Sequence record: MF327008 | Source: Shigella phage Sf24 | Direction: 5' to 3' (one strand) | Length of the DNA: 64,000 bases | In this document: piece by piece, positions 1-64,000 of the stretch | Layout: every line of letters begins with the position of its first letter | Position numbering within the stretch: the stretch's first letter is position 1 | Notes under the pieces: model-generated | Seen by the model: only the letters and a program-made list of their open reading frames with translations | Databases searched by the model: none | What the model was told of the DNA's origin: nothing | Made by a program: the position numbers and the translations under genes

Positions 1-305
1 CAGCGAATTCGCCAAAAACTTGATAAGTCACAACAGCTGAAGTTTCCATAATTTCTTGGACAGCTTTAATAGAATCTTCGTAATTCTTTAAAATAATTTC
101 ATAACCGAAGAAATCTTCAGCAGGAAGAATCGGTCCAGTACGTTTAGCGCAAGTTACTTTATCACGCTCAATAATCAATGAGAAATTTGTGCCGTGAATC
201 TTTTCACGAGCTACCCATTCGCCGCCAGTCAATCCCAAGCTATAAAGTTTTTCAATAAATTTAGAGTTGTAATGATTTTCAAGACTGCTATACTTTTTAA
301 ACATA
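1..305 (-). CDS. rnlB: RNA ligase 2 (Rnl2), 5' portion only; gene continues past window start
   Basis: Minus-strand ATG at 303-305; translation [43 protein letters not shown]... carries the KxHGxN nucleotidyltransferase motif and matches remembered T4 Rnl2 N-terminus. Confidence 0.85.
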
Positions 306-313
306 ATTAATCC

Positions 314-592
314 TCAAAATGTAATTTCTAACCAATCACCATCACGCTGATCACTATTGACTTTAAAGCTGAATCCCTCTTTTCTCAGCCAATCACCAAT
401 TTCTTCAGTAATCAATTTATCGCGAGCAGTACAATAATAACTAAAATATGTTTTACCTTGTTCAGCTGCTTTATTAGCAAGTTCTGAAAAATCTTTAATA
501 AAACACTCTAGCTTAAACTGTTTACTTTTTAATGCTTTTTCACGTAATTGATTAGCAAAAGATTCATTTTCATAAAGATCATACTGTTCCAT
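314..592 (-). CDS. hypothetical protein, 92 aa (T4 24.x position)
   Basis: ORF in operon arrangement between rnlB and hoc; no recognisable motif. Confidence 0.55.
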   Translation of the reverse strand: MEQYDLYENESFANQLREKALKSKQFKLECFIKDFSELANKAAEQGKTYFSYYCTARDKLITEEIGDWLRKEGFSFKVNSDQRDGDWLEITF

Positions 593-794
593 TTTTCACC
601 TTTTTATTGATATGTCTTTTTCTATAGACAACTTTTTCTCGAGTTTCAAATTTATTCTTAGCAGTCATAGCTCGAGCCCATAATACAGCCACTTCTTTCG
701 CCTGTAAGTTTAATTCACGAGCAATTTCAATGAATGACTTTCCAGACTCATGAAGAGTAAACACCGCAACCTCAGTTCTCATAATCAATCTCAT
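579..794 (-). CDS. hypothetical small basic protein, 71 aa
   Basis: ORF overlapping the start of the downstream gene; position between rnlB and hoc. Confidence 0.5.
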   Translation of the reverse strand: MRLIMRTEVAVFTLHESGKSFIEIARELNLQAKEVAVLWARAMTAKNKFETREKVVYRKRHINKKVKNGTV

Positions 795-850
795 GTTATC
801 GAGTTGGTGCCATTATATACATCATTTTCTGATTGTGTTTTGTGTGCTTT

Positions 851-877
851 CAAAATGAAGAAAGGGGCCGAAGCCCC
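851..877 (-). terminator. hairpin terminator downstream of hoc
   Basis: GGGGC-CGAA-GCCCC hairpin followed on the minus strand by a T-rich tract. Confidence 0.5.
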
Positions 878-883
878 TTATGA

Positions 884-2014
884 TTATGGATAGGTATAGA
901 TGATACCAGTTTCTAAAGCAGTTTTATGGATGATGTATCCATTACGTGATTCTTGAACATCAACTTCTGGATAGTCTTTCATCATCTTCTGGAGCGTATA
1001 ACGATGCAAGTAGTACTTACTATCTGGATCGTCAGTTTTCCAATCTTTACCTTCTTCAGTCATTTTTTGGATTTCATCCATAACCCACCAGCCGCACCAG
1101 ATGTAAGCTGAAGTACGGTGTGGAAGAGGATGAACATAAGGCAATTCACCTTCCGGTTCTGGAGCAACTTTATCAGTTACCTGAACTTGACCTTCTGCTG
1201 TAATAGTTTTACTATCATAGTCAGTAGCAGTAACAGTTGCCGTAACTTCAATAGTTTGACTTCCAACAGATGATGTATCGACAGTATACACGTTAGTTGA
1301 TCCTTCTACAGGAGAAGAATCTTTCTTCCATGAATAAGCAATTTGTGCTTCTTCTGGTGCATCAGTGACATTAGCAGTAAATGTGGCCGAAGCATCTTGC
1401 TGAACATTAATAGAAGGAGGAGTCAATGCAACCTGTGGATTCATTGTCTTCTTATTAACAGTCAGTGATACTTCATTAGAAGTAACTTCTTTTGCGTCAT
1501 AATCTGTTGCTGTCACTTGGGCTACACATTTAATTCTTTTTACTCCACTTGTAGTAGGAGTATAGCTAAATGTAGCGTTAGTTGCTTCGCTCACAGGAGA
1601 ATCATCTACATGCCACTGATACGTAGCAGATGCGCCTGATGGTTGAGAAGCTAAAGCAGCAGTAAATTCAACAGCTGTTCCAATTACTCCAGCAGCGGGG
1701 CTATCAGGAGTTACAGCCAATGTAGTTGTCTGAGTTTTATTTTGAACTGTGATAGTTGTAGTAATTTCTGCTGTTTCAGCTTCAGCGTCAGGAATAGTAT
1801 TTGTTGCAACTACCTTAATGGTCTTTTGTCCAGCAGGTCCTTTTAACACATAATCAAAAGTTGCTGCTGATCCTTCTTGAGGAGCATTGTCTACACTCCA
1901 TGCATAGGTAATAGTTCCACCTCCAGTTTCACCACTGGGCGTAGCAGTAAACTGCTTAGTCTCATCTATAACTCCAGTAGGTGTTTTAGGAGTTATATCA
2001 ACTGTAAAAGCCAT
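884..2014 (-). CDS. hoc: highly immunogenic outer capsid protein Hoc (Ig-like repeats)
   Basis: 376 aa, same length as T4 Hoc; repeated Thr/Ser-rich Ig-like segments; conserved position next to inh. Confidence 0.88.
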   Translation of the reverse strand: MAFTVDITPKTPTGVIDETKQFTATPSGETGGGTITYAWSVDNAPQEGSAATFDYVLKGPAGQKTIKVVATNTIPDAEAETAEITTTITVQNKTQTTTLAVTPDSPAAGVIGTAVEFTAALASQPSGASATYQWHVDDSPVSEATNATFSYTPTTSGVKRIKCVAQVTATDYDAKEVTSNEVSLTVNKKTMNPQVALTPPSINVQQDASATFTANVTDAPEEAQIAYSWKKDSSPVEGSTNVYTVDTSSVGSQTIEVTATVTATDYDSKTITAEGQVQVTDKVAPEPEGELPYVHPLPHRTSAYIWCGWWVMDEIQKMTEEGKDWKTDDPDSKYYLHRYTLQKMMKDYPEVDVQESRNGYIIHKTALETGIIYTYP

Positions 2015-2023
2015 AAGTTATCC

Positions 2024-2704
2024 TTATTTTAATGTTACGAAAGAAGAATTACGAGTTTCACGAATTAGAACTGATCCGTCGCGATTAATGTAATAAATTA
2101 AGCTAAATAATGTTTGGTGTGCAGAAGCATGCTCAAAACTAGTTGGGTGAGATTTCCAATCCGGAGTTTCAGCGATCCATTGATAAATCCACCAAGGAAC
2201 AGTACAGAATCCTGGATTTTTTCCAATCAACTGAAGATTCGGGCTAAAGTTTTCCGGAAGAGTAAATACAGACGGCTTTTCAGATTCAATAATCTCAGCT
2301 ACAGCCTGTTCGAATTTTTCTTCAACAAAAGGAGTATCTTCAATCAAAACATCGGTATTTTCAGGAATTTTATCCGTTTCTACTACTTCAATTTTAATGT
2401 CAGATTTAACTGGAGAATCAATCAAAAGTGCTGCTTCTGGATTGACTTCTTCATCGTCATATTTTAATCCCTCTGCAGCATCAGCAGCATCAATTAAGTC
2501 TTTAATAGATAACCCATCAGTCTCTGGCATAGGTTCACTAGCGAGCTTCTGGAGAGCTTCTTCAATATCAACAACGATATTATCAAAAGATTTATTCTTT
2601 TTGACCTTTATACCAAACTGTTCAGCATATTCAGCTAATTTAGCTTTAGCTTCTTTGTTATCATCAAGAGCCTTCAGCTCTGCAATATAATCTTTATCTA
2701 TCAT
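2024..2704 (-). CDS. inh: Inh-like prohead protease inhibitor
   Basis: 226 aa acidic protein between hoc and uvsW as in T4. Confidence 0.7.
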   Translation of the reverse strand: MIDKDYIAELKALDDNKEAKAKLAEYAEQFGIKVKKNKSFDNIVVDIEEALQKLASEPMPETDGLSIKDLIDAADAAEGLKYDDEEVNPEAALLIDSPVKSDIKIEVVETDKIPENTDVLIEDTPFVEEKFEQAVAEIIESEKPSVFTLPENFSPNLQLIGKNPGFCTVPWWIYQWIAETPDWKSHPTSFEHASAHQTLFSLIYYINRDGSVLIRETRNSSFVTLK

Positions 2705-2717
2705 AATATTTCCTCAG

Positions 2718-2725
2718 TATAAATA
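2718..2725 (+). promoter_or_regulatory. late promoter -10 element TATAAATA for uvsW
   Basis: Exact TATAAATA about 30 bp upstream of the uvsW ATG. Confidence 0.7.
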
Positions 2726-2754
2726 TAGATATATTTATTACATGGTATTTAGAC

Positions 2755-4266
2755 ATGACTGACATTAAAGTACATTTTTATGATTTTAGTCACGTGAGAA
2801 TTGATTGTGAAGAAAGTACATTTCATGAACTCCGTGATTTCTTTAGCTTTGAAGCTGATGGGTATCGTTTTAATCCGAAATACAAATATGGCCACTGGGA
2901 TGGACGAATCCGTCTTTTAGATTATAATCGTCTTCTTCCATTCGGCTTAGTCGGGCAAATTAAAAAGTTCTGTGATAACTTTGGCTATAAAGCCTGGATT
3001 GACCCGCAAATTAACGAAAAAGAAGAATTATCAAGAAAAGATTTTGATGAATGGCTTTCTAAATTAGAAATCTATTCAGGAAATAAAAGAATTGAACCAC
3101 ACTGGTATCAAAAAGATGCAGTGTTCGAAGGATTAGTTAATCGTCGTAGAATTCTTAATCTTCCAACATCCGCTGGTAAATCGTTAATTCAAGCTCTGCT
3201 TGCTCGGTATTATTTGGAAAATTATGAAGGTAAAATTCTTATCATTGTTCCAACAACTGCTCTGACAACTCAGATGGCTGATGACTTTGTTGACTATCGT
3301 TTATTCAGTCATGCAATGATAAAGAAAATTGGTGGCGGAGCATCAAAAGATGATAAATATAAAAATGATGCACCAGTCGTTGTTGGTACATGGCAAACTG
3401 TAGTAAAACAACCAAAAGAATGGTTCTCACAGTTTGGAATGATGATGAATGATGAATGCCATCTTGCTACAGGAAAAAGTATTTCATCTATCATATCAGG
3501 TTTAAATAACTGCATGTTCAAATTTGGTCTATCTGGTTCATTACGTGATGGCAAAGCCAATATCATGCAGTATGTTGGAATGTTTGGTGAAATATTTAAG
3601 CCAGTAACGACTTCTAAGTTAATGGAAGATGGACAAGTAACTGAGCTAAAAATTAATAGTATTTTTCTTCGCTATCCCGATGAGTTCACTACTAAATTAA
3701 AGGGAAAAACTTATCAAGAAGAAATAAAAATTATTACGGGGCTTAGTAAAAGAAATAAATGGATCGCTAAATTAGCTATTAAGCTTGCGCAAAAAGATGA
3801 AAACGCTTTTGTCATGTTTAAACATGTATCGCACGGTAAAGCTATTTTCGATTTAATTAAAAATGAATACGATAAAGTTTATTACGTATCAGGGGAAGTT
3901 GATACCGAAACACGCAATATAATGAAAACCTTAGCTGAAAATGGTAAAGGAATAATTATAGTAGCTAGTTATGGTGTATTTTCTACTGGTATTTCAGTTA
4001 AAAATCTGCATCACGTTGTTTTAGCGCACGGTGTTAAATCAAAAATCATTGTATTGCAAACAATCGGTCGTGTATTACGTAAGCATGGTTCTAAAACAAT
4101 CGCAACAGTCTGGGACCTCATAGATGATTGCGGTGTTAAGCCAAAATCTGCTAATACGAAAAAGAAATACGTTCATTTGAACTATCTTTTAAAACATGGC
4201 ATTGATCGTATTCAGCGCTACGCAGATGAAAAATTTAATTACGTAATGAAAACAGTTAATTTATAA
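2755..4266 (+). CDS. uvsW: UvsW RNA-DNA and DNA-DNA helicase (SF2)
   Basis: 503 aa; N-terminus MTDIKVHFYDFSHVRIDCEE..., Walker A-like TSAGKS and DECH box; late promoter upstream. Confidence 0.92.
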   Translation: MTDIKVHFYDFSHVRIDCEESTFHELRDFFSFEADGYRFNPKYKYGHWDGRIRLLDYNRLLPFGLVGQIKKFCDNFGYKAWIDPQINEKEELSRKDFDEWLSKLEIYSGNKRIEPHWYQKDAVFEGLVNRRRILNLPTSAGKSLIQALLARYYLENYEGKILIIVPTTALTTQMADDFVDYRLFSHAMIKKIGGGASKDDKYKNDAPVVVGTWQTVVKQPKEWFSQFGMMMNDECHLATGKSISSIISGLNNCMFKFGLSGSLRDGKANIMQYVGMFGEIFKPVTTSKLMEDGQVTELKINSIFLRYPDEFTTKLKGKTYQEEIKIITGLSKRNKWIAKLAIKLAQKDENAFVMFKHVSHGKAIFDLIKNEYDKVYYVSGEVDTETRNIMKTLAENGKGIIIVASYGVFSTGISVKNLHHVVLAHGVKSKIIVLQTIGRVLRKHGSKTIATVWDLIDDCGVKPKSANTKKKYVHLNYLLKHGIDRIQRYADEKFNYVMKTVNL

Positions 4267-4283
4267 GGGCTTCGGCCCTTTGG
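4267..4283 (+). terminator. hairpin between uvsW and uvsW.1
   Basis: GGGC-UUCG-GCCC then UUUGG; weak T-tract. Confidence 0.4.
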
Positions 4284-4291
4284 AGAAAAAG

Positions 4292-4522
4292 ATGTTACTA
4301 GAATTTAAACAATTTCTTTATGAAGCTTCTATTGATGAATTTATGGGTAAAATTGCCTCTTGTCAAACGATAGAAGGTCTAGAAGAACTTGAAGCTTATT
4401 ATAAGAAAAGAGTTAAAGAAACTGAATTAAAAGATACTGATGACATCTCTGTGAGAGATGCTTTGGCAGGAAAAAGAGCTGAATTAGAAGATTCAGACGA
4501 TGAAGTAGAAGAAAGCTTTTAA
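4292..4522 (+). CDS. uvsW.1: UvsW.1 small acidic protein
   Basis: 76 aa from the ATG at 4292 (the supplied ORF starts at a TTG at 4280); directly follows uvsW after a hairpin. Confidence 0.75.
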   Translation: MLLEFKQFLYEASIDEFMGKIASCQTIEGLEELEAYYKKRVKETELKDTDDISVRDALAGKRAELEDSDDEVEESF

Positions 4523-4576
4523 ATTAAAAAAGGCCCAACCAAAAGGAAGGGCCAAAACTATAGACTAAAGGTCACA

Positions 4577-4744
4577 CTATAGCAAAAGTTGTGTTTCATT
4601 TAATTGTTCTTCAGAACTTTCTGAAACTGGTAGTTCTTTAATGTAATTATAGCAAGGCCCAGGATGTACAGGACCTTTGTCTGTTTCAACAACCAATGCA
4701 GAATCGATTGGAGTTTTACAGACAACACAAATCTTATCTGACAT
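4577..4744 (-). CDS. small Cys-containing protein, 55 aa (uvsY.-2 position)
   Basis: Own translation MSDKICVVCKTPIDSALVVETDKGPVHPGPCYNY...; CxxC plus a later Cys; below the supplied ORF size cut-off. Confidence 0.45.
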   Translation of the reverse strand: MSDKICVVCKTPIDSALVVETDKGPVHPGPCYNYIKELPVSESSEEQLNETQLLL

Positions 4745-4769
4745 GATTGTCTCCTCTGAATTATATATC

Positions 4770-4777
4770 TATTTATA
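4770..4777 (-). promoter_or_regulatory. candidate late promoter TATAAATA (minus strand)
   Basis: Reverse complement of tatttata; 26 bp upstream of the small ORF start at 4744. Confidence 0.45.
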
Positions 4778-4867
4778 ACCCCATCTTAAAGCGCATTTCT
4801 TGTACACGCTTTAAACATGCTTCCATTTCTGCTAAAAGTCTAAATACTTCTTTATAATTTGTCATAT

Positions 4868-5095
4868 TTACCCCATATCTCTCATATGCATATCAATGCC
4901 CATATCTTTAGAATAAAAATATTCATCAAGATATCCGGCAAATTTTCCTTTAATATAAAGGACATCTTCACCGCATGGATGGTCAGCCAGGATACGAATA
5001 TCCTGACGCTTAAGATTATGCTTTTTCATTAAGAATTGAATTTCCGTTTCAAATTCTTCTTCATAATTAAAAGCATCATCAATGCTATATCTCAT
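4868..5095 (-). CDS. hypothetical protein, 75 aa (uvsY.-1 position)
   Basis: ORF whose stop overlaps the uvsY region (ATGA-type coupling). Confidence 0.6.
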   Translation of the reverse strand: MRYSIDDAFNYEEEFETEIQFLMKKHNLKRQDIRILADHPCGEDVLYIKGKFAGYLDEYFYSKDMGIDMHMRDMG

Positions 5096-5508
5096 TATTT
5101 TCCAGCCTCAAATGCTCGCATGTCTTGAATATGCTTAATAGCAAATCCACGTGATTTAATAGCATCAAGAGCTCCGCTACAGAAATCCAATAAAATCCCC
5201 CAATACTGCAACGAGGTATCAACCTTTAAAACATCCTTATCAGCTGATAGAACTGTCTTCATTTCTGATTTCTCGTAACGATCCATACTAAATTCATCAC
5301 CATCTCCTCGTCCCGAGTAGTAGTCTAATTTAGCTTTAAGAGCAACTTTTTTCTGTGCATCAATTCTAAGCATTTCCTTTTTAATACTTGAATGCTTATT
5401 AAGCCATTTACTATATAACATCACATTATTAGCTGCTTCATACTGTAATTTAGTCGAATCTATAAACACATCTTTCTTCAATTCTTCTTGAAGATCTTCT
5501 AATCTCAT
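5095..5508 (-). CDS. uvsY: UvsY recombination mediator protein
   Basis: 137 aa, same as T4 UvsY; sequence MRLEDLQEELKKDVFIDSTKLQYEAANNV...; MotA-box middle promoter upstream. Confidence 0.92.
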   Translation of the reverse strand: MRLEDLQEELKKDVFIDSTKLQYEAANNVMLYSKWLNKHSSIKKEMLRIDAQKKVALKAKLDYYSGRGDGDEFSMDRYEKSEMKTVLSADKDVLKVDTSLQYWGILLDFCSGALDAIKSRGFAIKHIQDMRAFEAGK

Positions 5509-5548
5509 ATTGTTCTCTATTCAATTGTTATTGGATGGACTTAGATTC

Positions 5549-5575
5549 ATTATACCACGTTTTAACGTGAAGCAT
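5549..5575 (-). promoter_or_regulatory. MotA-dependent middle promoter for uvsY
   Basis: Minus strand reads ATGCTTCA (MotA box), 13 bp spacer, TGGTATAAT (extended -10). Confidence 0.75.
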
Positions 5576-5973
5576 TATACCCTATTACTGGAAGCCAGTT
5601 GTAGTTTTATCTGCTCAATATCATCAGGGTTATCGATGACTGAAAAGTGTATTTCTACTATCAGAGTATAATCATCATAAACGGGTATCACATTAACTGA
5701 TAATTTATCAATACGTGGCTCATAGTTTCTTACTGCGCTTTCGATATTGCGCTCAACCGTGTCAGCAGTAAGAGGAGTCATATTCTCAAAAAGTTGGTCA
5801 GATAAATCGCATCCAAATTCAGGGTCAAACGGTCTTGAACCTTTTCTTGTTGTAATAATTCCTAAAAGACTATTTTTAATTGACCTTAATCCAAGTGATC
5901 TTGAAACATCTTTGTCCCAATCCATTTTCATTTCTGGGTCAATGTCAGAATAAAGCTTATTAATATTTGCCAT
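5575..5973 (-). CDS. 25: baseplate wedge subunit gp25
   Basis: 132 aa, T4 gp25 length; conserved position upstream of uvsY. Confidence 0.9.
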   Translation of the reverse strand: MANINKLYSDIDPEMKMDWDKDVSRSLGLRSIKNSLLGIITTRKGSRPFDPEFGCDLSDQLFENMTPLTADTVERNIESAVRNYEPRIDKLSVNVIPVYDDYTLIVEIHFSVIDNPDDIEQIKLQLASSNRV

Positions 5974-6599
5974 TACAATAGCTCAAAGAATTCTTTGAGT
6001 CCTCTTATTACATGAGCGTGAGTTTTTCCACACTCTGGACACTTAATTGGAACAGCCAAATAAACAGTAGGCTTTAAAAGCATATCTTTTATAGCTACAA
6101 TATCTGACTCTGTGATGATAGAATATAAATCTTCCAACTCTTTTTCATTTAAGTCTTCAATTGGAATGCTTTCACCGTTAGCATGAATCGTTTCTATACA
6201 TGATACTATCATGTGGGCTATATTTTTATCATCAAAAATTTTAGGGTAATGGAACTTAATTTTAATGTCACCCAGTGTATACCAGAGGTCTTCTGGTGCA
6301 TCTATTTGTGTATGTAATAGATTTATATGGGTTGGTATTTCAGTTCCACAGGTGCACTTCCAGGAGTTTTCGTGATTAACTTCACCAAGAGAATGTGCCC
6401 ATAAATGAATCAACAATAGTTCTGATTCTTGGCGGTTTAAATCTTTTGCATTTGTGCAGTCTTTGATTAGCTTTTTAACAATTACTTCTACGGAACCATT
6501 ATTTTTGGCAGTAATAAGTTCTAGATATTCTTTAAGCGTGAATGCGCGACAATTGATTATTTTAGAACCAACTCTCACATCAAATTTGTATTCATACAT
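5973..6599 (-). CDS. 26: baseplate hub subunit gp26
   Basis: 208 aa, T4 gp26 length; divergent from gene 51 across a shared late-promoter region. Confidence 0.88.
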
Positions 6600-6620
6600 A
6601 TTTAGCTCCTTTATTTATCA

Positions 6621-6632
6621 TATTTATAAATA
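6621..6632. promoter_or_regulatory. divergent late promoters for genes 26 and 51
   Basis: TATAAATA at 6625-6632 on plus and at 6621-6628 on minus, overlapping in a near-palindrome. Confidence 0.7.
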
Positions 6633-6649
6633 GAATAAAAGGAGCATCT

Positions 6650-7399
6650 ATGGCAAATATTATTCGTTGTAAATTACCAGATGGTGTTCATCGTTTTAAA
6701 CCATTTACGGTAGAAGATTATCGAGATTTTTTGTTAGTTCGAAACGATATAGAACATCGGTCACCACAAGAACAAAAAGAAATAATTGCTGATTTAATTG
6801 CTGATTATTTTGGAGACTATCCGAAGACTTGGCAACCATTTATATTTTTGCAGGTATTTGTAGGGTCAATAGGTAAAACTAAAGTACCAGTCACATTTGT
6901 GTGTCCAAAATGTAAAAAAGAAAAGACAGTTCCATTTGAAATATATCAAAAAGAATTAAAGGAACCTGTTTTTGATGTAGCTAATGTTAAAATTAAATTA
7001 AAGTTTCCTTCTGAGTTTTATGAAAATAAAGCAAAGATGATTACTGAAAATATTCATTCTGTTCAAGTAGATGAAACATGGTATGATTGGAAGGAAATTA
7101 GCGAATCAAGTCAAATAGAACTTGTTGATGCCATCGAGATAGAAACATTAGAAAAAATTCTCGATGCAATGAATCCTATTAATTTAACATTGCATATGTC
7201 ATGCTGTAATAAGTATGTAAAAAAATACACTGATATAGTAGATGTGTTTAAGCTATTAGTTAACCCAGATGAAATATTTACTTTTTATCAAATCAATCAC
7301 ACGCTCGTAAAAAGTAATTATAGCTTAAATTCAATAATGAAAATGATTCCTGCTGAGCGCGGATTCGTATTAAAACTGATTGAGAAGGATAAACAATAA
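6650..7399 (+). CDS. 51: baseplate hub assembly catalyst gp51
   Basis: 249 aa, T4 gp51 length; first gene of the plus-strand 51-27-28-29-48-54 cluster. Confidence 0.88.
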
Positions 7400-8574
7400 T
7401 GAGTATGTTGCAACGCCCAGGATATCCAAATCTCAGCGTTAAATTATTTGATAGCTACGACGCTTGGAGTAATAATAGATTTGTTGAATTAGCTGCTACT
7501 ATTACCACATTAACTATGCGGGATTCTCTTTATGGCCGAAATGAAGGAATGCTGCAGTTTTATGATTCTAAAAATATCCATACAAAAATGGATGGAAATG
7601 AAATAATTCAGATTTCTGTAGCTAATGCAAACGATATTAATAATGTTAAAACACGAATTTATGGATGTAAGCATTTTTCCGTGTCAGTAGATTCAAAGGG
7701 TGATAACATCATTGCTATTGAATTAGGAACTATTCATTCTATAGAAAATCTTAAATTTGGCAGACCGTTTTTCTCTGATGCAGGTGAATCTATAAAGGAA
7801 ATGCTTGGTGTCATTTATCAAGATCGCACATTATTAACTCCAGCAATAAATGCTATAAATGCTTATGTTCCTGATATTCCGTGGACTAGTACATTTGAAA
7901 ATTATTTATCCTATGTAAGAGAAGTTGCTCTAGCTGTAGGAAGTGACAAATTTGTATTTGTGTGGCAAGACATCATGGGAGTTAACATGATGGACTATGA
8001 TATGATGATAAATCAAGAACCATATCCAATGATTGTCGGCGAGCCATCTTTAATAGGTCAATTCATCCAAGAATTAAAATATCCATTAGCATATGATTTC
8101 GTTTGGTTGACTAAATCGAATCCTCACAAACGTGACCCAATGAAAAACGCTACTATCTATGCGCATTCGTTTTTGGATTCTTCATTGCCAATGATTACTA
8201 CGGGAAAGGGCGAAAACTCTATTGTAGTGTCAAGGTCAGGTGCTTATTCTGAAATGACTTATAGAAATGGATATGAAGAAGCTATTCGTCTTCAGACTAT
8301 GGCGCAGTATGATGGTTACGCTAAATGTTCTACTGTCGGTAATTTTAACTTGACTCCTGGCGTTAAAATTATTTTTAATGATAGTAAAAACCAATTTAAA
8401 ACAGAATTTTACGTTGATGAAGTCATCCATGAATTATCCAATAATAATTCAGTAACTCATCTATATATGTTCACTAATGCAACGAAACTGGAAATAATAG
8501 ACCCAGTTAAGGTTAAAAATGAATTTAAATCTGATACTACCACTGAAGAAAGTAGTTCTTCCAATAAGCAATAA
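7399..8574 (+). CDS. 27: baseplate hub subunit gp27
   Basis: 391 aa, T4 gp27 length; ATGA overlap with gene 51. Confidence 0.9.
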
Positions 8575-9052
8575 AGAAGTTTCTATTCCTAAAATGGGTC
8601 TTAAACACTATAACATTTTAAAAGATGTTAAAGGTCCTGATGAAAATTTAAAACTTCTTATTGATTCTATTTGTCCGAATTTATCACCGGCAGAAGTTGA
8701 TTTCGTTTCTATTCATCTATTGGAATTTAATGGAAAGATTAAATCTCGTAAAGAAATAGATGGTTATACTTATGACATTAATGATGTTTATGTATGCCAA
8801 AGATTGGAATTTCAATACCAAGGAAATACATTTTATTTTAGACCTCCTGGAAAATTTGAACAATTTTTAACTGTAAGCGATATGTTATCCAAATGCTTGC
8901 TTAAGGTCAATGATGAAGTTAAAGAAATTAATTTTCTTGAGATGCCAGCATTCGTTTTAAAATGGGCAAATGATATTTTTACAACTTTAGCAATTCCTGG
9001 CCCTAATGGTCCAATAACCGGAATTGGCAATATTATTGGATTATTTGAATGA
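8519..9052 (+). CDS. 28: baseplate hub distal subunit gp28
   Basis: 177 aa, T4 gp28 length; overlaps the 3' end of gene 27. Confidence 0.85.
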
Positions 9053-10821
9053 AAAAGCCACAAGAAATGCAAACGATGCGTAGAAAAGTTATTTCAGATA
9101 ATAAACCAACACAGGAAGCGGCTAAATCCGCTTCCAACACTTTATCTGGACTTAACGATATATCTACGAAATTGGATGATGCTCAAGCTGCCTCTGAATT
9201 AATTGCTCAAACTGTCGAAGAAAAATCGAATGAAATAATTGGTGCAATTGACAATGTAGAAAGCGCAGTGAGTGATACTACCGCAGGTTCTGAGTTAATT
9301 GCTGAAACTGTCGAAATTGGCAACAATATTAATAAAGAAATTGGCGAATCACTCGGGAGCAAATTAGATAAATTAACGAGTTTACTAGAGCAAAAAATCC
9401 AGACAGCCGGAATTCAACAAACAGGAACTAGTTTAGCTACGGTTGAAAGCGCTATTCCTGTTAAAGTTGTTGAGGACGATACAGCTGAATCTGTGGGTCC
9501 TTTATTACCGGCTCCTGAAGCAGTTAATAATGATCCTGATGCTGATTTTTTCCCTACCCCTCAGCCAGTTGAACCTAAACAAGAATCGCCAGAAGAAAAA
9601 CAGAAAAAAGACGCATTTAACTTAAAATTATCTCAAGCTTTAGATAAATTAACGAAGACTGTTGATTTTGGATTTAAAAAATCCATTTCAATTACTGATA
9701 AAATATCAAGCATGCTATTTAAGTACACCGTCAGTGCTGCTATTGAAGCTGCTAAAATGACTGCAATGATATTGGCTGTTGTTGTTGGAATAGACCTGTT
9801 GATGGTTCATTTTAAATACTGGTCAGATAAATTTTCAAAAGCCTGGGATTTATATAGTGGCAACTTTACTAAATTCTCTAGCGAAACTGGAACATGGGGT
9901 CCTTTATTACAGAGCATCTTTAGTTCTATTGATGAAATTAAAAAATTCTGGGAAGAGGGAGATTGGGGCGGTTTGACGGTAGCTATTGTAGAAGGGCTTG
10001 GAAAGGTTCTTTATAATTTAGGAGAACTTATTCAGCTTGGAATGGCTAAATTATCTGCTGCAATTCTTCGAGTCATTCCTGGCATGAAGGATACCGCTGA
10101 TGAAGTAGAAGGAAGAGCACTAGAAAATTTCCAAAATTCTACTGGAGCATCTCTCAATAAAGAAGACCAGGAAAAAGTTGCAAATTATCAAGATAAACGA
10201 ATGAACGGAGACCTTGGTCCGATAGCAAAAGGATTAGATAAAATTGCTAATTGGAAAACTCGTGCATCTAACTGGATTCGTGGCGTTGATAATAAAGAAG
10301 CATTGACAACCGATGAAGAACGCGCAGCAGAAGAAGAAAAATTAAAGCAACTTTCACCTGAAGAAAGAAAAAATGCTTTAATGAAGGCTAATGAAGCCCG
10401 TGCCGCGATGATTCGTTTTGAAAAATATGCTGATTCAGCTGATATGAGTAAAGACTCAACGGTTAAATCAGTTGAAGCTGCCTATGAAGACCTTAAAAAA
10501 CGGATGGATGACCCGGATTTAAATAATTCACCGGCAGTTAAAAAAGAACTTGCTGCTAGATTTTCTAAAATTGATGCTACTTATCAAGAGCTCAAGAAAA
10601 ATCAGCCTAATGCCAAACCTGAAACTTCTGCTAAATCGCCAGAAGCAAAACAAGTCCAGGTAATAGAAAAGAACAAAGCACAGCAAGCTCCTGTTCAACA
10701 AGCATCTCCTTCGATCAATAATACTAATAATGTTATTAAGAAAAATACTGTCGTTCATAATATGACACCCGTAACGAGCACGACTGCTCCTGGTGTATTT
10801 GATGCGACTGGAGTTAATTAA
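9049..10821 (+). CDS. 29: baseplate hub subunit / tail length determinator gp29
   Basis: 590 aa, T4 gp29 length; extended low-complexity regions. Confidence 0.88.
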   Translation: MKKPQEMQTMRRKVISDNKPTQEAAKSASNTLSGLNDISTKLDDAQAASELIAQTVEEKSNEIIGAIDNVESAVSDTTAGSELIAETVEIGNNINKEIGESLGSKLDKLTSLLEQKIQTAGIQQTGTSLATVESAIPVKVVEDDTAESVGPLLPAPEAVNNDPDADFFPTPQPVEPKQESPEEKQKKDAFNLKLSQALDKLTKTVDFGFKKSISITDKISSMLFKYTVSAAIEAAKMTAMILAVVVGIDLLMVHFKYWSDKFSKAWDLYSGNFTKFSSETGTWGPLLQSIFSSIDEIKKFWEEGDWGGLTVAIVEGLGKVLYNLGELIQLGMAKLSAAILRVIPGMKDTADEVEGRALENFQNSTGASLNKEDQEKVANYQDKRMNGDLGPIAKGLDKIANWKTRASNWIRGVDNKEALTTDEERAAEEEKLKQLSPEERKNALMKANEARAAMIRFEKYADSADMSKDSTVKSVEAAYEDLKKRMDDPDLNNSPAVKKELAARFSKIDATYQELKKNQPNAKPETSAKSPEAKQVQVIEKNKAQQAPVQQASPSINNTNNVIKKNTVVHNMTPVTSTTAPGVFDATGVN

Positions 10822-10829
10822 GGAATAAT

Positions 10830-11924
10830 ATGGCAATTGTTAAAGAAATAACTGCTGATTTAATTAAAAAGTCCGGTGAGAAAATTTCAGCCGGACAGAG
10901 TACTAAATCAGAAGTAGCAACTAAAACATACACTGCCCAGTTTCCAACTGGGCGTGCTAGTGGTAATGACACTACAGGGGACTTCCAGGTAACAGATCTA
11001 TATAAGAATGGATTATTATTTACTGCATACAATATGTCATCTAGGGATTCTGGAAGTCTTAGATCGATGAGATCTAACTACTCTTCTTCATCTTCGAGTA
11101 TTTTAAGTACAGCTAGAAACACTATTAGTAGTACAGTATCAAAACTATCAAATGGATTAATATCAAACAATAATTCAGGAACAATAAGTAAAGCTCCTGT
11201 CGCAAACATTCTTTTACCGAGATCTAAATCTGACGTTGATACATCATCACATAGATTTAATGATGTTCAAGAAAGTCTTATCAGCAGAGGCGGAGGTACT
11301 GCTACTGGTGTGTTAAGTAATATTGCTTCAACTGCAGTATTTGGGGCACTGGAAAGTATAACACAAGGTATAATGGCTGATAATAATGAACAGATTTATA
11401 CGACAGCTAGAAGTATGTATGGCGGTGCTGAGAATAGAACTAAAGTGTTTACATGGGATTTGACTCCACGTTCAACAGAAGATTTGATGGCTATTATCAA
11501 TATCTATCAATATTTTAACTATTTTTCTTATGGTGAAACAGGCAAATCTCAATATGCTGCTGAAATAAAGGGGTATTTGGATGATTGGTATCGTTCTACG
11601 TTAATTGAACCTTTATCTCCGGAAGACGCAGCTAAAAATAAAACACTATTTGAGAAAATGACATCGAGTTTAACTAACGTTCTAGTAGTTTCAAACCCGA
11701 CAATTTGGATGGTGAAAAACTTTGGTGCAACATCTAAGTTTGATGGAAAAACGGAAATATTTGGTCCATGCCAAATACAGAGCATCAGATTTGATAAAAC
11801 ACCTAATGGTAACTTTAACGGATTAGCTATTGCTCCAAACCTCCCTAGTACATTTACTCTTGAGATTACTATGAGAGAAATTATCACGTTAAACCGTGCT
11901 TCTTTATATGCGGGGACTTTTTAA
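10830..11924 (+). CDS. 48: baseplate tail tube cap gp48
   Basis: 364 aa, T4 gp48 length; gene order. Confidence 0.88.
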   Translation: MAIVKEITADLIKKSGEKISAGQSTKSEVATKTYTAQFPTGRASGNDTTGDFQVTDLYKNGLLFTAYNMSSRDSGSLRSMRSNYSSSSSSILSTARNTISSTVSKLSNGLISNNNSGTISKAPVANILLPRSKSDVDTSSHRFNDVQESLISRGGGTATGVLSNIASTAVFGALESITQGIMADNNEQIYTTARSMYGGAENRTKVFTWDLTPRSTEDLMAIINIYQYFNYFSYGETGKSQYAAEIKGYLDDWYRSTLIEPLSPEDAAKNKTLFEKMTSSLTNVLVVSNPTIWMVKNFGATSKFDGKTEIFGPCQIQSIRFDKTPNGNFNGLAIAPNLPSTFTLEITMREIITLNRASLYAGTF

Positions 11925-12889
11925 TGTATTCTTTAGAGGAATTTAATAATCAAGCAATAAACGCAGATTTCCAACGTAATAATATGTTTAGCTGTGTTTT
12001 TGCGACAACTCCATCAACTAAAAGCTCTTCGTTGATAAATTCAATTAGCAACTTTTCTTATAATAACTTGGGTCTAAATTCAGACTGGTTAGGATTGTCT
12101 CAAGGCGATATTAATCAGGGAATTACCACGCTAATTACTGCTGGCACACAAAAACTGATAAGAAAATCAGGGGTTAGTAAATATCTTATTGGTGCCATGA
12201 GTCAACGTACAGTTCAAAGTTTATTGGGCTCATTTACAGTTGGTACATATTTAATTGACTTCTTTAATATGGCATATAATTCATCTGGATTGATGATATA
12301 CTCTGTAAAAATGCCAGAGAATAGATTATCCTATGAAACTGACTGGAATTATAACTCTCCTAATATTCGTATAACTGGGAGAGAATTGGACCCTTTGGTT
12401 ATTTCATTTAGAATGGATTCAGAAGCTTGTAACTATCGTGCGATGCAAGACTGGGTTAACTCCGTTCAAGACCCAGTAACTGGATTACGCGCTTTGCCAC
12501 AGGATGTCGAGGCAGATATTCAGGTTAATCTTCATTCTCGTAATGGATTGCCTCATACTGCGGTGATGTTCACTGGATGCATTCCAATATCAGTGAGCGC
12601 TCCTGAGTTATCATATGATGGAGATAACCAAATAACTACATTTGACGTTACTTTTGCGTATAGAGTGATGCAGGCTGGAGCAGTTGATAGGCAAGCTGCG
12701 CTTGAATGGCTTGAATCTGCTGCTATAAATGGTATTCAAAGCGTTCTCGGAAATAGTGGAGGTGTTACTGGACTATCTAATTCGCTTTCACGACTCAGTA
12801 GATTAGGGGGAACTGCAGGAAGCATTTCAAACATTAATACTATGACAGGAATTGTCAATTCGCAAAGTAAAATATTAGGAGCAATATAA
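11924..12889 (+). CDS. 54: baseplate tail tube initiator gp54
   Basis: 321 aa; overlaps gene 48 stop; followed by a strong hairpin terminator. Confidence 0.88.
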   Translation: MYSLEEFNNQAINADFQRNNMFSCVFATTPSTKSSSLINSISNFSYNNLGLNSDWLGLSQGDINQGITTLITAGTQKLIRKSGVSKYLIGAMSQRTVQSLLGSFTVGTYLIDFFNMAYNSSGLMIYSVKMPENRLSYETDWNYNSPNIRITGRELDPLVISFRMDSEACNYRAMQDWVNSVQDPVTGLRALPQDVEADIQVNLHSRNGLPHTAVMFTGCIPISVSAPELSYDGDNQITTFDVTFAYRVMQAGAVDRQAALEWLESAAINGIQSVLGNSGGVTGLSNSLSRLSRLGGTAGSISNINTMTGIVNSQSKILGAI

Positions 12890-12893
12890 CAAT

Positions 12894-12923
12894 GGGGACC
12901 TTTCGGTCCCCATATTTTTATTT
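12894..12923 (+). terminator. rho-independent terminator after gene 54
   Basis: GGGGACC-UUUC-GGUCCCC hairpin followed by AUAUUUUUAUUU. Confidence 0.7.
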
Positions 12924-13208
12924 ACGGAATGAAATAAAAGCAGCAACTGAAGCAACTAAACTGTCTTCAATATAAACCTCAATTTTTACCGGAGCTTCTG
13001 ACTCAAATTTACCTGTTACTACACCTTGGAAAATACTTTCAGTCTGTTCTGGCTTTGAAAAATTTTCAGAAGGAAAAATTCCGAACTTTTTATCTGTTCC
13101 AAAAATTTTGATAAATTCATCGTAAACTGCTTCATTAAAAGCATTATCAGCAGGAATAACGCCTTCAACTACAAGTTCTTGACCTAAAAAGCGCAAAGAA
13201 GATTTCAT
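12918..13208 (-). CDS. hypothetical early protein, 96 aa (alt.-3 position)
   Basis: ORF with GAGG Shine-Dalgarno and an early-promoter repeat immediately upstream. Confidence 0.6.
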   Translation of the reverse strand: MKSSLRFLGQELVVEGVIPADNAFNEAVYDEFIKIFGTDKKFGIFPSENFSKPEQTESIFQGVVTGKFESEAPVKIEVYIEDSLVASVAAFISFRK

Positions 13209-13239
13209 TTTGTGTTCCTCATGTTATGTCAGTAAGATT

Positions 13240-13269
13240 ACTATAACACAACACGAGGGACTTGTAAAC
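13240..13269 (-). promoter_or_regulatory. early promoter (GTTTAC -35, TATAGT -10)
   Basis: Minus strand GTTTAC-N14-GTG-T-TATAGT; part of a 53 bp repeat also found at 28499-28551. Confidence 0.65.
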
Positions 13270-15326
13270 TACATTTTGAACTTTTTAGACATTCCGTTGA
13301 TGTTAACCAAAGAAGCTAAGATTTGAGAAACTTCGTTTTCCTCTTCTTTTGATTCTTCTACAAGGAATTGATTAAATCCAGCCATTGGACGAACTTCACC
13401 AGTTTCCATCAAATGATCGCCATCATATACTGATTCTTCTAATTGCTCAGAAGGAGGAACGATTGTGCCTTCGATTAGATACTTATTATAAGCAGTTTCT
13501 TTCATCATGTACGTGCTCACTTTATTAATCTTCAGTAAAATTCCACGTGGTAGAATAACTTCAGCTTCTGATGGAAATCCTGATAAATGACCTGGAACGA
13601 TAACTTTGATTCGCTCAGCCCCTTTAATTACCATACCTACGCTAGTTTCAGCGTCTTCATTCGCATAAGCAGAGTGACTACCCATATGCATTAAATCTTC
13701 AGCATCAACTGAACCTTCTCCTTCGCCAGAAAATACTGCGCCGGAATCATCTAGAGCCATATAGTTTTTACCATGCTCACCGAAGATATTTGGTTTAAGC
13801 GATGTGGATACGAAGTTCTTGAAATAGAACATTTTATTTTCAATATTATGACGTAAAGTTTTAAAAGTAACTTCTTGTCCACGATAAAGCGTAGTTCCTG
13901 GAGGAAGAACTGAACCTTTAGCGAATGCAGAATCCATTGTCTCGATGTGTTTAATAGCTCGTTCCATGTATTCTTCACGGGTAGAATCTGGTTTACCCAA
14001 GAGGAACGAGTTCATTTCAACATATGAATCTGCACAATAATCTTCAATTACATCAGACTCAGCCTGAGTTAATCCTTTTGGAGTTACTTCGGTGCTTGCG
14101 TATTCATATGCCTGAGCAGCAGATTCATTAATCAATTTATAAATGCTATTCATGACAAATTGAATAATAGCTGTCTTTTCATCTGACGTAGCTTTAGAAC
14201 CTTTAACTAAATCATTGATAATTTTCTTAATAACATCAAAGCTATTAGAAATATTAATGTCAGCGAGATCGCTCAAAATTTTATCGGTTTTATAATCAAA
14301 AAATTCTTTATTCTTTAAATATTCTTGAGAACCTTGATATGTTATATCGCTCTGCAGTCTGATAGACGGATCACGTAAACGCGCATGGGCCAATGCAATA
14401 TGATTTCGGAAGCTTTCTAGTTCATAATCGTTAGATTTAAAACGAGAAGCACTTCTCATACCACCGATAGCTCCTTTGCTGAAGTTGGAACCAATCTGAA
14501 TAACACCAGAGTTCATTGGTCCTTCTGCTTTATATACAGGAACTTTAGATTCAAACTCTTGATATTTCTTGGCAGCGAAGCTATCACCCTGAAGTGAAGC
14601 ATCAACAGTAGAATATTGAGCTTGTGCTGCTAATCGACGACTAATTTTAGTTTTCTGAATAACAGCTTGATCCGTACGCTTATCATTTTCTAAAGCAATA
14701 GAAGCAGCAACTGCGACAGCTTTAGGAACAGCATTACCTGTTTTAACGTCTACATAAACATCACCAACCTTTGATTCAACTTTTGTGAATAACTCAGCTG
14801 AAATAGGAGGTACACCTGGAATGTCTTCTAAATTGGCATTTTTACGGTAAACCATAATATATGCGTACTTTTTATCATAGTCCCAGATTTCCTTTAAAAG
14901 AACATATCGGCCTGCTCCTTTAGTACGTACTAAACGGTCAGCAATAACTTGCATTTGACGAGCAGCGCCATTTGTTTTACTCTTTAGTACGCGGAATAAG
15001 CATGCATCAATTTTATACTGTTTCATTGTTTGAAGAGCAGTATCAAAAACAGCATTAATGGCGCCAATTGGATTTCCACCCAAGTTTTTAAGTTTAACTA
15101 ATGATAGTTTCTCATTGACACCTATCATTACGATATGCATCATTTTGTCGCCTGGCTTAACGTTTTTATTCGTATCACCGCCAGAGGTGTATGTACAAAA
15201 TCTAAATCCAGGAAGCACGCTTTCTTCACCGGCTTGAATAGCAAAAATTTGTGGTATTTTATGCTTAGGATTTAAGTTAACAACCGGCGCCGAAGCGCCG
15301 TCAAATAATTCTGTAATAAGTTCCAT
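13269..15326 (-). CDS. Alt-like ADP-ribosyltransferase paralog, 685 aa
   Basis: Shares N-terminus (MELITELFD...LNPK.KIPQIF) and domain order with the adjacent alt; R-S-E triad elements YRG, FVSTSL and SEAEVILPRG. Confidence 0.85.
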   Translation of the reverse strand: MELITELFDGASAPVVNLNPKHKIPQIFAIQAGEESVLPGFRFCTYTSGGDTNKNVKPGDKMMHIVMIGVNEKLSLVKLKNLGGNPIGAINAVFDTALQTMKQYKIDACLFRVLKSKTNGAARQMQVIADRLVRTKGAGRYVLLKEIWDYDKKYAYIMVYRKNANLEDIPGVPPISAELFTKVESKVGDVYVDVKTGNAVPKAVAVAASIALENDKRTDQAVIQKTKISRRLAAQAQYSTVDASLQGDSFAAKKYQEFESKVPVYKAEGPMNSGVIQIGSNFSKGAIGGMRSASRFKSNDYELESFRNHIALAHARLRDPSIRLQSDITYQGSQEYLKNKEFFDYKTDKILSDLADINISNSFDVIKKIINDLVKGSKATSDEKTAIIQFVMNSIYKLINESAAQAYEYASTEVTPKGLTQAESDVIEDYCADSYVEMNSFLLGKPDSTREEYMERAIKHIETMDSAFAKGSVLPPGTTLYRGQEVTFKTLRHNIENKMFYFKNFVSTSLKPNIFGEHGKNYMALDDSGAVFSGEGEGSVDAEDLMHMGSHSAYANEDAETSVGMVIKGAERIKVIVPGHLSGFPSEAEVILPRGILLKINKVSTYMMKETAYNKYLIEGTIVPPSEQLEESVYDGDHLMETGEVRPMAGFNQFLVEESKEEENEVSQILASLVNINGMSKKFKM

Positions 15327-15329
15327 GAT

Positions 15330-17426
15330 TTATCCTTGAACGAACTTGTAAGGCATGTTTGTAATATCTATGCAAGATGCAATAATTCCAAGAGATGATT
15401 CTACTTTTTGTTTAACATTTGATGAAACAAATGATGCAAAGTCAACTCTGTCTTCTATTTCAATATCACCTGTCATTGCAACTACTTCGCCGGTTTCCAT
15501 TAAATGGTCTCCATCATAGATTACCGATTCGGTGAGCTCTTCCGTGGTCATAACTTCAGCTTGAATGAGTTTTGTATTATTAGACGTGGTTCCGTCATTA
15601 TTAGAAGCATCAGTTATTTTATTAACTTTGACCATCAATCCGCGCGGTAGAATAACTTCAGCTTCTGTTGCTATTCCGAGACTTCCTGGATATACAACAT
15701 TAACTTTATGAGCTCCATCAATTGCCCATCCTATTTGAACTTTAACGTATTCAGGATTTTCTTTATACGCTCTTATTTCGTTTGGATTAATAGTTATTCC
15801 TTCTTCATTTTTATCAACTGTCAATTCATTACGAGCTTCTGGTTCTAAAAGACCAATACCAGCATGCGTAATTCCAAAACGTCCAAAAATGATAGGAGTT
15901 AAAGAAGTAGATACAAAATTTCTGAAATAGAATACTTTATTTTTAACTAATGCTTCGTATATAGGAGCAGTCATGCTTTGAGCACGATAAACTGTGATGC
16001 CTTCCGGTATGCGGTCACCATTTTCAAAAGCTGAATCTAAGTTATTTATAGCAGATTCAATTTCTTTTTCACTCATTACATCATATCGTTCTGGATTGTA
16101 ACGACCTAAAAGAAGATTATTGATGTCAGTATATCCTGAACCGCAATATTCTCTAATGCCACGCTTTTGTGATGGAGTATATTTAGAACCATCGCGGGCA
16201 ATAGTAATATCAATCATTGGACCAGCACCAATTCCAGAAAAACTGTAAATCATTCGTTTGAGGAATTTAGTTTTTGCTGCGTTCCAGGAATTTTTAGTTA
16301 TTTCTTCCCAGACTTCATCTGATTGTCCTTTACGATTTTTATTATGATTAGCAAGCCATTTATCTTTATAATCTTCAAAGAATTGATTTACAGCTGCTGC
16401 GTATTTCTCTAAACATTTTATTGAAGTAGTTGGTTCATTTTTAATTGCATTAAAAATTACTTCTTTAATTTTTTCTGAAACTTCACCGACTTGACTCATT
16501 GGAAAGAATTTATAATCATAGTGAAGTTCATCTGCCGTTCCTTCGGCAATAATTTTTGCTGCCTTAGTTTTAGAAGCTAATGAATTAATTCCAAGCTTCA
16601 TTTCTTCTGCTTCGGGAATTAAAGGTGCAGTAGCTGGTTTATTAAAATTAGCTGCTGTAGATTCATACTTCTGGAATAATTCACTTTCAAATCTAGAAGA
16701 TTCCAATGACTGACTTTGTGCAATTGCTCTACGGGAAATTTTAACTTTAACGATTACAGCTTGGTCAGAACGTTTATCGTTTTCTTGTGCAATAGATGCT
16801 GCAATTGCCTCATTTTTAGTTACTTGAGCTCCAGTATCTTTATTGATATAAACATCGCCAACTTTCGATTCAACTTTAGTAAAGAGCTCGGTACTAATTT
16901 CCGGAACTCCTGGAATGTCTTCTAGCGATACATTTTTGCGATGTATAAGAATATATGCATACTTTTTATCATAATCCCAGAGTTCCTTAAGAAGGACGTA
17001 TCTGCCACCTGAACGACTACGGATAAGTCTATCAGCAATAACTTGAATTTGTCGAGCTTGACCAGCGGTTTTAGACTTAAGAATACGAAGCATACAAGCA
17101 TCAATTTTATACTGACGCATTGTTTGCATTGCAACAGTAAAAACTGAATTGATATAATTAATTGGGCTTGGACCAAGACCTTTTAATTTAGCAATTGAAC
17201 CTTTAGCAGTTAATGTAAAAGGAACAATATGCATCATTTTATCGCCCATTTTTAAATCGCGATTAGTATCACCTCCAGATGTATAGGTACACAAACGAAA
17301 GCCTGGTTGTTCAATTGCGTCATCAACATGAACTGAAAAAATTTGCGGTATTTTCTTCTTTGGATTTAAGTTTGTAATCGGAAGAGTAGTATCTTCGTCA
17401 AATAATTCTGTAATGAGTTCCATCAT
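15330..17426 (-). CDS. alt: Alt ADP-ribosyltransferase (injected internal head protein)
   Basis: 698 aa; closest to remembered T4 Alt; ART elements VYRAQS, FVSTSL, TEAEVILPRG; late TATAAATA promoter upstream. Confidence 0.88.
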   Translation of the reverse strand: MMELITELFDEDTTLPITNLNPKKKIPQIFSVHVDDAIEQPGFRLCTYTSGGDTNRDLKMGDKMMHIVPFTLTAKGSIAKLKGLGPSPINYINSVFTVAMQTMRQYKIDACMLRILKSKTAGQARQIQVIADRLIRSRSGGRYVLLKELWDYDKKYAYILIHRKNVSLEDIPGVPEISTELFTKVESKVGDVYINKDTGAQVTKNEAIAASIAQENDKRSDQAVIVKVKISRRAIAQSQSLESSRFESELFQKYESTAANFNKPATAPLIPEAEEMKLGINSLASKTKAAKIIAEGTADELHYDYKFFPMSQVGEVSEKIKEVIFNAIKNEPTTSIKCLEKYAAAVNQFFEDYKDKWLANHNKNRKGQSDEVWEEITKNSWNAAKTKFLKRMIYSFSGIGAGPMIDITIARDGSKYTPSQKRGIREYCGSGYTDINNLLLGRYNPERYDVMSEKEIESAINNLDSAFENGDRIPEGITVYRAQSMTAPIYEALVKNKVFYFRNFVSTSLTPIIFGRFGITHAGIGLLEPEARNELTVDKNEEGITINPNEIRAYKENPEYVKVQIGWAIDGAHKVNVVYPGSLGIATEAEVILPRGLMVKVNKITDASNNDGTTSNNTKLIQAEVMTTEELTESVIYDGDHLMETGEVVAMTGDIEIEDRVDFASFVSSNVKQKVESSLGIIASCIDITNMPYKFVQG

Positions 17427-17447
17427 ATCCTCTCTAGTGTTTATTCT

Positions 17448-17455
17448 ATTTATAA
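17448..17455 (-). promoter_or_regulatory. late promoter TATAAATA for alt
   Basis: Reverse complement of tatttata, 22 bp upstream of the alt ATG. Confidence 0.6.
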
Positions 17456-17475
17456 AATTAAAGGCCCGAAGGCCT
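17451..17475 (-). terminator. hairpin terminator between the ligase operon and alt
   Basis: AGGCC-CGAA-GGCCU hairpin with A/T-rich tract on the minus strand. Confidence 0.45.
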
Positions 17476-17664
17476 TTAATAATCTATTGGTAAGAGAGTA
17501 CGATATATTTCAAACTTTGGACCTTTTTCATAGGCATCAAATGTTTCTGTGAATTTATTATAAGCATATGCATCTATAAATTCAATCATAATTTGTGATA
17601 CAGAAGTAGAAACATCTCCACCTTCTTTTTGAGCCACGACAATTGTTTCTAAGTAAGCTTTCAT
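17476..17664 (-). CDS. hypothetical protein, 62 aa
   Basis: ORF directly downstream of and overlapping the DNA ligase stop; hairpin at its 3' end. Confidence 0.5.
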   Translation of the reverse strand: MKAYLETIVVAQKEGGDVSTSVSQIMIEFIDAYAYNKFTETFDAYEKGPKFEIYRTLLPIDY

Positions 17665-19124
17665 AGACCAGTTACCTCATGAAAATCACCAAATACATCC
17701 TCGAATGTATTAGCTTTAGTTTTATCTTCACGTAAACGAATCGCAATCGGAAGAAATAATTTAACGTAATCGGTGCGGCCATCAGATTTTAACCAACCAT
17801 TGCATTCGCACTCTAGAATTTTTCCAATATAATAATTTTGGTTTTCCATAATGCGAGTACGGTCAAGTTCATGCGATTTTACACCGGCTTTATCTTTTAA
17901 GCCTGAACCAGCATTTACTTTAATTTTTCCACACTCTGATTCAAGAATAAATCCACCCGCTTTAGTAGGGTCTTTACGGTGAGGATAAATTCCTACAATT
18001 TTTAAATCAACATCAATTACTTCTTTAAATTTATAAAGATTTTTTGAACGAGCATTTTCCCATAATCCATCGATATTTTTGAGAATAATACCTTCAAGAC
18101 CTTGGTCAATATACTTTTTATAAATTACCTTAGCTTCATCTATGTTATTTACTACCTGGTTTTCAATTAAAATTACTTTATCATATCCTGATGTCATTTG
18201 TTCTAGTTTAGAAAAACGTACATCATATTTTAAACGAAACGCCGGAAGACCGTATATTTCTACCAACGGGACATAATCCCAAACCTGAAACTTCATGCAT
18301 TGAGCTTCTTTTTCAGAAATGGTTCCTTTTAAGGATTTATTGGCGATTCCATTAGAAGTAGTACGAGATTCCGCTACTTCGGCGAATTCTTTAGCTTTAC
18401 TAATTTCAGGATAAGCATCAAAAAGAAAATCTAGGCCTTCTGGTTCCTTTTTAACTTGCTCATGGTATACCAATTCGCCATCAATTAACACACCTTCTGG
18501 ATGAATCTGGCGGGCTTCAGCAGTCATTTTGATTAACTCTTCCTTAAGAAGATCTAATCCTAGATATTCATTACCAGCTCGTGATAAAAGACGAACATCA
18601 TCTAATTCATCGCCTCGGACTTCAGCAAAACACCGGGCTCCATCTGCTTTTAACTGCGCAAAGGCTGGAAACTTGATATTCTTACTAATGCCCTTTTCAT
18701 CATAAGAACTTGCCAGCATTTGAGGTTGTTCAGGAATTAAACCTGGCCAAACTTTGTTTGCAATAGATACTGAAGCACCGCATTCAAGGTCTCGCATCAT
18801 CACTCGACGCAAAACTTCAACATCATCCTTTTTACCATCAGTGATATATCCAGTTAATTCCTCAATTGCAGCATTTCCAGTCAATTTCCGAGTAGCTAAC
18901 GTGAATTCAATGAAATCAAGCATATCGGTAATGGTCAGCATTCCAAAACTCTGGGTAGCAATACCAGGTTTAGGCCATTTCTTGATATAATACTGTAACC
19001 CACGAGAATAAGTCAGACGATATACTCGTTTAAGCAATTCATTATCTTTATTCTTTTCAAGAATTGCTTGCTTCTGCTTAGTTGATCCAATAGATGCTAT
19101 TTCATTCAGAATTTTAAGAATCAT
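17661..19124 (-). CDS. 30: ATP-dependent DNA ligase gp30
   Basis: 487 aa, T4 ligase length; ligase-type lysine motif QLKADGARC. Confidence 0.92.
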   Translation of the reverse strand: MILKILNEIASIGSTKQKQAILEKNKDNELLKRVYRLTYSRGLQYYIKKWPKPGIATQSFGMLTITDMLDFIEFTLATRKLTGNAAIEELTGYITDGKKDDVEVLRRVMMRDLECGASVSIANKVWPGLIPEQPQMLASSYDEKGISKNIKFPAFAQLKADGARCFAEVRGDELDDVRLLSRAGNEYLGLDLLKEELIKMTAEARQIHPEGVLIDGELVYHEQVKKEPEGLDFLFDAYPEISKAKEFAEVAESRTTSNGIANKSLKGTISEKEAQCMKFQVWDYVPLVEIYGLPAFRLKYDVRFSKLEQMTSGYDKVILIENQVVNNIDEAKVIYKKYIDQGLEGIILKNIDGLWENARSKNLYKFKEVIDVDLKIVGIYPHRKDPTKAGGFILESECGKIKVNAGSGLKDKAGVKSHELDRTRIMENQNYYIGKILECECNGWLKSDGRTDYVKLFLPIAIRLREDKTKANTFEDVFGDFHEVTGL

Positions 19125-19390
19125 TGTTCATCCTTCAGAGTTTGATTTACAGCTCTATTATAAATCAATTCATCATTAAGCTCAGTTAAAGACCTATGAT
19201 ATGTAGTTCTAACTTTATTTCCTTGCATCCAGTGCTTGATATAAATGAAACCTTGCTCTACACATTTTTTAAAAATTCGTTCGTCTTTTTGAGCTCGGAA
19301 TTCTGGATTGCATCTAAAGAATTGATTTACGTGACCGTAATCACGCGTAGTATTACCTTCATTTTCATAAATAGTGTGAACGACAAACAT
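19121..19390 (-). CDS. hypothetical protein, 89 aa (30.1 position)
   Basis: ORF overlapping ligase start; gene order. Confidence 0.6.
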   Translation of the reverse strand: MFVVHTIYENEGNTTRDYGHVNQFFRCNPEFRAQKDERIFKKCVEQGFIYIKHWMQGNKVRTTYHRSLTELNDELIYNRAVNQTLKDEQ

Positions 19391-20229
19391 TAGAATGCTC
19401 CTTGGAAAATATTATCACCACAAGTAGGTCTATTATACAAATACTCTATGCCACCAGGTTTAATATAGTTCCATGTCTGAAACGGATGTGTCTGATATGG
19501 ATGATATAGATGATTATAAGGATTAAACCCAGGAGTTCTCCAGGTAGTGTTCCAACGAAAAGAATCATTTTTAATCATCTTTTCAATTACATCTTTTATA
19601 GCTTTTTCACTATCAAAACTTTCTTTATTTTCCTTCGGTGAAAAAAGTTTATTTTCTACATCATTCCATATATAAACTCGCTGCGCAGTTTTTGGAATAT
19701 TGTCACGCTCTCCTCGAGCCATCCAATAAACAGGAACATTTAATATTTCACTCGCATGATCGCAATGATGCGCGAGATCGTCAATATAACAAATTACGTT
19801 ATATTTCTCTTTTGCCTTTTTGAACAACTCTTCTTTTGAAGAATCATGACCACACATCATTACTTCCGAGAAGGCGCCAGGAAAAAGAGCATTCAAATTA
19901 AATTGACGATTCAACAGAGCGTCAATAGAATCACCCAATGCTGTAACAGCTACAAAATTATAATCTTCTTTTAGTTTGTTAATTACACACAGGGCATCTT
20001 TATATGGAGACAAGTAACGAATAAAATCTGATCGATTATATTTTTCAATTAACTTGACACCAAGTTCTTCATCACAATTAAAGAGTTTACCTGGAGAAAT
20101 AAATTTCTCATCTTGGATCATTTTTAAAATATGTTCTAACGGAAGATTATATTTCTGAGCAAAATAAGGAAGACCTGATTGCCAGCTTAAACAAACTCCA
20201 TCAATATCAGTTAAAATAGTAGGCTTCAT
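19390..20229 (-). CDS. HAD-superfamily hydrolase-like protein, 279 aa (30.2 position)
   Basis: N-terminal DxDG-type motif LTDIDGV typical of HAD phosphatases. Confidence 0.65.
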   Translation of the reverse strand: MKPTILTDIDGVCLSWQSGLPYFAQKYNLPLEHILKMIQDEKFISPGKLFNCDEELGVKLIEKYNRSDFIRYLSPYKDALCVINKLKEDYNFVAVTALGDSIDALLNRQFNLNALFPGAFSEVMMCGHDSSKEELFKKAKEKYNVICYIDDLAHHCDHASEILNVPVYWMARGERDNIPKTAQRVYIWNDVENKLFSPKENKESFDSEKAIKDVIEKMIKNDSFRWNTTWRTPGFNPYNHLYHPYQTHPFQTWNYIKPGGIEYLYNRPTCGDNIFQGAF

Positions 20230-20690
20230 AGAGAGTCTCTTAATAGGTTTAACACATCAATAAATTCAGCTTCGGTTAATATTGTATCATCTTTTGTTAG
20301 ACCACTAGCCATGCTGTGCTTCAAAACTTTTCCTTTCGAGGCTTGTAATGCATCGCGAAAGCCCCTGTTTTGGAACGCTGCTTCAAAATATGCATTTGTG
20401 TATAATTCTTTCCACGCTGGGGAGTATCTTGAAAACGGAACTCCAAGCCAAAAGAGGGTCCCACGGTCCTGAGCTCTAGCATAAGACCTTCCAGCTTGTT
20501 GGGCGGCAAGCCCGGATAACCCAAATATACGTCTTTGCTGTTCAACATTTTTCACCTTACATCCTTGGAGGAATCCTTCGAGACCTCCAAATTGGATACC
20601 ATCCATAACAAAAGGCCATTGGGCGAAATTACTTAATGCGCATGATGGCCATTTAAAATTGCTTCTAATCTCTAACTCAGACATTTTCAA
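20226..20690 (-). CDS. NADAR / YbiA-like (DUF1768) domain protein, 154 aa (30.3 position)
   Basis: Motifs SNFAQWPFVMDG and E-G-F-L-Q-G-C-K resemble the YbiA/NADAR signature as remembered; needs HMM confirmation. Confidence 0.55.
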   Translation of the reverse strand: MKMSELEIRSNFKWPSCALSNFAQWPFVMDGIQFGGLEGFLQGCKVKNVEQQRRIFGLSGLAAQQAGRSYARAQDRGTLFWLGVPFSRYSPAWKELYTNAYFEAAFQNRGFRDALQASKGKVLKHSMASGLTKDDTILTEAEFIDVLNLLRDSL

Positions 20691-20883
20691 TACTTATAAT
20701 TTCAACATCAGCCCAATGACCATAGCAAGGAAGACGAAATTCAACTGGCCAGTTAGGGTCCTTTTCTAATATAATAGACTGAACTTGTGGCTCTTCATAT
20801 TCATCGGTATACGGACCTTTATACGTTACTTTATATGTGACCTTAATATACTGAATTCCAAAAATCTTATTAATTATATTCAT
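20677..20883 (-). CDS. hypothetical protein, 68 aa
   Basis: ORF overlapping its neighbours in the 30.x operon. Confidence 0.5.
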   Translation of the reverse strand: MNIINKIFGIQYIKVTYKVTYKGPYTDEYEEPQVQSIILEKDPNWPVEFRLPCYGHWADVEIISIENV

Positions 20884-21077
20884 ACTAATTCCTTTAATCC
20901 GTAAATAGGAGATAATTCATCGCCCATACGAAGGTCTTCATTTCCATCTACCCAGGAAACAATATAAGCCTCTTTTATTTGAATACCACTCCATTTAAAT
21001 GGAGGTAGAACCTTAGAAATTAATCCAGGTATACCAACTCCCTTTAATTCAACAGTTTGACCTAAAAAGAATTTCAT
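20880..21077 (-). CDS. hypothetical protein, 65 aa
   Basis: ORF coupled to neighbours. Confidence 0.5.
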   Translation of the reverse strand: MKFFLGQTVELKGVGIPGLISKVLPPFKWSGIQIKEAYIVSWVDGNEDLRMGDELSPIYGLKELV

Positions 21078-21364
21078 TAGAACCTCATCTGAAAACCGTG
21101 CGATTTAACATTACCTCCGCCAATATCAGAAATGTTAATTTCGCGCGCAATTGAAGGGTCAATGTCAATTTCACGATTGAGTTTAGTGATAGCTAAAGTA
21201 TCGCGCCCATTTACAGTACGGAACTCTAAAGGACATACTACATTAACGTAGTTTTTAATCGATTCACTGGTAGGTTGCAAATGAACAGGAAGGTCTTTAG
21301 GCGCCTTTGAGAAAACCACTTCACAGAAATTTTTGCGGGTATCAAAATAAGTAGTCATAAACAT
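21077..21364 (-). CDS. hypothetical protein, 95 aa
   Basis: ORF coupled to neighbours. Confidence 0.55.
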   Translation of the reverse strand: MFMTTYFDTRKNFCEVVFSKAPKDLPVHLQPTSESIKNYVNVVCPLEFRTVNGRDTLAITKLNREIDIDPSIAREINISDIGGGNVKSHGFQMRF

Positions 21365-21405
21365 AGTATTTTCCTCAGTAAGGGGCCGAAGCCCCTCATT
21401 TTATT

Positions 21406-21771
21406 TTAAATATCAAATTCGTTAAGAACTACATCAAAGATTGCTTCAAGATGCTCAGGTTTAGCTCTGTTACTCAGAATATGACGAATCCAAGTTTTAA
21501 CCAGAAGCTTGCGATTAACGCCATTCCAGCAAGGATGAGTCCCTAAATCGCGTTGACGAAAATCATCATCCAAAGCGATTTTGAAGTTGGAACCTTCCAT
21601 TGTGATTGAAACCGTGATGCCATTTTCAAATCGCATATAAACGTAGTTAGGAGTCATATACTGTTCAATTTCGCATACTGATCCATTTTGATGTTTCCAA
21701 AGGCAAATAGTATCAATAGAACCTGCAATACCATTAGAAACATATTTACGTTCAAAGTTGATGTAGTTCAT
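21406..21771 (-). CDS. hypothetical protein, 121 aa
   Basis: ORF preceded by a promoter-like element embedded in a hairpin. Confidence 0.55.
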   Translation of the reverse strand: MNYINFERKYVSNGIAGSIDTICLWKHQNGSVCEIEQYMTPNYVYMRFENGITVSITMEGSNFKIALDDDFRQRDLGTHPCWNGVNRKLLVKTWIRHILSNRAKPEHLEAIFDVVLNEFDI

Positions 21772-21807
21772 TTTTATTCTCCGAGATGTTTAATTGCGGT
21801 ACAGGTA

Positions 21808-21837
21808 TATAATATCATATCCTGTACCAAAGTAAAC
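21808..21837 (-). promoter_or_regulatory. candidate early promoter embedded in a hairpin
   Basis: GTTTAC followed 17-18 bp later by TATTAT; flanked by inverted repeat ggtacagg / cctgtacc. Confidence 0.45.
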
Positions 21838-21839
21838 AA

Positions 21840-22172
21840 TTATTTTACTACTTTCCAGTGCTGCATGTCAAGTTTACCAACTTTTTTCATCTTCTCAATT
21901 AAGCGTTCTGCGCGTTGGCGAGCTGTAACATAATGCCATTCACCTAATTCATTTTGTTCAATTTTTCCAACGATTACTGTGTTCAATTCATAAATCCAAC
22001 CAGTAAAGAAATTATGAACTTGAATTGTAAAGGTGAAATCTGTTCCCATACCTTCTGTTGTTTCTACTTCAATAATATCACCTTCAACTGCCATTAAGAA
22101 CCACATAGTTTCATCATATTTACCGTTGAAGCATTTAGTTTTAACTGTAGCGTTCAGATTAATCGTTTTCAT
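21840..22172 (-). CDS. hypothetical protein, 110 aa
   Basis: ORF with an early-promoter motif at 22200-22229. Confidence 0.55.
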   Translation of the reverse strand: MKTINLNATVKTKCFNGKYDETMWFLMAVEGDIIEVETTEGMGTDFTFTIQVHNFFTGWIYELNTVIVGKIEQNELGEWHYVTARQRAERLIEKMKKVGKLDMQHWKVVK

Positions 22173-22199
22173 TTTATTCTCCTTTGTTTGTGTAAGATA

Positions 22200-22229
22200 A
22201 TACTATCACAAAGGAACCATACTGTAAAC
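22200..22229 (-). promoter_or_regulatory. early promoter
   Basis: Minus strand GTTTAC-N14-GTG-A-TAGTAT upstream of the 21840-22172 gene. Confidence 0.6.
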
Positions 22230-22248
22230 AACTTTGTGCAATCTTTGG

Positions 22249-22277
22249 AAAATAAAAAAGGACTCCCGAAGGAGTCC
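22249..22277 (-). terminator. rho-independent terminator
   Basis: GGACUCC-CGAA-GGAGUCC hairpin followed on the minus strand by UUUUUUAUUUU. Confidence 0.8.
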
Positions 22278-22282
22278 TCAAC

Positions 22283-22501
22283 TTATGCTTTCTGCTTACC
22301 AAAACGAGAAGCATCATCTCGAAGAACCGCACGTGCTCGGCGCATGATCTTCTCAACAGTTTGATTGATACGAGAGTTCGACCCACGCTTGTAACCAGCG
22401 CGTTTAGAATCACCAACTTTCTTTTCAACTGCTTTCTTTGCTTTAGCTTGTTTTGCCATTATAAATTCTCTTTTAAATGAAAATGCAGGACTTATTGGCA
22501 T
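22283..22501 (-). CDS. small Lys/Arg-rich protein; start may be the internal Met at 22459 (58 aa)
   Basis: ORF ending at a strong terminator hairpin (22260-22277); very basic composition. Confidence 0.5.
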   Translation of the reverse strand: MPISPAFSFKREFIMAKQAKAKKAVEKKVGDSKRAGYKRGSNSRINQTVEKIMRRARAVLRDDASRFGKQKA

Positions 22502-22704
22502 TGCCTGCGCAAGCCCTCAAGGGGAACATAGGTTTTTGAATATTTAACGACCAGGATAACCATAAACCCGTCATCATTCACATTCAAGAGGTACACCGTA
22601 AAACTGCCGGGGTCTTAAAACTATAATGATTCGCAAATCATTAATCAGACAGTTCGACGGCTCCTCGATTTTAGCTCACACTAAGGCAGTGAATCTCCAA
22701 TAAA

Positions 22705-22953
22705 TTACTTCAGTGTTACCACAAAGTGACGAACTGCTTTTCGTGCAGCAGAAGCCAGAGGCTTAGCATATTTAAGTTCATCTTTTTCCTGAAGCTCAGC
22801 AGCTAATGCAGTTTGAGCAGGATTCAGATGTTTGAAATAACGCAGGATTTCAAGAGCTTCGGCTTCAACATCAATAGATGCGCCATAGTTTTCGTGACCA
22901 TTATTCCATGCGTTTCGTTGCAGTTCAAGAGCGTGTTGTAATTGTTTAATCAT
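22705..22953 (-). CDS. rIII: rIII lysis-inhibition accessory protein
   Basis: 82 aa, T4 rIII length; sequence MIKQLQHALELQRNAWNNGHENYGASIDVEAEALEILRYF...; position before gene 31. Confidence 0.85.
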   Translation of the reverse strand: MIKQLQHALELQRNAWNNGHENYGASIDVEAEALEILRYFKHLNPAQTALAAELQEKDELKYAKPLASAARKAVRHFVVTLK

Positions 22954-23079
22954 TTAAAAATTCTCGTTAGAGATTAAAACTCGGTAGTCACGTTCTTCTG
23001 AATTTCATCTTCTTTCGACAGATCTCTCAGTTGTAGACTACCACATAGAATTGAAACTCAATTCATATTATTATTTATA

Positions 23080-23415
23080 TCACTTATAAAGACACGGAAT
23101 AGCTTTATAGTGACAGGTAACGAATTTTTGCTTAATTTCTTTTGGCTGCTTAAGACCCAGAGCTACAAAAGGATGCGGAACGTTTCGAATTTGACCAACT
23201 GGAAGAGAAGTCAAATCACCAACTTCACAGAAACCTTCAGGAACATCAGGACCAACAGAGTGAATTACACACAGTTCAGGAACTTCACCTTGAACACGTT
23301 TACCGATAATAAGTCCTGATTCTGTAACTTCTTCATCACCGGCTTGTGCAGGTTCAGAAACTAAAATAACATATTCACCGACAGCACGAATTGGTAGCTG
23401 TTGTACTTCAGACAT
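23080..23415 (-). CDS. 31: gp31 co-chaperonin (GroES analogue)
   Basis: 111 aa; sequence [30 protein letters not shown]... matches remembered T4 gp31. Confidence 0.92.
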
Positions 23416-23445
23416 CGTTTTTCCTTTTTGTTAACAGATGAATTA

Positions 23446-23470
23446 ATAATAACAAATAATTCTTAAAGCA
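23446..23470 (-). promoter_or_regulatory. candidate MotA-dependent middle promoter for gene 31
   Basis: Minus strand ATGCTTTA, 12 bp spacer, TATTAT. Confidence 0.45.
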
Positions 23471-23471
23471 T

Positions 23472-23780
23472 TTATTTACCAATAAATTGGAGTAAATGCT
23501 CAACTTTCATACCATTAACGGAAATCAATTTGTCAATAGAAAAACCTCGCCATGCACCAAGCTCAACATCAAATACTGGAATCATGTCAGTAGATTCTTT
23601 CCGAGTAGATTCAGTCAATTTACCAGTTTGCATGGTTGGCATAAAGTCTGCATCACGAGTACCTTTCATAGTACGAATAGTACCATCAGACTTTTCAAAA
23701 ACTACGTTTGAAATACCCATGGACAATTTAGTTTTCAAAATTTCACGAATTGCTACTTTTTGTTCAGTCGTCAATTTCAT
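23472..23780 (-). CDS. hypothetical protein, 102 aa (31.1 position)
   Basis: ORF; gene order. Confidence 0.55.
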   Translation of the reverse strand: MKLTTEQKVAIREILKTKLSMGISNVVFEKSDGTIRTMKGTRDADFMPTMQTGKLTESTRKESTDMIPVFDVELGAWRGFSIDKLISVNGMKVEHLLQFIGK

Positions 23781-24017
23781 TTATTTACCTATTACAGTTT
23801 TAATATGAGTTGTTCCACGTTCTTTAAGAGTGGAAAGCAACTTTTGGCATTTTTCTAAATCAGATTTCCAACTATACGGCCTATCAATACAAACCCATTC
23901 TGACTTATAATACTGTTTCCATTTAGAGAAAAAATACTTCTTATACTCTACAGCAAATGAAATGTTCTCGTTAGAATAAGAACTAATTGCTGTGAGCTGT
24001 ACCAAACGAAATTTCAT
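23781..24017 (-). CDS. hypothetical protein, 78 aa (31.2 position)
   Basis: ORF coupled to cd. Confidence 0.5.
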   Translation of the reverse strand: MKFRLVQLTAISSYSNENISFAVEYKKYFFSKWKQYYKSEWVCIDRPYSWKSDLEKCQKLLSTLKERGTTHIKTVIGK

Positions 24018-24598
24018 TATTCACCACAGAATTCGTTGATATTTTCCCAGTTTAACTTATTCAAGTTTTTCTTAGGAACATTAAACACTTCAATACCTGC
24101 ATTTCGCAGAATATCATCCCAGCCAGGTTTATTCTTATCATATGTTTCGCAATAAACCAGTTTTTTAATTCCAGATTGAGCTATGGCTTTTGCACAATCC
24201 GGACAAGGAGAAAGTGTTACATACATAGTAGCACCTTCAATTGAAGAACCGTTTCGTGCAGCAAACAAAATTGCATTTAGTTCAGCATGAATTTCATTTT
24301 TAGACGACCATTCAGAGTGAGCGCTACGATGTTCTTTCGCCAAGACAAAACGATCAGTTGAACCAAACGATACACATTCAGGCTTATGACCTTGAATGAT
24401 AGTATGTTTAGGTTTATTCAACAACCAACCTTGCTCAGCAGCATAATCACAGCAGTTCACACCACCAGCAGGTGAACCATTATATCCGGTAGAAATAATA
24501 CGTCCATTCTTTTCAATTACTGCTCCTACTTTCCAGGAGCAACATTTTGATTCTTGTGATACTAAATATGCAATTTGAAGTACTGTACTCGCTTTCAT
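24017..24598 (-). CDS. cd: dCMP deaminase
   Basis: 193 aa; zinc-binding deaminase motifs HAE and PCxxC. Confidence 0.92.
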   Translation of the reverse strand: MKASTVLQIAYLVSQESKCCSWKVGAVIEKNGRIISTGYNGSPAGGVNCCDYAAEQGWLLNKPKHTIIQGHKPECVSFGSTDRFVLAKEHRSAHSEWSSKNEIHAELNAILFAARNGSSIEGATMYVTLSPCPDCAKAIAQSGIKKLVYCETYDKNKPGWDDILRNAGIEVFNVPKKNLNKLNWENINEFCGE

Positions 24599-24933
24599 TT
24601 CATAATCACCAGATAAGCAGATTTAGCAGTTTCAACACGATAAATTTCGTGACGAAGTTTAGTTATACTTTTAATAACAGAACTAATTATATTCTGCCCA
24701 TCTTTAAAGCGGTTTTTCTTATCAATAAAAATTGCACCAGCCATCTTTTTGTGAAGCTCAACTGGATACTTCGTCACAATAATAGCATCATACACAGAAG
24801 GATGAATACTATTCACTAGAGTGTCATTCATTAAAGTTATTCTAATGAACTGTGCTGTGTCAGAGTCAAGCGCTCTATGATCGCCAGTATCATTTTCAAG
24901 ACAATTATCAATTATATCAGTTAAATTCATCAT
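24595..24933 (-). CDS. hypothetical protein, 112 aa (cd.1)
   Basis: ORF coupled to cd. Confidence 0.55.
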   Translation of the reverse strand: MMNLTDIIDNCLENDTGDHRALDSDTAQFIRITLMNDTLVNSIHPSVYDAIIVTKYPVELHKKMAGAIFIDKKNRFKDGQNIISSVIKSITKLRHEIYRVETAKSAYLVIMK

Positions 24934-25166
24934 AGTACGCCATACACCCTTTGTGCTTCAACTAATCCATCAAAATCCAATTTGAGATGTGTTATTTGGT
25001 CACCATCACCTGGATTCACAATTACTAATACTGAACGAGGAGTTTCGGTAATAACACGAACCGATGTTTCTGGAAATCGTTCAGAAACCTTATTTACCAA
25101 TTCCTGAGCAAATAGTTTAACTTTTTCTTGGAATTCTTTAACAGTAATTGGTTTTTCACTTAGCAT
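24930..25166 (-). CDS. hypothetical protein, 78 aa (cd.2)
   Basis: ORF with early-promoter motif upstream. Confidence 0.55.
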   Translation of the reverse strand: MLSEKPITVKEFQEKVKLFAQELVNKVSERFPETSVRVITETPRSVLVIVNPGDGDQITHLKLDFDGLVEAQRVYGVL

Positions 25167-25196
25167 TTTGTTTTCCTCATTTGTTTTGGTAGAGCT

Positions 25197-25226
25197 ATAA
25201 TATCACAACTCTACCAAAAAGTAAAC
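25197..25226 (-). promoter_or_regulatory. early promoter overlapping a hairpin
   Basis: Minus strand GTTTAC-N14-GTG-A-TATTAT; inverted repeat ggtagag / ctctacc spans the -10. Confidence 0.55.
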
Positions 25227-25228
25227 TA

Positions 25229-25504
25229 TTAAATTGCCTTGAATTCTGATGTCTGTGATTCAAAGCGAATATCGCCTTTGATGACTAGCTCAGCATCAAG
25301 ACCAAATACGACAATGATATGCGCGGAACCCGGATACAGCGTAATTGCAATAGAATCCACCTGGTCTGGAAGCAAAGTGTTCAATACATGAGTCACTTGA
25401 GCATGAATTCGAAGCTCGGCTGCGTTATCAAGCTTTTCAAACATATTATTAGCGATAATTTGACTAAACACTACTTCTACGATTTTAGAATAAGTCGGAA
25501 ACAT
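25229..25504 (-). CDS. hypothetical protein, 91 aa (cd.3)
   Basis: ORF. Confidence 0.55.
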   Translation of the reverse strand: MFPTYSKIVEVVFSQIIANNMFEKLDNAAELRIHAQVTHVLNTLLPDQVDSIAITLYPGSAHIIVVFGLDAELVIKGDIRFESQTSEFKAI

Positions 25505-25506
25505 AT

Positions 25507-25707
25507 TTACCTCGCATAATTTTCTTCAAGCCAATCAATAACATCCAACGCATTATCAAAAGTTGAACCATCTACTCTGTCTTCTGTTTCATAATCAAGA
25601 ACATCTAAGCCTACTCTTCCGTCAACAATAGGCCATAGACAGAATAGGTATTTCTTTTCTTTTTCAATTTTATCACAAAGACGATAAATCTTTTCTATGT
25701 TATTCAT
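25507..25707 (-). CDS. hypothetical protein, 66 aa (cd.4)
   Basis: ORF. Confidence 0.5.
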   Translation of the reverse strand: MNNIEKIYRLCDKIEKEKKYLFCLWPIVDGRVGLDVLDYETEDRVDGSTFDNALDVIDWLEENYAR

Positions 25708-25896
25708 AAGTTTTCCATGGTAAAGGCAGTTTAGTTTTCTTTACTGTTAGTTCAACATCAGGATTCTTTTCTCTCAATTTAAGACATTCCTCCCAAGCTC
25801 TGATTTCACTAGTGAATACACAAAATTGCCCATTACTAGTACCAACTAAACCACTATTTACAATAACAATAGACCAAGTTTCATGATGCCACGCCA

Positions 25897-25897
<1 letters not shown>
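25700..25897 (-). CDS. hypothetical protein, 65 aa (cd.5)
   Basis: ORF overlapping pseT stop. Confidence 0.5.
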
Positions 25898-27122
<1,225 letters not shown>

Positions 27123-27125
27123 TTA

Positions 27126-27356
27126 TTATTTCTCAACCAATGATTGAATATAATCATGCAGGTCTTTAGATGCTTTACCCCACTTATTTTGGTATTCATT
27201 TTTAAGATTAGCACGTGATTGAGCTAATAAAACATCATTAGTTGGAGGTAAAGATTCTAATCGTTGAATCTGGCGTCCATAAATCATTGCAGCCATCTCG
27301 GATTCATAAATCAATCCTTTGAGATGTTCAAATTGATGCCATGAAATCATTTGCAT
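27126..27356 (-). CDS. hypothetical protein, 76 aa
   Basis: ORF. Confidence 0.5.
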   Translation of the reverse strand: MQMISWHQFEHLKGLIYESEMAAMIYGRQIQRLESLPPTNDVLLAQSRANLKNEYQNKWGKASKDLHDYIQSLVEK

Positions 27357-27646
27357 TTATCCTCTTTTAACTCTTGGCGATAATAACATATCATAGTTTT
27401 CTGATCATGTACATATCGTTTTACATCATTAAGCCAAATACGAAATTCCTGGGAATCTTCGAATGGCATACCGACCCAAGCTTTACCATCAATAACTTTA
27501 ACTTGCCAGGATAGTTTAGCTTCATCGTATGACTTTATTTGTACTGGCCAATTAGGATGAACTGTTTCTTTCTTTACTTCTAGAGGCTTTGTCGAACAAC
27601 CAACTAGAAGACCAATAGATAATATTACTGCTGATAGTTTAATCAT
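27347..27646 (-). CDS. predicted lipoprotein, 99 aa
   Basis: N-terminal signal peptide with lipobox LLVGC. Confidence 0.55.
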   Translation of the reverse strand: MIKLSAVILSIGLLVGCSTKPLEVKKETVHPNWPVQIKSYDEAKLSWQVKVIDGKAWVGMPFEDSQEFRIWLNDVKRYVHDQKTMICYYRQELKEDKCK

Positions 27647-27996
27647 TTAGAAAGGTCCTGGATGTCTTCTGCGAACTTGTTGAAGGAGTTGTTGATTTGT
27701 TTTTCAACCAATCCTGGCTTATGAGCCACCACATCCGCCTTCTTTGCGTCTTTGCGCAGTTTTTCATTTTCACGCTCAATAGCAGCAATTGCCTCACGAT
27801 TTTTATTATTCATCGCATCAATATAATTATACTGAATTCGCAAATTATTTAATGCTAAAGCGTTTTCATTGGCCGTTTTTGTAATTTCAGTAACTGATGT
27901 TTCTAATCTTTCTACCTTATTTTTTAAAATAATAGATGTTCCGCCAAATGCTATTACAAGTAATAGCAATCCAGCTGTAAAATTACTTACATGCAT
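27643..27996 (-). CDS. membrane-anchored coiled-coil protein, 117 aa
   Basis: N-terminal hydrophobic helix followed by charged heptad-like sequence. Confidence 0.5.
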   Translation of the reverse strand: MHVSNFTAGLLLLVIAFGGTSIILKNKVERLETSVTEITKTANENALALNNLRIQYNYIDAMNNKNREAIAAIERENEKLRKDAKKADVVAHKPGLVEKQINNSFNKFAEDIQDLSK

Positions 27997-28493
27997 AAAG
28001 TTTTAATAACCTCTATAATATCGTCTTGAGAAAGACCGTTAATTAAAATATGATGTTCAGCTGGAGATTTAGAAATTTTAAAGCATGCCTCAACATCTTC
28101 TGCCATATCCGATGCACTACGATTTGGATTACTAATCCCAAGGCGGTGTTTTCCCGTCAAAGGATTAACGATGATATAGCATTTGCAGCTATTGATATGA
28201 ACATTGGGTTGAGTCTGATTAATGAACACTTCACAATCATACTTAGCGAGTTGATTTTCTAAAAAGACTTTCATCTCTTCAACCGCATCAGGAAGCATGT
28301 CACGGGCTTGCTCAAGACGACGATTTCGATATTCTTTAATGGTCGTTTTCCGCTTGACTTGCTTAGCTAAATCTTTCTTAAGATCAGTGATATATCCAAC
28401 TCGACGATTTCCTTTGAATACAGAAATCCCATCTGTAGTATCACCGTATGCTTCAACGACCATTTCAGTAGTAATAAGCTGCAAATCCATCAT
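27987..28493 (-). CDS. alc: Alc transcription terminator for cytosine-containing DNA
   Basis: 168 aa (T4 Alc 167 aa); position between the pseT.x genes and rnlA; early-promoter repeat upstream. Confidence 0.85.
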   Translation of the reverse strand: MMDLQLITTEMVVEAYGDTTDGISVFKGNRRVGYITDLKKDLAKQVKRKTTIKEYRNRRLEQARDMLPDAVEEMKVFLENQLAKYDCEVFINQTQPNVHINSCKCYIIVNPLTGKHRLGISNPNRSASDMAEDVEACFKISKSPAEHHILINGLSQDDIIEVIKTLCM

Positions 28494-28521
28494 AAAGTCC
28501 TCATGTTATGTCAGTAAGACT

Positions 28522-28551
28522 ACTATAACACAACACGAGGGACTTGTAAAC
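28522..28551 (-). promoter_or_regulatory. early promoter for alc
   Basis: Minus strand GTTTAC-N14-GTG-T-TATAGT; near-identical to the element at 13240-13269. Confidence 0.65.
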
Positions 28552-28554
28552 AGC

Positions 28555-30142
<1,588 letters not shown>

Positions 30143-30169
30143 AATAAAATGGGCCTTGCGGCCCACTCC

Positions 30170-31348
30170 TTAAAAGTATTTTTTAAAACTCATCATAACT
30201 TTATCATCAACATCATTATCAATCTGTGCTACAAGGTAAGATGACAGTTCTACTTCTTGCGGCGCGGATTGAACATTATCAGAATTAAGGTATTCACGAA
30301 TCCAAGGATATGGATGTTTAACCGGAGCATCGGTAATTGGGCATGGAAGACCACACTGTTTCATACGAGATACAGTTAAGTAATCAATAAAGCTCCACAT
30401 GCTATTTGTATTTAATCCAGGAACATCGCCATTTTTAAATAAATGAACTGCCCAATCTTTTTCTTGGCGGTTAACTTCCATGAAAATATCAACTGCTTCT
30501 TGTTCACACTCTTTGGCAATTTTAACCCATTCATCGCCGTCAGTGCCAAGTTGAAGTTGACGAATAATATATTGGGTGCCTTTAAGGTGAAGCTGCTCAT
30601 CACGAGCAATGAACTTCATAATCTTGGCATTACCTTCCATGATTTCCATGTTCTTATGGAAGTTAAAGGTACATGCGAAAGATACATAAAAACGAATAGC
30701 TTCTAAGGCATTAATAACGTGCAAACAGAGGTAAAGAGATTTCATTAACTCACGCTTCCAATATGTCTCATGCTCAATAGCATCTTCAATAACGTCTTCG
30801 TCTGCATTAATTTCTTTTTGGTATTCGATATCAGCTTTAGCGTTTTCCCAATAACGAGTTTTAATCAGAACATCATCATAATAACGTCCAATGGATTCAG
30901 CACGTTTCATAATAGCTTCATCTAATACAATTTCATCAAATACCTTCGATGGATCAGTATAAAGATTTCGCATGATATGTGTATATGAACGACTGTGAAT
31001 AGTTTCACTAAAAGTCCATGTAGCAACCCATGTATCAAGACTTGGGTCTGAAATTAACGACATAAGTACAGCAGACGGTGCACGACCCTGAATGCTATCT
31101 AGAAGTGATTGATACTTCAGGTTATTAGTAAAAATATCTTGCTGATATTGAGGAAGCTTATTAAACTGTGCAGCATCCATCATTAAGTTTACTTCTTCGG
31201 GACGCCAGAAAAATGATAATTGCTTTTCGGTCAAATCTTCAAAAACTTTATGACGTTGAATATCATAACGCGCAATACCAAGGCCTGAACCAAAAAACAT
31301 AGGTTCTTTTAAAACATCAACTGGATTTGTATTAAAAACTGTGCTCAT
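30170..31348 (-). CDS. nrdB: ribonucleotide reductase small subunit, uninterrupted
   Basis: 392 aa continuous ORF with ferritin-like fold sequence; no intron. Confidence 0.92.
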   Translation of the reverse strand: MSTVFNTNPVDVLKEPMFFGSGLGIARYDIQRHKVFEDLTEKQLSFFWRPEEVNLMMDAAQFNKLPQYQQDIFTNNLKYQSLLDSIQGRAPSAVLMSLISDPSLDTWVATWTFSETIHSRSYTHIMRNLYTDPSKVFDEIVLDEAIMKRAESIGRYYDDVLIKTRYWENAKADIEYQKEINADEDVIEDAIEHETYWKRELMKSLYLCLHVINALEAIRFYVSFACTFNFHKNMEIMEGNAKIMKFIARDEQLHLKGTQYIIRQLQLGTDGDEWVKIAKECEQEAVDIFMEVNRQEKDWAVHLFKNGDVPGLNTNSMWSFIDYLTVSRMKQCGLPCPITDAPVKHPYPWIREYLNSDNVQSAPQEVELSSYLVAQIDNDVDDKVMMSFKKYF

Positions 31349-31399
31349 AAATTTTCCACTTAGTTAATAGATAGTGACTCGTCCATGAGTCAAATTATA

Positions 31400-33664
31400 T
31401 CATAATTTACAGGATGAACAATCTTCAGCTTTTGGAGTTTCTATTTCATAATCATCAGTACCAGAACCATCACGGGTATTATGATAATAGAAATTTTTTC
31501 CGCCAAAATACCAAAAATACAAAAGGTCATCAATCATTATTGACATTGGAACCTTTCCTTTTGGAAAAATCTGCGGGTCATAGTATGTATTCGCTGAAGC
31601 TGATTGACACACCCATTTCAGCATAATAGCTACCTGCGTAAGATAAGGTTTATTACCTTTCTTAGCTAATTTCCATGTATAATCATAGAGGTCTATGTTA
31701 TGCTCAATATTGGGCACGACTTGATTAAAGGAGCCCTCTTTTGATTCTTTAACAGAGACTGGTCCACGTGGAGGCTCGATACCGTTTGTACTGTTAGAAA
31801 CTTGGGAAGATGACTCACATGGCATAAGTGCTGATAATGTGCTATTACGGATGCCAAAGAGCTTAAGGTCTTCCCGCAGCGACGACCAGTCACAAACGTA
31901 TTTTGGAGCTGCGATTTGGTCAATCTTTTTATTGTACCAGTCGATAGGTAATTCGCCTCGAGACCAACGAGTGTCTGAATAATATTCGCAAGGTCCTTTT
32001 TCTTTGGCGAGCTTAATGGATGCTTTAATGAGTCCATACTGTAATCTCTCAAATAGCTCATGTGTTAAATCGTTAGCATCTTCATAAGAAGCAAAGTTAC
32101 TTGCCAGCCAAGCTGCATAGTTAGTAACACCTACACCAAGGTTTCGACGCTTTTTAGCTTTTTCTGCTTCAGGAACTGGATATCCTTGATAATCCAAAAG
32201 ATTATCAAGAGCACGAACTTGAACTTCTGCCAATTCATTAATTTTATCTTGGTCTTGCCAGTCAAAATTATCTAGTACGAATGCAGAGAGAGTACACAAT
32301 CCAATTTCAGCATCAGGACTATTCACATCATTTGTTGGAATAGCAATTTCACAGCACAAGTTACTCTGACGAATAGGTGCCTTTTCACGAATAAACGGAG
32401 TATAGTTATTCGTATTATCAATGAACTGTACATAAATCCTTGCTGTTCCTGAGCGTTCAGTCATGAGCAATTCAAATAGTTCACGGGCTTTAATACGCTT
32501 TTTACGAATATTAGGGTCTTTTTCTGCTGCTTCATATAATTCACGGAAACGGTCTTGGTCTTTAAAATAAGAATAATAAAGCTCGCCACCCATTTCATGC
32601 GGACTGAACAAAGTAATGTAATCGTTCTTTCCGAATCGTTCCATCATTAGGTCATTCAGTTGAACGCCATAATCCATATGACGGATACGGTTTTCTTCTA
32701 CACCTTTGTTATTTTTCAAAACGAGAAGATTTTCAACTTCCAAATGCCAAATAGGATAATAAGCAGTAGCAGCGCCGCCACGAATTCCACCCTGTGAGCA
32801 TGATTTAACAGCAGTCTGAAAATGTTTCCAAAAAGGAATAACACCAGTATGACGCACTTCACCTGTGCCAATCTTAGAACCTTCGGCACGAATCATACCA
32901 ACGTTAATACCAATTCCAGCGCGTTTGGAGATATATTCAACAATTGAAGCGGAAGCCTTATTGATAGACTTTAATGAATCACCTGCCTCAATAACAACGC
33001 ATGAACTAAACTGTCGAGTCGGAGTACGACAACCAGCCATAATAGGAGTTGGCAATGAAATCTGTCGAGTAGATACTGCTTCATAAAAACGAATAACATG
33101 TTTTAATCTATCAACAGGTTCATCTTGATGCAGTGCCATTCCAATAGTCATAAATGCAAACTGTGGAGTTTCATAAATTTGACCAGTGGTTTTATCTTTA
33201 ACTAGATATTTTTCTTTTAATTGCATCGCCCCGGAATAAGTAAATTCCATATCCCGCTCATGCTTAATTTTTGATTCTAAAAATGTAATTTCTTCTGCTG
33301 AATATTTTGACAATAATTCAGGGTCGTATTTACCTTCATTTACACAGTAAGAAATATGGTCAATAAATGAACGTGGTTCATACTGCCCGTAAACATGCTT
33401 ACGAAGAGCAAACATTAAACAACGTGCAGCTACATATTGGTAATCAGGCTCTTCAACCGAAATAGAATTCGCAGCGGCCTTAATGACAATAGTTTGAATG
33501 TCATCAGTTGTCATTCCATCACGGAGATATGATTTAATATTTTCATATAATTCATAAGGATCTACAGATGTTCCTTCAGCTGCCCAAGATAAAACTTTAA
33601 TAATTTTTTGTGGGTCAAAGCTCTGAGAAACACCACTACTTTTGATAACATTAATTAATTGCAT
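31400..33664 (-). CDS. nrdA: ribonucleotide reductase large subunit
   Basis: 754 aa, T4 NrdA length; class I RNR sequence. Confidence 0.93.
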   Translation of the reverse strand: MQLINVIKSSGVSQSFDPQKIIKVLSWAAEGTSVDPYELYENIKSYLRDGMTTDDIQTIVIKAAANSISVEEPDYQYVAARCLMFALRKHVYGQYEPRSFIDHISYCVNEGKYDPELLSKYSAEEITFLESKIKHERDMEFTYSGAMQLKEKYLVKDKTTGQIYETPQFAFMTIGMALHQDEPVDRLKHVIRFYEAVSTRQISLPTPIMAGCRTPTRQFSSCVVIEAGDSLKSINKASASIVEYISKRAGIGINVGMIRAEGSKIGTGEVRHTGVIPFWKHFQTAVKSCSQGGIRGGAATAYYPIWHLEVENLLVLKNNKGVEENRIRHMDYGVQLNDLMMERFGKNDYITLFSPHEMGGELYYSYFKDQDRFRELYEAAEKDPNIRKKRIKARELFELLMTERSGTARIYVQFIDNTNNYTPFIREKAPIRQSNLCCEIAIPTNDVNSPDAEIGLCTLSAFVLDNFDWQDQDKINELAEVQVRALDNLLDYQGYPVPEAEKAKKRRNLGVGVTNYAAWLASNFASYEDANDLTHELFERLQYGLIKASIKLAKEKGPCEYYSDTRWSRGELPIDWYNKKIDQIAAPKYVCDWSSLREDLKLFGIRNSTLSALMPCESSSQVSNSTNGIEPPRGPVSVKESKEGSFNQVVPNIEHNIDLYDYTWKLAKKGNKPYLTQVAIMLKWVCQSASANTYYDPQIFPKGKVPMSIMIDDLLYFWYFGGKNFYYHNTRDGSGTDDYEIETPKAEDCSSCKL

Positions 33665-33981
33665 AAGTCCTCAACTTGAAAATCGTCTTTAAACAATCGG
33701 TTAACTATATGAGCTATTATATCACCATGACACGGCTTTGGTTTACATGTGCATCCTAGCCTCATTCCACGTAAAGGCTCTAAATGTGCTTTAGTTATTT
33801 CTCCGGATTTAATTCGACGTATAAAATCTTTTTTGAATAATTCAATGGCAGCCTCCCGGCTGCCAGCATCTTTACCGACGTAATTTCCCCAAAATGTACC
33901 GCGGTGAATATTAACATCAAAGTCGGATTTGTATTTATTCACTACCCGGCATAGACGGCCCACGCTGGAATAATTCGTCAT
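33655..33981 (-). CDS. hypothetical protein, 108 aa (nrdA.1)
   Basis: ORF overlapping nrdA start. Confidence 0.55.
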
Positions 33982-34198
33982 ATTGTTTTTCCGTTAATAC
34001 AGTAATATCATAGTAACAATCGGAAGAAGTTTTAACTGTGGAAATTTTATTATCAAAATACTCACGAGTCATTTTATGAGTATAGTATTTTTTACCATAA
34101 ATGGTAATAGGCTGTTCTGGTCCTGGAACTTCTAACTCGCTTGGGTTAGGAAGTGTAAAAAGAACAACGCCAGAAGTATCTTTAAATCGTAAAATCAT
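33935..34198 (-). CDS. hypothetical protein, 87 aa (nrdA.2)
   Basis: ORF coupled to td. Confidence 0.5.
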
Positions 34199-35055
34199 AT
34201 TGCCATTTTCCCTTTAATTACTGGATGCGATTCATAATTTTCAAGGATAAAATCTTTCGGTTTCATGTATTCAGTTAACCAGTAAAGCTGTGTTTCGGTG
34301 TCACAATTTCCAAACTCTATAGGCCAATCAATTTTAAGTTCACATAGTTCTTTAGGCTCACGACGTAAAATTTCTTTACATTGTGCAGTATGATTCATAT
34401 AGATGTGAGTATTACCGCCAGAAAATATCAAATCTCCTGGGATAAGATTACACATCTTAGCCACAATATGCGTCAAGGCAGCGTACGAGGCAATGTTGAA
34501 TGGCAAGCCCAAGAAAACATCTACACTTCTTTGGTACCATTGTAAATCAAGATAACCATTACGCACATTAAACTGATAGAACATATGACAGGGCGGTAAT
34601 GCCATTTGATTGATTTCAGCTGGATTCCATGCTGAAACGATTTGACGTCGATCAGTTGGTAATTTTTTAATACGATCAATAGTTTCAACTAATTGATCCA
34701 CACCACCGAAATCACGCCATTGTTTACCGTATATAGGACCAAGTTCACCACTATGATATCCTAGGTCTTTAGCCTGGTTTTCATAGTTATCGTCCCAAAT
34801 AGTTTTACCTTGAATAAGACTACCATGAGTGCGAAGACGTAAATCATTAACATTGGTAGAACCGGAAATAAACCATAGAAGCTCAGCAATGCATGCATTC
34901 CAGGCGAGCTTTTTAGTTGTTACTGCAGGAAAACCTTTAGTTAAATCCCAGCGTAATTTAGTACCGAACAAAGCAATTGTTCCTGTGCCTGTTCGGTCAT
35001 CGGTTTCATAGCCATTTTCAAAAATGTCTTTAATTAAATCTTGGTATTGTTTCAT
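34195..35055 (-). CDS. td: thymidylate synthase, uninterrupted
   Basis: 286 aa continuous ORF; active-site PPCH motif; no intron. Confidence 0.93.
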
Positions 35056-35099
35056 TTAGTACCTTATATAAATTATAATACACTTTATGAAGCTAATAA

Positions 35100-35459
35100 T
35101 TAATACGGTTTAGCATCAAATTTTCTCTCAATTTCAGGCGTGAAATATAATTCTTTACCGCGTTTGGAAAAGCGACCAATAATATGATAATTATTCTCAT
35201 CAAACGTAATATTACCAATATCCATAGCTTTCAACCAAATATCGATATTTCTATCCAGCTTTATGTCAAAATTCCAATACGGAGAACTATTACCGAAAAT
35301 ACTGCAAGCGGATTCAGTGAAACAACTGCTATAAATCTTGTCTTTAGGAACTACTAATTGATAGACACCTTTAATAAACTGAGGACCCTGCCACTTTGGC
35401 TGTTTCGCGTCTTTTTCTAATAAAATAGGGTAATAATTAAAATTCATATTTTCCGCCAC
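35100..35459 (-). CDS. hypothetical protein, 119 aa, inserted between frd and td
   Basis: Complete ORF filling the frd-td gap; no recognisable domain. Confidence 0.6.
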   Translation of the reverse strand: MAENMNFNYYPILLEKDAKQPKWQGPQFIKGVYQLVVPKDKIYSSCFTESACSIFGNSSPYWNFDIKLDRNIDIWLKAMDIGNITFDENNYHIIGRFSKRGKELYFTPEIERKFDAKPY

Positions 35460-35467
35460 GCGTTATT

Positions 35468-36294
<827 letters not shown>

Positions 36295-36305
36295 ATTATC
36301 TCCTA

Positions 36306-36638
36306 TTAAAAAGGATCAGGAACATATCCACTAGCTTTAATCATTTTAACTAATGTTACCATTCCTTTGTTAACTGCTTGTGAGATTTCATCAAAAACTT
36401 CATCATTAAAAAGTTCTAGCACACCCTTCTGAACTTTTAATTTACAGCCAACAATTTCGTCATCGCCTATAGTAAATTCATTACCACCAATTCCACCGAA
36501 AAACTTAATTACACCAGTTAACTGTCTTCCACGAGAATATGGGTCGTGTGATAAAGTAATATGAGTCACCCCGGGTACAGTTTTAAATTGGCAGCGAATA
36601 TTTACTTGTGAAATTCCAGTTACATGAATGTCAGACAT
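36306..36638 (-). CDS. hypothetical protein, 110 aa (frd.x)
   Basis: ORF. Confidence 0.55.
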   Translation of the reverse strand: MSDIHVTGISQVNIRCQFKTVPGVTHITLSHDPYSRGRQLTGVIKFFGGIGGNEFTIGDDEIVGCKLKVQKGVLELFNDEVFDEISQAVNKGMVTLVKMIKASGYVPDPF

Positions 36639-36648
36639 AATATTTTCC

Positions 36649-36891
36649 TCAAATAGACTTTTTCACAATTTTCCAATCAGCTTTAAACTGATCAACGTCA
36701 GAATGATAAATCCAGAATCCTGCGCTTTCTCCATCCTCATAAAGAGGGCATCTATCACATTCATCTTCCCATCCCATATCACGCAAAAGATGTTCAGCTT
36801 TTTCAACAAGTTCAGAATCTTTACCGATGATATTAAAATACCATTTACCTTTAACTTCCGAATCTTTGATGCTCTGACGTTGTAATCTCAT
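36649..36891 (-). CDS. hypothetical protein, 80 aa (frd.x)
   Basis: ORF. Confidence 0.55.
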   Translation of the reverse strand: MRLQRQSIKDSEVKGKWYFNIIGKDSELVEKAEHLLRDMGWEDECDRCPLYEDGESAGFWIYHSDVDQFKADWKIVKKSI

Positions 36892-37000
36892 TTTATTCTC
36901 CTTAGCAAGCTTTAATCAAAAGATATAAACAGACCAACATAACTGCTGCCATAATATAAGGTGCGAACATTTTCTTTTCTCCATTAGTTTTGATAGGGTA

Positions 37001-37030
37001 ATAGTATCACACTACTACCCTTCTGTAAAC
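37001..37030 (-). promoter_or_regulatory. early promoter
   Basis: Minus strand GTTTAC-N14-GTG-A-TACTAT; a 22-codon hydrophobic ORF (36902-36970) with GGAG Shine-Dalgarno lies downstream. Confidence 0.55.
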
Positions 37031-37410
37031 TACTTTTTGAAAGTTTTTCGCAAAAGTTCAATGATTTCATCTACATTGTTTTCGTCAACAATGCAGTGAA
37101 TTTTTGTTACGCCAGAAACCTTGTCTTTGACTTCATCTTCTTCAGAAGTCGGTTCTTTATACTCACGAAAACAATGAAATTCATCTTCGCAAATTTCTAA
37201 AAGTCTATCTTTGAGGTAAAAATGCTTTCCATTTGCGCATTCAATGTGTTTTACTGCTTTATATCCATTAGCGACGGAAACTTCTTTAACTTCAAACCAT
37301 CCGCCATTCTCTCGAATGGCTTTAACTATTGATGAATTAGAACGTGGGCTATAATTAATAAATGTATCAATAAGTCTTGGAACAAGTTCATACTTTTTAC
37401 CGGTATACAT
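37030..37410 (-). CDS. hypothetical protein, 126 aa
   Basis: ORF. Confidence 0.55.
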   Translation of the reverse strand: MYTGKKYELVPRLIDTFINYSPRSNSSIVKAIRENGGWFEVKEVSVANGYKAVKHIECANGKHFYLKDRLLEICEDEFHCFREYKEPTSEEDEVKDKVSGVTKIHCIVDENNVDEIIELLRKTFKK

Positions 37411-37454
37411 TACGGTTTCCTCATTTTAATAGGGGCTTGATAGCCCCTTGATAA

Positions 37455-37682
37455 TTATTGTTCAATCAATCCCATGTAAAATTCTGCGTCTTCAGAATCC
37501 ATGCCATCACAATATTCATTAGCCATAAAGCGGGTGAGGTCTTCAAGAGGACCTTCAATAACGATTTGAATACTCCAAAACTTAGAATCTTGCACGCTTG
37601 TGATACTAAGTTCAGGATAACGATTACGAATAATTTCTTCAATATATTCAAAATCAACGATGTCAATATCAACTTTAGCCAT
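37455..37682 (-). CDS. hypothetical acidic protein, 75 aa
   Basis: Start moved to MAKVDIDIV... because the supplied 96-aa ORF runs through the early-promoter motif; GAGGA Shine-Dalgarno. Confidence 0.5.
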
Positions 37683-37725
37683 ATTATTTTCCTCTTTAAT
37701 CATCAGCAGTATTGCCGATAGTTGT

Positions 37726-37755
37726 ATAGTACCACGGAAGAACAAGGATGTAAAC
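37726..37755 (-). promoter_or_regulatory. early promoter with A/T-rich upstream element
   Basis: Minus strand GTTTAC-N14-GTG-G-TACTAT; A/T tract at 37756-37785. Confidence 0.6.
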
Positions 37756-37780
37756 CGTTTTGTGAAAAAAATTTTTGAAA

Positions 37781-37805
37781 TAAAAAGGGGACCTCTAGGG
37801 TCCCC
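37781..37805 (-). terminator. gene 32 terminator
   Basis: GGGGACC-UCUA-GGGUCCCC hairpin followed on the minus strand by UUUUUA. Confidence 0.7.
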
Positions 37806-37827
37806 AATTAATTAGTAATATAATCTA

Positions 37828-38733
37828 TTAAAGGTCATTCAAAAGGTCATCCAGGTCCGTGTCATCAGCACTAGATGAACTACCAGAGCTTGAGCTCATA
37901 AAATCATCTTCAGTTTTTGTATTGAAGTCATCAACATTGAATGCATCCAAATCATCAGCAACTTTATCAGCTTTCTTAGCAGCAGTTGCAGCGGCACCGC
38001 CCATCACAGCAGTTCCCATAACTTGACCGAATTTAGTATTCAGTTCTTCAAACGATTTGAATTTATCTTTAGAAGTCATTTCAGAAAGGTCAACCATTTG
38101 TTCGAACAGTTCTTTCTGGAAAGATTCATCGTCAATGTTTGGAATCGCAGATTGATTCAGGAATTTAGATTCGTCGTAGTTACTAAATCCAGAAACTTGT
38201 TTAACTTTCAGTACAAAGTTAGCACCTTCCCACGGACAAGTTACATCAACCGGAGTTTCACCCATTTCAACATCAACTGCAATCATTGCATTGATTTTAT
38301 CCCAGATTTTCTTACCGAAACGGTATTTAAATACTTTACCTTCATTTTCTGGAGCAGCTGGGTCTTTTACAACAAGAATGTTAGCCCAGTAAGAAGTTTT
38401 ACGTTTAACAAGACCGTATTCTTTATTGTCAGTGTTGTACAAATCATTTTTACTGATATACTGACATACTGGGCAAGAATCGTAATCACCATGGGTAGAT
38501 GAACATGTTTCAATATACCATTTACCATTTTTCTTGAAACCGTGATTTACAAGAATTGCGAATGGTGCTTGTTCATCATTTTTAGACGGAAGAAAACGAA
38601 TTACTGCTTGACCGTTACCCGCATTATCGAGTTTCAGTTTCCACTCGCCTTTATCTTCAGAAGAAAAACCTTTATTGCCATTCAGTTTAGCCATTTGTGC
38701 AGCAAGTTCAGCAGTAGATTTACGTTTAAACAT
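37828..38733 (-). CDS. 32: single-stranded DNA-binding protein gp32
   Basis: 301 aa; acidic C-terminal tail; conserved translational operator upstream; terminator downstream. Confidence 0.93.
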
Positions 38734-38800
38734 TTTATTTCCTTTTTAACTTAATTTAATTAACAGTTGGTGCTATGACACTTTACCTCATAGCTGGCAT
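38734..38800 (-). promoter_or_regulatory. gene 32 autoregulatory translational operator
   Basis: mRNA-sense sequence ...AUGAGGUAAAGUGUCAUAGCACCAACUGUUAAUUAAAUUAAGUUAAAAAGGAAAUAAAAUG matches the remembered T4 operator (pseudoknot plus UUAAA repeats). Confidence 0.7.
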
Positions 38801-39420
38801 AATTTGCAATACTCTGGGTCTTCGAGAGGTATCCAACCTGAGTTGAAATACTTTACCATCGATTTAGCAGTTGTATCAGTTATATTTATATTACCTTTAA
38901 CTCTTCGCCATCCAGGAGTTTTACCGTACAGATTAGAGGATAATAATAACACATAATTCTCATAAGCAATATGAGATAATTTCCAAGACTCTATATTAGC
39001 TCGTGATGTTTTCCAAGGTCTAAAATCGTCACGGTTCATATAATTAGCCAATCTCATATGCTCTCTAACTTCCGGGTCTTTGGCTGGATGAGTTTCACCA
39101 CTCACACCAAATCCACCACCAGCATATACCAGATTAAAATAGTCTGGATTATCTCTGGCATTTACTTCAAGTTGGTATTTTCGTTCTTCTTCAATAACAT
39201 CCAAGTCATCATCAATTTGAATTATTTTAACACTCGGTTTTTGAAGCATTAGCGCATTCAAAAATCTTTTTTGTTTACATGAGCTCCAGTATTCCTTTCC
39301 GGAAGAGTCATATATTATTCCGTTCTCAAATGAGCAATTTAATTTACTACCGATATAGTAGTATGGTGGAGTCTTATTTTTGACACGGTCTTCAAATGTA
39401 AACCAATATACTATATTCAT
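38788..39420 (-). CDS. segG: GIY-YIG homing endonuclease-like protein (SegG-like)
   Basis: 210 aa; N-terminal IVYW...PPYYYIGSK resembles the GIY-(10-11)-YIG motif; lies between genes 59 and 32 where I recall T4 segG. Confidence 0.65.
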   Translation of the reverse strand: MNIVYWFTFEDRVKNKTPPYYYIGSKLNCSFENGIIYDSSGKEYWSSCKQKRFLNALMLQKPSVKIIQIDDDLDVIEEERKYQLEVNARDNPDYFNLVYAGGGFGVSGETHPAKDPEVREHMRLANYMNRDDFRPWKTSRANIESWKLSHIAYENYVLLLSSNLYGKTPGWRRVKGNINITDTTAKSMVKYFNSGWIPLEDPEYCKLCQL

Positions 39421-39421
39421 A

Positions 39422-40075
39422 TCAATACTTACAAGATTTCACAGTTTCAATGAAAACATTTTTAGCTTTCTGTGAATCAATATTTAAAATTTTTCTATAA
39501 GCCTTTAACTTTATAGAATAATTATTCCAGACTAAATTATCAGTCTGTTCATCATGTTTATCAATTATATTTAAAAATGAATCAAGCAAGATAAACGTCT
39601 CAAACGAAATTATGTTCGATTGCAGAAGTTTAAAAATATAACTTGATTGAACTTTTGGATTATACTCAAAGATTTCTTTAAAAGCAGAAACTTCAACTTT
39701 TTTACTAAAATAATAAATGTTGCGAATATCTTCTTCAAACTTAAATTTAATTTGCTTTAAGCGTCCGATATATTCACGATAAAACACAAGTGCATCAGCG
39801 TCAGAGATGTCACCAATCCAAGCATCTTGGTTAGCAACCAAATTGCTTATAAAGATTAAAGCAAGTTCCTTTAATTTATATTTTTCTGATAACTTCTGGA
39901 AAAAATACTTATCCCTTCGCTTTTGATAAGCGGCATCAGACACCCGCATGCACCAATTATACTTAATAACATCATACTTTCCATTCATATGCTGTTTTAT
40001 CATTAAGTATAATTTATAAACTGATTTACCATCAATGTATCTTTCACCACCAGCAGGCATGCGGAGTTTAATCAT
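39422..40075 (-). CDS. 59: gp59 helicase loader
   Basis: 217 aa, T4 gp59 length; sequence MIKLRMPAGGERYIDGKSVYKLY... Confidence 0.9.
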   Translation of the reverse strand: MIKLRMPAGGERYIDGKSVYKLYLMIKQHMNGKYDVIKYNWCMRVSDAAYQKRRDKYFFQKLSEKYKLKELALIFISNLVANQDAWIGDISDADALVFYREYIGRLKQIKFKFEEDIRNIYYFSKKVEVSAFKEIFEYNPKVQSSYIFKLLQSNIISFETFILLDSFLNIIDKHDEQTDNLVWNNYSIKLKAYRKILNIDSQKAKNVFIETVKSCKY

Positions 40076-40410
40076 AGCAGAAAATCTAATGTATTAGTTT
40101 TTTCACAACGAACAACAGAAGGACGTAAAAGATTTTCGTCGATAGCTTCTGACTGAATTTTTTCAATTATACCCGAAGGAATAAATTTAGCAAATTGAGT
40201 TTCAGGAATAGAATTTTCTTCTAAGAACGCTGTTGTAGCTTCAAGATAACTCATTCCAAACTCTTCTACCATTTTTTCAATAATAAATCCATTTTCTTGG
40301 CGGTCAAGAAGCTTTGCTATTTCATCCTTTTCTTTCTTAATTGAAAGTTCTTTTTCTGAAAGACCGGTCTCATCGACCGGACGAATATCATTTAGAGAAA
40401 ACTGTGTCAT
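40072..40410 (-). CDS. 33: gp33 late transcription co-activator
   Basis: 112 aa from MTQFSLNDIRPVDETG...; the supplied ORF starts three codons upstream. Confidence 0.85.
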   Translation of the reverse strand: MTQFSLNDIRPVDETGLSEKELSIKKEKDEIAKLLDRQENGFIIEKMVEEFGMSYLEATTAFLEENSIPETQFAKFIPSGIIEKIQSEAIDENLLRPSVVRCEKTNTLDFLL

Positions 40411-40657
40411 AAAGTTCAACTACCTCTTCAGTTTCAGCTTCAAACACATCACGGTTATCTTTATGATACAAAGCTAACAGACGATTAAACATCTTACCAT
40501 CAACGCCAAGTTCATCTTTGGCACGAATTCGAATATCTTTAATCAATTCATTATAACCAGAAATTTTCAGTTTATGATCAGATGCTTCTTTAATAAATTT
40601 AGCTAAGTCTTCGCCATGGATAGCTTCATCAAATTCAACCATTTCTTTTTTAGCCAT
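40388..40657 (-). CDS. dsbA: DsbA double-stranded DNA-binding protein
   Basis: 89 aa, T4 DsbA length; position between rnh and 33. Confidence 0.85.
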   Translation of the reverse strand: MAKKEMVEFDEAIHGEDLAKFIKEASDHKLKISGYNELIKDIRIRAKDELGVDGKMFNRLLALYHKDNRDVFEAETEEVVELYDTVFSK

Positions 40658-40665
40658 TATTCACC

Positions 40666-41583
40666 TCAAAATTCATTAATGCTATTAGTTAATTTAGAAA
40701 GACCCGCTTTTACAAAATATGAATAAATTTTGCCACGCGGTGGTAATTTATATGAATTATAGTAATTCACAATGTTTGAAGCAATATTATCAGGAATATA
40801 ATCAAAATCAATTAGAACTAAATTTTCTTTATAACGATTATATTCAGATTCAGTGAGAAGCACCTTAGCTTGCTCACGGTCATTAGCAATAGCTTCAACA
40901 ATAGAGGTTTTCATTGAAGGAGTTCGTTCACCTTCAACTCTAGTAAACCAAAAGTCAGACCGTACTTTAACTGAAGCAACGTTATCCTTTTTGTCACCTT
41001 TAAGGATTTTAGTCATACAGTCAATTTCAGCAGAACCGCTTTTAATTTTAACCCATTTCTTGTGCATCGGTGACCATTGCTTAACATTTGGGTATTTATG
41101 AAGTTGAGTAAAGTCACCATCCGATGAAATGATTAAAATCTTGTGTCCTTCTAAAGAGAACTTTTTAACAAGAACAGCAATATGGTCATCTGCTTCATAC
41201 TTATCAATATCCATAACAATGTATGGCATATAAGCTTTCAATTCATCTATAACTTTATGACTGGATTCAAAATAACCTTCCCAGTCCCAAGTAGATTCTT
41301 CTCGTGCTTTTCCACGGTTTTTCTTATAATAATAAGCAAAATCACGACGCCAATATCCAGATTTCGCGTTATCAATACACAATACAATTTTAGTGTATCC
41401 AAGAGCTTTTGCTTTTTTGACATTAAACTTAATTGAGTTCAATATCAAATGACGAACCATTGATAAATTAATTTTTTCTTTATCTGGAAAGTTTACCAAA
41501 GCAGTTGAAAGCGCAATTTGACTAAAGTCAATTAAGCAGATTCCTTCTTTGTAATCTTCATCCAGCATCATTTCTAAATCCAT
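40666..41583 (-). CDS. rnh: RNase H (5'-3' exonuclease, FEN-like)
   Basis: 305 aa from MDLEMMLDEDYKEGICLIDF...; early promoter with TATAAT -10 upstream. Confidence 0.9.
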   Translation of the reverse strand: MDLEMMLDEDYKEGICLIDFSQIALSTALVNFPDKEKINLSMVRHLILNSIKFNVKKAKALGYTKIVLCIDNAKSGYWRRDFAYYYKKNRGKAREESTWDWEGYFESSHKVIDELKAYMPYIVMDIDKYEADDHIAVLVKKFSLEGHKILIISSDGDFTQLHKYPNVKQWSPMHKKWVKIKSGSAEIDCMTKILKGDKKDNVASVKVRSDFWFTRVEGERTPSMKTSIVEAIANDREQAKVLLTESEYNRYKENLVLIDFDYIPDNIASNIVNYYNSYKLPPRGKIYSYFVKAGLSKLTNSINEF

Positions 41584-41612
41584 ATGAACCTCGTTCAATT
41601 AGTGAGATTTCT

Positions 41613-41642
41613 ATTATATACCATCCGAATCTTAAAGTAAAC
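41613..41642 (-). promoter_or_regulatory. early promoter for rnh
   Basis: Minus strand GTTTAC, 18 bp spacer ending in TGG, then TATAAT. Confidence 0.6.
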
Positions 41643-41645
41643 AAG

Positions 41646-41653
41646 TATAAATA
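41646..41653 (+). promoter_or_regulatory. late promoter TATAAATA for gene 34
   Basis: Exact TATAAATA 35 bp upstream of the gene 34 ATG. Confidence 0.75.
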
Positions 41654-41687
41654 CTTATTATTGAAAACACAATAGGAGCCCGGGAGA

Positions 41688-44600
41688 ATGGCCGAGATTA
41701 AAAGAAAGTTCAGAGCAGAAGACGGTCTGGACGCAGGTGGTGATAAAATAATCAACGTAGCTTTAGCTGATCGTGCCGTAGGAACTGACGGTGTTAACGT
41801 TGATTACTTAATTCAAGAAAACACAGTTCAACAATATGATCCAACTCGTGGATATTTAAAAGATTTTGTAATCATTTATGATAACCGCTTTTGGGCTGCT
41901 ATAAATGATATTCCAAAACCAGCAGGAGCTTTTAATAGCGGACGCTGGAGAGCATTACGTACTGATGCTAACTGGATTACAGTCTCATCTGGTTCATATC
42001 AATTAAAATCTGGTGAAGCTATTTCGGTTAACACTGCAGCTGGTAATGATATTACATTTACTTTACCATCTACTCCAATTGACGGTGATACTATCGTTCT
42101 CCAAGATATTGGAGGAAAACCTGGAGTTAACCAAGTTTTAATTGTAGCTCCAGTACAAAGTATTGTAAACTTTAGAGGTGAACAGGTACGTTCAGTACTA
42201 ATGACTCATCCAAAGTCACAGCTAGTTTTAATTTTTAGTAATCGTCTGTGGCAAATGTATGTTGCTGATTATAGTAGAGAAGCTATAGTTGTAACACCAG
42301 CAAGTCTCTATCAGGCGCAATCTAATGATTTTATCGTACGTAGATTTACTTCTGCTGCACCAATTAATGTTAAACTTCCAAGATTTGCTAATCATGGCGA
42401 TATTATTAATTTCGTTGATTTAGATAAACTGAATCCACTTTATCATACAATTGTTACTACATACGATGAAACGACTTCAGTACAAGAAGTTGGAACTCAT
42501 TCCATTGAAGGCCGTACATCGATTGACGGTTTCTTGATGTTTGATGATAATGAGAAATTGTGGAGATTGTTTGACGGGGATAGTAAAGCACGTTTACGTA
42601 TCATAACGACTAATTCAAATATTCGTCCAAACGAAGAAGTTATGGTATTTGGTGCAAATAACGGAACAACTCAAACGATTGAGCTTCAGCTTCCAACTAA
42701 TATTTCTGTTGGTGATACTGTTAAAATTTCCATGAATTACATGAGAAAAGGACAAACAGTTAAAATCAAAGCTGCAGGTGAAGATAAAATTGCTTCTTCA
42801 GTTCAATTGCTGCAATTCCCAAAACGTTCAGAATATCCGCCTGAAGCTGAGTGGGTTACAGTTCAAGAATTAGTTTTTAACGGTGAAACTAATTATGTTC
42901 CAGTTTTACAGCTTGCTTATATAGAAGATTCTGATGGAAAATACTGGGTTGTACAGCAAAATGTTCCAACCGTAGAAAGAGTAGATTCTTTAAATGATTC
43001 TACTAGAGCAAGATTAGGCGTGATTGCTTTAGCTACACAAGCGCAAGCTAATGTCGATTTAGAAAATTCTCCGCAAAAAGAATTAGCAATTACTCCAGAA
43101 ACATTAGCTAACCGTACTGCTACAGAAACTCGTAGAGGTATCGCAAGAATAGCAACTACTGCTCAAGTGAATCAGAACACCACATTCTCTTTTGCTGATG
43201 ATATTATCATTACTCCTAAAAAGCTGAATGAAAGAACTGCTACAGAAACTCGTAGAGGTGTTGCTGAAATTGCTACGCAACAGGAAACTAATGCAGGTAC
43301 TGATGATACTACAATCATCACTCCTAAAAAGCTTCAAGCTCGACAAGGTTCTGAATCATTATCAGGTATTGTAACCTTTGTATCTACCGCGGGAGCTACT
43401 CCAGCTTCTAGTCGTGAATTAAATGGTACAAACGTTTATAATAAAAACACTAATAATTTAGTTGTTTCGCCTAAAGCTCTAGATCAGTATAAAGCTACTC
43501 CAACGCAGCAAGGTGCAGTAATTTTAGCAGTTGAAAGTGAAGTAATTGCTGGACAGAGCCAAGAAGGATGGGCAAATGCGGTTGTAACGCCAGAAACGTT
43601 ACATAAAAAGACATCAACTGATGGAAGAATTGGATTAATTGAAATTGCTACACAGTCTGAAGTTAATACAGGAACTGATTATACTCGTGCAGTCACTCCT
43701 AAAACTTTAAATGATCGTAAAGCAACTGAAAGTTTAAGTGGTATAGCAGAAATAGCAACACAAGTTGAATTCGACGCAGGCGTCGACGATACTCGTATCT
43801 CTACACCATTAAAAATTAAAACCAGATTTAATAGTACTGATCGTACTTCTGTTGTTGCTCTATCTGGATTAGTTGAATCAGGAACTCTCTGGGACCATTA
43901 TACCCTTAATATTCTTGAAGCAAATGAGACACAGCGTGGTACACTTCGTGTGGCTACACAAGTTGAAGCTGCTGCAGGAACATTAGATAATGTTTTAATA
44001 ACTCCTAAAAAGCTTTTAGGTACTAAATCTACCGAATCGCAGGAAGGTGTTATTAAAGTTGCAACACAAACTGAAACTGTTGCTGGTACATCATCTAATA
44101 CTGCTGTATCTCCAAAGAATTTAAAATGGATCGTGCAGAGCGAACCTACTTGGGCAGCTACAACGGCTATAAGAGGATTTGTTAAAACTTCTTCTGGTTC
44201 TATTACTTTCGTTGGTAATGATACTGTTGGTTCAACACAACCTTTAGAATCATATGAAAAAAATAGCTATGCTATATCTCCATATGAATTAAACAGAGTA
44301 TTAGCTAACTATTTACCATTAAAAGCCAAAGCAGTTGATAGTAATTTACTCGATGGTCTAGATTCACTCCAGTTCATTCGTAGGGACATCGCCCAGACAG
44401 TTAATGGATCACTAACCTTAACGCAACAAACGAATCTGAGTGCCCCTCTTGTATCATCTAGTACTGCTACGTTTGGTGGATCAGTTTCTGCTAATAGTAC
44501 ATTGACTATTTCTAACACAGGAACAGCTACTCGACTGATTTTTGAAAAAGGACCTCAGACTGGAACAAATCCGGCTCAAACGATGACTATCAGAGTTTGG

Positions 44601-45557
44601 GGAAATGAGTTTGGAGGTGGTTCTGATACATCACGTTCAACTGTATTTGAAGTTGGTGATGAAACGTCTAATCACTTCTATTCGCAACGTAATAAAGCTG
44701 GTAATATTGTTTTCAGTATTAATGGTACTGTAATGCCAATAAATGTGAATGCTTCGGGTTCATTGAATGCTAATGGTGTTGCAACATTTGGTAGTTCTGT
44801 TACTGCTAATGGTGAATTCATCAGTAAATCAGCAAATGCTTTTAGAGCAATAAATGGTGATTACGGATTCTTCATTCGTAATGATGGTGGAAACACCTAT
44901 TTCATGTTAACTGCTTCTGGTGATCAAACTGGTGGATTTAATGGATTAAGACCTTTAGCAATAAACAATACATCAGGTCAAGTTACAATCGGTGAAGGAT
45001 TAATTGCAGCAAAAGGTGTTACGATAAATTCTGGTGGTTTGACTGTTAACTCGAGAATTCGTTCTCAAGGTTCTAAAACTGCTGATTTATATACTCGTGC
45101 TCCTACTGCTGATACAGTCGGATTCTGGTCAATTGACATTAATGATTCAGCTACATACAACCAATTCCCTGGTTATTTTAAAATGGTTGAAAAAACTAAT
45201 GAAGTGACTGGGCTTCCATACTTAGAACGTGGTGAAGAAGTTAAATCTCCTGGTACTTTGACTCAGTTTGGTAATACTCTTGATTCACTTTACCAAGATT
45301 GGATTACTTATCCAATAACTCCTGAAGCACGTACAACCCGTTGGACACGTACTTGGCAGAAGAATAAAAATTCATGGTCAAGTTTTGTCCAAGTATTTGA
45401 TGGTGGAAACCCTCCTCAACCTTCTGATATTGGTGCTTTACCTTCTGATAATGCAATAATCGGAAACTTGACAATAAGGGATTTCTTAAGGATTGGTAAC
45501 GTCCGCATTATTCCAGATCCTGTGACTAAATCAGTTAAATTCGAGTGGATTGAATAA
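41688..45557 (+). CDS. 34: long tail fibre proximal subunit gp34
   Basis: 1289 aa, T4 gp34 length; late promoter TATAAATA at 41646-41653; repeated ATETRRG / ATQ.E motifs. Confidence 0.93.
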   Translation: MAEIKRKFRAEDGLDAGGDKIINVALADRAVGTDGVNVDYLIQENTVQQYDPTRGYLKDFVIIYDNRFWAAINDIPKPAGAFNSGRWRALRTDANWITVSSGSYQLKSGEAISVNTAAGNDITFTLPSTPIDGDTIVLQDIGGKPGVNQVLIVAPVQSIVNFRGEQVRSVLMTHPKSQLVLIFSNRLWQMYVADYSREAIVVTPASLYQAQSNDFIVRRFTSAAPINVKLPRFANHGDIINFVDLDKLNPLYHTIVTTYDETTSVQEVGTHSIEGRTSIDGFLMFDDNEKLWRLFDGDSKARLRIITTNSNIRPNEEVMVFGANNGTTQTIELQLPTNISVGDTVKISMNYMRKGQTVKIKAAGEDKIASSVQLLQFPKRSEYPPEAEWVTVQELVFNGETNYVPVLQLAYIEDSDGKYWVVQQNVPTVERVDSLNDSTRARLGVIALATQAQANVDLENSPQKELAITPETLANRTATETRRGIARIATTAQVNQNTTFSFADDIIITPKKLNERTATETRRGVAEIATQQETNAGTDDTTIITPKKLQARQGSESLSGIVTFVSTAGATPASSRELNGTNVYNKNTNNLVVSPKALDQYKATPTQQGAVILAVESEVIAGQSQEGWANAVVTPETLHKKTSTDGRIGLIEIATQSEVNTGTDYTRAVTPKTLNDRKATESLSGIAEIATQVEFDAGVDDTRISTPLKIKTRFNSTDRTSVVALSGLVESGTLWDHYTLNILEANETQRGTLRVATQVEAAAGTLDNVLITPKKLLGTKSTESQEGVIKVATQTETVAGTSSNTAVSPKNLKWIVQSEPTWAATTAIRGFVKTSSGSITFVGNDTVGSTQPLESYEKNSYAISPYELNRVLANYLPLKAKAVDSNLLDGLDSLQFIRRDIAQTVNGSLTLTQQTNLSAPLVSSSTATFGGSVSANSTLTISNTGTATRLIFEKGPQTGTNPAQTMTIRVWGNEFGGGSDTSRSTVFEVGDETSNHFYSQRNKAGNIVFSINGTVMPINVNASGSLNANGVATFGSSVTANGEFISKSANAFRAINGDYGFFIRNDGGNTYFMLTASGDQTGGFNGLRPLAINNTSGQVTIGEGLIAAKGVTINSGGLTVNSRIRSQGSKTADLYTRAPTADTVGFWSIDINDSATYNQFPGYFKMVEKTNEVTGLPYLERGEEVKSPGTLTQFGNTLDSLYQDWITYPITPEARTTRWTRTWQKNKNSWSSFVQVFDGGNPPQPSDIGALPSDNAIIGNLTIRDFLRIGNVRIIPDPVTKSVKFEWIE

Positions 45558-45565
45558 GAGGTATT

Positions 45566-46681
45566 ATGGAAAAATTTATGGCAGAGTTTGGACAAGGATA
45601 TGTCCAAACGCCATTTTTATCGGAAAGCAATTCAGTAAGATATAAAATAAGTATAGCGGGTTCTTGCCCGCTTTCTACTGCAGGGCCTTATGTTAAATTT
45701 CAAGATAATCCTATTGGAAGTCAAACATTTAATGCAGGTCTTCATTTGAGAGTTTTTGATCCTACATCAGGAGCGTTAGTCGATAGTAAATCATACGCAT
45801 TTTCATCATCTAACGATACGACATCATCTGCTTTTATTGATTTTATGAATTCTATTTCATCTAATAGAATAGTTGCTATATTAACAAGTGGAAAAGTTAA
45901 TTTCCCTCCTGAAGTAGTTTCTTGGTTAAGAACAGCAGGAACATCTGCTTTTCCATCTGATGCTATATTATCTAGATTTGATGTTTCATACGCAGCTTTT
46001 TACACTTCAGTAAAACGGGCAATCGCGTTAGAACACGTTAAATTAAGTAATAGAAAAAGCACAGATGATTATCAAACTATACTAGATGTAGTATTTGATA
46101 GCATAGAAGATGTTGGAGCAACAGGTTTTCCAAAAAGAACTTATGAAAGCGTTGAACAATTTATGTCAGCAGTTGGTGGAACAAATAATGAAATAGCGCG
46201 TTTACCTACTTCAGCTGCAATAAGTAAACTTTCTGACTACAATTTAATTCCTGGCGATGTTCTTTATCTTAAAGCACAGTTATACGCTGACGCAGATTTA
46301 TTAGCGTTAGGAACTACTAATATTTCAATTCGTTTTTATAACTCATCAAACGGATATATTTCTTCAACCCAAGCTGAATTTACAGGACAGGCTGGATCTT
46401 GGGAATTAAAAGAGGATTATGTGGTTGTTCCAGAAAATGCAGTTGGATTTACGATATATGCACAGAGAACTGCTCAAGCAGGACAAGGCGGCATGCGAAA
46501 TTTAAGCTTTTCTGAAGTATCAAGAAATGGTGGAATTTCAAAACCCGCCGAGTTTGGTGTTAATGGTATTAGAGTTAATTATGTCTGTGAATCTGCTTCA
46601 CCTCCTGATATAATGGTACTTCCAACACAATCGTCTACAAATACTGGAAAAGTTTTTGGACAAGAATTTAGAGAAGTTTAA
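45566..46681 (+). CDS. 35: long tail fibre hinge protein gp35
   Basis: 371 aa; gene order; terminator downstream. Confidence 0.9.
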   Translation: MEKFMAEFGQGYVQTPFLSESNSVRYKISIAGSCPLSTAGPYVKFQDNPIGSQTFNAGLHLRVFDPTSGALVDSKSYAFSSSNDTTSSAFIDFMNSISSNRIVAILTSGKVNFPPEVVSWLRTAGTSAFPSDAILSRFDVSYAAFYTSVKRAIALEHVKLSNRKSTDDYQTILDVVFDSIEDVGATGFPKRTYESVEQFMSAVGGTNNEIARLPTSAAISKLSDYNLIPGDVLYLKAQLYADADLLALGTTNISIRFYNSSNGYISSTQAEFTGQAGSWELKEDYVVVPENAVGFTIYAQRTAQAGQGGMRNLSFSEVSRNGGISKPAEFGVNGIRVNYVCESASPPDIMVLPTQSSTNTGKVFGQEFREV

Positions 46682-46686
46682 ATTGA

Positions 46687-46711
46687 GGGAGCCTCCGGGC
46701 TCCCTTTTTCT
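46687..46711 (+). terminator. rho-independent terminator after gene 35
   Basis: GGGAGCC-UCC-GGGCUCCC hairpin followed by UUUUUCUUU. Confidence 0.75.
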
Positions 46712-46712
46712 T

Positions 46713-46720
46713 TATAAATA
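46713..46720 (+). promoter_or_regulatory. late promoter TATAAATA for gene 36
   Basis: Exact TATAAATA 24 bp upstream of the gene 36 ATG, just after the gene 35 terminator. Confidence 0.75.
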
Positions 46721-46743
46721 TTACTAAAATAAAGGGGCATACA

Positions 46744-47409
46744 ATGGCTGATTTAAAAGTAGGTTCAACAACTGGAGGCTCTGTCATTTGGCATCAAGGA
46801 AATTTTCCATTGAATCCAGCCGGTGACGATGTACTCTATAAATCATTTAAAATATATACAGAATATAATAAACCACAAGCAGCTGATAACGATTTCGTTT
46901 CTAAAGCTAATGGTGGTACTTACGCTTCAAAGGTAACATTTAACGGTGGCGTGCAAATACCATATGCTATAAACAATACAAACCAAAGCGGTATTTTTCC
47001 TGGTAATGGTGATGCTGCTACTTTTGCTACAGCAAATATTGATATTGTTTCATGGTATGGAATTGGTTTTAAATCATCACAAGGATCTGCAGGTAGAACT
47101 GTAGTAATTAATGCACGTAATGGTGATATTAGCACAAAAGGCGTTGTATCTGCTTCAGGACAAGTAAGAAGCGATATGACTGCTCCAGTTGCAGCAAATG
47201 ATCTCACAAGAAAAGATTATGTTGATGGAGCAATAAATATTGTTACGGATAACGCAAATTCACGTGTATTGCGTAGAGGCGATACTATGACTGGAAATTT
47301 AACAGCTCCAAACTTTTTCTCACAGAATCCAGCGTCTCAACCTTCACATGTTCCACGATTTGATCAAATTGTTATTAAGGATTCTGTTCAAGATTTCGGC
47401 TATTATTAA
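46744..47409 (+). CDS. 36: long tail fibre distal connector gp36
   Basis: 221 aa, T4 gp36 length; late promoter at 46713-46720. Confidence 0.9.
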
Positions 47410-47417
47410 GAGGACTT

Positions 47418-50400
47418 ATGGCTACTTTAAAACAAATACAATTTAAAAGAAGCAAAACTGCAGGTCAACGCCCTGCTGCTTCAGTATTAGCCGAAGGTGA
47501 ATTGGCTATAAACTTAAAAGACCGTACTCTTTTTACTAAAGATGACTCGGGAAATATTATTGATTTAAGCATTTCTGCCGGTGGTAACATTAGTGGAAAT
47601 ATTACTCAAAATGGTGATTATTTACAAAACGGCACGTATAATCTTAATGGAAATCAGTTTGTTTATGCAGGAAAGTATATTGAATTCTTGCCAAAAACTG
47701 CTGGAAATGGTGCTTGGGCAAATCAGCACACAAATAAAGCTCCAATTTTCACCGATTTGAGTTCAACTACTTCAACTTCTGAATATCATCCGCTAATTAA
47801 ACAACGTTATAAAGATGGAACGTTTTCATTAGGGACTTTAGTTTCTGAAGGCTCAATGAAGATACACTATATCGATGAAACTGGCACTTCAAAATATTGG
47901 ACTTTCCGACGTGATGGTGGTTTTGTTGTTGATAGTGGTAGTTTAACTGTTACTGCTGGAAACATATCTGCTTCAGGCAATATTAATTCGGCATCAGGGG
48001 TTGTTTCAGCTCCTCAAATTAATACAAAAACCATTGTTTTAGATACAAAAGCATTTGGACAATATGATTCGCAGTCATTAGTTCAGTATGTTTATCCTGG
48101 CACAGGTGAAACAAACGGTATAAACTATCTTCGTAAAGTTCGCGCAAAATCAGGTGGTACAATTTATCATGAAATAGCTTCAGCTCAAACTGGAAAAAGC
48201 GATGAAATTTCGTGGTGGACTGGAAATACAGCCGTTAATAAACAAATGGGTCTTCGTAATGATGGTGCAATGGTATTACGTCGTTCACTTGCTATTGGCA
48301 CAATTACTACAGATGAAAACGTAAATAACTATGGATCTGCTGGAGCAATGGGAGAAAAATACATTGTTCTTGGAGATGCGTCAACTGGACTAGCTTATAA
48401 AAAGACAGGAGTTTATGACTTAGTTGGTAGTGGTTTATCTGTTGCTTCTATCACTCCCGACAGTTTCCGTAGTACGCGTAAAGCAATTTTTGGACGTTCT
48501 GAAGACCAAGGCGGTACATGGCTTCTTCCTGGTCAAAACGCTGCTCTTCTTTCAGTTCGTACAGATATTGATCAAAATAATAACGGTGATGGTCAAACTC
48601 ATATTGGATATAATAGTAACAGCAAGTTTTATCATTATTTTAGAGGCAGAGGCCGAATGGCTGTTGGAATGGCTGAAGGTCTTATTGTTGAGCCTGGAAT
48701 TTTAGATATTAAAACTGGTTCAAATACTGTTTCTATTAGAGCTGATGGCGGAATTTCATCTACTCAGCGTCTTTCATTGCAGAATGGTATATTTTTATCT
48801 TCTGATGGAAATAACAACGGTATATCGTTTAAAGCTTCTAGCAGTATAGATGGAACTAAAACTCTTAATTGGGATGCTGGTACTCGTGCAGGTCAAAACA
48901 AAAATACAGTAATTTTAAAAGCATGGGGAAATTCATTTAATACAAGTGGTGGAACTGATAGACATACTGTATTTGAAGTTTCTGATTCACAAGGATACTA
49001 CTTTTATGCTCAACGTACTACCCCTGCATCCGGTCAAACAGTAGGTCCTATTAATTTTAAATTTAATGGTACTGTAGAAACCGGTCATATCAATGGATTA
49101 GGTAATATTACTTTATCTGGGGCAGTTATAGCAGATTCTGCTAATATTAAAGGACCGCTAAAAATATCTAATGCTAATACAGCTGATGCTTTTAGAATAT
49201 GGAACGCTGAATATGGAGCCATTTTCCGTCGTTCAGAAACATCATTGCATATTATTCCTACACTTAAAGATGCAGGGGAAAATGGTGGAATAAGTAATCT
49301 TCGCCCATTAAGTATTGATCTTTCAAACGGATTTGTGCAAATGCATCATTCTCTTTCTGTGGGGAATACAGTAAGAACGAATGGATTGTTTGCTGTGGAT
49401 ACTTCAGCTGCTCTTGTTGCAATTAACAGTCACTCTCGTGTTAATGCTAATTTCAGAATGCAATTAGGACAATCATCTTATATTGATGCTGAATGTACTG
49501 ACGCTGTGCGCCCTGCTGGAGCCGGTTCTTTTGCTTCGCAAAATAACGAAAACGTCCGTGCCCCATTCTATATGAATATAGATAGAACTGATACAAGCAC
49601 TTATGTTCCTATTGTGAAACAAAGATACGTGCAAAATAATAGTTGCTATTCTATTGGTACTTTAATTAATGGTGGTAACTTTAGAGTTCATTATCATGAA
49701 GGTGGCGATGGTAGTTCTACAGGCGTAGTTATAAAAGATTTAGGATGGGAATTTAATAAAAACGGTGATTTTTATTCTCCTGGTAAATTAGGCGCTGGAA
49801 ATATTAGAATAGGTACTGATGGTAATATCACGGGTGGTTCTGGTAACTTTGCTAACTTGAATACAACTTTAAACCGTAAAGTTAATTCTGGTTTTATTAC
49901 TTATGGAGCAACTGCAGGTTGGTACAAGTTTGCAACAGTAACAATGCCTCAAGCTACATCAACCGTTTCAATTACAGTCACTGGCGGAAATGGATTTAAT
50001 TCTGGATCATTTAATCAGTGCGCAATTTCTGAAATTGTTCTTCGTACAGGAAACAATAATCCTAAAGGATTAAATGCTGTTCTATATAGAAGAGGACTAA
50101 ATTCATTTAGAGATATTGCTTGGGTTAATACATCTGGTGATACATATGACATTTATGTTAATATGGGAACATATGCTAATCAGTTGATATTTAACTATAG
50201 TTCTGTTGATAATGCCACAGTTCAAATTATTGGCGCATTCAGTTCAGCTCAAAATCCTGTTGATGCATTGCCAGAAACATATGTTAAAGGTCAGGTAGCA
50301 GATGTATTGACTAACTTAGTTGATTCTGGAAAAACGAAGCGTTTTGTTGCTGAATCTGAAATAGCTATTAATAATCAAACTGGATTACGTATTACGAGTA

Positions 50401-51281
50401 ATGGTGATAAATCTGGTTCAAATTCAGTATTATTCAGAAATGATGGATCAGCGTTTTATATTCTTTTAACAGATAAAAACGCAGCAGATGGAAATACGAC
50501 TGCCACAGAAGGAGATTGGAATGGTAAACGTCCTTTCCAAATTAATATGACTTCTGGTGAAGTAACATTCGGAAATAATATTAATATTTATGGAAACGGA
50601 AGCATTACTTGGACAAAAGCCGGAGCAAACCCTAGAAATATGAGAATATTTCATGCAGGTGATGCTTCTCGTGGTAACCGTATTGAAATCGCAGATGATA
50701 CTAATTATATTGCTTACTTTGAAAAAACTCCAGGTGGAGCTAACCGCTTTGTAGTTAATGGTGCTACTGTAGCTGGTGTTAATCAAATGAATTCATTTGG
50801 TATTAACATCAATAACGCGCTTGGTGGAAATAGTATAGCATTTGGTGATAATGACACGGGTATTAAGCAAAACGGCGATGGATTATTAGACATTTATGCG
50901 AATGGTGTGCAAACGTTCCGTTTCCAAAACGGTGATTTGTACTCATATAAAAATATAAATGCCCCAAACGTTTATATTCGTTCTGATATTCGCTTAAAAT
51001 CTAATTTCAAACCTATCGAAAATGCGCTTGATAAAGTTGAAAAACTTACTGGTGTCATTTATGATAAAGCTGAATACATCGGTGGAGAGGCAATTGAAAC
51101 TGAAGCGGGTATTGTGGCTCAAACGTTACAAGACGTTTTACCAGAAGCTGTCCGTGAAACAGAAGACAGCAAGGGTAATAAAATACTCACTGTTTCTTCT
51201 CAAGCCCAGATTGCTCTTCTGGTTGAAGCTGTGAAAACGCTTTCTTCTCGTGTAAAAGAACTTGAATCTAAACTTATGTAA
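47418..51281 (+). CDS. 37: long tail fibre distal subunit gp37 with C-terminal intramolecular-chaperone-like domain
   Basis: 1287 aa; C-terminal ~99 aa from SDIRLKS (nt 50982) resembles the autoproteolytic chaperone domains of tail fibres and spikes. Confidence 0.88.
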
Positions 51282-51282
51282 A

Positions 51283-51310
51283 AGAGGGCTTCGGCCCTCT
51301 AAGGATTTTT
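51283..51310 (+). terminator. hairpin terminator after gene 37
   Basis: AGAGGGC-UUCG-GCCCUCU hairpin; T-tract begins 5 nt later. Confidence 0.5.
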
Positions 51311-51311
51311 A

Positions 51312-52097
51312 ATGGCAATTGTAGGTGTTCCTGGCTGGATTGGTGAATCTGCCGTGAATGAAACAGGACAGCGTTGGATGGATGCTGCAATGAGAGCAGT
51401 CCGTGTTTCAGTTCCCGGTTGGATGAGCTCAATGGCCGGACAATCTAAAGAAGTATATTATAGCATTGGTGCTAGTAATTCTTATAATAAAGATACATTA
51501 ATAAACTGGATAAAAGCACAAGGGTCCACGCCTGTTGTTATTACTATTACAGGAAATATCGTTTCTTCATCAGCGGGTCAACCATGTTTAGATTTTCCTA
51601 GTTCATTAACTAACTCATATGTAACGCTTAATATTAATTCGGGTGTACATGTCTGGGGTCGTGGTGGTAATGGCGGAAATAATTCTGCAGGTGGCGCAGG
51701 TGGTACTGCTATAAACAATGCAATAGGAACCAGATTACGTATTAACAACAATGGGGTTATTGCAGGTGGAGGCGGCGGCGGCGGTGGCGGATACTATTCT
51801 CCTTTTTCACAAATGAAATTAACCTTTGGGGGTGGTGGCGGTCGTCCATTTGGTGCTGCTGGCGGGTCTGCTAATATGGAACAGGGCGCTACTGCTGGTA
51901 CTATTTCTGCACCTGGTAAAGGGTCTGTCAATGGTATCTATAATGGCGGGAATGGCGGTGATGCTGGTGCCGCAGGTGGTAAATGTAATATTCGTGGGCA
52001 AGGATCAGAATATAACGGCGGTGCGGCCGGTAAAGCTGTTACTGGTAATGCTCCAACTTGGACTAAGGTTGGTACAATATATGGTTCAAGAGTATAA
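51312..52097 (+). CDS. 38: T2-type gp38 receptor-binding adhesin (glycine-rich motifs)
   Basis: 261 aa; several Gly-rich blocks (GRGGNGGNNSAGGAGG, GGGGGGGGGY, GGGGGRPFGAAGG) separated by variable segments. Confidence 0.85.
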   Translation: MAIVGVPGWIGESAVNETGQRWMDAAMRAVRVSVPGWMSSMAGQSKEVYYSIGASNSYNKDTLINWIKAQGSTPVVITITGNIVSSSAGQPCLDFPSSLTNSYVTLNINSGVHVWGRGGNGGNNSAGGAGGTAINNAIGTRLRINNNGVIAGGGGGGGGGYYSPFSQMKLTFGGGGGRPFGAAGGSANMEQGATAGTISAPGKGSVNGIYNGGNGGDAGAAGGKCNIRGQGSEYNGGAAGKAVTGNAPTWTKVGTIYGSRV

Positions 52098-52129
52098 TTT
52101 TTGAATAAATATCCTTAAAAGGAGGGTTT

Positions 52130-52786
52130 ATGGCAGCACCTAGAATATCATTTTCGCCCTCTGATATTCTATTTGGTGTTCTAGATCGCTTGTTCAAAGA
52201 TAACGCTACCGGGAAAGTTCTTGCTTCCCGGGTAGCTGTCGTAATTCTTTTATTTATGATGGCGATTGTTTGGTATAGGGGAGATAGTTTCTTTGAGTAC
52301 TATAAGCAATCAAAGTATGAAACATACAGTGAAATTATTGAAAAGGAAAGAAATGCACGCTTTGAATCTGTCGCCCTGGAACAACTCCAGATAGTTCATA
52401 TATCATCTGAGGCAGACTTTAGTGCGGTGTATTCTTTCCGCCCTAAAAACTTAAACTATTTTGTTGATATTATAGCATACGAAGGAAGATTACCTTCAAC
52501 AATAACTGAAAAATCACTTGGAGGATATCCTGTTGATAAAACTATGGATGAATATATAGTTCATTTAAATGGACGTCATTATTATTCTGACTCAAAATTT
52601 GCTTTTTTACCAACTAAAAAGCCTACTCCCGAAATAAACTACATGTACAGTTGTCCATATTTTAATTTGGATAATATCTATGCTGGAACGATAACCATGT
52701 ACTGGTATAGAAATGATCATATAAGTAATGACCGCCTTGAATCAATATGCGCTCAGGCGGCCAGAATATTAGGAAGGGCTAAATAA
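52130..52786 (+). CDS. t: holin T
   Basis: 218 aa; single N-terminal transmembrane segment and large C-terminal domain; matches remembered T4 holin. Confidence 0.92.
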   Translation: MAAPRISFSPSDILFGVLDRLFKDNATGKVLASRVAVVILLFMMAIVWYRGDSFFEYYKQSKYETYSEIIEKERNARFESVALEQLQIVHISSEADFSAVYSFRPKNLNYFVDIIAYEGRLPSTITEKSLGGYPVDKTMDEYIVHLNGRHYYSDSKFAFLPTKKPTPEINYMYSCPYFNLDNIYAGTITMYWYRNDHISNDRLESICAQAARILGRAK

Positions 52787-53059
52787 TTATTTGTTCGTAT
52801 ACATCTCTAGATATCGATATACACCCTCAAAACCCTCGTTGAATTCGTCGATGAGGGTTTTCTTATCTTCTTGAGTTAATTCAGAAACAATTTTACGGAA
52901 TGAATTCTGATTCAACTTTCTACCTTCATGCGTTACTCCAATCTCATTCAGAAATGCAATAAAATTAGCACGATTCTCAACAATATCTTCTCGGGAAAAT
53001 TTAATCAAAATAGACGCAACAGTAATAATTTCACGAACTGTATCAATATTTTTATTCAT
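52787..53059 (-). CDS. asiA: AsiA anti-sigma-70 protein
   Basis: 90 aa; sequence MNKNIDTVREIITVASILIKFSREDIVENRANFIAFLNEIG... Confidence 0.92.
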   Translation of the reverse strand: MNKNIDTVREIITVASILIKFSREDIVENRANFIAFLNEIGVTHEGRKLNQNSFRKIVSELTQEDKKTLIDEFNEGFEGVYRYLEMYTNK

Positions 53060-53071
53060 TAACTATACCAC

Positions 53072-53224
53072 TCAATTAGTTGACTTTGTTATAATATCAT
53101 CAGACGCTTGATTTGTAAACTGGTCTGTGTTATTTTCTTCAAAAATTTTTTCTACGAATTCCTTGAACGACTCGCGTTCCTGAGCTACATTATGCTCGAT
53201 TACCTTTTCAAGATTATGACTCAT
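53072..53224 (-). CDS. small acidic protein, 50 aa
   Basis: Own translation MSHNLEKVIEHNVAQERESFKEFVEKIFEEN...; start overlaps the arn stop; contains the asiA promoter. Confidence 0.4.
   Translation of the reverse strand: MSHNLEKVIEHNVAQERESFKEFVEKIFEENNTDQFTNQASDDIITKSTN
53091..53120 (-). promoter_or_regulatory. early promoter for asiA
   Basis: Minus strand GTTTAC-N14-ATG-A-TATTAT. Confidence 0.55.
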
Positions 53225-53499
53225 TCGAAATAATCTTCAATTTCGTAATCATGGACGTAAATCATTATAGTTTTTAATACATCATCAATACTTTTTCCTG
53301 GAGCTGGAATTACGTAAAAATATCCTGCTTTTGAGAGGTCTTTATAAGTTCCAATCAAGAAATCATTATTCTCAAGATGTAGTTCTTCAACTAATTCATT
53401 AACAATTGAGTGGTATAAATTTGGTAGAAACTTATATAGCTTTTCTAGAATATCAATTTTGATTGTGTATTGAACCACGGATTGAGAATCAATAATCAT
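53221..53499 (-). CDS. arn: Arn anti-restriction protein (McrBC inhibitor)
   Basis: 92 aa, T4 Arn length; position next to asiA. Confidence 0.8.
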   Translation of the reverse strand: MIIDSQSVVQYTIKIDILEKLYKFLPNLYHSIVNELVEELHLENNDFLIGTYKDLSKAGYFYVIPAPGKSIDDVLKTIMIYVHDYEIEDYFE

Positions 53500-53582
53500 A
53501 GACCTTCCCCTTATGTTTCTGTTTGCGATTAGATTCTTTAAACGCTTTCTTCTTATCCTTATGAACAGAAGCTTTATTAAAA

Positions 53583-53801
53583 TTATGTTTTGCGACTAAA
53601 TTGTTCATAGTGCTGAATTACCTCTCTCAAACATTTGCATGTGAATGAAAACTTTTTAGCTACACCACATTCAAATATATGTTCTCTTAAATCGCGTGTG
53701 TCAGTATATCCCATCTCAACGATAAAATGCCGTATTAGATTTTTATCTTTATCATTGAGAGAATTAAAATAATCGGATTTTGAATTAATTTCCCTGGCCA
53801 A
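53583..53801 (-). CDS. hypothetical protein, 72 aa
   Basis: ORF. Confidence 0.5.
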   Translation of the reverse strand: MAREINSKSDYFNSLNDKDKNLIRHFIVEMGYTDTRDLREHIFECGVAKKFSFTCKCLREVIQHYEQFSRKT

Positions 53802-54081
53802 ATTGAATCACCTTCAGTTGACGTTTTAATTCTTTTATCATTTCTTCGTTCATCGCAATATAAAGATCGCGTAAAGCAGGTTTTAGCATGTCATTTATTA
53901 TAGAACTAAATGGACACACATAATCTTTTCCTACAAGCTTTTTGGTGAATTCCATATCACAGAACTTAAATCCCGGCTCATTGGCATAAATTCCCCAATT
54001 AGTTGACATCATTTTATTAGCATATTCCAGTGCCTGGATTTGATTCATAATTCCATCAATTTGAAACTTTTTAATATTCAT
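53785..54081 (-). CDS. hypothetical protein, 98 aa
   Basis: ORF. Confidence 0.5.
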   Translation of the reverse strand: MNIKKFQIDGIMNQIQALEYANKMMSTNWGIYANEPGFKFCDMEFTKKLVGKDYVCPFSSIINDMLKPALRDLYIAMNEEMIKELKRQLKVIQFGQGN

Positions 54082-54542
54082 TAGTAAAGGTCCTCAGAGT
54101 AAAGTTCTTTTTCACTACCACCACGTTCAATACGTACTTGTCCAGCGTAAGTTGCAATAATCATTGCTTCTTCACGTGTCCAATAATTACTATATTGGTC
54201 AATAAACCCTTGGTCATCATCACAAACTTGTTGAGTAACTAATTGAGGTTTAACTACATCTAAAACTTCTGCCATATCTTTAGAATAATGACGAGCACCT
54301 GGAATAATAAGAGTTCGTCCATCTTTTAATTTAAAACGGTTGGCTGCACAGACAATTCGTCGTTGATACTTTTGGTTTTCATCCCAATATGCAGGCTGCC
54401 AACAGATTTCAGGAACTTCTTTCAGAATATCTTCTTCTGTGCATTTATAACCATGCGCTTTAAATTTTTCAACAAGACTTTCTGGAGTTTCACGAGATAA
54501 AGGAACATTCAGCATTTTTAAACGATTAATAAATGGGTTCAT
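54081..54542 (-). CDS. hypothetical protein, 153 aa
   Basis: ORF, ATGA coupling. Confidence 0.55.
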
Positions 54543-54868
54543 TTAAACCATCCTTTAATACGTTGCCACAAAGTTTTCTGCTGAGCTTTGTTAACACCAA
54601 TTGAACGAATAACCGGTTGAGATTCCTGGAATTCTTTATAATCGGCAAGGTAAATTTCGTAAGCTGCATCCGTAAATGAACTTATCGCTGCCATAAAATT
54701 ATTGCGAATACCTACTGGAGCATCTTTACTTTCACGAATAATCATGTATTTACCAGTCTTAATCTTTACGATAGTTCCAAGATAAGCTCCGTGGTACCAA
54801 ATATCCCAACCCTCTTGAGTAGGTTCTGCGCAACGACGAAGTTCATTAACAATTTCTAACTTGTTCAT
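54539..54868 (-). CDS. hypothetical protein, 109 aa (motA.1 position)
   Basis: ORF. Confidence 0.55.
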
Positions 54869-54878
54869 TATTTATTCC

Positions 54879-55514
54879 TCACAGTTCAGATGCTACAGTG
54901 ATTACAGCTTCAATGTTTTCTGCCGAGCGTTTAATGTCAAGATACACATTACCGTTTTTAGCGATTTTACATGACATTCCGATGTCAGTAAATTTCTGAA
55001 TATGATGTTCCATCATTTTGTATCCAAAAATTCGCATGTTTCCATTGTTGTTAATTTCAAAATTGCGAATTCCGTGAGTGCGTTTTTCTAAAATAGCGAG
55101 ATAGTTACTGCGATAAGTTTCAACCTTTTTAAGAACAAATCCATTTTCATCTAAAAGTTTTAACATGAGGTCTTTATCTTCTTCCATATCGGAAGTAATC
55201 TCGCGAGCTTTACGAGTTGCTCGTTTTTTCAGTAGTTCCGGAGCATTTTCTTGTGCGTATAAAGTTGCTGCATTTGAAATAATATCCTGAGCTTCACCAG
55301 TAATGATTAATCCATCACCAGATTTCTCCACCAGGCCTTTTTTAATCAATACCCCAATATTACTATTAACTACTGCGTTACCTAAATCTGGATGCACCTC
55401 ACGAACTTCTGCGGCTGTAATGAAATCTTTCTTAGCAATAGTAATTAAAATCGCAGCTGTTTTTTCATTCAGAACATCGTTAGAAGCTTTGATGATGTAA
55501 GTTACTTTAGACAT
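54879..55514 (-). CDS. motA: MotA middle-transcription activator
   Basis: 211 aa, T4 MotA length; early promoter and terminator upstream. Confidence 0.92.
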   Translation of the reverse strand: MSKVTYIIKASNDVLNEKTAAILITIAKKDFITAAEVREVHPDLGNAVVNSNIGVLIKKGLVEKSGDGLIITGEAQDIISNAATLYAQENAPELLKKRATRKAREITSDMEEDKDLMLKLLDENGFVLKKVETYRSNYLAILEKRTHGIRNFEINNNGNMRIFGYKMMEHHIQKFTDIGMSCKIAKNGNVYLDIKRSAENIEAVITVASEL

Positions 55515-55555
55515 TTTCTAATCTCCGTAATTCTGTATCAGTAGTTGATAGTTGT

Positions 55556-55585
55556 ATAGTACCACAGTATGCTTTGGTTGTAAAC
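55556..55585 (-). promoter_or_regulatory. early promoter for motA
   Basis: Minus strand GTTTAC-N14-GTG-G-TACTAT with A/T-rich upstream element; near-identical to elements at 37726 and 59367. Confidence 0.65.
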
Positions 55586-55610
55586 CGTTTTGTGAAAAAA
55601 TTTTTGAAAT

Positions 55611-55636
55611 AAAAAAGGGAGAGCCGAGGCTCTCCC
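55611..55636 (-). terminator. rho-independent terminator upstream of the motA promoter
   Basis: GGGAGAGCC / GGCUCUCCC hairpin followed on the minus strand by UUUUUU. Confidence 0.65.
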
Positions 55637-55641
55637 TAAAA

Positions 55642-55791
55642 TTACTGCTCAAACGCGATAACTATCGTGATAACACGTTGAATTCCGAACGCAAGAAGAC
55701 CTCCTGCTACGGCTGGAACAACACCTAAACCAGCCAGTAAAATGCTACCGGATACTAATGCAGCGCTTGTAATACCTATGAATGGACTCAT
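55642..55791 (-). CDS. small hydrophobic protein, 49 aa
   Basis: Own translation MSPFIGITSAALVSGSILLAGLGVVPAVAGG...; start overlaps gene 52 stop (ATGA). Confidence 0.4.
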   Translation of the reverse strand: MSPFIGITSAALVSGSILLAGLGVVPAVAGGLLAFGIQRVITIVIAFEQ

Positions 55792-57116
55792 TTGATTTCC
55801 TCTAAATCTTTGGTGTATTCTGTAACTACATCAGTAGTTTTCCAATATTCGTTTTCTTCTTTTTTAGCTTTAGCTTCTTCAGCAAGTTTCTTTGCTTCAT
55901 CAGAAGTCATATGAAAAATATTCATACCAACTAGTTTATCAACATAAGAAGAATACATCTCAATTTTAGAAAGTTCTTCGGTCAGTTCTTTACGAGTTTT
56001 ACCCTGTACAACAATTTCACCTGAAATTACTTTCTTAATGAAATGTGCCTTGGCAAAGGCTAAACGAAAAGCTGACTCAGTTTCTTTGATTTTGTTATCA
56101 ATTCGTTTTTGGACATAAGTTTTACGAATTTCAACAAAGTCTTTAATTAAATCGACTACGTTATCGTAAACTTGTAGTTTTCCTTTCTCATTAATAACCG
56201 TAATATTCTGAGAACGACGCTCAATCAACCCGAAGTCTTTCATAATTTTTGCATGGCGTTCTTCTTCATTATCGCTCAAAGAATATTCTTTACGGAATTT
56301 AACTTTGAAGCCAAAACCATGCTCACCACAAGCATCATCCCACGTAATGAAGCCTTTATCTTCAAGCGGGTCTAAGATTTTACTCACATAAGTTTCACGA
56401 TCATACTTATACGGAATCTCAGTGATATGCATTTGAGTTCGTGAAGTAAACTTGTACGTTCCACGAATTTCATATTGACCGTCAATTTCAACGACTTCAC
56501 CGCGAAATTCTGGGAATTCTACCTTCGGTTTAGTTACTTTCTTTCCTTGAAGAGCTTGCAATACAGCTTTCTTGACAGAAGAAACGCTATGAGGAAGAAT
56601 GTAAGTTGCATAACCAGTTGCAATACCGGAAACACCGTTAAGAAGAACAGTAGGAATAATAGGCAAATAGAAAGCAGGCGGAATGTGTTCTTTATCTTGA
56701 TGTACCGGAGCATATTCAGTATCTTTATATACGTTATAGAAATTTTTACTTACACGAGCAAAAATATAACGACTTGCCGCTGCTTTTTGAACGGTACGAG
56801 AACCAAAGTTTCCTTGACCATCTAACAGAGGAAAGTTATTATTCCAAGTATTAGCCATCAAAGCACCTGCGTCTTGTGCAGAGTTTTCACCATGATGATA
56901 TCCAAGGTCTGCTACACCACCTGCAATAGAAGCGAGTTTGTGAAACTTATCTTTATTTCCTCGTGCCAAATCAAGAGCTCGAGAAATAACAAATCGTTGA
57001 ACTGGCTTAAATCCATCAATCATATTTGGGATAGCACGATTTTCAACCGTGTACATAGCATAAGCCAATGCTTCATTATCAATGATACTTTTTAAATCGC
57101 GATTATTCAGTTGCAT
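55788..57116 (-). CDS. 52: DNA topoisomerase II medium subunit gp52
   Basis: 442 aa, T4 gp52 length; type II topoisomerase breakage-reunion sequence. Confidence 0.92.
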   Translation of the reverse strand: MQLNNRDLKSIIDNEALAYAMYTVENRAIPNMIDGFKPVQRFVISRALDLARGNKDKFHKLASIAGGVADLGYHHGENSAQDAGALMANTWNNNFPLLDGQGNFGSRTVQKAAASRYIFARVSKNFYNVYKDTEYAPVHQDKEHIPPAFYLPIIPTVLLNGVSGIATGYATYILPHSVSSVKKAVLQALQGKKVTKPKVEFPEFRGEVVEIDGQYEIRGTYKFTSRTQMHITEIPYKYDRETYVSKILDPLEDKGFITWDDACGEHGFGFKVKFRKEYSLSDNEEERHAKIMKDFGLIERRSQNITVINEKGKLQVYDNVVDLIKDFVEIRKTYVQKRIDNKIKETESAFRLAFAKAHFIKKVISGEIVVQGKTRKELTEELSKIEMYSSYVDKLVGMNIFHMTSDEAKKLAEEAKAKKEENEYWKTTDVVTEYTKDLEEIK

Positions 57117-57120
57117 AAAT

Positions 57121-57261
57121 TTACCATACTAGTGAATGTAGTGCCATAATAACATCAGAAATGAAAAGCACGACTTGAATTAATCCGAACATTACTCCAT
57201 AATATAGTGCTACCAATAAAGTAGCAAGGGCTAATGAATAGCCCAAGATTTTCTTAATCAT
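57121..57261 (-). CDS. small membrane peptide, 46 aa
   Basis: Own translation MIKKILGYSLALATLLVALYYGVMFGLIQVVLF...; start overlaps ac stop. Confidence 0.4.
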   Translation of the reverse strand: MIKKILGYSLALATLLVALYYGVMFGLIQVVLFISDVIMALHSLVW

Positions 57262-57412
57262 TAGTAGATAACAACACAAATGTTAAATATGCACACATAC
57301 CCTGGGCTAAAGCTTGTGAAAACACACTGCTAGCATCGATACAGATAGTTAAAACACATGCTACTATCCAACAAATAAATGAAATAACTCCTAATAATTT
57401 TGCGATATTCAT
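57254..57412 (-). CDS. ac: Ac acridine-sensitivity membrane protein
   Basis: 52 aa hydrophobic peptide MNIAKLLGVISFICWIVACVLTICIDASSV... directly upstream of stp. Confidence 0.65.
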   Translation of the reverse strand: MNIAKLLGVISFICWIVACVLTICIDASSVFSQALAQGMCAYLTFVLLSTND

Positions 57413-57419
57413 ATTTTCC

Positions 57420-57500
57420 TCACTGGCGTCCGAAGACGCCTTTGTTTTTAAGATTGTTACGATAGAACTGCATCACATGTTCGTTATGGAAATTACTCAT
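57420..57500 (-). CDS. stp: Stp peptide (activator of host PrrC anticodon nuclease)
   Basis: 26 aa; own translation [26 protein letters not shown] differs from remembered T4 Stp at one position. Confidence 0.85.
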
Positions 57501-57666
57501 ACACACCACACATTTTGCATAAACGTTCAAAACAGATAAATCCGCCACCTACACACATCACGACAGCCACATTATCATTAAGAGGTAGACCTAAAGCCGT
57601 AAAGATTCCAGTCAATGTGAATAAGGCTAAAACTAATAGGTAACCCATTACAAATAGAGCTTTCAT
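57493..57666 (-). CDS. small hydrophobic protein, 57 aa
   Basis: Own translation [30 protein letters not shown]...; start overlaps ndd stop (TAATG), stop overlaps stp start. Confidence 0.4.
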
Positions 57667-58124
57667 TAGTATGCCTGCAAAACAAATTTAAAGTTATCAG
57701 CCAACATACGGTTCATTTCTTCAAGTGTTTGATACTCAGAATGATGATTACGAGTAAACGCTAAAGCTAACTGACCTTTTCCAAATCCTGTCGTCAAAGG
57801 TTTCATCTTAGAAGCAGGAAGATAAAATACTGCATATGGAACATTGTTATTTGCAATAGTACGCGCAAGCTGAGACCGACGTTGACGAATATGACTTAGA
57901 ACTGCGCTGAATCCTTGCTTAGAACGTTGATTACCTACATAAAATCGTGCAGACACACATGGATTACTAAATGGACGACCATCTAATTTACTTACTAAAA
58001 AGTAAAATCCAGGTTTAGATAAAATATCTTTATGTGGAACTCCCAAAAACCATTCACCACCCTTGATTGTACCAATAACAGTAGCACCTGCATCATTCAG
58101 ATCAGTAACAGTCATATATTTCAT
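57666..58124 (-). CDS. ndd: Ndd nucleoid disruption protein
   Basis: 152 aa; sequence [28 protein letters not shown]... Confidence 0.9.
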
Positions 58125-58182
58125 ATTAATTTCCTCTAAATTATTTTCTACTCCAAGGCCGCATGAATACGCGGCCGATAAA

Positions 58183-58398
58183 TTAATCGTCGCAGTCGAC
58201 GCTCAATTCCCAAAACTCTTCTACAGTATAAGTTTCAGTATCATTTTCAATACAGAAACGTTCATTACTGTTATTTGTTAAAGTAGCATTAACTGTCGGT
58301 TTCTCGCTAGTGCTCTTAAGAGGTGAAATACGAATTAACTGATCACCGTTATCTAAACAAAAAATTTCACCAACTTTTACATCTTTAAAACTTTTCAT
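58183..58398 (-). CDS. hypothetical protein, 71 aa
   Basis: ORF. Confidence 0.5.
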
Positions 58399-58513
58399 AA
58401 TTCACCTCAAGGAGTATAAAATCCAAATGCAGTTGTTGACCATCCCATCCAATATGGAAAATTTGCACCAATGTAAAACATAAGAATATAAAACCAAATG
58501 TTTAGTAAATTCA

Positions 58514-58732
58514 TTATTTTACACCATTCCAAATTGTTTCAACTACAGATTTTAAGCCATTTTGATGAATGTCCATTCCGACTACCGCCATCAAATAGAT
58601 TCCAACTACAACTGAACCTAAGGCAAAAATCAGCATGAAAATGAATAAAGCCGGAAAAATATTATCGAAAAACCATTCAATAAATGTAAAAGCACTGCGT
58701 TTACGCTTCATATTTTCCTCACATAAATCCAA
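58514..58732 (-). CDS. hypothetical membrane protein, 72 aa
   Basis: ORF with two hydrophobic segments. Confidence 0.5.
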   Translation of the reverse strand: MDLCEENMKRKRSAFTFIEWFFDNIFPALFIFMLIFALGSVVVGIYLMAVVGMDIHQNGLKSVVETIWNGVK

Positions 58733-58832
58733 AGTAAGCGTTTAATACATCAATCATTAAAACGATTGGGAATATACTCAAAACTACTAGTATTATAACT
58801 ACATTCCATATAGCTTTAATAATCTTTTTCAT
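58719..58832 (-). CDS. small membrane peptide, 37 aa
   Basis: Start set at MKKIIKAIWNVVIIL... because the longer supplied ORF runs through the early-promoter motif at 58861-58890. Confidence 0.4.
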   Translation of the reverse strand: MKKIIKAIWNVVIILVVLSIFPIVLMIDVLNAYFGFM

Positions 58833-58860
58833 TTTCTGTTCCTCCGTAGTTGATAGGGTA

Positions 58861-58890
58861 ATAATACCACAGAGGAACAGTCTTGTAAAC
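58861..58890 (-). promoter_or_regulatory. early promoter
   Basis: Minus strand GTTTAC-N14-GTG-G-TATTAT. Confidence 0.55.
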
Positions 58891-59075
58891 AACTTTTTTA
58901 AAAATATTCGTAATAAATGTGAATACCAACTACTACTGCTGAAACTTGCGCAACCCACCACGCACAAGCAATAAGCACAGAATTCAAAATTTTCATAATA
59001 ACCTCATCACAAAAGTAAATGTTAAACAAATTAATGGAATACTAATTAACCAAACGAAACACCACCATAATGAAC

Positions 59076-59339
59076 TCATAGTTCAATCTCAGCGATTTCC
59101 AAGTGTTTTTGTTTTATTGCCTTTTTAACACAATCATGGACTAAATATGACCATGAATCATTATATTCTCCATTAACTAATCGTTGGAGATCTTCACGTG
59201 ATGATAAGTAAGGTTGATCTGATTCCCATTTTGATAAAAATACTGCAGTAAAAATATCTCCTTCATCTGTAGTTGAAGTCGTAAATGCAATAAATTCACC
59301 GGTAATTTTATGTTTAGCGTAATAAAATTTAAATTTCAT
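59076..59339 (-). CDS. hypothetical protein, 87 aa
   Basis: ORF with early-promoter motif upstream. Confidence 0.5.
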   Translation of the reverse strand: MKFKFYYAKHKITGEFIAFTTSTTDEGDIFTAVFLSKWESDQPYLSSREDLQRLVNGEYNDSWSYLVHDCVKKAIKQKHLEIAEIEL

Positions 59340-59366
59340 TTTTACTCCTCCGTAGCTGATAGTTGT

Positions 59367-59396
59367 ATAGTACCACGGTCCTTGTGGTATGTAAAC
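59367..59396 (-). promoter_or_regulatory. early promoter
   Basis: Minus strand GTTTAC-N14-GTG-G-TACTAT upstream of the 59076-59339 gene. Confidence 0.6.
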
Positions 59397-59412
59397 CGTT
59401 TTGTGAAAATTT

Positions 59413-59970
59413 TTAAATGGAAAGATACCATCCGTTGTAGTTGCTTTTTCTTACAACCTTACGAAGGTCTTCTCTATCACCGATGAACTTCGGAGTGTAC
59501 TGGATGACACCTGGGTGAATTTCTTTAGTGTTGAATATAATTATACAGTCAGCGACCTGATGATTCAGAATGGGCCCTAGATTTATTCCAGAACCATATG
59601 GATACTCTCCGCTGCATCCTGTTGTTACAGAAATCCAACGTGAGTCAGTTTGATGTGTCTTAACTTCTACACGAAGCCCGCAGTATCTTGGATGCGCCAA
59701 TACATCCCATGCGTATGTATACGGGTCATTAACATCCTCTTGGCCTTTGTTAACATATCCGCTTAGCCAATCTGCTACAAAAAACTCTGCGTACACCGCG
59801 ATACGACATCTTTCAATAACTTCTGCTTTATCCTGATTTGGATTTTGTTTTAAAGAGTATCTTGCTGTATCAGCAATTTTGACCTTCATTTCACTAGTCA
59901 AGTCATTGTTCGATAGGGTAAATGTCGGAATCTGAAATAGTCTCTGTAAACCCGGATTCGTTTTCTGCAT
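59413..59970 (-). CDS. denB: endonuclease IV
   Basis: 185 aa, T4 DenB length; sequence MQKTNPGLQRLFQIPTFTLSNNDL... Confidence 0.9.
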   Translation of the reverse strand: MQKTNPGLQRLFQIPTFTLSNNDLTSEMKVKIADTARYSLKQNPNQDKAEVIERCRIAVYAEFFVADWLSGYVNKGQEDVNDPYTYAWDVLAHPRYCGLRVEVKTHQTDSRWISVTTGCSGEYPYGSGINLGPILNHQVADCIIIFNTKEIHPGVIQYTPKFIGDREDLRKVVRKSNYNGWYLSI

Positions 59971-60232
59971 TTAGACTTTCCTTTTTACCGCTGAGATAAG
60001 CGTTATATACTTTAAGAGTGCCGTAATAAATTCGGTCATTTTCATCTAAAGACTCACGGTCAAGTTCATCGAGTTCCTTTTTATCCATGACTATAACATC
60101 ATTGCAGTAAAGAAACCCAAGTTTTTCGTGACCAAACTCAAATTTATTGCAATACACAATATTAGCGTGATGATTACCGTGCAGTTTAATCTCTTTTATG
60201 TCGGAATCACCGATATTCATACAATAAATCAT
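59903..60232 (-). CDS. hypothetical protein, 109 aa; its 5' end lies in the first copy of the tandem duplication
   Basis: ORF MIYCMNIGDSDIKEIKLHGNHHANIVYCNKFEFGHEK... Confidence 0.5.
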   Translation of the reverse strand: MIYCMNIGDSDIKEIKLHGNHHANIVYCNKFEFGHEKLGFLYCNDVIVMDKKELDELDRESLDENDRIYYGTLKVYNAYLSGKKESLNAENESGFTETISDSDIYPIEQ

Positions 60233-60497
60233 AATTTTTCCTTAAAACAAAAGGGCCGAAGCCCCTTATTTTTATTTGAATTGTGCAATTCTTTTTTCTA
60301 AACAATCTGCGTAAGATTTCATTGAGATGAACTGTGAAAGCAGTAATTCTTGCTACTATAACATCATTGCAGTAAAGAAACCCAAGTTTTTCGTGACCAA
60401 ACTCAAATTTATTGCAATACACAATATTAGCGTGATGATTACCGTGCAGTTTAATCTCTTTTATGTCGGAATCACCGATATTCATACAATAAATCAT
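60207..60497 (-). pseudogene. duplicated 5' fragment of the preceding gene, frameshifted at the repeat junction
   Basis: First 48 codons identical to the 59903-60232 ORF; the frame then reads through the copied terminator hairpin. Confidence 0.5.
60242..60276. terminator. bidirectional hairpin terminator (copy 1 of duplicated element)
   Basis: GGGCC-GAA-GCCCC hairpin flanked by A-rich and T-rich tracts. Confidence 0.55.
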
Positions 60498-60506
60498 AAT
60501 TTTTCC

Positions 60507-60541
60507 TTAAAACAAAAGGGCCGAAGCCCCTTATTTTTATT
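60507..60541. terminator. bidirectional hairpin terminator (copy 2)
   Basis: Identical to 60242-60276; lies after the 64-aa ORF. Confidence 0.55.
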
Positions 60542-60731
60542 TGAATTGTGCAATTCTTTTTTCTAAACAATCTGCGTAAGATTTCATTGAGATGAACTGT
60601 GAAAGCAGTAATTCTTGCTCAACTTCATTAATCGTTAGAAACTTTGTGCTTTCTAAAAATTTGCTCAGTGCATTAATTTTGAGCATTAATTGATCGTATT
60701 CTTCTTTTACTCGTGCTTGATAACCTAACAT
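60537..60731 (-). CDS. hypothetical protein, 64 aa
   Basis: ORF downstream of rIIB; its last ~27 codons lie in the second copy of the duplication. Confidence 0.5.
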   Translation of the reverse strand: MLGYQARVKEEYDQLMLKINALSKFLESTKFLTINEVEQELLLSQFISMKSYADCLEKRIAQFK

Positions 60732-60760
60732 AATTTTCCTTAGTTAAGGGCCGAAGCCCC

Positions 60761-61699
60761 TTATTTAAATTGTTCAGTAACGTCTTCAACTACTTCGTAT
60801 TGGCAAGTACGCATTTTAGCATCGTTGTAATCAATCGGAATTGATACTACATCGCGAGGATGTACTTTAACTTTTACAACTCGGCTGGTTGAACTACCAA
60901 AGTGACGAATATAAGATTTAGAACACACATGCAGACCACGAGAACAAGTTTGTGTATCATCGTCATTCACACGAGTACGTGGCATTTTAACTACTTTACC
61001 AGGACTGTTATCAAAAGTATTTGAATGACAGTCAAAGTAATTACTACGAACTACTTTCCAAGCATAGAAGTAGCCATCTTCTGTAATTTCAATATCGTTT
61101 GCTACCAAGAAATCAAAGAGTCGAGATACCGCTTTTTGGCTCGGGTTTTCCAGCAGATTTTCCAAGAACGGAAAATAAAATTCAAAGTTTTCACCTTTTT
61201 CCATCGAATCGAGAATACGATCAACTAAACCAGACCGCAATTCAATATTTTGATAGAACAAGCTTCCACCTTCAATTCGAACATCACCGGAAATATATTT
61301 TTCAACAGCGCGACGAACGTTAATTTTTTGTGCTGCTTCTTCCAATTTATCTGCAACAAGCAGATTAAGAATTTCCTGGAAGTTTGAATGAGTATTAGGA
61401 GTTGCGTTATAAGTTACACCGTCAACAGTAATTGAAATGAATTTTTTAGATGCATTCCAAATAATGTCAGATTTAGCAACTGGAGCAATAACTGCATCGC
61501 TATTAACTTTAACTGTAATATCACCGCTAATAGTAACTTTAGGGCGTTTAGCTTCTTCAGCATTTTTCAAAACACGACGGATTGTGTCAACCGATACATC
61601 CTTCCAATAAGCCAATTCCTGTTGGGTGTAATTACCGCTTGAATACAGTTTAACAATTTCAGCTTGTTCGTTTTTGGTCAGGCATTTAATATTGTACAT
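60761..61699 (-). CDS. rIIB: rIIB protein
   Basis: 312 aa, T4 rIIB length; sequence MYNIKCLTKNEQAEIVKLYSSGNYTQQELA... Confidence 0.92.
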   Translation of the reverse strand: MYNIKCLTKNEQAEIVKLYSSGNYTQQELAYWKDVSVDTIRRVLKNAEEAKRPKVTISGDITVKVNSDAVIAPVAKSDIIWNASKKFISITVDGVTYNATPNTHSNFQEILNLLVADKLEEAAQKINVRRAVEKYISGDVRIEGGSLFYQNIELRSGLVDRILDSMEKGENFEFYFPFLENLLENPSQKAVSRLFDFLVANDIEITEDGYFYAWKVVRSNYFDCHSNTFDNSPGKVVKMPRTRVNDDDTQTCSRGLHVCSKSYIRHFGSSTSRVVKVKVHPRDVVSIPIDYNDAKMRTCQYEVVEDVTEQFK

Positions 61700-61710
61700 A
61701 ATTTTCCTTA

Positions 61711-63888
61711 TTAGGCCGCAAGGGCCTTCATAGTTTTAGCGATTTGGGAAACTTCATCATCACTTAAAGAGCTGCGATATCCGATGAAGTCGGAAACAAT
61801 ACGGAATTTCTTGGTAAACTCAGCAACCATTTTATCACTGTTTTTTGAAGCATTATTTGATAATACATCAAAAAGATTAGTTACTGTCCAGATGTCATGA
61901 CCGATGGTATCTTTTCCACCGTTGAAATATACACCCTGTAATGAACTAACCATATTAGCGAGTCGTGTATATTCTTCAGAAACTTCATCTACACTGAAGT
62001 ACTTCATCATAAAATCTAGCTCAGGATACTTGATAATTTTATCAATATATCGTTTAGCTGAACTTGAATAACCTACGTACTTATCATAATCTACATCATC
62101 AAAAGCATCTACATATAAATCACGCAAAGCTTCAAAAATACATTGGCACTGACCGAGTTCTTTTACCTTTTTCTGTAAAAGCGGACGAATAACATAAAAT
62201 TCATTAATGCCAATAAGATTAGCCATACGAATCAAAATATTCATAGATGGATGACAAAGCGATGTAGTACCATCCATAGAGAAAATATCAGAACGATGCA
62301 TATACGCTACATAACCAGTAATTTCATCTGCTTCTGATGTGAGCGTAAATAGTTCCTCTTTTTCCCAGCGTCCGTCTTTAATTTCAAACTTAAATGCTGT
62401 AGCAGCTTTAGGACGAGGAGCTTTACTTTTAACTACCTTTGGAATATAACTTTTAACCAAAGCTTCAATTTCTGACAAATAGTGAATGTTAACTTCATCA
62501 CTTTCAAACATTGCCATAATATCAGGTAGTAAATCAATCTGCGATTCTACTTCCGGATTAATAAACAGAAGACGCTCATTGTGATGAATATTCAAAGTGT
62601 TATTAAATTCACTATCATCTAGCGCATGTGCTAATCCACGGACAATATTAACACGATTTTTAATATTATCAATAACGATATTAATTTTTGTTGTATTAAT
62701 ACCAAACAGACGATAACTTGATGCAACGGCTGAAGTTTCATGACTTTGCTTAATGCGTTTCAGTCGAGGGTCAAGATTTACTTCATACACCACGCCTGCA
62801 TTACATAACTTACTGTCAGGTTCAAACATGCTCTGCATCTTCTTATATGACAGATTTTTAGTCGTGAATTTGACTGAATTACTAATCATATAATCTCGAG
62901 CAGAATAGCCCATTTTCATTAACTCGCGATACGTATGGCGAGGAGATGTAGATTCTTTAAATCGTTTTACATCTTCATTAAATGCTTTCTCACTAAGCTC
63001 TTTAACTCGTTCAATAATATTTTTACGAGTACGATCATCCAATGAAAGAGCTTCACGTGATGGAGCAATATCAAGTGAACCCATTGGAAACTTAATGTAA
63101 TTTACTTCATTGCGAATGCTTAGCCAGTTACGGTCTCTAATAACACCATCGATAGGATAAACAATACCGCCATAGATAGCATATAATCCACCACGATCAG
63201 GCCAGTATCTTTCTGGATTTACACCGTAATAGTCATCAAAATCCGGAAAATAATCAATTTCGCGGTCAAGACCATTAATGATAGCTAAATCTTTGAAAGG
63301 TCGCATGATATAAGAAACTTCATAAGCAAAGTTTCTAAAGTCTTTTTCTTCAACTGGAACTACGATTTCAATACCAGTTTTATCATCTGGACCCATTTCT
63401 TTTACGAATGTAGGTTTAATCTGTGGACCATCACCATCCATGTAAGCTACATAACCACGAATTTCACCTTTATGATACGAAGTAATACTAAATGTATCAG
63501 TATAACTAAACGGAGATTTAGAACCTAAACCAAATCCGCCAATGAAATCGTTAGATTCAGCCTTAGATGAACTGAAGTATGAATTATACAAACCAGGAGA
63601 ATTATCATCACCCTGAATATCAAAATCACTCATACCCGGACCAAAATCTCGGCAAACAAATCGTGGATCTAAACGTCCAGGAACTTGAATGATAAATTTT
63701 TCAGGATTTCCATTGAGAGCATGGGCATCAATCATGTTGGTAATCAATTCACGAACAACTGCGCGAATCTTATTTGTATACAAATCAGATGATAAGATTT
63801 TAAATACTTTAGGAGATGCTGTGATGCTAAATGCTTTTGATTTAGAACCATTACCAAGAATTGTTTCTTTTTCAGTGGTGATAATCAT
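61711..63888 (-). CDS. rIIA: rIIA protein
   Basis: 725 aa, T4 rIIA length; GHKL-type ATPase-like N-terminal region. Confidence 0.92.
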
Positions 63889-63898
63889 AATTTCCTCA

Positions 63899-64000
63899 TT
63901 AATTCATATTACGCTTAATAACTTCAGCAACTTCTAGTAGTTCGTCTTTAGTTGCGGTGTCGGATTGAATTTTATCTCTAATATCTTTAAAGCGGTTTTT
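63899..64000 (-). CDS. 3' end of topoisomerase II large-subunit gene (60/39 region); gene continues past window end
   Basis: Open frame ending ...[16 protein letters not shown]-stop just upstream of rIIA; assigned by position only. Confidence 0.45.

Follow-up and report, generated by a model that had tools for sequence, protein, structure and literature searches.

Ten tiny reading frames clustered around ac, stp and ndd in Shigella phage Sf24 are genuine, conserved early genes, and most are likely to encode small membrane peptides. Note that the window, meaning the whole 64,000 nt stretch analysed (record MF327008), is from a Tequatrovirus (T4-like) genome with 98.6% identity to Escherichia phage SholemSchwarzbard. 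We examined positions 55,642 to 59,339, which, judged by gene content, correspond to the gene 52 - ndd - denB accessory block of a T4-like phage. Genes here abut one another on the minus strand, and ten of them are micro-protein genes, of 26 to 65 aa. Taken as a whole, the region is very probably best explained as an early T4-like micro-gene block, encoding membrane peptides and Stp, with coupled translation and an RNA hairpin on the sense mRNA. The first-pass annotation, which described a cluster of small hydrophobic frames, is confirmed. The cluster is also already known and ordinary; nine genes have T4 names, the tenth belongs to a catalogued family, PHROG 5941, and nothing is new.

Gene content and comparison with T4

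Every frame listed in the first-pass annotation was located, on the minus strand, and each coordinate verified (Table 1). The comparison with T4 that it proposed used the reference NC_000866 (163730-166996) and gave a one-to-one match to motA.1, 52.1, ac, stp and ndd.2-ndd.6. Gene order, strand, start/stop overlaps and promoters are common to both phages, and protein identity is 90-100%. Unlike T4, the window has an extra 162-bp, 57-aa gene between ndd and stp, and an 87-aa ORF preceding ndd.6. Furthermore, ndd.3 and ndd.2a are joined here in a single intact gene of 65 aa, encoding a DUF7248 protein (71.9 bits); in the T4 reference, 1 nt is deleted after codon 2. The remaining differences are a PP01-type extra Thr, near the C-terminus of Ac, and the substitution T19N in Stp, where residues 1-18 align identically. 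Micro-ORFs lie on either side of gene 52.

Table 1. Features of the accessory block and related loci, with positions in the window
Feature	Position	Strand	Description
motA.1	55642-55791	minus	49 aa, Gly-rich, hydrophobic; same position as T4 motA.1
gene 52, topoisomerase II medium subunit	55788-57116	minus	99% identity to T4 gp52, and annotation
52.1	57121-57261	minus	46 aa; Pfam DUF7396, PHROG 3595
ac	57254-57412	minus	52 aa; 96-100% identity to T4-group Ac; PHROG 2501
stp	57420-57500	minus	26 aa; Pfam PF08133
C(UUCG)G hairpin	57425-57440	minus	16-nt inverted repeat inside stp
57-aa micro-gene, putative membrane peptide	57493-57666	minus	PHROG 5941; absent from T4
ndd, nucleoid disruption protein	57666-58124	minus	97% identity to T4 Ndd, and annotation
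ndd.1	58183-58398	minus	71 aa, soluble, acidic, not hydrophobic
ndd.2	58407-58514	minus	35 aa, aromatic-rich; PHROG 4135
ndd.3/ndd.2a, DUF7248 gene	58514-58711	minus	65 aa, intact; Pfam PF23906
ndd.4	58719-58832	minus	37 aa, single transmembrane-like segment; PHROG 3098
ndd.5	58898-58996	minus	32 aa, single transmembrane-like segment; PHROG 5011
ndd.6	58993-59079	minus	28 aa, single transmembrane-like segment; PHROG 8851
87-aa soluble ORF, RB69ORF270c-like	59076-59339	minus	absent from T4; first gene of the upstream early unit
T4-type early promoter	58861-58890	minus	pattern match
T4-type early promoter	59367-59396	minus	pattern match
intrinsic terminator	55616-55637	minus	after motA.1; 9-bp stem then U-run
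pseT, polynucleotide kinase/phosphatase	25897-26805	minus	Pfam HAD_PNKP (4e-59) and AAA_33
rnlA (gene 63), RNA ligase 1	28555-29715	minus	Pfam T4_Rnl1_C (1e-39) and RNA_lig_T4_1

The 57-aa gene (E = 2e-27 to its family) has full-length tblastn matches in 218 phage records and is beside ndd wherever position was examined. The segment missing from T4 is exactly 57501-57662. Relatives in PHROG 5941, of 57-60 aa, occur in Jiaoda-, Karam-, Gelderland- and Dhakavirus and their relatives. They match over the full length, are also directly downstream of ndd, and share the C-terminal motif FER..K..GVY(K/E). Within Tequatrovirus the gene is rare, with 16 records at 99% identity or above versus about 500 Tequatrovirus-level records, and the family has no T4 name.

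Other genes are similarly recognisable further afield. The 52.1 protein matches its Pfam family with 81.9 bits (cut-off 27), and in Dhaka-, Gapriver-, Mosig-, Karam-, Jiaoda- and Gelderlandvirus loci gene 52 is immediately preceded by a 44-46-aa ORF ending IW or VW. Stp scores 70 bits (cut-off 25, E = 9.5e-20). An ndd.2 homologue in a Klebsiella phage retains a PYW.GWS motif, the KAIWN...LSIFPIV motif of ndd.4 is conserved in Dhaka- and Gaprivervirus, and ndd.6 homologues occur in Dhaka-, Gapriver-, Mosig- and Gelderlandvirus.

Coding status and membrane character

All ten tiny ORFs have PHROG matches (E < 1e-17) and are under frame-specific purifying selection. For the nine with T4 names, pooled omega within Tequatrovirus was 0.13 in the called frame (p = 4e-44), versus 1.24 and 1.86 when the frame was shifted. 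A separate test of the 57-aa ORF gave 0.38 (p = 6e-15). Values for single genes were 0.16 for motA.1 (p = 4e-7; PHROG 3487, E = 2e-29), 0.15 for ndd.2 (p = 1e-8), 0.10 for the DUF7248 gene (p = 4e-16) and 0.07 for ndd.5 (p = 3e-6). Within Tequatrovirus, omega was 0.03 for ac and 0.08 for ndd.6; ndd.4 gave 1.1 on 8 substitutions, too few to test, versus 0.42 (p = 3e-7) across genera. Across genera, each tiny ORF had an omega between 0.07 and 0.46 (p < 1e-5). The 87-aa ORF scored 0.37. In nearly all Tequatrovirus loci the frames are intact with identical starts and stops. Homologues occur in up to six other genera, several being conserved across Tevenvirinae genera, and proteins remain 30-57% identical where DNA alignment is lost. 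Frame-specific omega, conserved ends and PHROG matches together bear out the earlier proposal that the small frames are genuine coding genes. The same proposal placed most of them below automated ORF cut-offs. This is only partly so. The closest record annotates most of them, but records differ, with PP925840 lacking ndd.6 and ime09 lacking 52.1, stp and ndd.2.

PMC9697503 (Table S2) places the T4 transcripts of all these genes in the early class. According to the same source, the T4 shotgun proteome contained no detected peptide from the ten tiny genes, whereas Ndd and Ndd.1, the latter an early protein, were detected. Direct protein evidence is limited to Stp and Ac, and is genetic or biochemical. 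Several laboratory phages carry knock-outs: a DUF7248 gene frameshift in T4, nonsense mutations in ac and the DUF7248 gene in T2, and an ac frameshift in T6. Hence, these genes are dispensable in laboratory hosts.

We next consider hydrophobicity, for which all ATG-initiated ORFs of 25-70 aa, in six frames of the whole window, were scored. The threshold was a Kyte-Doolittle mean of 2.1 or more over 19 residues. This was reached by 25 of 273 ORFs, nine of them within 55.6-59.1 kb, and eight of those nine are the tiled genes. The hydrophobic cluster is beyond chance. By this simple hydropathy scale, a transmembrane-like segment is present in motA.1, 52.1, ac, the 57-aa ORF, the DUF7248 gene, ndd.4, ndd.5 and ndd.6; the maximum 19-residue mean was 2.26 for motA.1 and 3.05 for ndd.4. 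The description 'hydrophobic peptides' therefore suits eight of the ten products. It does not suit Stp, which is hydrophilic (GRAVY -1.14), and ndd.2 is only borderline (1.29). Ac has two hydrophobic helices and 52.1 probably also has two. The DUF7248 product combines a KRKR N-terminus, one transmembrane-like segment and a conserved polar C-terminal tail.

The eight helix-bearing peptides, with one or two helices each, most likely enter the host inner membrane soon after infection. Each might then dock onto a host inner-membrane machine and so alter envelope physiology. The proposed precedent would be Ac, acting as a block to efflux by AcrAB-TolC. AcrZ is a bacterial small inner-membrane regulator that binds AcrB. 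Ac resembles regulators of this type mechanistically; the shared idea is a peptide of some 50 aa, carrying one or two helices, that would modulate a large membrane machine, and the target proposed for Ac is AcrAB-TolC. However, Ac is proposed to inhibit efflux, not to tune it, and the likeness does not come from sequence. When expressed, Ac makes E. coli sensitive to acriflavine, and an AcrAB-TolC block has been proposed (preprint bioRxiv 10.1101/2025.06.30.662393; PMC13250531). Phage carrying the sa-delta-9 deletion, which runs from 52.1 through denB, are viable and no longer stimulate phosphatidylglycerol synthesis (PMC6071114). One or more of the membrane peptides would account for this stimulation.

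Could the frames instead be chance ORFs in AT-rich intergenic or regulatory DNA, conserved for promoters, terminators or RNA structure? There are local precedents. An annotated 29-aa ORF (59342-59431), which overlies the 59367-59396 early promoter and varies in its ends among relatives, was rejected as a gene; omega for this promoter-overlapping control was 1.02 (p = 0.62). Similarly, the 114-bp 'ndd.5' annotated in ime09 overlies the 58890 promoter, and the lack of detected peptides in the T4 proteome points the same way. Even so, the idea is scarcely credible and, for the ten genes, already contradicted. The synonymous excess is confined to the called frame, starts and stops are kept, proteins are conserved beyond DNA alignability, and hydrophobic ORFs are locally enriched about 6.6-fold (9 observed versus 1.37 expected in 3.5 kb). 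Alternatively, the peptides might act directly on the bilayer, damaging or sealing the membrane with no specific host partner, like type I toxins, holins or antiholins, or Imm-like agents of superinfection exclusion. Size, one or two transmembrane helices and early expression are reminiscent of such peptides; the block also adjoins rIIB/rIIA, genes concerned with membrane integrity, and T4 infection alters permeability and lipid synthesis in a manner changed by sa-delta-9. We nevertheless consider direct action unlikely. Pfam, NCBIfam and PDB searches found no similarity to holin, toxin, Imm or Sp families, and Ac expressed alone is reported to sensitise cells, not to kill them. Furthermore, conserved polar motifs (ESSVF.QA.AQG in Ac, NGLKSVVE.IWNG in DUF7248 and FER..K..GVY in the 57-aa family) resemble specific interaction surfaces.

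Transcription units, coupled translation and the stp hairpin

Stop and start codons overlap at seven junctions, consistent with the translational coupling previously suggested, which would operate in vivo. The motA.1 ATG overlaps the gene 52 stop (ATGA), 52.1 starts 8 nt within the end of ac (ATGATTAA), the stp ATG overlaps the end of the 57-aa ORF (ATGAGTAA), and the 57-aa ORF itself begins at the ndd stop (TAATG). A further TAATG joins ndd.2 to the gene upstream, and ATGA overlaps join ndd.5 to ndd.6 and ndd.6 to the 87-aa ORF. No good Shine-Dalgarno sequence precedes 52.1 (which has none), stp, the 57-aa ORF, ndd.2 or ndd.6. All five begin at the upstream stop, or a few bases from it, and are probably translated by termination-reinitiation. 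The Shine-Dalgarno sequence of ndd.4 is strong (GGAGGA).

The T4-type early-promoter pattern has 4 matches in the window versus 0 expected. Two such sigma-70-type promoters (59396 and 58890), with one terminator, frame the early transcription units. The promoter at 58861-58890 (GTTTACA-N-TGGTATTAT) drives ndd.4 and the genes downstream. The terminator (predicted -18.9 kcal/mol, z = -5.7) closes the long early/middle transcription unit.

The hairpin reported within stp is a real inverted repeat. Note that the version quoted, GGCGUCCGAAGACGCC, is the plus (antisense) strand; the mRNA reads GGCGUCUUCGGACGCC. The sense RNA (GGCGUC-UUCG-GACGCC; predicted -11.5 kcal/mol, z = -3.5) spans stp codons 21-25 and the first base of codon 26. 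It ends 1 nt before the stp stop codon, whose GA opens the ac Shine-Dalgarno. It falls in the C(UUCG)G class, very stable mRNA hairpins already known from T4; such tetraloop hairpins of T4 mRNAs were reportedly described by Tuerk et al. in 1988. Like these, it has a UUCG loop, a C-G closing pair and a GC-rich 6-bp stem on the sense strand, and it precedes a Shine-Dalgarno closely, as do window hairpins at 21379 and 60746. Unlike T4 hairpins in intercistronic spacers, it is within coding sequence, over dispensable C-terminal codons; a second C(UUCG)G hairpin inside coding sequence is at 15285. CTTCGG occurs 33 times in the window (12.6 expected). The hairpin is kept in all Stp-bearing loci except T2 and T6. 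Its third positions vary at 1 of 5 sites, versus 10 of 19 upstream (Fisher p = 0.33), so conservation is inseparable from protein coding. Among the compared loci there was no two-sided compensatory change in the stem, the sole change being G-C to G-U at the base pair in Dhakavirus.

The likeliest role of the hairpin is as a barrier to decay, or a structural insulator, in the sense transcript, where it is positioned just upstream of the ac ribosome-binding site. It could alternatively be a plus-strand intrinsic terminator of antisense (late) transcription. A terminator scan did detect it, the stem being followed by TTTGTTTTTA, and plus-strand RNA folds almost as well (-10.3 kcal/mol). This role is quite improbable. 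The UUCG loop with C-G closure is on the minus strand, every one of the window's 11 GC-rich C(UUCG)G hairpins is on the local sense strand, and the T-run is merely the reverse complement of Stp Lys/Asn codons. In addition, no plus-strand promoter or gene was found nearby, and T2 and T6 do without the hairpin.

How Stp works, and the part that its 18 N-terminal residues play in function, have been described (PMC3014915). Stp, a soluble peptide, inhibits type IC restriction and so trips PrrC; pseT and rnlA, elsewhere in the window, repair the damage. Pfam searches found stp, pseT and rnlA in the window, so the PrrC conflict is complete on the phage side, as the first-pass annotation had it. The mechanically called GTG start of rnlA is probably too far upstream.

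Identity and layout of the block

A nucleotide search with positions 55.0-59.5 kb matched 909 phage records, 483 of which cover at least 80% of the query. The top match, Escherichia phage SholemSchwarzbard, is 98.6% identical over the full length. Neighbouring genes annotated in related records are motA, gene 52 (topoisomerase II medium subunit), ac, stp, ndd, and denB. On the basis of such matches and neighbours, we assign the locus to the 52-ndd-denB block of Tequatrovirus. Every gene of the block is on the minus strand. The small frames listed in the first-pass annotation are all present, also on that strand. As that annotation had suggested, we compared them with T4 (NC_000866); they map onto T4 genes, except for a 57-aa ORF between ndd and stp (orf57). 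This ORF and the nine frames with T4 names, referred to here as the ten tiny ORFs, all match PHROG families (E < 1e-17). Pfam families were assigned to Stp (PF08133; 70 bits, cut-off 25, E = 9.5e-20, full length 1-26), 52.1 (DUF7396; 81.9 bits, gathering score 27), and a 65-aa gene (DUF7248; 71.9 bits, gathering score 27, residues 6-63 of 65). Judged by homology, all ORFs are already known, as named T4 genes or a catalogued PHROG family. The block reveals no new kind of element.

Coordinates of features in the Sf24 window and of the split T4 frames
Feature	Coordinates	Strand	Remarks
motA.1	55642-55791	-	49 aa; T4 counterpart in NC_000866
52.1	57121-57261	-	46 aa; T4 counterpart in NC_000866
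ac	57254-57412	-	52 aa; T4 counterpart in NC_000866
stp	57420-57500	-	26 aa; T4 counterpart in NC_000866
57-aa ORF	57493-57666	-	57 aa; no T4 counterpart
ndd.2	58407-58514	-	35 aa; T4 counterpart in NC_000866
ndd.3 + ndd.2a as one ORF (DUF7248 gene)	58514-58711	-	65 aa
T4 split frames	6049-6129 and 5933-6055 (T4 locus L003)		counterpart of window 58514-58711
ndd.4	58719-58832	-	37 aa; T4 counterpart in NC_000866
ndd.5	58898-58996	-	32 aa; T4 counterpart in NC_000866
ndd.6	58993-59079	-	28 aa; T4 counterpart in NC_000866
Early promoter	59367-59396	-	ahead of 87-aa ORF
Early promoter	58861-58890	-	ahead of ndd.4
Early promoter	55556-55585		ahead of motA; pattern match
pseT	25897-26805		HAD_PNKP and AAA_33 domains
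rnlA	28555-29715		T4 Rnl1 domains
C(UUCG)G hairpin examples	862-879, 4265-4280, 17457-17480, 21379-21398, 22258-22279, 51283-51300, 60746-60761	local sense strand

The small ORFs had been described as translationally coupled, and the layout is in keeping with this: at seven junctions, stop and start codons overlap. The overlap is ATGA at 52/motA.1, ndd.6/ndd.5, and orf87/ndd.6 (orf87 is an 87-aa ORF, the first gene of the upstream early unit), TAATG at ndd/orf57 and DUF7248/ndd.2, ATGATTAA at ac/52.1, and ATGAGTAA at orf57/stp. Other junctions have spacers of 4-8 nt with GAGG-type Shine-Dalgarno sequences. Poor Shine-Dalgarno sequences are confined to the overlapped genes. This arrangement fits translation by termination-reinitiation, and coupling is predicted accordingly for these genes.

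We also scanned for the T4 early-promoter pattern, GTTTAC-N(14-18)-TGGTAYWAT. This occurs four times in the window, where none is expected, and three occurrences are in this region. A strong intrinsic terminator (-18.9 kcal/mol, z = -5.7) lies downstream of motA.1. A hairpin after ndd.1 (58160-58200) does not exceed shuffled sequence in stability (z = -0.08). Nothing in 55.0-61.5 kb passed the gathering score of any Rfam family.

Coding status and hydropathy of the tiny ORFs

Our comparison set comprised 23 related loci. With Ndd as the query, IMG/VR yielded no more than five loci, all near-identical, so diversity was drawn from GenBank phage records. The set consists of T4, T2, T6, RB27, ime09, Sf23, pSs-1, and five IMG/VR contigs; the remainder are Dhaka-, Gapriver-, Mosig-, Karam-, Jiaoda-, Gelderland-, and Hadassahvirus members. 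In Tequatrovirus loci, the tiny frames are nearly always intact, with start and stop unchanged. Other genera have homologues of 52.1, ac, the 57-aa ORF, DUF7248, ndd.4, and ndd.6, with 30-60% identity at distances where DNA-level alignment is lost. Omega was calculated from Nei-Gojobori substitution counts along a minimum spanning tree. Across genera, values for each tiny ORF were 0.07-0.46 (p < 1e-5); the same counting gave 0.35 for ndd. For the nine T4-named ORFs, pooled as gapless Tequatrovirus alignments, omega was 0.13 in the called frame (p = 4e-44) and 1.24 and 1.86 in the shifted frames. The case for ndd.4 is weak within the genus, with only eight substitutions; across genera, its omega is 0.42 (p = 3e-7) and the motif KAIWN...LSIFPIV is conserved. 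Absence of conservation would have counted against the small frames. Instead, they are conserved and under frame-specific selection. Hence, from conservation and substitution patterns, we conclude that the tiny frames are genes under selection.

A negative control was built in. The 29-aa ORF 59342-59431, annotated in the closest record ('hypothetical protein' in PP925840), overlies a T4-type early promoter. Its omega is 1.02, its ends vary among relatives, and a coding signature is absent. Similarly, a 114-bp 'ndd.5' of ime09 (window 58816-58929) overlies a T4-type early promoter. Probably, neither frame is a gene.

Across the whole window, in six frames, only 25 of 273 ATG-ORFs of 25-70 aa reach 2.1 or more in 19-residue Kyte-Doolittle mean. 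Of those 25, nine lie in 55.6-59.1 kb: eight tiled genes and one out-of-frame ORF within gene 52. The small peptides had been called hydrophobic. This stands for eight with a transmembrane-like segment (motA.1, 52.1, ac, the 57-aa ORF, DUF7248, ndd.4, ndd.5, and ndd.6; maximum 19-residue mean 2.17-3.05), but the aromatic-rich ndd.2 is only borderline (1.29). Stp is hydrophilic (GRAVY -1.14; maximum 19-residue mean -0.99), and ndd.1 and the 87-aa ORF have the hydropathy of soluble proteins. Lipobox-like strings in Ac (IVAC) and Ndd.5 (LIAC) raised a lipoprotein reading, dropped because alignments show that the Cys varies among homologues. Sequence searches of Pfam, NCBIfam, and PDB gave no functional family for the tiny ORFs beyond DUF7396, DUF7248, and PF08133.

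The comparison also cleans up annotation: the ndd.3 remnant, the two promoter-overlying frames, and the start and label of ndd.4. The DUF7248 gene is intact in T6, RB27, Sf23, pSs-1, and the window. In the T4 reference, one nucleotide is missing after codon 2 (ATGAA-CGT versus ATGAAGCGT), which accounts for the split in T4; we read 'ndd.3' as an out-of-frame remnant and 'ndd.2a' as a restart at an internal Met. Other lesions are nonsense codons in ac and the DUF7248 gene of T2 (PV958097), a frameshifted ac C-terminus in T6, and a frameshifted ndd.6 in one IMG/VR contig. The 42-aa Ndd.4 of T4 begins at an ATG within the Shine-Dalgarno sequence (ATGGAGGA). Because this ATG is ACG in the window, we take the start of the 37-aa form as the conserved one. 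RefSeq entries for RB27 and Sf23 label the 37-aa Ndd.4 'naphthalene 1,2-dioxygenase', an obvious propagated misannotation.

The stp hairpin and the PrrC conflict

A hairpin within stp had been noted. It is real, a 16-nt inverted repeat at 57425-57440, but the sequence quoted was that of the plus strand, not the stp mRNA. On the mRNA (minus strand), the sequence is GGCGUC-UUCG-GACGCC; a C-G pair closes the UUCG tetraloop, and the predicted energy is -11.5 kcal/mol (z = -3.5). The hairpin covers stp codons 21-25 (GVFGR), in the C-terminal part of Stp. In the window, CTTCGG occurs 33 times versus 12.6 expected (2.6-fold), and no shuffle reached 33. Eleven C(UUCG)G hairpins with GC-rich stems are present. 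Without exception they lie on the local sense strand, and most are found at the end of a gene or a short distance ahead of a ribosome-binding site. Several, including the stp hairpin, directly precede a GAGGAAAA ribosome-binding site.

This class of T4 hairpin was reportedly first described by Tuerk and colleagues in 1988. The stp hairpin shares its UUCG loop, C-G closing pair, GC-rich stem, and location on the transcribed strand, and we assign it to this known class of mRNA hairpins. A minor alternative is that the stem acts on the plus strand, as a terminator; there, it is followed by a T-run and was scored as a terminator in our scan, set against the eleven of eleven hairpins that lie on the sense strand. 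As an mRNA hairpin, the structure is kept in all Stp-bearing loci except T2 and T6, whose Stp C-termini differ. The DK-13 loop is UUUG, and in Dhakavirus phages the base pair at the foot of the stem is G-U instead of G-C; the stem is otherwise invariant. Among the Stp-bearing loci compared, no two-sided compensatory change was found in the stem. One of five third positions is variable in the hairpin versus 10 of 19 upstream (Fisher p = 0.33); conservation of the stem may reflect constraint on the RNA, on the encoded peptide, or on both.

Stp (PHROG 6763, E = 3.5e-20) is identical to the T4 protein at residues 1-18, and the sole difference is T19N. Its function resides in the N-terminal 18 residues, the C-terminal part being polymorphic and largely dispensable (PMC3014915). 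The first-pass annotation placed Stp, pseT, and rnlA of this window on the phage side of the PrrC conflict. With both repair genes found and Stp residues 1-18 as in T4, we consider this correct, and textbook T4 biology; inhibition of EcoprrI/EcoR124I and PrrC activation are predicted here. The 301-aa ORF at 37828-38733 is gp32 rather than pseT.

Gene content, alleles, and possible roles

In T4, the ndd stop runs straight into the stp start; relative to the window, the change amounts to a clean 162-bp indel (57501-57662) with ATGA at either side. Full-length tblastn matches to the 57-aa ORF occur in 218 phage records, 161 of them Klebsiella phages, and adjoin ndd in every record whose position was examined. 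Matches are below 60% identity in 183 records; only 16 reach at least 99%, a small minority of the ~500 Tequatrovirus-level records. CC31, Melville, KLB8, and a Klebsiella phage have a 57-60-aa homologue between ndd and gene 52, and the C-terminal motif FER..K..GVY is common to these homologues. The family is catalogued, without a name, as PHROG 5941. It is missing from T4, T2, and T6. Stp was found only in Tequatro-, Dhaka-, and Gaprivervirus among the loci compared. Given this confinement, and the spread of its own records, we take the 57-aa family to be older and more widespread than Stp. The Dhakavirus C6 copy is 95% identical to that in the window, and Ndd only 62%, which indicates modular exchange between genera. 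Across window 57121-57666, C6 is 93-96% identical in 52.1, stp, and the 57-aa ORF, as against 81% in gp52 and 62% in Ndd; this suggests that a small module passed recently from one genus to another.

As in T4, ac lies between stp and 52.1. Ac (PHROG 2501, E = 3.7e-25) is 96% identical to T4 Ac, 100% to many relatives, and is the +Thr (PP01-type) allele. In a 2025 preprint, E. coli became sensitised to acriflavine when Ac was expressed, T4 deleted for ac was resistant, and the PP01-type +Thr allele behaved like that of T4; Ac is proposed to insert in the membrane and block AcrAB-TolC (10.1101/2025.06.30.662393). A 2026 PNAS paper repeats this view (PMC13250531). Within otherwise near-identical Tequatrovirus flanks, ac has two very different alleles, as seen when the window is compared with Sf23 and OLB35. 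Sf23 Ac shares only 45% identity with window Ac and looks like the Mosigvirus type; both have the loop motif E(S/T)SVF.QA.AQG.

The 52.1 gene is immediately upstream of gene 52, 4 nt from its ATG, an order kept in seven genera. Stronger conservation of 52.1 than of the essential gp52 next to it was considered but is unsupported. While 52.1 is 89-93% identical in Dhakavirus, versus 80% for gp52, Karam-/Jiaodavirus identities are opposite (31-57% versus 67-68%).

In a T4 time-course, motA.1, 52.1, ac, stp, and ndd.2-ndd.6 transcripts were classed as early; their proteins were not detected, and Ndd and Ndd.1 were (PMC9697503 Table S2). Kutter and colleagues described a viable deletion, sa-delta-9, that removes 52.1 through denB and abolishes T4-induced stimulation of phospholipid synthesis, phosphatidylglycerol above all; they add that several proteins encoded there are predicted to be membrane proteins (PMC6071114). 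The initial observation is thus confirmed, and its first interpretation was essentially right: the tiny genes are early-transcribed, tightly packed, selected micro-protein genes, eight with hydrophobic segments long enough to span a bilayer. The peptides would enter the inner membrane in the first minutes after infection, each modulating a host membrane machine or envelope property. Action of Ac on efflux would be a precedent for the former, and one or more other peptides may cause the lipid phenotype of sa-delta-9. Conserved polar motifs, patchy gene content between genera, and the laboratory-strain knock-outs fit accessory, host-dependent roles rather than core functions.

A more specific proposal can be offered only tentatively, and we doubt that it holds in full. 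The micro-ORFs may be a battery of 'plug-in' regulators, each for a different host inner-membrane machine, with Ac on AcrAB-TolC the first proposed. At least one of 52.1, DUF7248, ndd.4-6, or the 57-aa family might be the factor for the T4-induced phosphatidylglycerol switch, the 57-aa family being an ancestral Tevenvirinae member lost from T4, T2, and T6. A large share of T4-like phage genes are annotated without function, and this block is dense with them. It supplies a small number of testable candidate genes for two long-known T4 phenotypes: sensitivity to acridines and the stimulated synthesis of phosphatidylglycerol.

Between denB and rIIB, positions 60090-60619 consist of two identical tandem copies of a 265-bp unit (2.0 copies, 100% match). 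The unit takes in a C(UUCG)G hairpin and the 5' half of a 109-aa ORF. The second copy arose either by very recent duplication or as an artefact of assembly. In close relatives such as ime09 and pSs-1, a 951-bp query is spanned in 684 bp; hence, these phages have a single copy of the unit.

Follow-up and report, generated by a model that had tools for sequence, protein, structure and literature searches.

An exact 265 bp tandem repeat between denB and rIIB in the Shigella phage Sf24 record as a probable assembly-join artefact

The record of Shigella phage Sf24 (MF327008) contains two identical head-to-tail copies of a 265 bp unit between denB and rIIB. This repeat is most probably (at about 0.9, by our own estimate) an artefact of assembly, in which overlapping ends were abutted without being merged, and not a feature of the phage. 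The assignment is based on the repeat being exact, private to one record and free of junction microhomology, on the sister record of phage Sf25, which is full of similar repeats with technical hallmarks, and on the start of sister records exactly at CDS boundaries. Positions are given for the window, i.e. the whole 64,000 nt stretch of the Sf24 record that was analysed, unless another record is named; the coordinates of all features are collected in Table 1.

Table 1. Features of the denB-rIIB region in the Sf24 window and exact tandem duplications in the Sf25 record.
Feature	Sequence	Position	Strand	Remarks
denB (endonuclease IV)	Sf24 window	59413-59970	-	Left neighbour, untouched by repeat; annotation of ime09 and Sf25
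109-aa DUF7418 ORF	Sf24 window	59903-60232	-	Intact; first 143 nt in copy 1
Copy 1 of the 265 bp unit	Sf24 window	60090-60354		100% identical to copy 2
Chimeric 96-aa ORF	Sf24 window	60207-60497	-	48 DUF7418 residues, then the 3' end of DenB.1 read out of frame
Terminator-like hairpin AAGGGGCUUCGGCCCUUU, then UGUUUU	Sf24 window	60250-60267	-	In copy 1
Copy 2 of the 265 bp unit	Sf24 window	60355-60619		Novel junction at 60354/60355
Hairpin AAGGGGCUUCGGCCCUUU	Sf24 window	60515-60532	-	In copy 2; extra copy
DenB.1	Sf24 window	60537-60731	-	Intact 64-aa ORF; last 83 nt in copy 2
Third hairpin copy	Sf24 window	60745-60763		Between rIIB and DenB.1; 230 nt from copy-2 hairpin
rIIB	Sf24 window	60761-61699	-	Right neighbour, untouched by repeat; annotation of ime09 and Sf25
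rIIA	Sf24 window	61711-63888	-	Annotation of relatives ime09 and Sf25
Duplication	Sf25 record	Start 3531		Period 310 bp
Duplication	Sf25 record	Start 32923		Period 202 bp
Duplication	Sf25 record	Start 54472		Period 165 bp
Duplication	Sf25 record	Start 60314		Period 153 bp
Duplication	Sf25 record	Start 65651		Period 249 bp
Duplication	Sf25 record	Start 66916		Period 178 bp
Sixteenth duplication	Sf25 record	Start 70477		66 bp; N base-calls at junction
Duplication	Sf25 record	Start 94631		Period 249 bp
Duplication	Sf25 record	Start 106811		Period 208 bp
Duplication	Sf25 record	Start 109699		Period 244 bp
Duplication	Sf25 record	Start 118767		Period 114 bp
Duplication	Sf25 record	Start 122837		Period 147 bp
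Duplication	Sf25 record	Start 135874		Period 177 bp
Duplication	Sf25 record	Start 141903		Period 249 bp
Duplication	Sf25 record	Start 143142		Period 249 bp
Duplication	Sf25 record	Start 144337		Period 249 bp

Structure of the repeat

Direct reading shows the two units to be identical at 265 of 265 positions with a spacing of 265, and a repeat search returned the same two copies at 100% identity. Tandem Repeats Finder reports positions 60090-60619 with a period of 265, 2.0 copies, 100% matches and a score of 1060. The edges of the repeat are exact, with a G before copy 1 where the unit ends in T and a C after copy 2 where the unit begins with A, and in the flanks ...CCATG/ACTAT... and ...TTGCT/CAACT... 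not one further base matches at either end. The novel junction, TTGCT/ACTAT, which in its longer form reads ...AGTAATTCTTGCT directly followed by ACTATAACATCAT..., has 0 bp of microhomology. With a GC content of 35.5% the per-base match probability is 0.27 and the probability of 265 matches is of the order of 1e-150; a chance origin of the identity is excluded. The repeat is the only exact direct repeat of at least 40 nt within 5 kb in the whole 64 kb window.

The initial annotation had described a perfect 2 x 265 bp tandem duplication, each unit of which carries the 3' end of a 64-aa ORF, a hairpin and the first 48 codons of a 109-aa ORF, with a frameshifted pseudo-ORF at 60207-60497. The duplication is borne out by all three of the readings above, the content of the unit is as described, on the minus strand, and the pseudo-ORF is present, with a length of 96 aa and a first 48 residues identical to those of the 109-aa ORF.

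Genes in and around the repeat

The ORFs and the annotation of phages ime09 and Sf25 place all genes of the region on the minus strand in the order rIIA, rIIB, DenB.1, 109-aa ORF and denB. Read on this strand, the 265 bp unit consists of the last 83 nt of DenB.1, the hairpin, and the ribosome-binding region with the first 143 nt (47.7 codons) of the 109-aa ORF. The unit straddles this gene boundary and therefore leaves one intact copy each of DenB.1 and of the 109-aa ORF.

The 109-aa ORF matches Pfam family PF24193 (DUF7418) over its full length (E-value 3.6e-37); its counterparts are AEK12527 in ime09 and gp124 in Sf25, and its exact sequence is found in many Tequatroviruses. The exact sequence of DenB.1 is shared with DenB.1 of ime09 and belongs to the same 90% cluster as DenB.1 of T4. 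It matches PF21825 (crAss001_48 related protein; E-value 1.9e-19, above the curated cut-off), and this small T-even early protein thus falls in a family named after a protein of a crAss-like phage. The longest ORF for denB, of 185 aa, shares 68 nt with the end of the DUF7418 ORF, and its translation has no Pfam match with an E-value of 0.01 or better. Since denB is annotated as shorter in the relatives (477 nt in ime09 and 489 nt in Sf25), an internal ATG is probably the true start.

The chimeric ORF created across the junction was deposited as hypothetical protein Sf24_gp122 (AUV63131.1 / YP_009619202.1). It covers only positions 1-52 of the 101-position DUF7418 profile and begins with the start codon of the DUF7418 gene in its original ribosome-binding context. 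An exact look-up among about 15 billion proteins returned a one-member cluster from Shigella phage Sf24 only (one 168,112 bp contig). The entry has been propagated to RefSeq (YP_009619202.1) and to UniProt (A0A2K9VLA0), where it is named DUF7418 domain-containing protein.

Hairpins and other repeated elements

The hairpin in the unit has a seven-pair stem, a UUCG loop and the tail TGTTTT (minus strand), folds with -13.3 kcal/mol and lies 5 nt past the stop codon of DenB.1. A GC-rich stem-loop with a U-run located 3' of a stop codon is what is expected of a predicted intrinsic terminator, and the element is accordingly described here as terminator-like. The GGGGCUUCGGCCC hairpin with its flanks occurs at 60251-60276, 60516-60541 and 60746-60771, with the third copy being 92% identical over 26 nt. 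This third copy lies outside the duplication, is natural and is also present in ime09. On the plus strand, too, the GGGGCUUCGGCCC hairpin has a terminator-like score, and it may act in both directions.

A family of direct repeats of 60-100 nt that are 61-80% alike is scattered over the window (22189-22252, 36990-37053, 37708-37814, 55538-55644, 58843-58913 and 59349-59419). On the minus strand its members contain GTTTACA and, after about 17 nt, TACTAT or TATTAT, with A/T-rich sequence upstream, an arrangement that we take to resemble T4 early promoters. A GC-rich hairpin follows two of the members (37717-37814 and 55547-55644). A separate 54 nt direct repeat (13216-13269 and 28498-28551), 98% identical over a distance of 15.3 kb and ending in ...GGGACTTGTAAAC, could likewise be a promoter-type element of the minus strand.

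Occurrence outside Sf24

A 1501 nt query from the region matches 616 phage records in a collection that did not include MF327008 itself; all of the best 40 that were listed cover the query in about 1234 nt, which corresponds to a single copy of the unit. A 140 nt query across the junction is contiguous in no phage record of the collection, the best matches consisting of two pieces 264 nt apart, and exact searches with a 26-mer spanning the junction returned nothing from IMG/VR, the JGI metagenome contigs or the GTDB species genomes. One 265 bp unit each is present in ime09, by alignment, and in Sf25, an isolate of the same species. Among the best 40 of 616 matches listed and in the three collections searched, neither the repeat nor its junction occurs outside the Sf24 record. 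Comparison with related T-even genomes had been put forward in the initial annotation as a check on the repeat, and the relatives among the matches listed are all single copy.

The closest record is that of Sf25, a phage placed in the species Tequatrovirus sf24; over 96% of the last 24.5 kb of the window the two are 98.4% identical.

Duplications in the Sf25 record and in other records of the study

The Sf25 record (MF327009) comes from the same study as Sf24, has the adjacent accession number and represents the same species. The whole record was rebuilt from pieces and scanned for exact tandem duplications. It contains 15 of these with periods of 114-310 bp, together with a 16th of 66 bp, which together make up about 3.2 kb. 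None of the 16 junctions occurs in BCH953P2 or KNP1, the two outside genomes that were tested, and none of the seven whose region is covered by the Sf24 window occurs in the window. At each of these seven sites the window has one copy, with flanks that are 100% identical at five of the six tested by BLAST.

Several properties of the Sf25 duplications are technical in character. In the 66 bp repeat the first copy ends in N calls exactly at the junction (TCTNTGAN, compared with TCTTTGAC in the second copy), a pattern resembling a read or contig whose low-quality end was placed against the start of the next piece. A period of exactly 249 bp recurs at five unrelated sites. To our knowledge no biological process yields five sites of exactly this length, whereas a constant set by the read length would; the recurrence suggests reads of 250 nt. 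The microhomology at the junctions of the 15 perfect duplications is 0-3 bp, with a mean of 1.1.

The Sf25 repeats affect at least nine genes. An out-of-frame 244 bp repeat lying wholly inside the frame of gene 56 (dCTPase), which is essential in T4, splits it into gp158 and gp159. The DNA polymerase gene (gp43) has 2844 nt in Sf25 compared with 2697 nt in Sf21 (+147), the dCMP hydroxymethylase gene (gp42) has 855 nt compared with 741 nt in Sf21 (+114) and rIIA has 2427 nt compared with 2178 nt in both Sf21 and the Sf24 window (+249). NrdC.4 and NrdC.6 are each longer by 249 nt, and other repeats lengthen NrdA and NrdC.5 or duplicate ModA.2 and part of gp5.1. The split gene 56 and the enlarged DNA polymerase, dCMP hydroxymethylase and rIIA are biologically implausible. 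The Sf25 annotation itself lists a 'gp5.1 lacking the C-terminus' beside a 'full-length gp5.1'. The 16 duplications in Sf25 are almost certainly assembly joins.

It was also considered whether the Sf25 repeats preserve the frame within genes and break it only where they cross from one gene into the next, as filtering by selection or by annotator curation might leave them. A test on the collapsed sequence showed two repeats, of 244 and 178 bp, to be out of frame and yet entirely within open frames, one of them being that which splits gene 56; this selection-like pattern was therefore rejected.

Repeats of this kind are not found in the outside baseline, the Tequatrovirus genome BCH953P2 (168,034 bp), which has no exact direct repeat of at least 40 nt within 5 kb. 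BCH953P2 alone was used as the clean baseline for the repeat scan. The record of Escherichia phage KNP1 (KX452694) carries an UNVERIFIED flag and has 2,804 Ns; its dispersed 'exact repeats' are probably runs of N, which makes it unusable for this purpose. No terminal overlap between the record ends was found in Sf25, BCH953P2 or KNP1.

Two further records of the study were scanned over their first 50 kb. Sf20 (MF327006) has one exact 2 x 74 bp tandem repeat at 49625-49773, which is probably the same kind of join artefact. This repeat is located near the 3' end of a gene for an Alt-like ADP-ribosyltransferase, and a neighbouring gene is annotated as 'lacks C-terminus'. The first 50 kb of Sf21 (MF327007) contain no such repeat, and the problem is thus not uniform across the study.

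Origin of the repeat

T4-like genomes are circularly permuted, so that the contig ends given by an assembler are arbitrary and often overlap. The Sf25 and Sf20 records begin at base 1 of the gp2 (gene 2) CDS and the Sf21 record at base 1 of the rIIA CDS. Such starts exactly at a CDS boundary indicate that the genomes were cut to a chosen start and rejoined after assembly. Base 1 of the Sf24 window aligns to position 32,243 of Sf25, and the chimeric ORF is gene 122 in Sf24 where the counterparts of its neighbours are genes 124 and 125 in Sf25. Judged from this offset and from the gene numbering, the Sf24 record probably starts at the same place as Sf25.

The repeat could have arisen from these steps as follows. 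Two assembled ends, either both termini of one circularly permuted contig or the termini of two neighbouring contigs, would have shared the same 265 bp. Placed end to end without trimming, they would give an exact tandem repeat with arbitrary boundaries, and rotation of the sequence to start at the end of gene 2 would then have left the join in mid-record. The by-products would be 265 spurious bases, a second hairpin downstream of DenB.1 and the spurious 96-aa ORF annotated as gp122. The absence of microhomology in Sf24 and its low values in Sf25 are what arbitrary ends would yield by chance. With the repeats collapsed, the window has 63,735 nt and the homologous stretch of Sf25 about 62,365 nt; ordinary indels thus explain the difference in length between Sf24 and Sf25, and the Sf24 record need hold no further repeats. 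The lengths fit a single circularization join in Sf24. We infer a common origin for the Sf24 and Sf25 repeats, as well as the kind of join in Sf24, from this combined analysis.

The length of 265 bp is not a standard k-mer overlap, which counts against the artefact. An overlap of contig ends by a fixed k-mer, as left by a standard de Bruijn assembler, was considered as the specific source and is unlikely, as periods of 66-310 bp fit no fixed k. Overlaps on the scale of the read length would fit the periods better.

The initial annotation had left two options, a very recent event or an assembly artefact, and it is mainly the 16 private duplications in Sf25 that favour the second and disfavour the first. 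A genuine and very recent tandem duplication in the Sf24 stock would require a homology-independent illegitimate join during concatemer replication, for which we see only a small chance. The same small chance applies to the fuller account in which the join, for example a topoisomerase-mediated or end-joining-like one, was followed by a bottleneck at plaque purification that fixed the duplication, with recombination between the copies yet to remove it. A head-to-tail repeat of a contiguous segment that leaves one intact copy of each flanking gene is the form that a real duplication would take and one that could be tolerated at this position, and zero divergence suits a recent event. The denB-rIIB region is non-essential in T4, a phage that reportedly forms and carries duplications near rII. 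In addition, there is only one such repeat in the 64 kb of Sf24, compared with seven in the homologous part of the riddled Sf25 record; the Sf24 assembly was thus far cleaner, and the cause of its repeat need not be that of the repeats in Sf25.

Against a genuine duplication, a single record carries the repeat where hundreds match the region (the best 40 of 616 being listed), and the clean Tequatrovirus genome BCH953P2 has no such repeat. The Sf24 junction also differs from what is usual in T4, where deletions and duplications are said to join typically at short repeats. Finally, Sf25, which went through the same pipeline, has 16 similar repeats with technical hallmarks. A real, very recent 265 bp duplication, formed in the dispensable stretch between denB and rIIB by a homology-independent join, without divergence so far and presumably segregating in the Sf24 lysate, is regarded as improbable. 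If it were true, it would be a natural snapshot of the first step in the duplication of a T-even gene boundary.

Far less probable still is a duplication selected for its function, either by providing a second terminator between DenB.1 and the DUF7418 gene or through a 48-residue DUF7418 fragment with an unrelated tail that modulates the full-length protein. The extra hairpin is terminator-like on the coding strand, and the chimeric ORF keeps the translation start of the DUF7418 gene. However, the duplication is absent from the related phages checked (best 40 of 616 listed, and the junction query), neither copy has diverged or been refined, the chimeric product comprises half of the DUF7418 profile with an out-of-frame end, and every argument for an artefact applies here as well. 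Equally negligible is recombination between the three copies (about 26 nt) of the UUCG hairpin element: the third copy at 60746-60771 speaks for it, but unequal hairpin-to-hairpin exchange predicts a period of 230 nt with boundaries at the hairpins and is contradicted by the observed period of 265 and boundaries inside two ORFs, 94 and 88 nt from the hairpin.

Significance

As a probable assembly join, the Sf24 repeat provides no evidence for rearrangement activity near rII and has little biological weight. Its weight lies in data quality. Sf24 is a RefSeq genome that gives its name to the species Tequatrovirus sf24, and the spurious gp122 is already in RefSeq and UniProt. The Sf25 record is much worse, with its spurious repeats inflating or splitting rIIA, NrdA, gp42, gp43, gp56 and NrdC.4-6. 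Users of the two records could be misled with respect to protein lengths, pangenomes, repeat surveys and duplication rates. Screening records for tandem repeats that are exact, private and on the scale of the read length is simple and would detect such cases.

Comparison with known systems

Tandem duplications of the rII region of T4 have reportedly been known since classical genetic work; they are said to be kilobase-scale, to include whole cistrons, to have been selected by rII complementation and to have been shown both physically and genetically. The Sf24 repeat resembles them in being head-to-tail and near rIIB in a T-even genome, and instability through recombination between the copies would be expected of both. 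It differs in being 265 bp long, unselected, without a whole gene and known from its sequence alone. Since the classical duplications are kilobase-scale and selected, they do not explain the Sf24 repeat. The initial annotation had pointed to the region as that of the classical rII-denB rearrangements, a link that finds no support: there is no microhomology and no sign of selection, and similar repeats occur genome-wide in this set of records and are not specific to rII.

A closer parallel is offered by the erroneous internal repeats that short-read assembly introduces into phage genomes; a 79 bp internal repeat in Klebsiella phage Tokugawa proved to be an artefact of this kind, and Sanger sequencing confirmed the artefact status of others (PMC10438801). 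Like these, the Sf24 repeat is exact, absent from relatives and biologically unsupported, and it creates a spurious, frameshifted ORF. Unlike the Tokugawa repeat, its status as an artefact is deduced from comparison and from the sister record rather than from reads or Sanger sequencing, and its 265 bp exceed a typical k-mer overlap.

Close counterparts are the 16 duplications in Sf25. These bear technical marks (the N calls, the five periods of 249 bp and the split gene 56), whereas the Sf24 repeat bears none. The Sf24 repeat is nevertheless exact and private as they are and shares their study, their species and probably their record origin, with the low junction homology of the Sf25 repeats (0-3 bp) resembling its own and their unit lengths of 66-310 bp bracketing its 265 bp.
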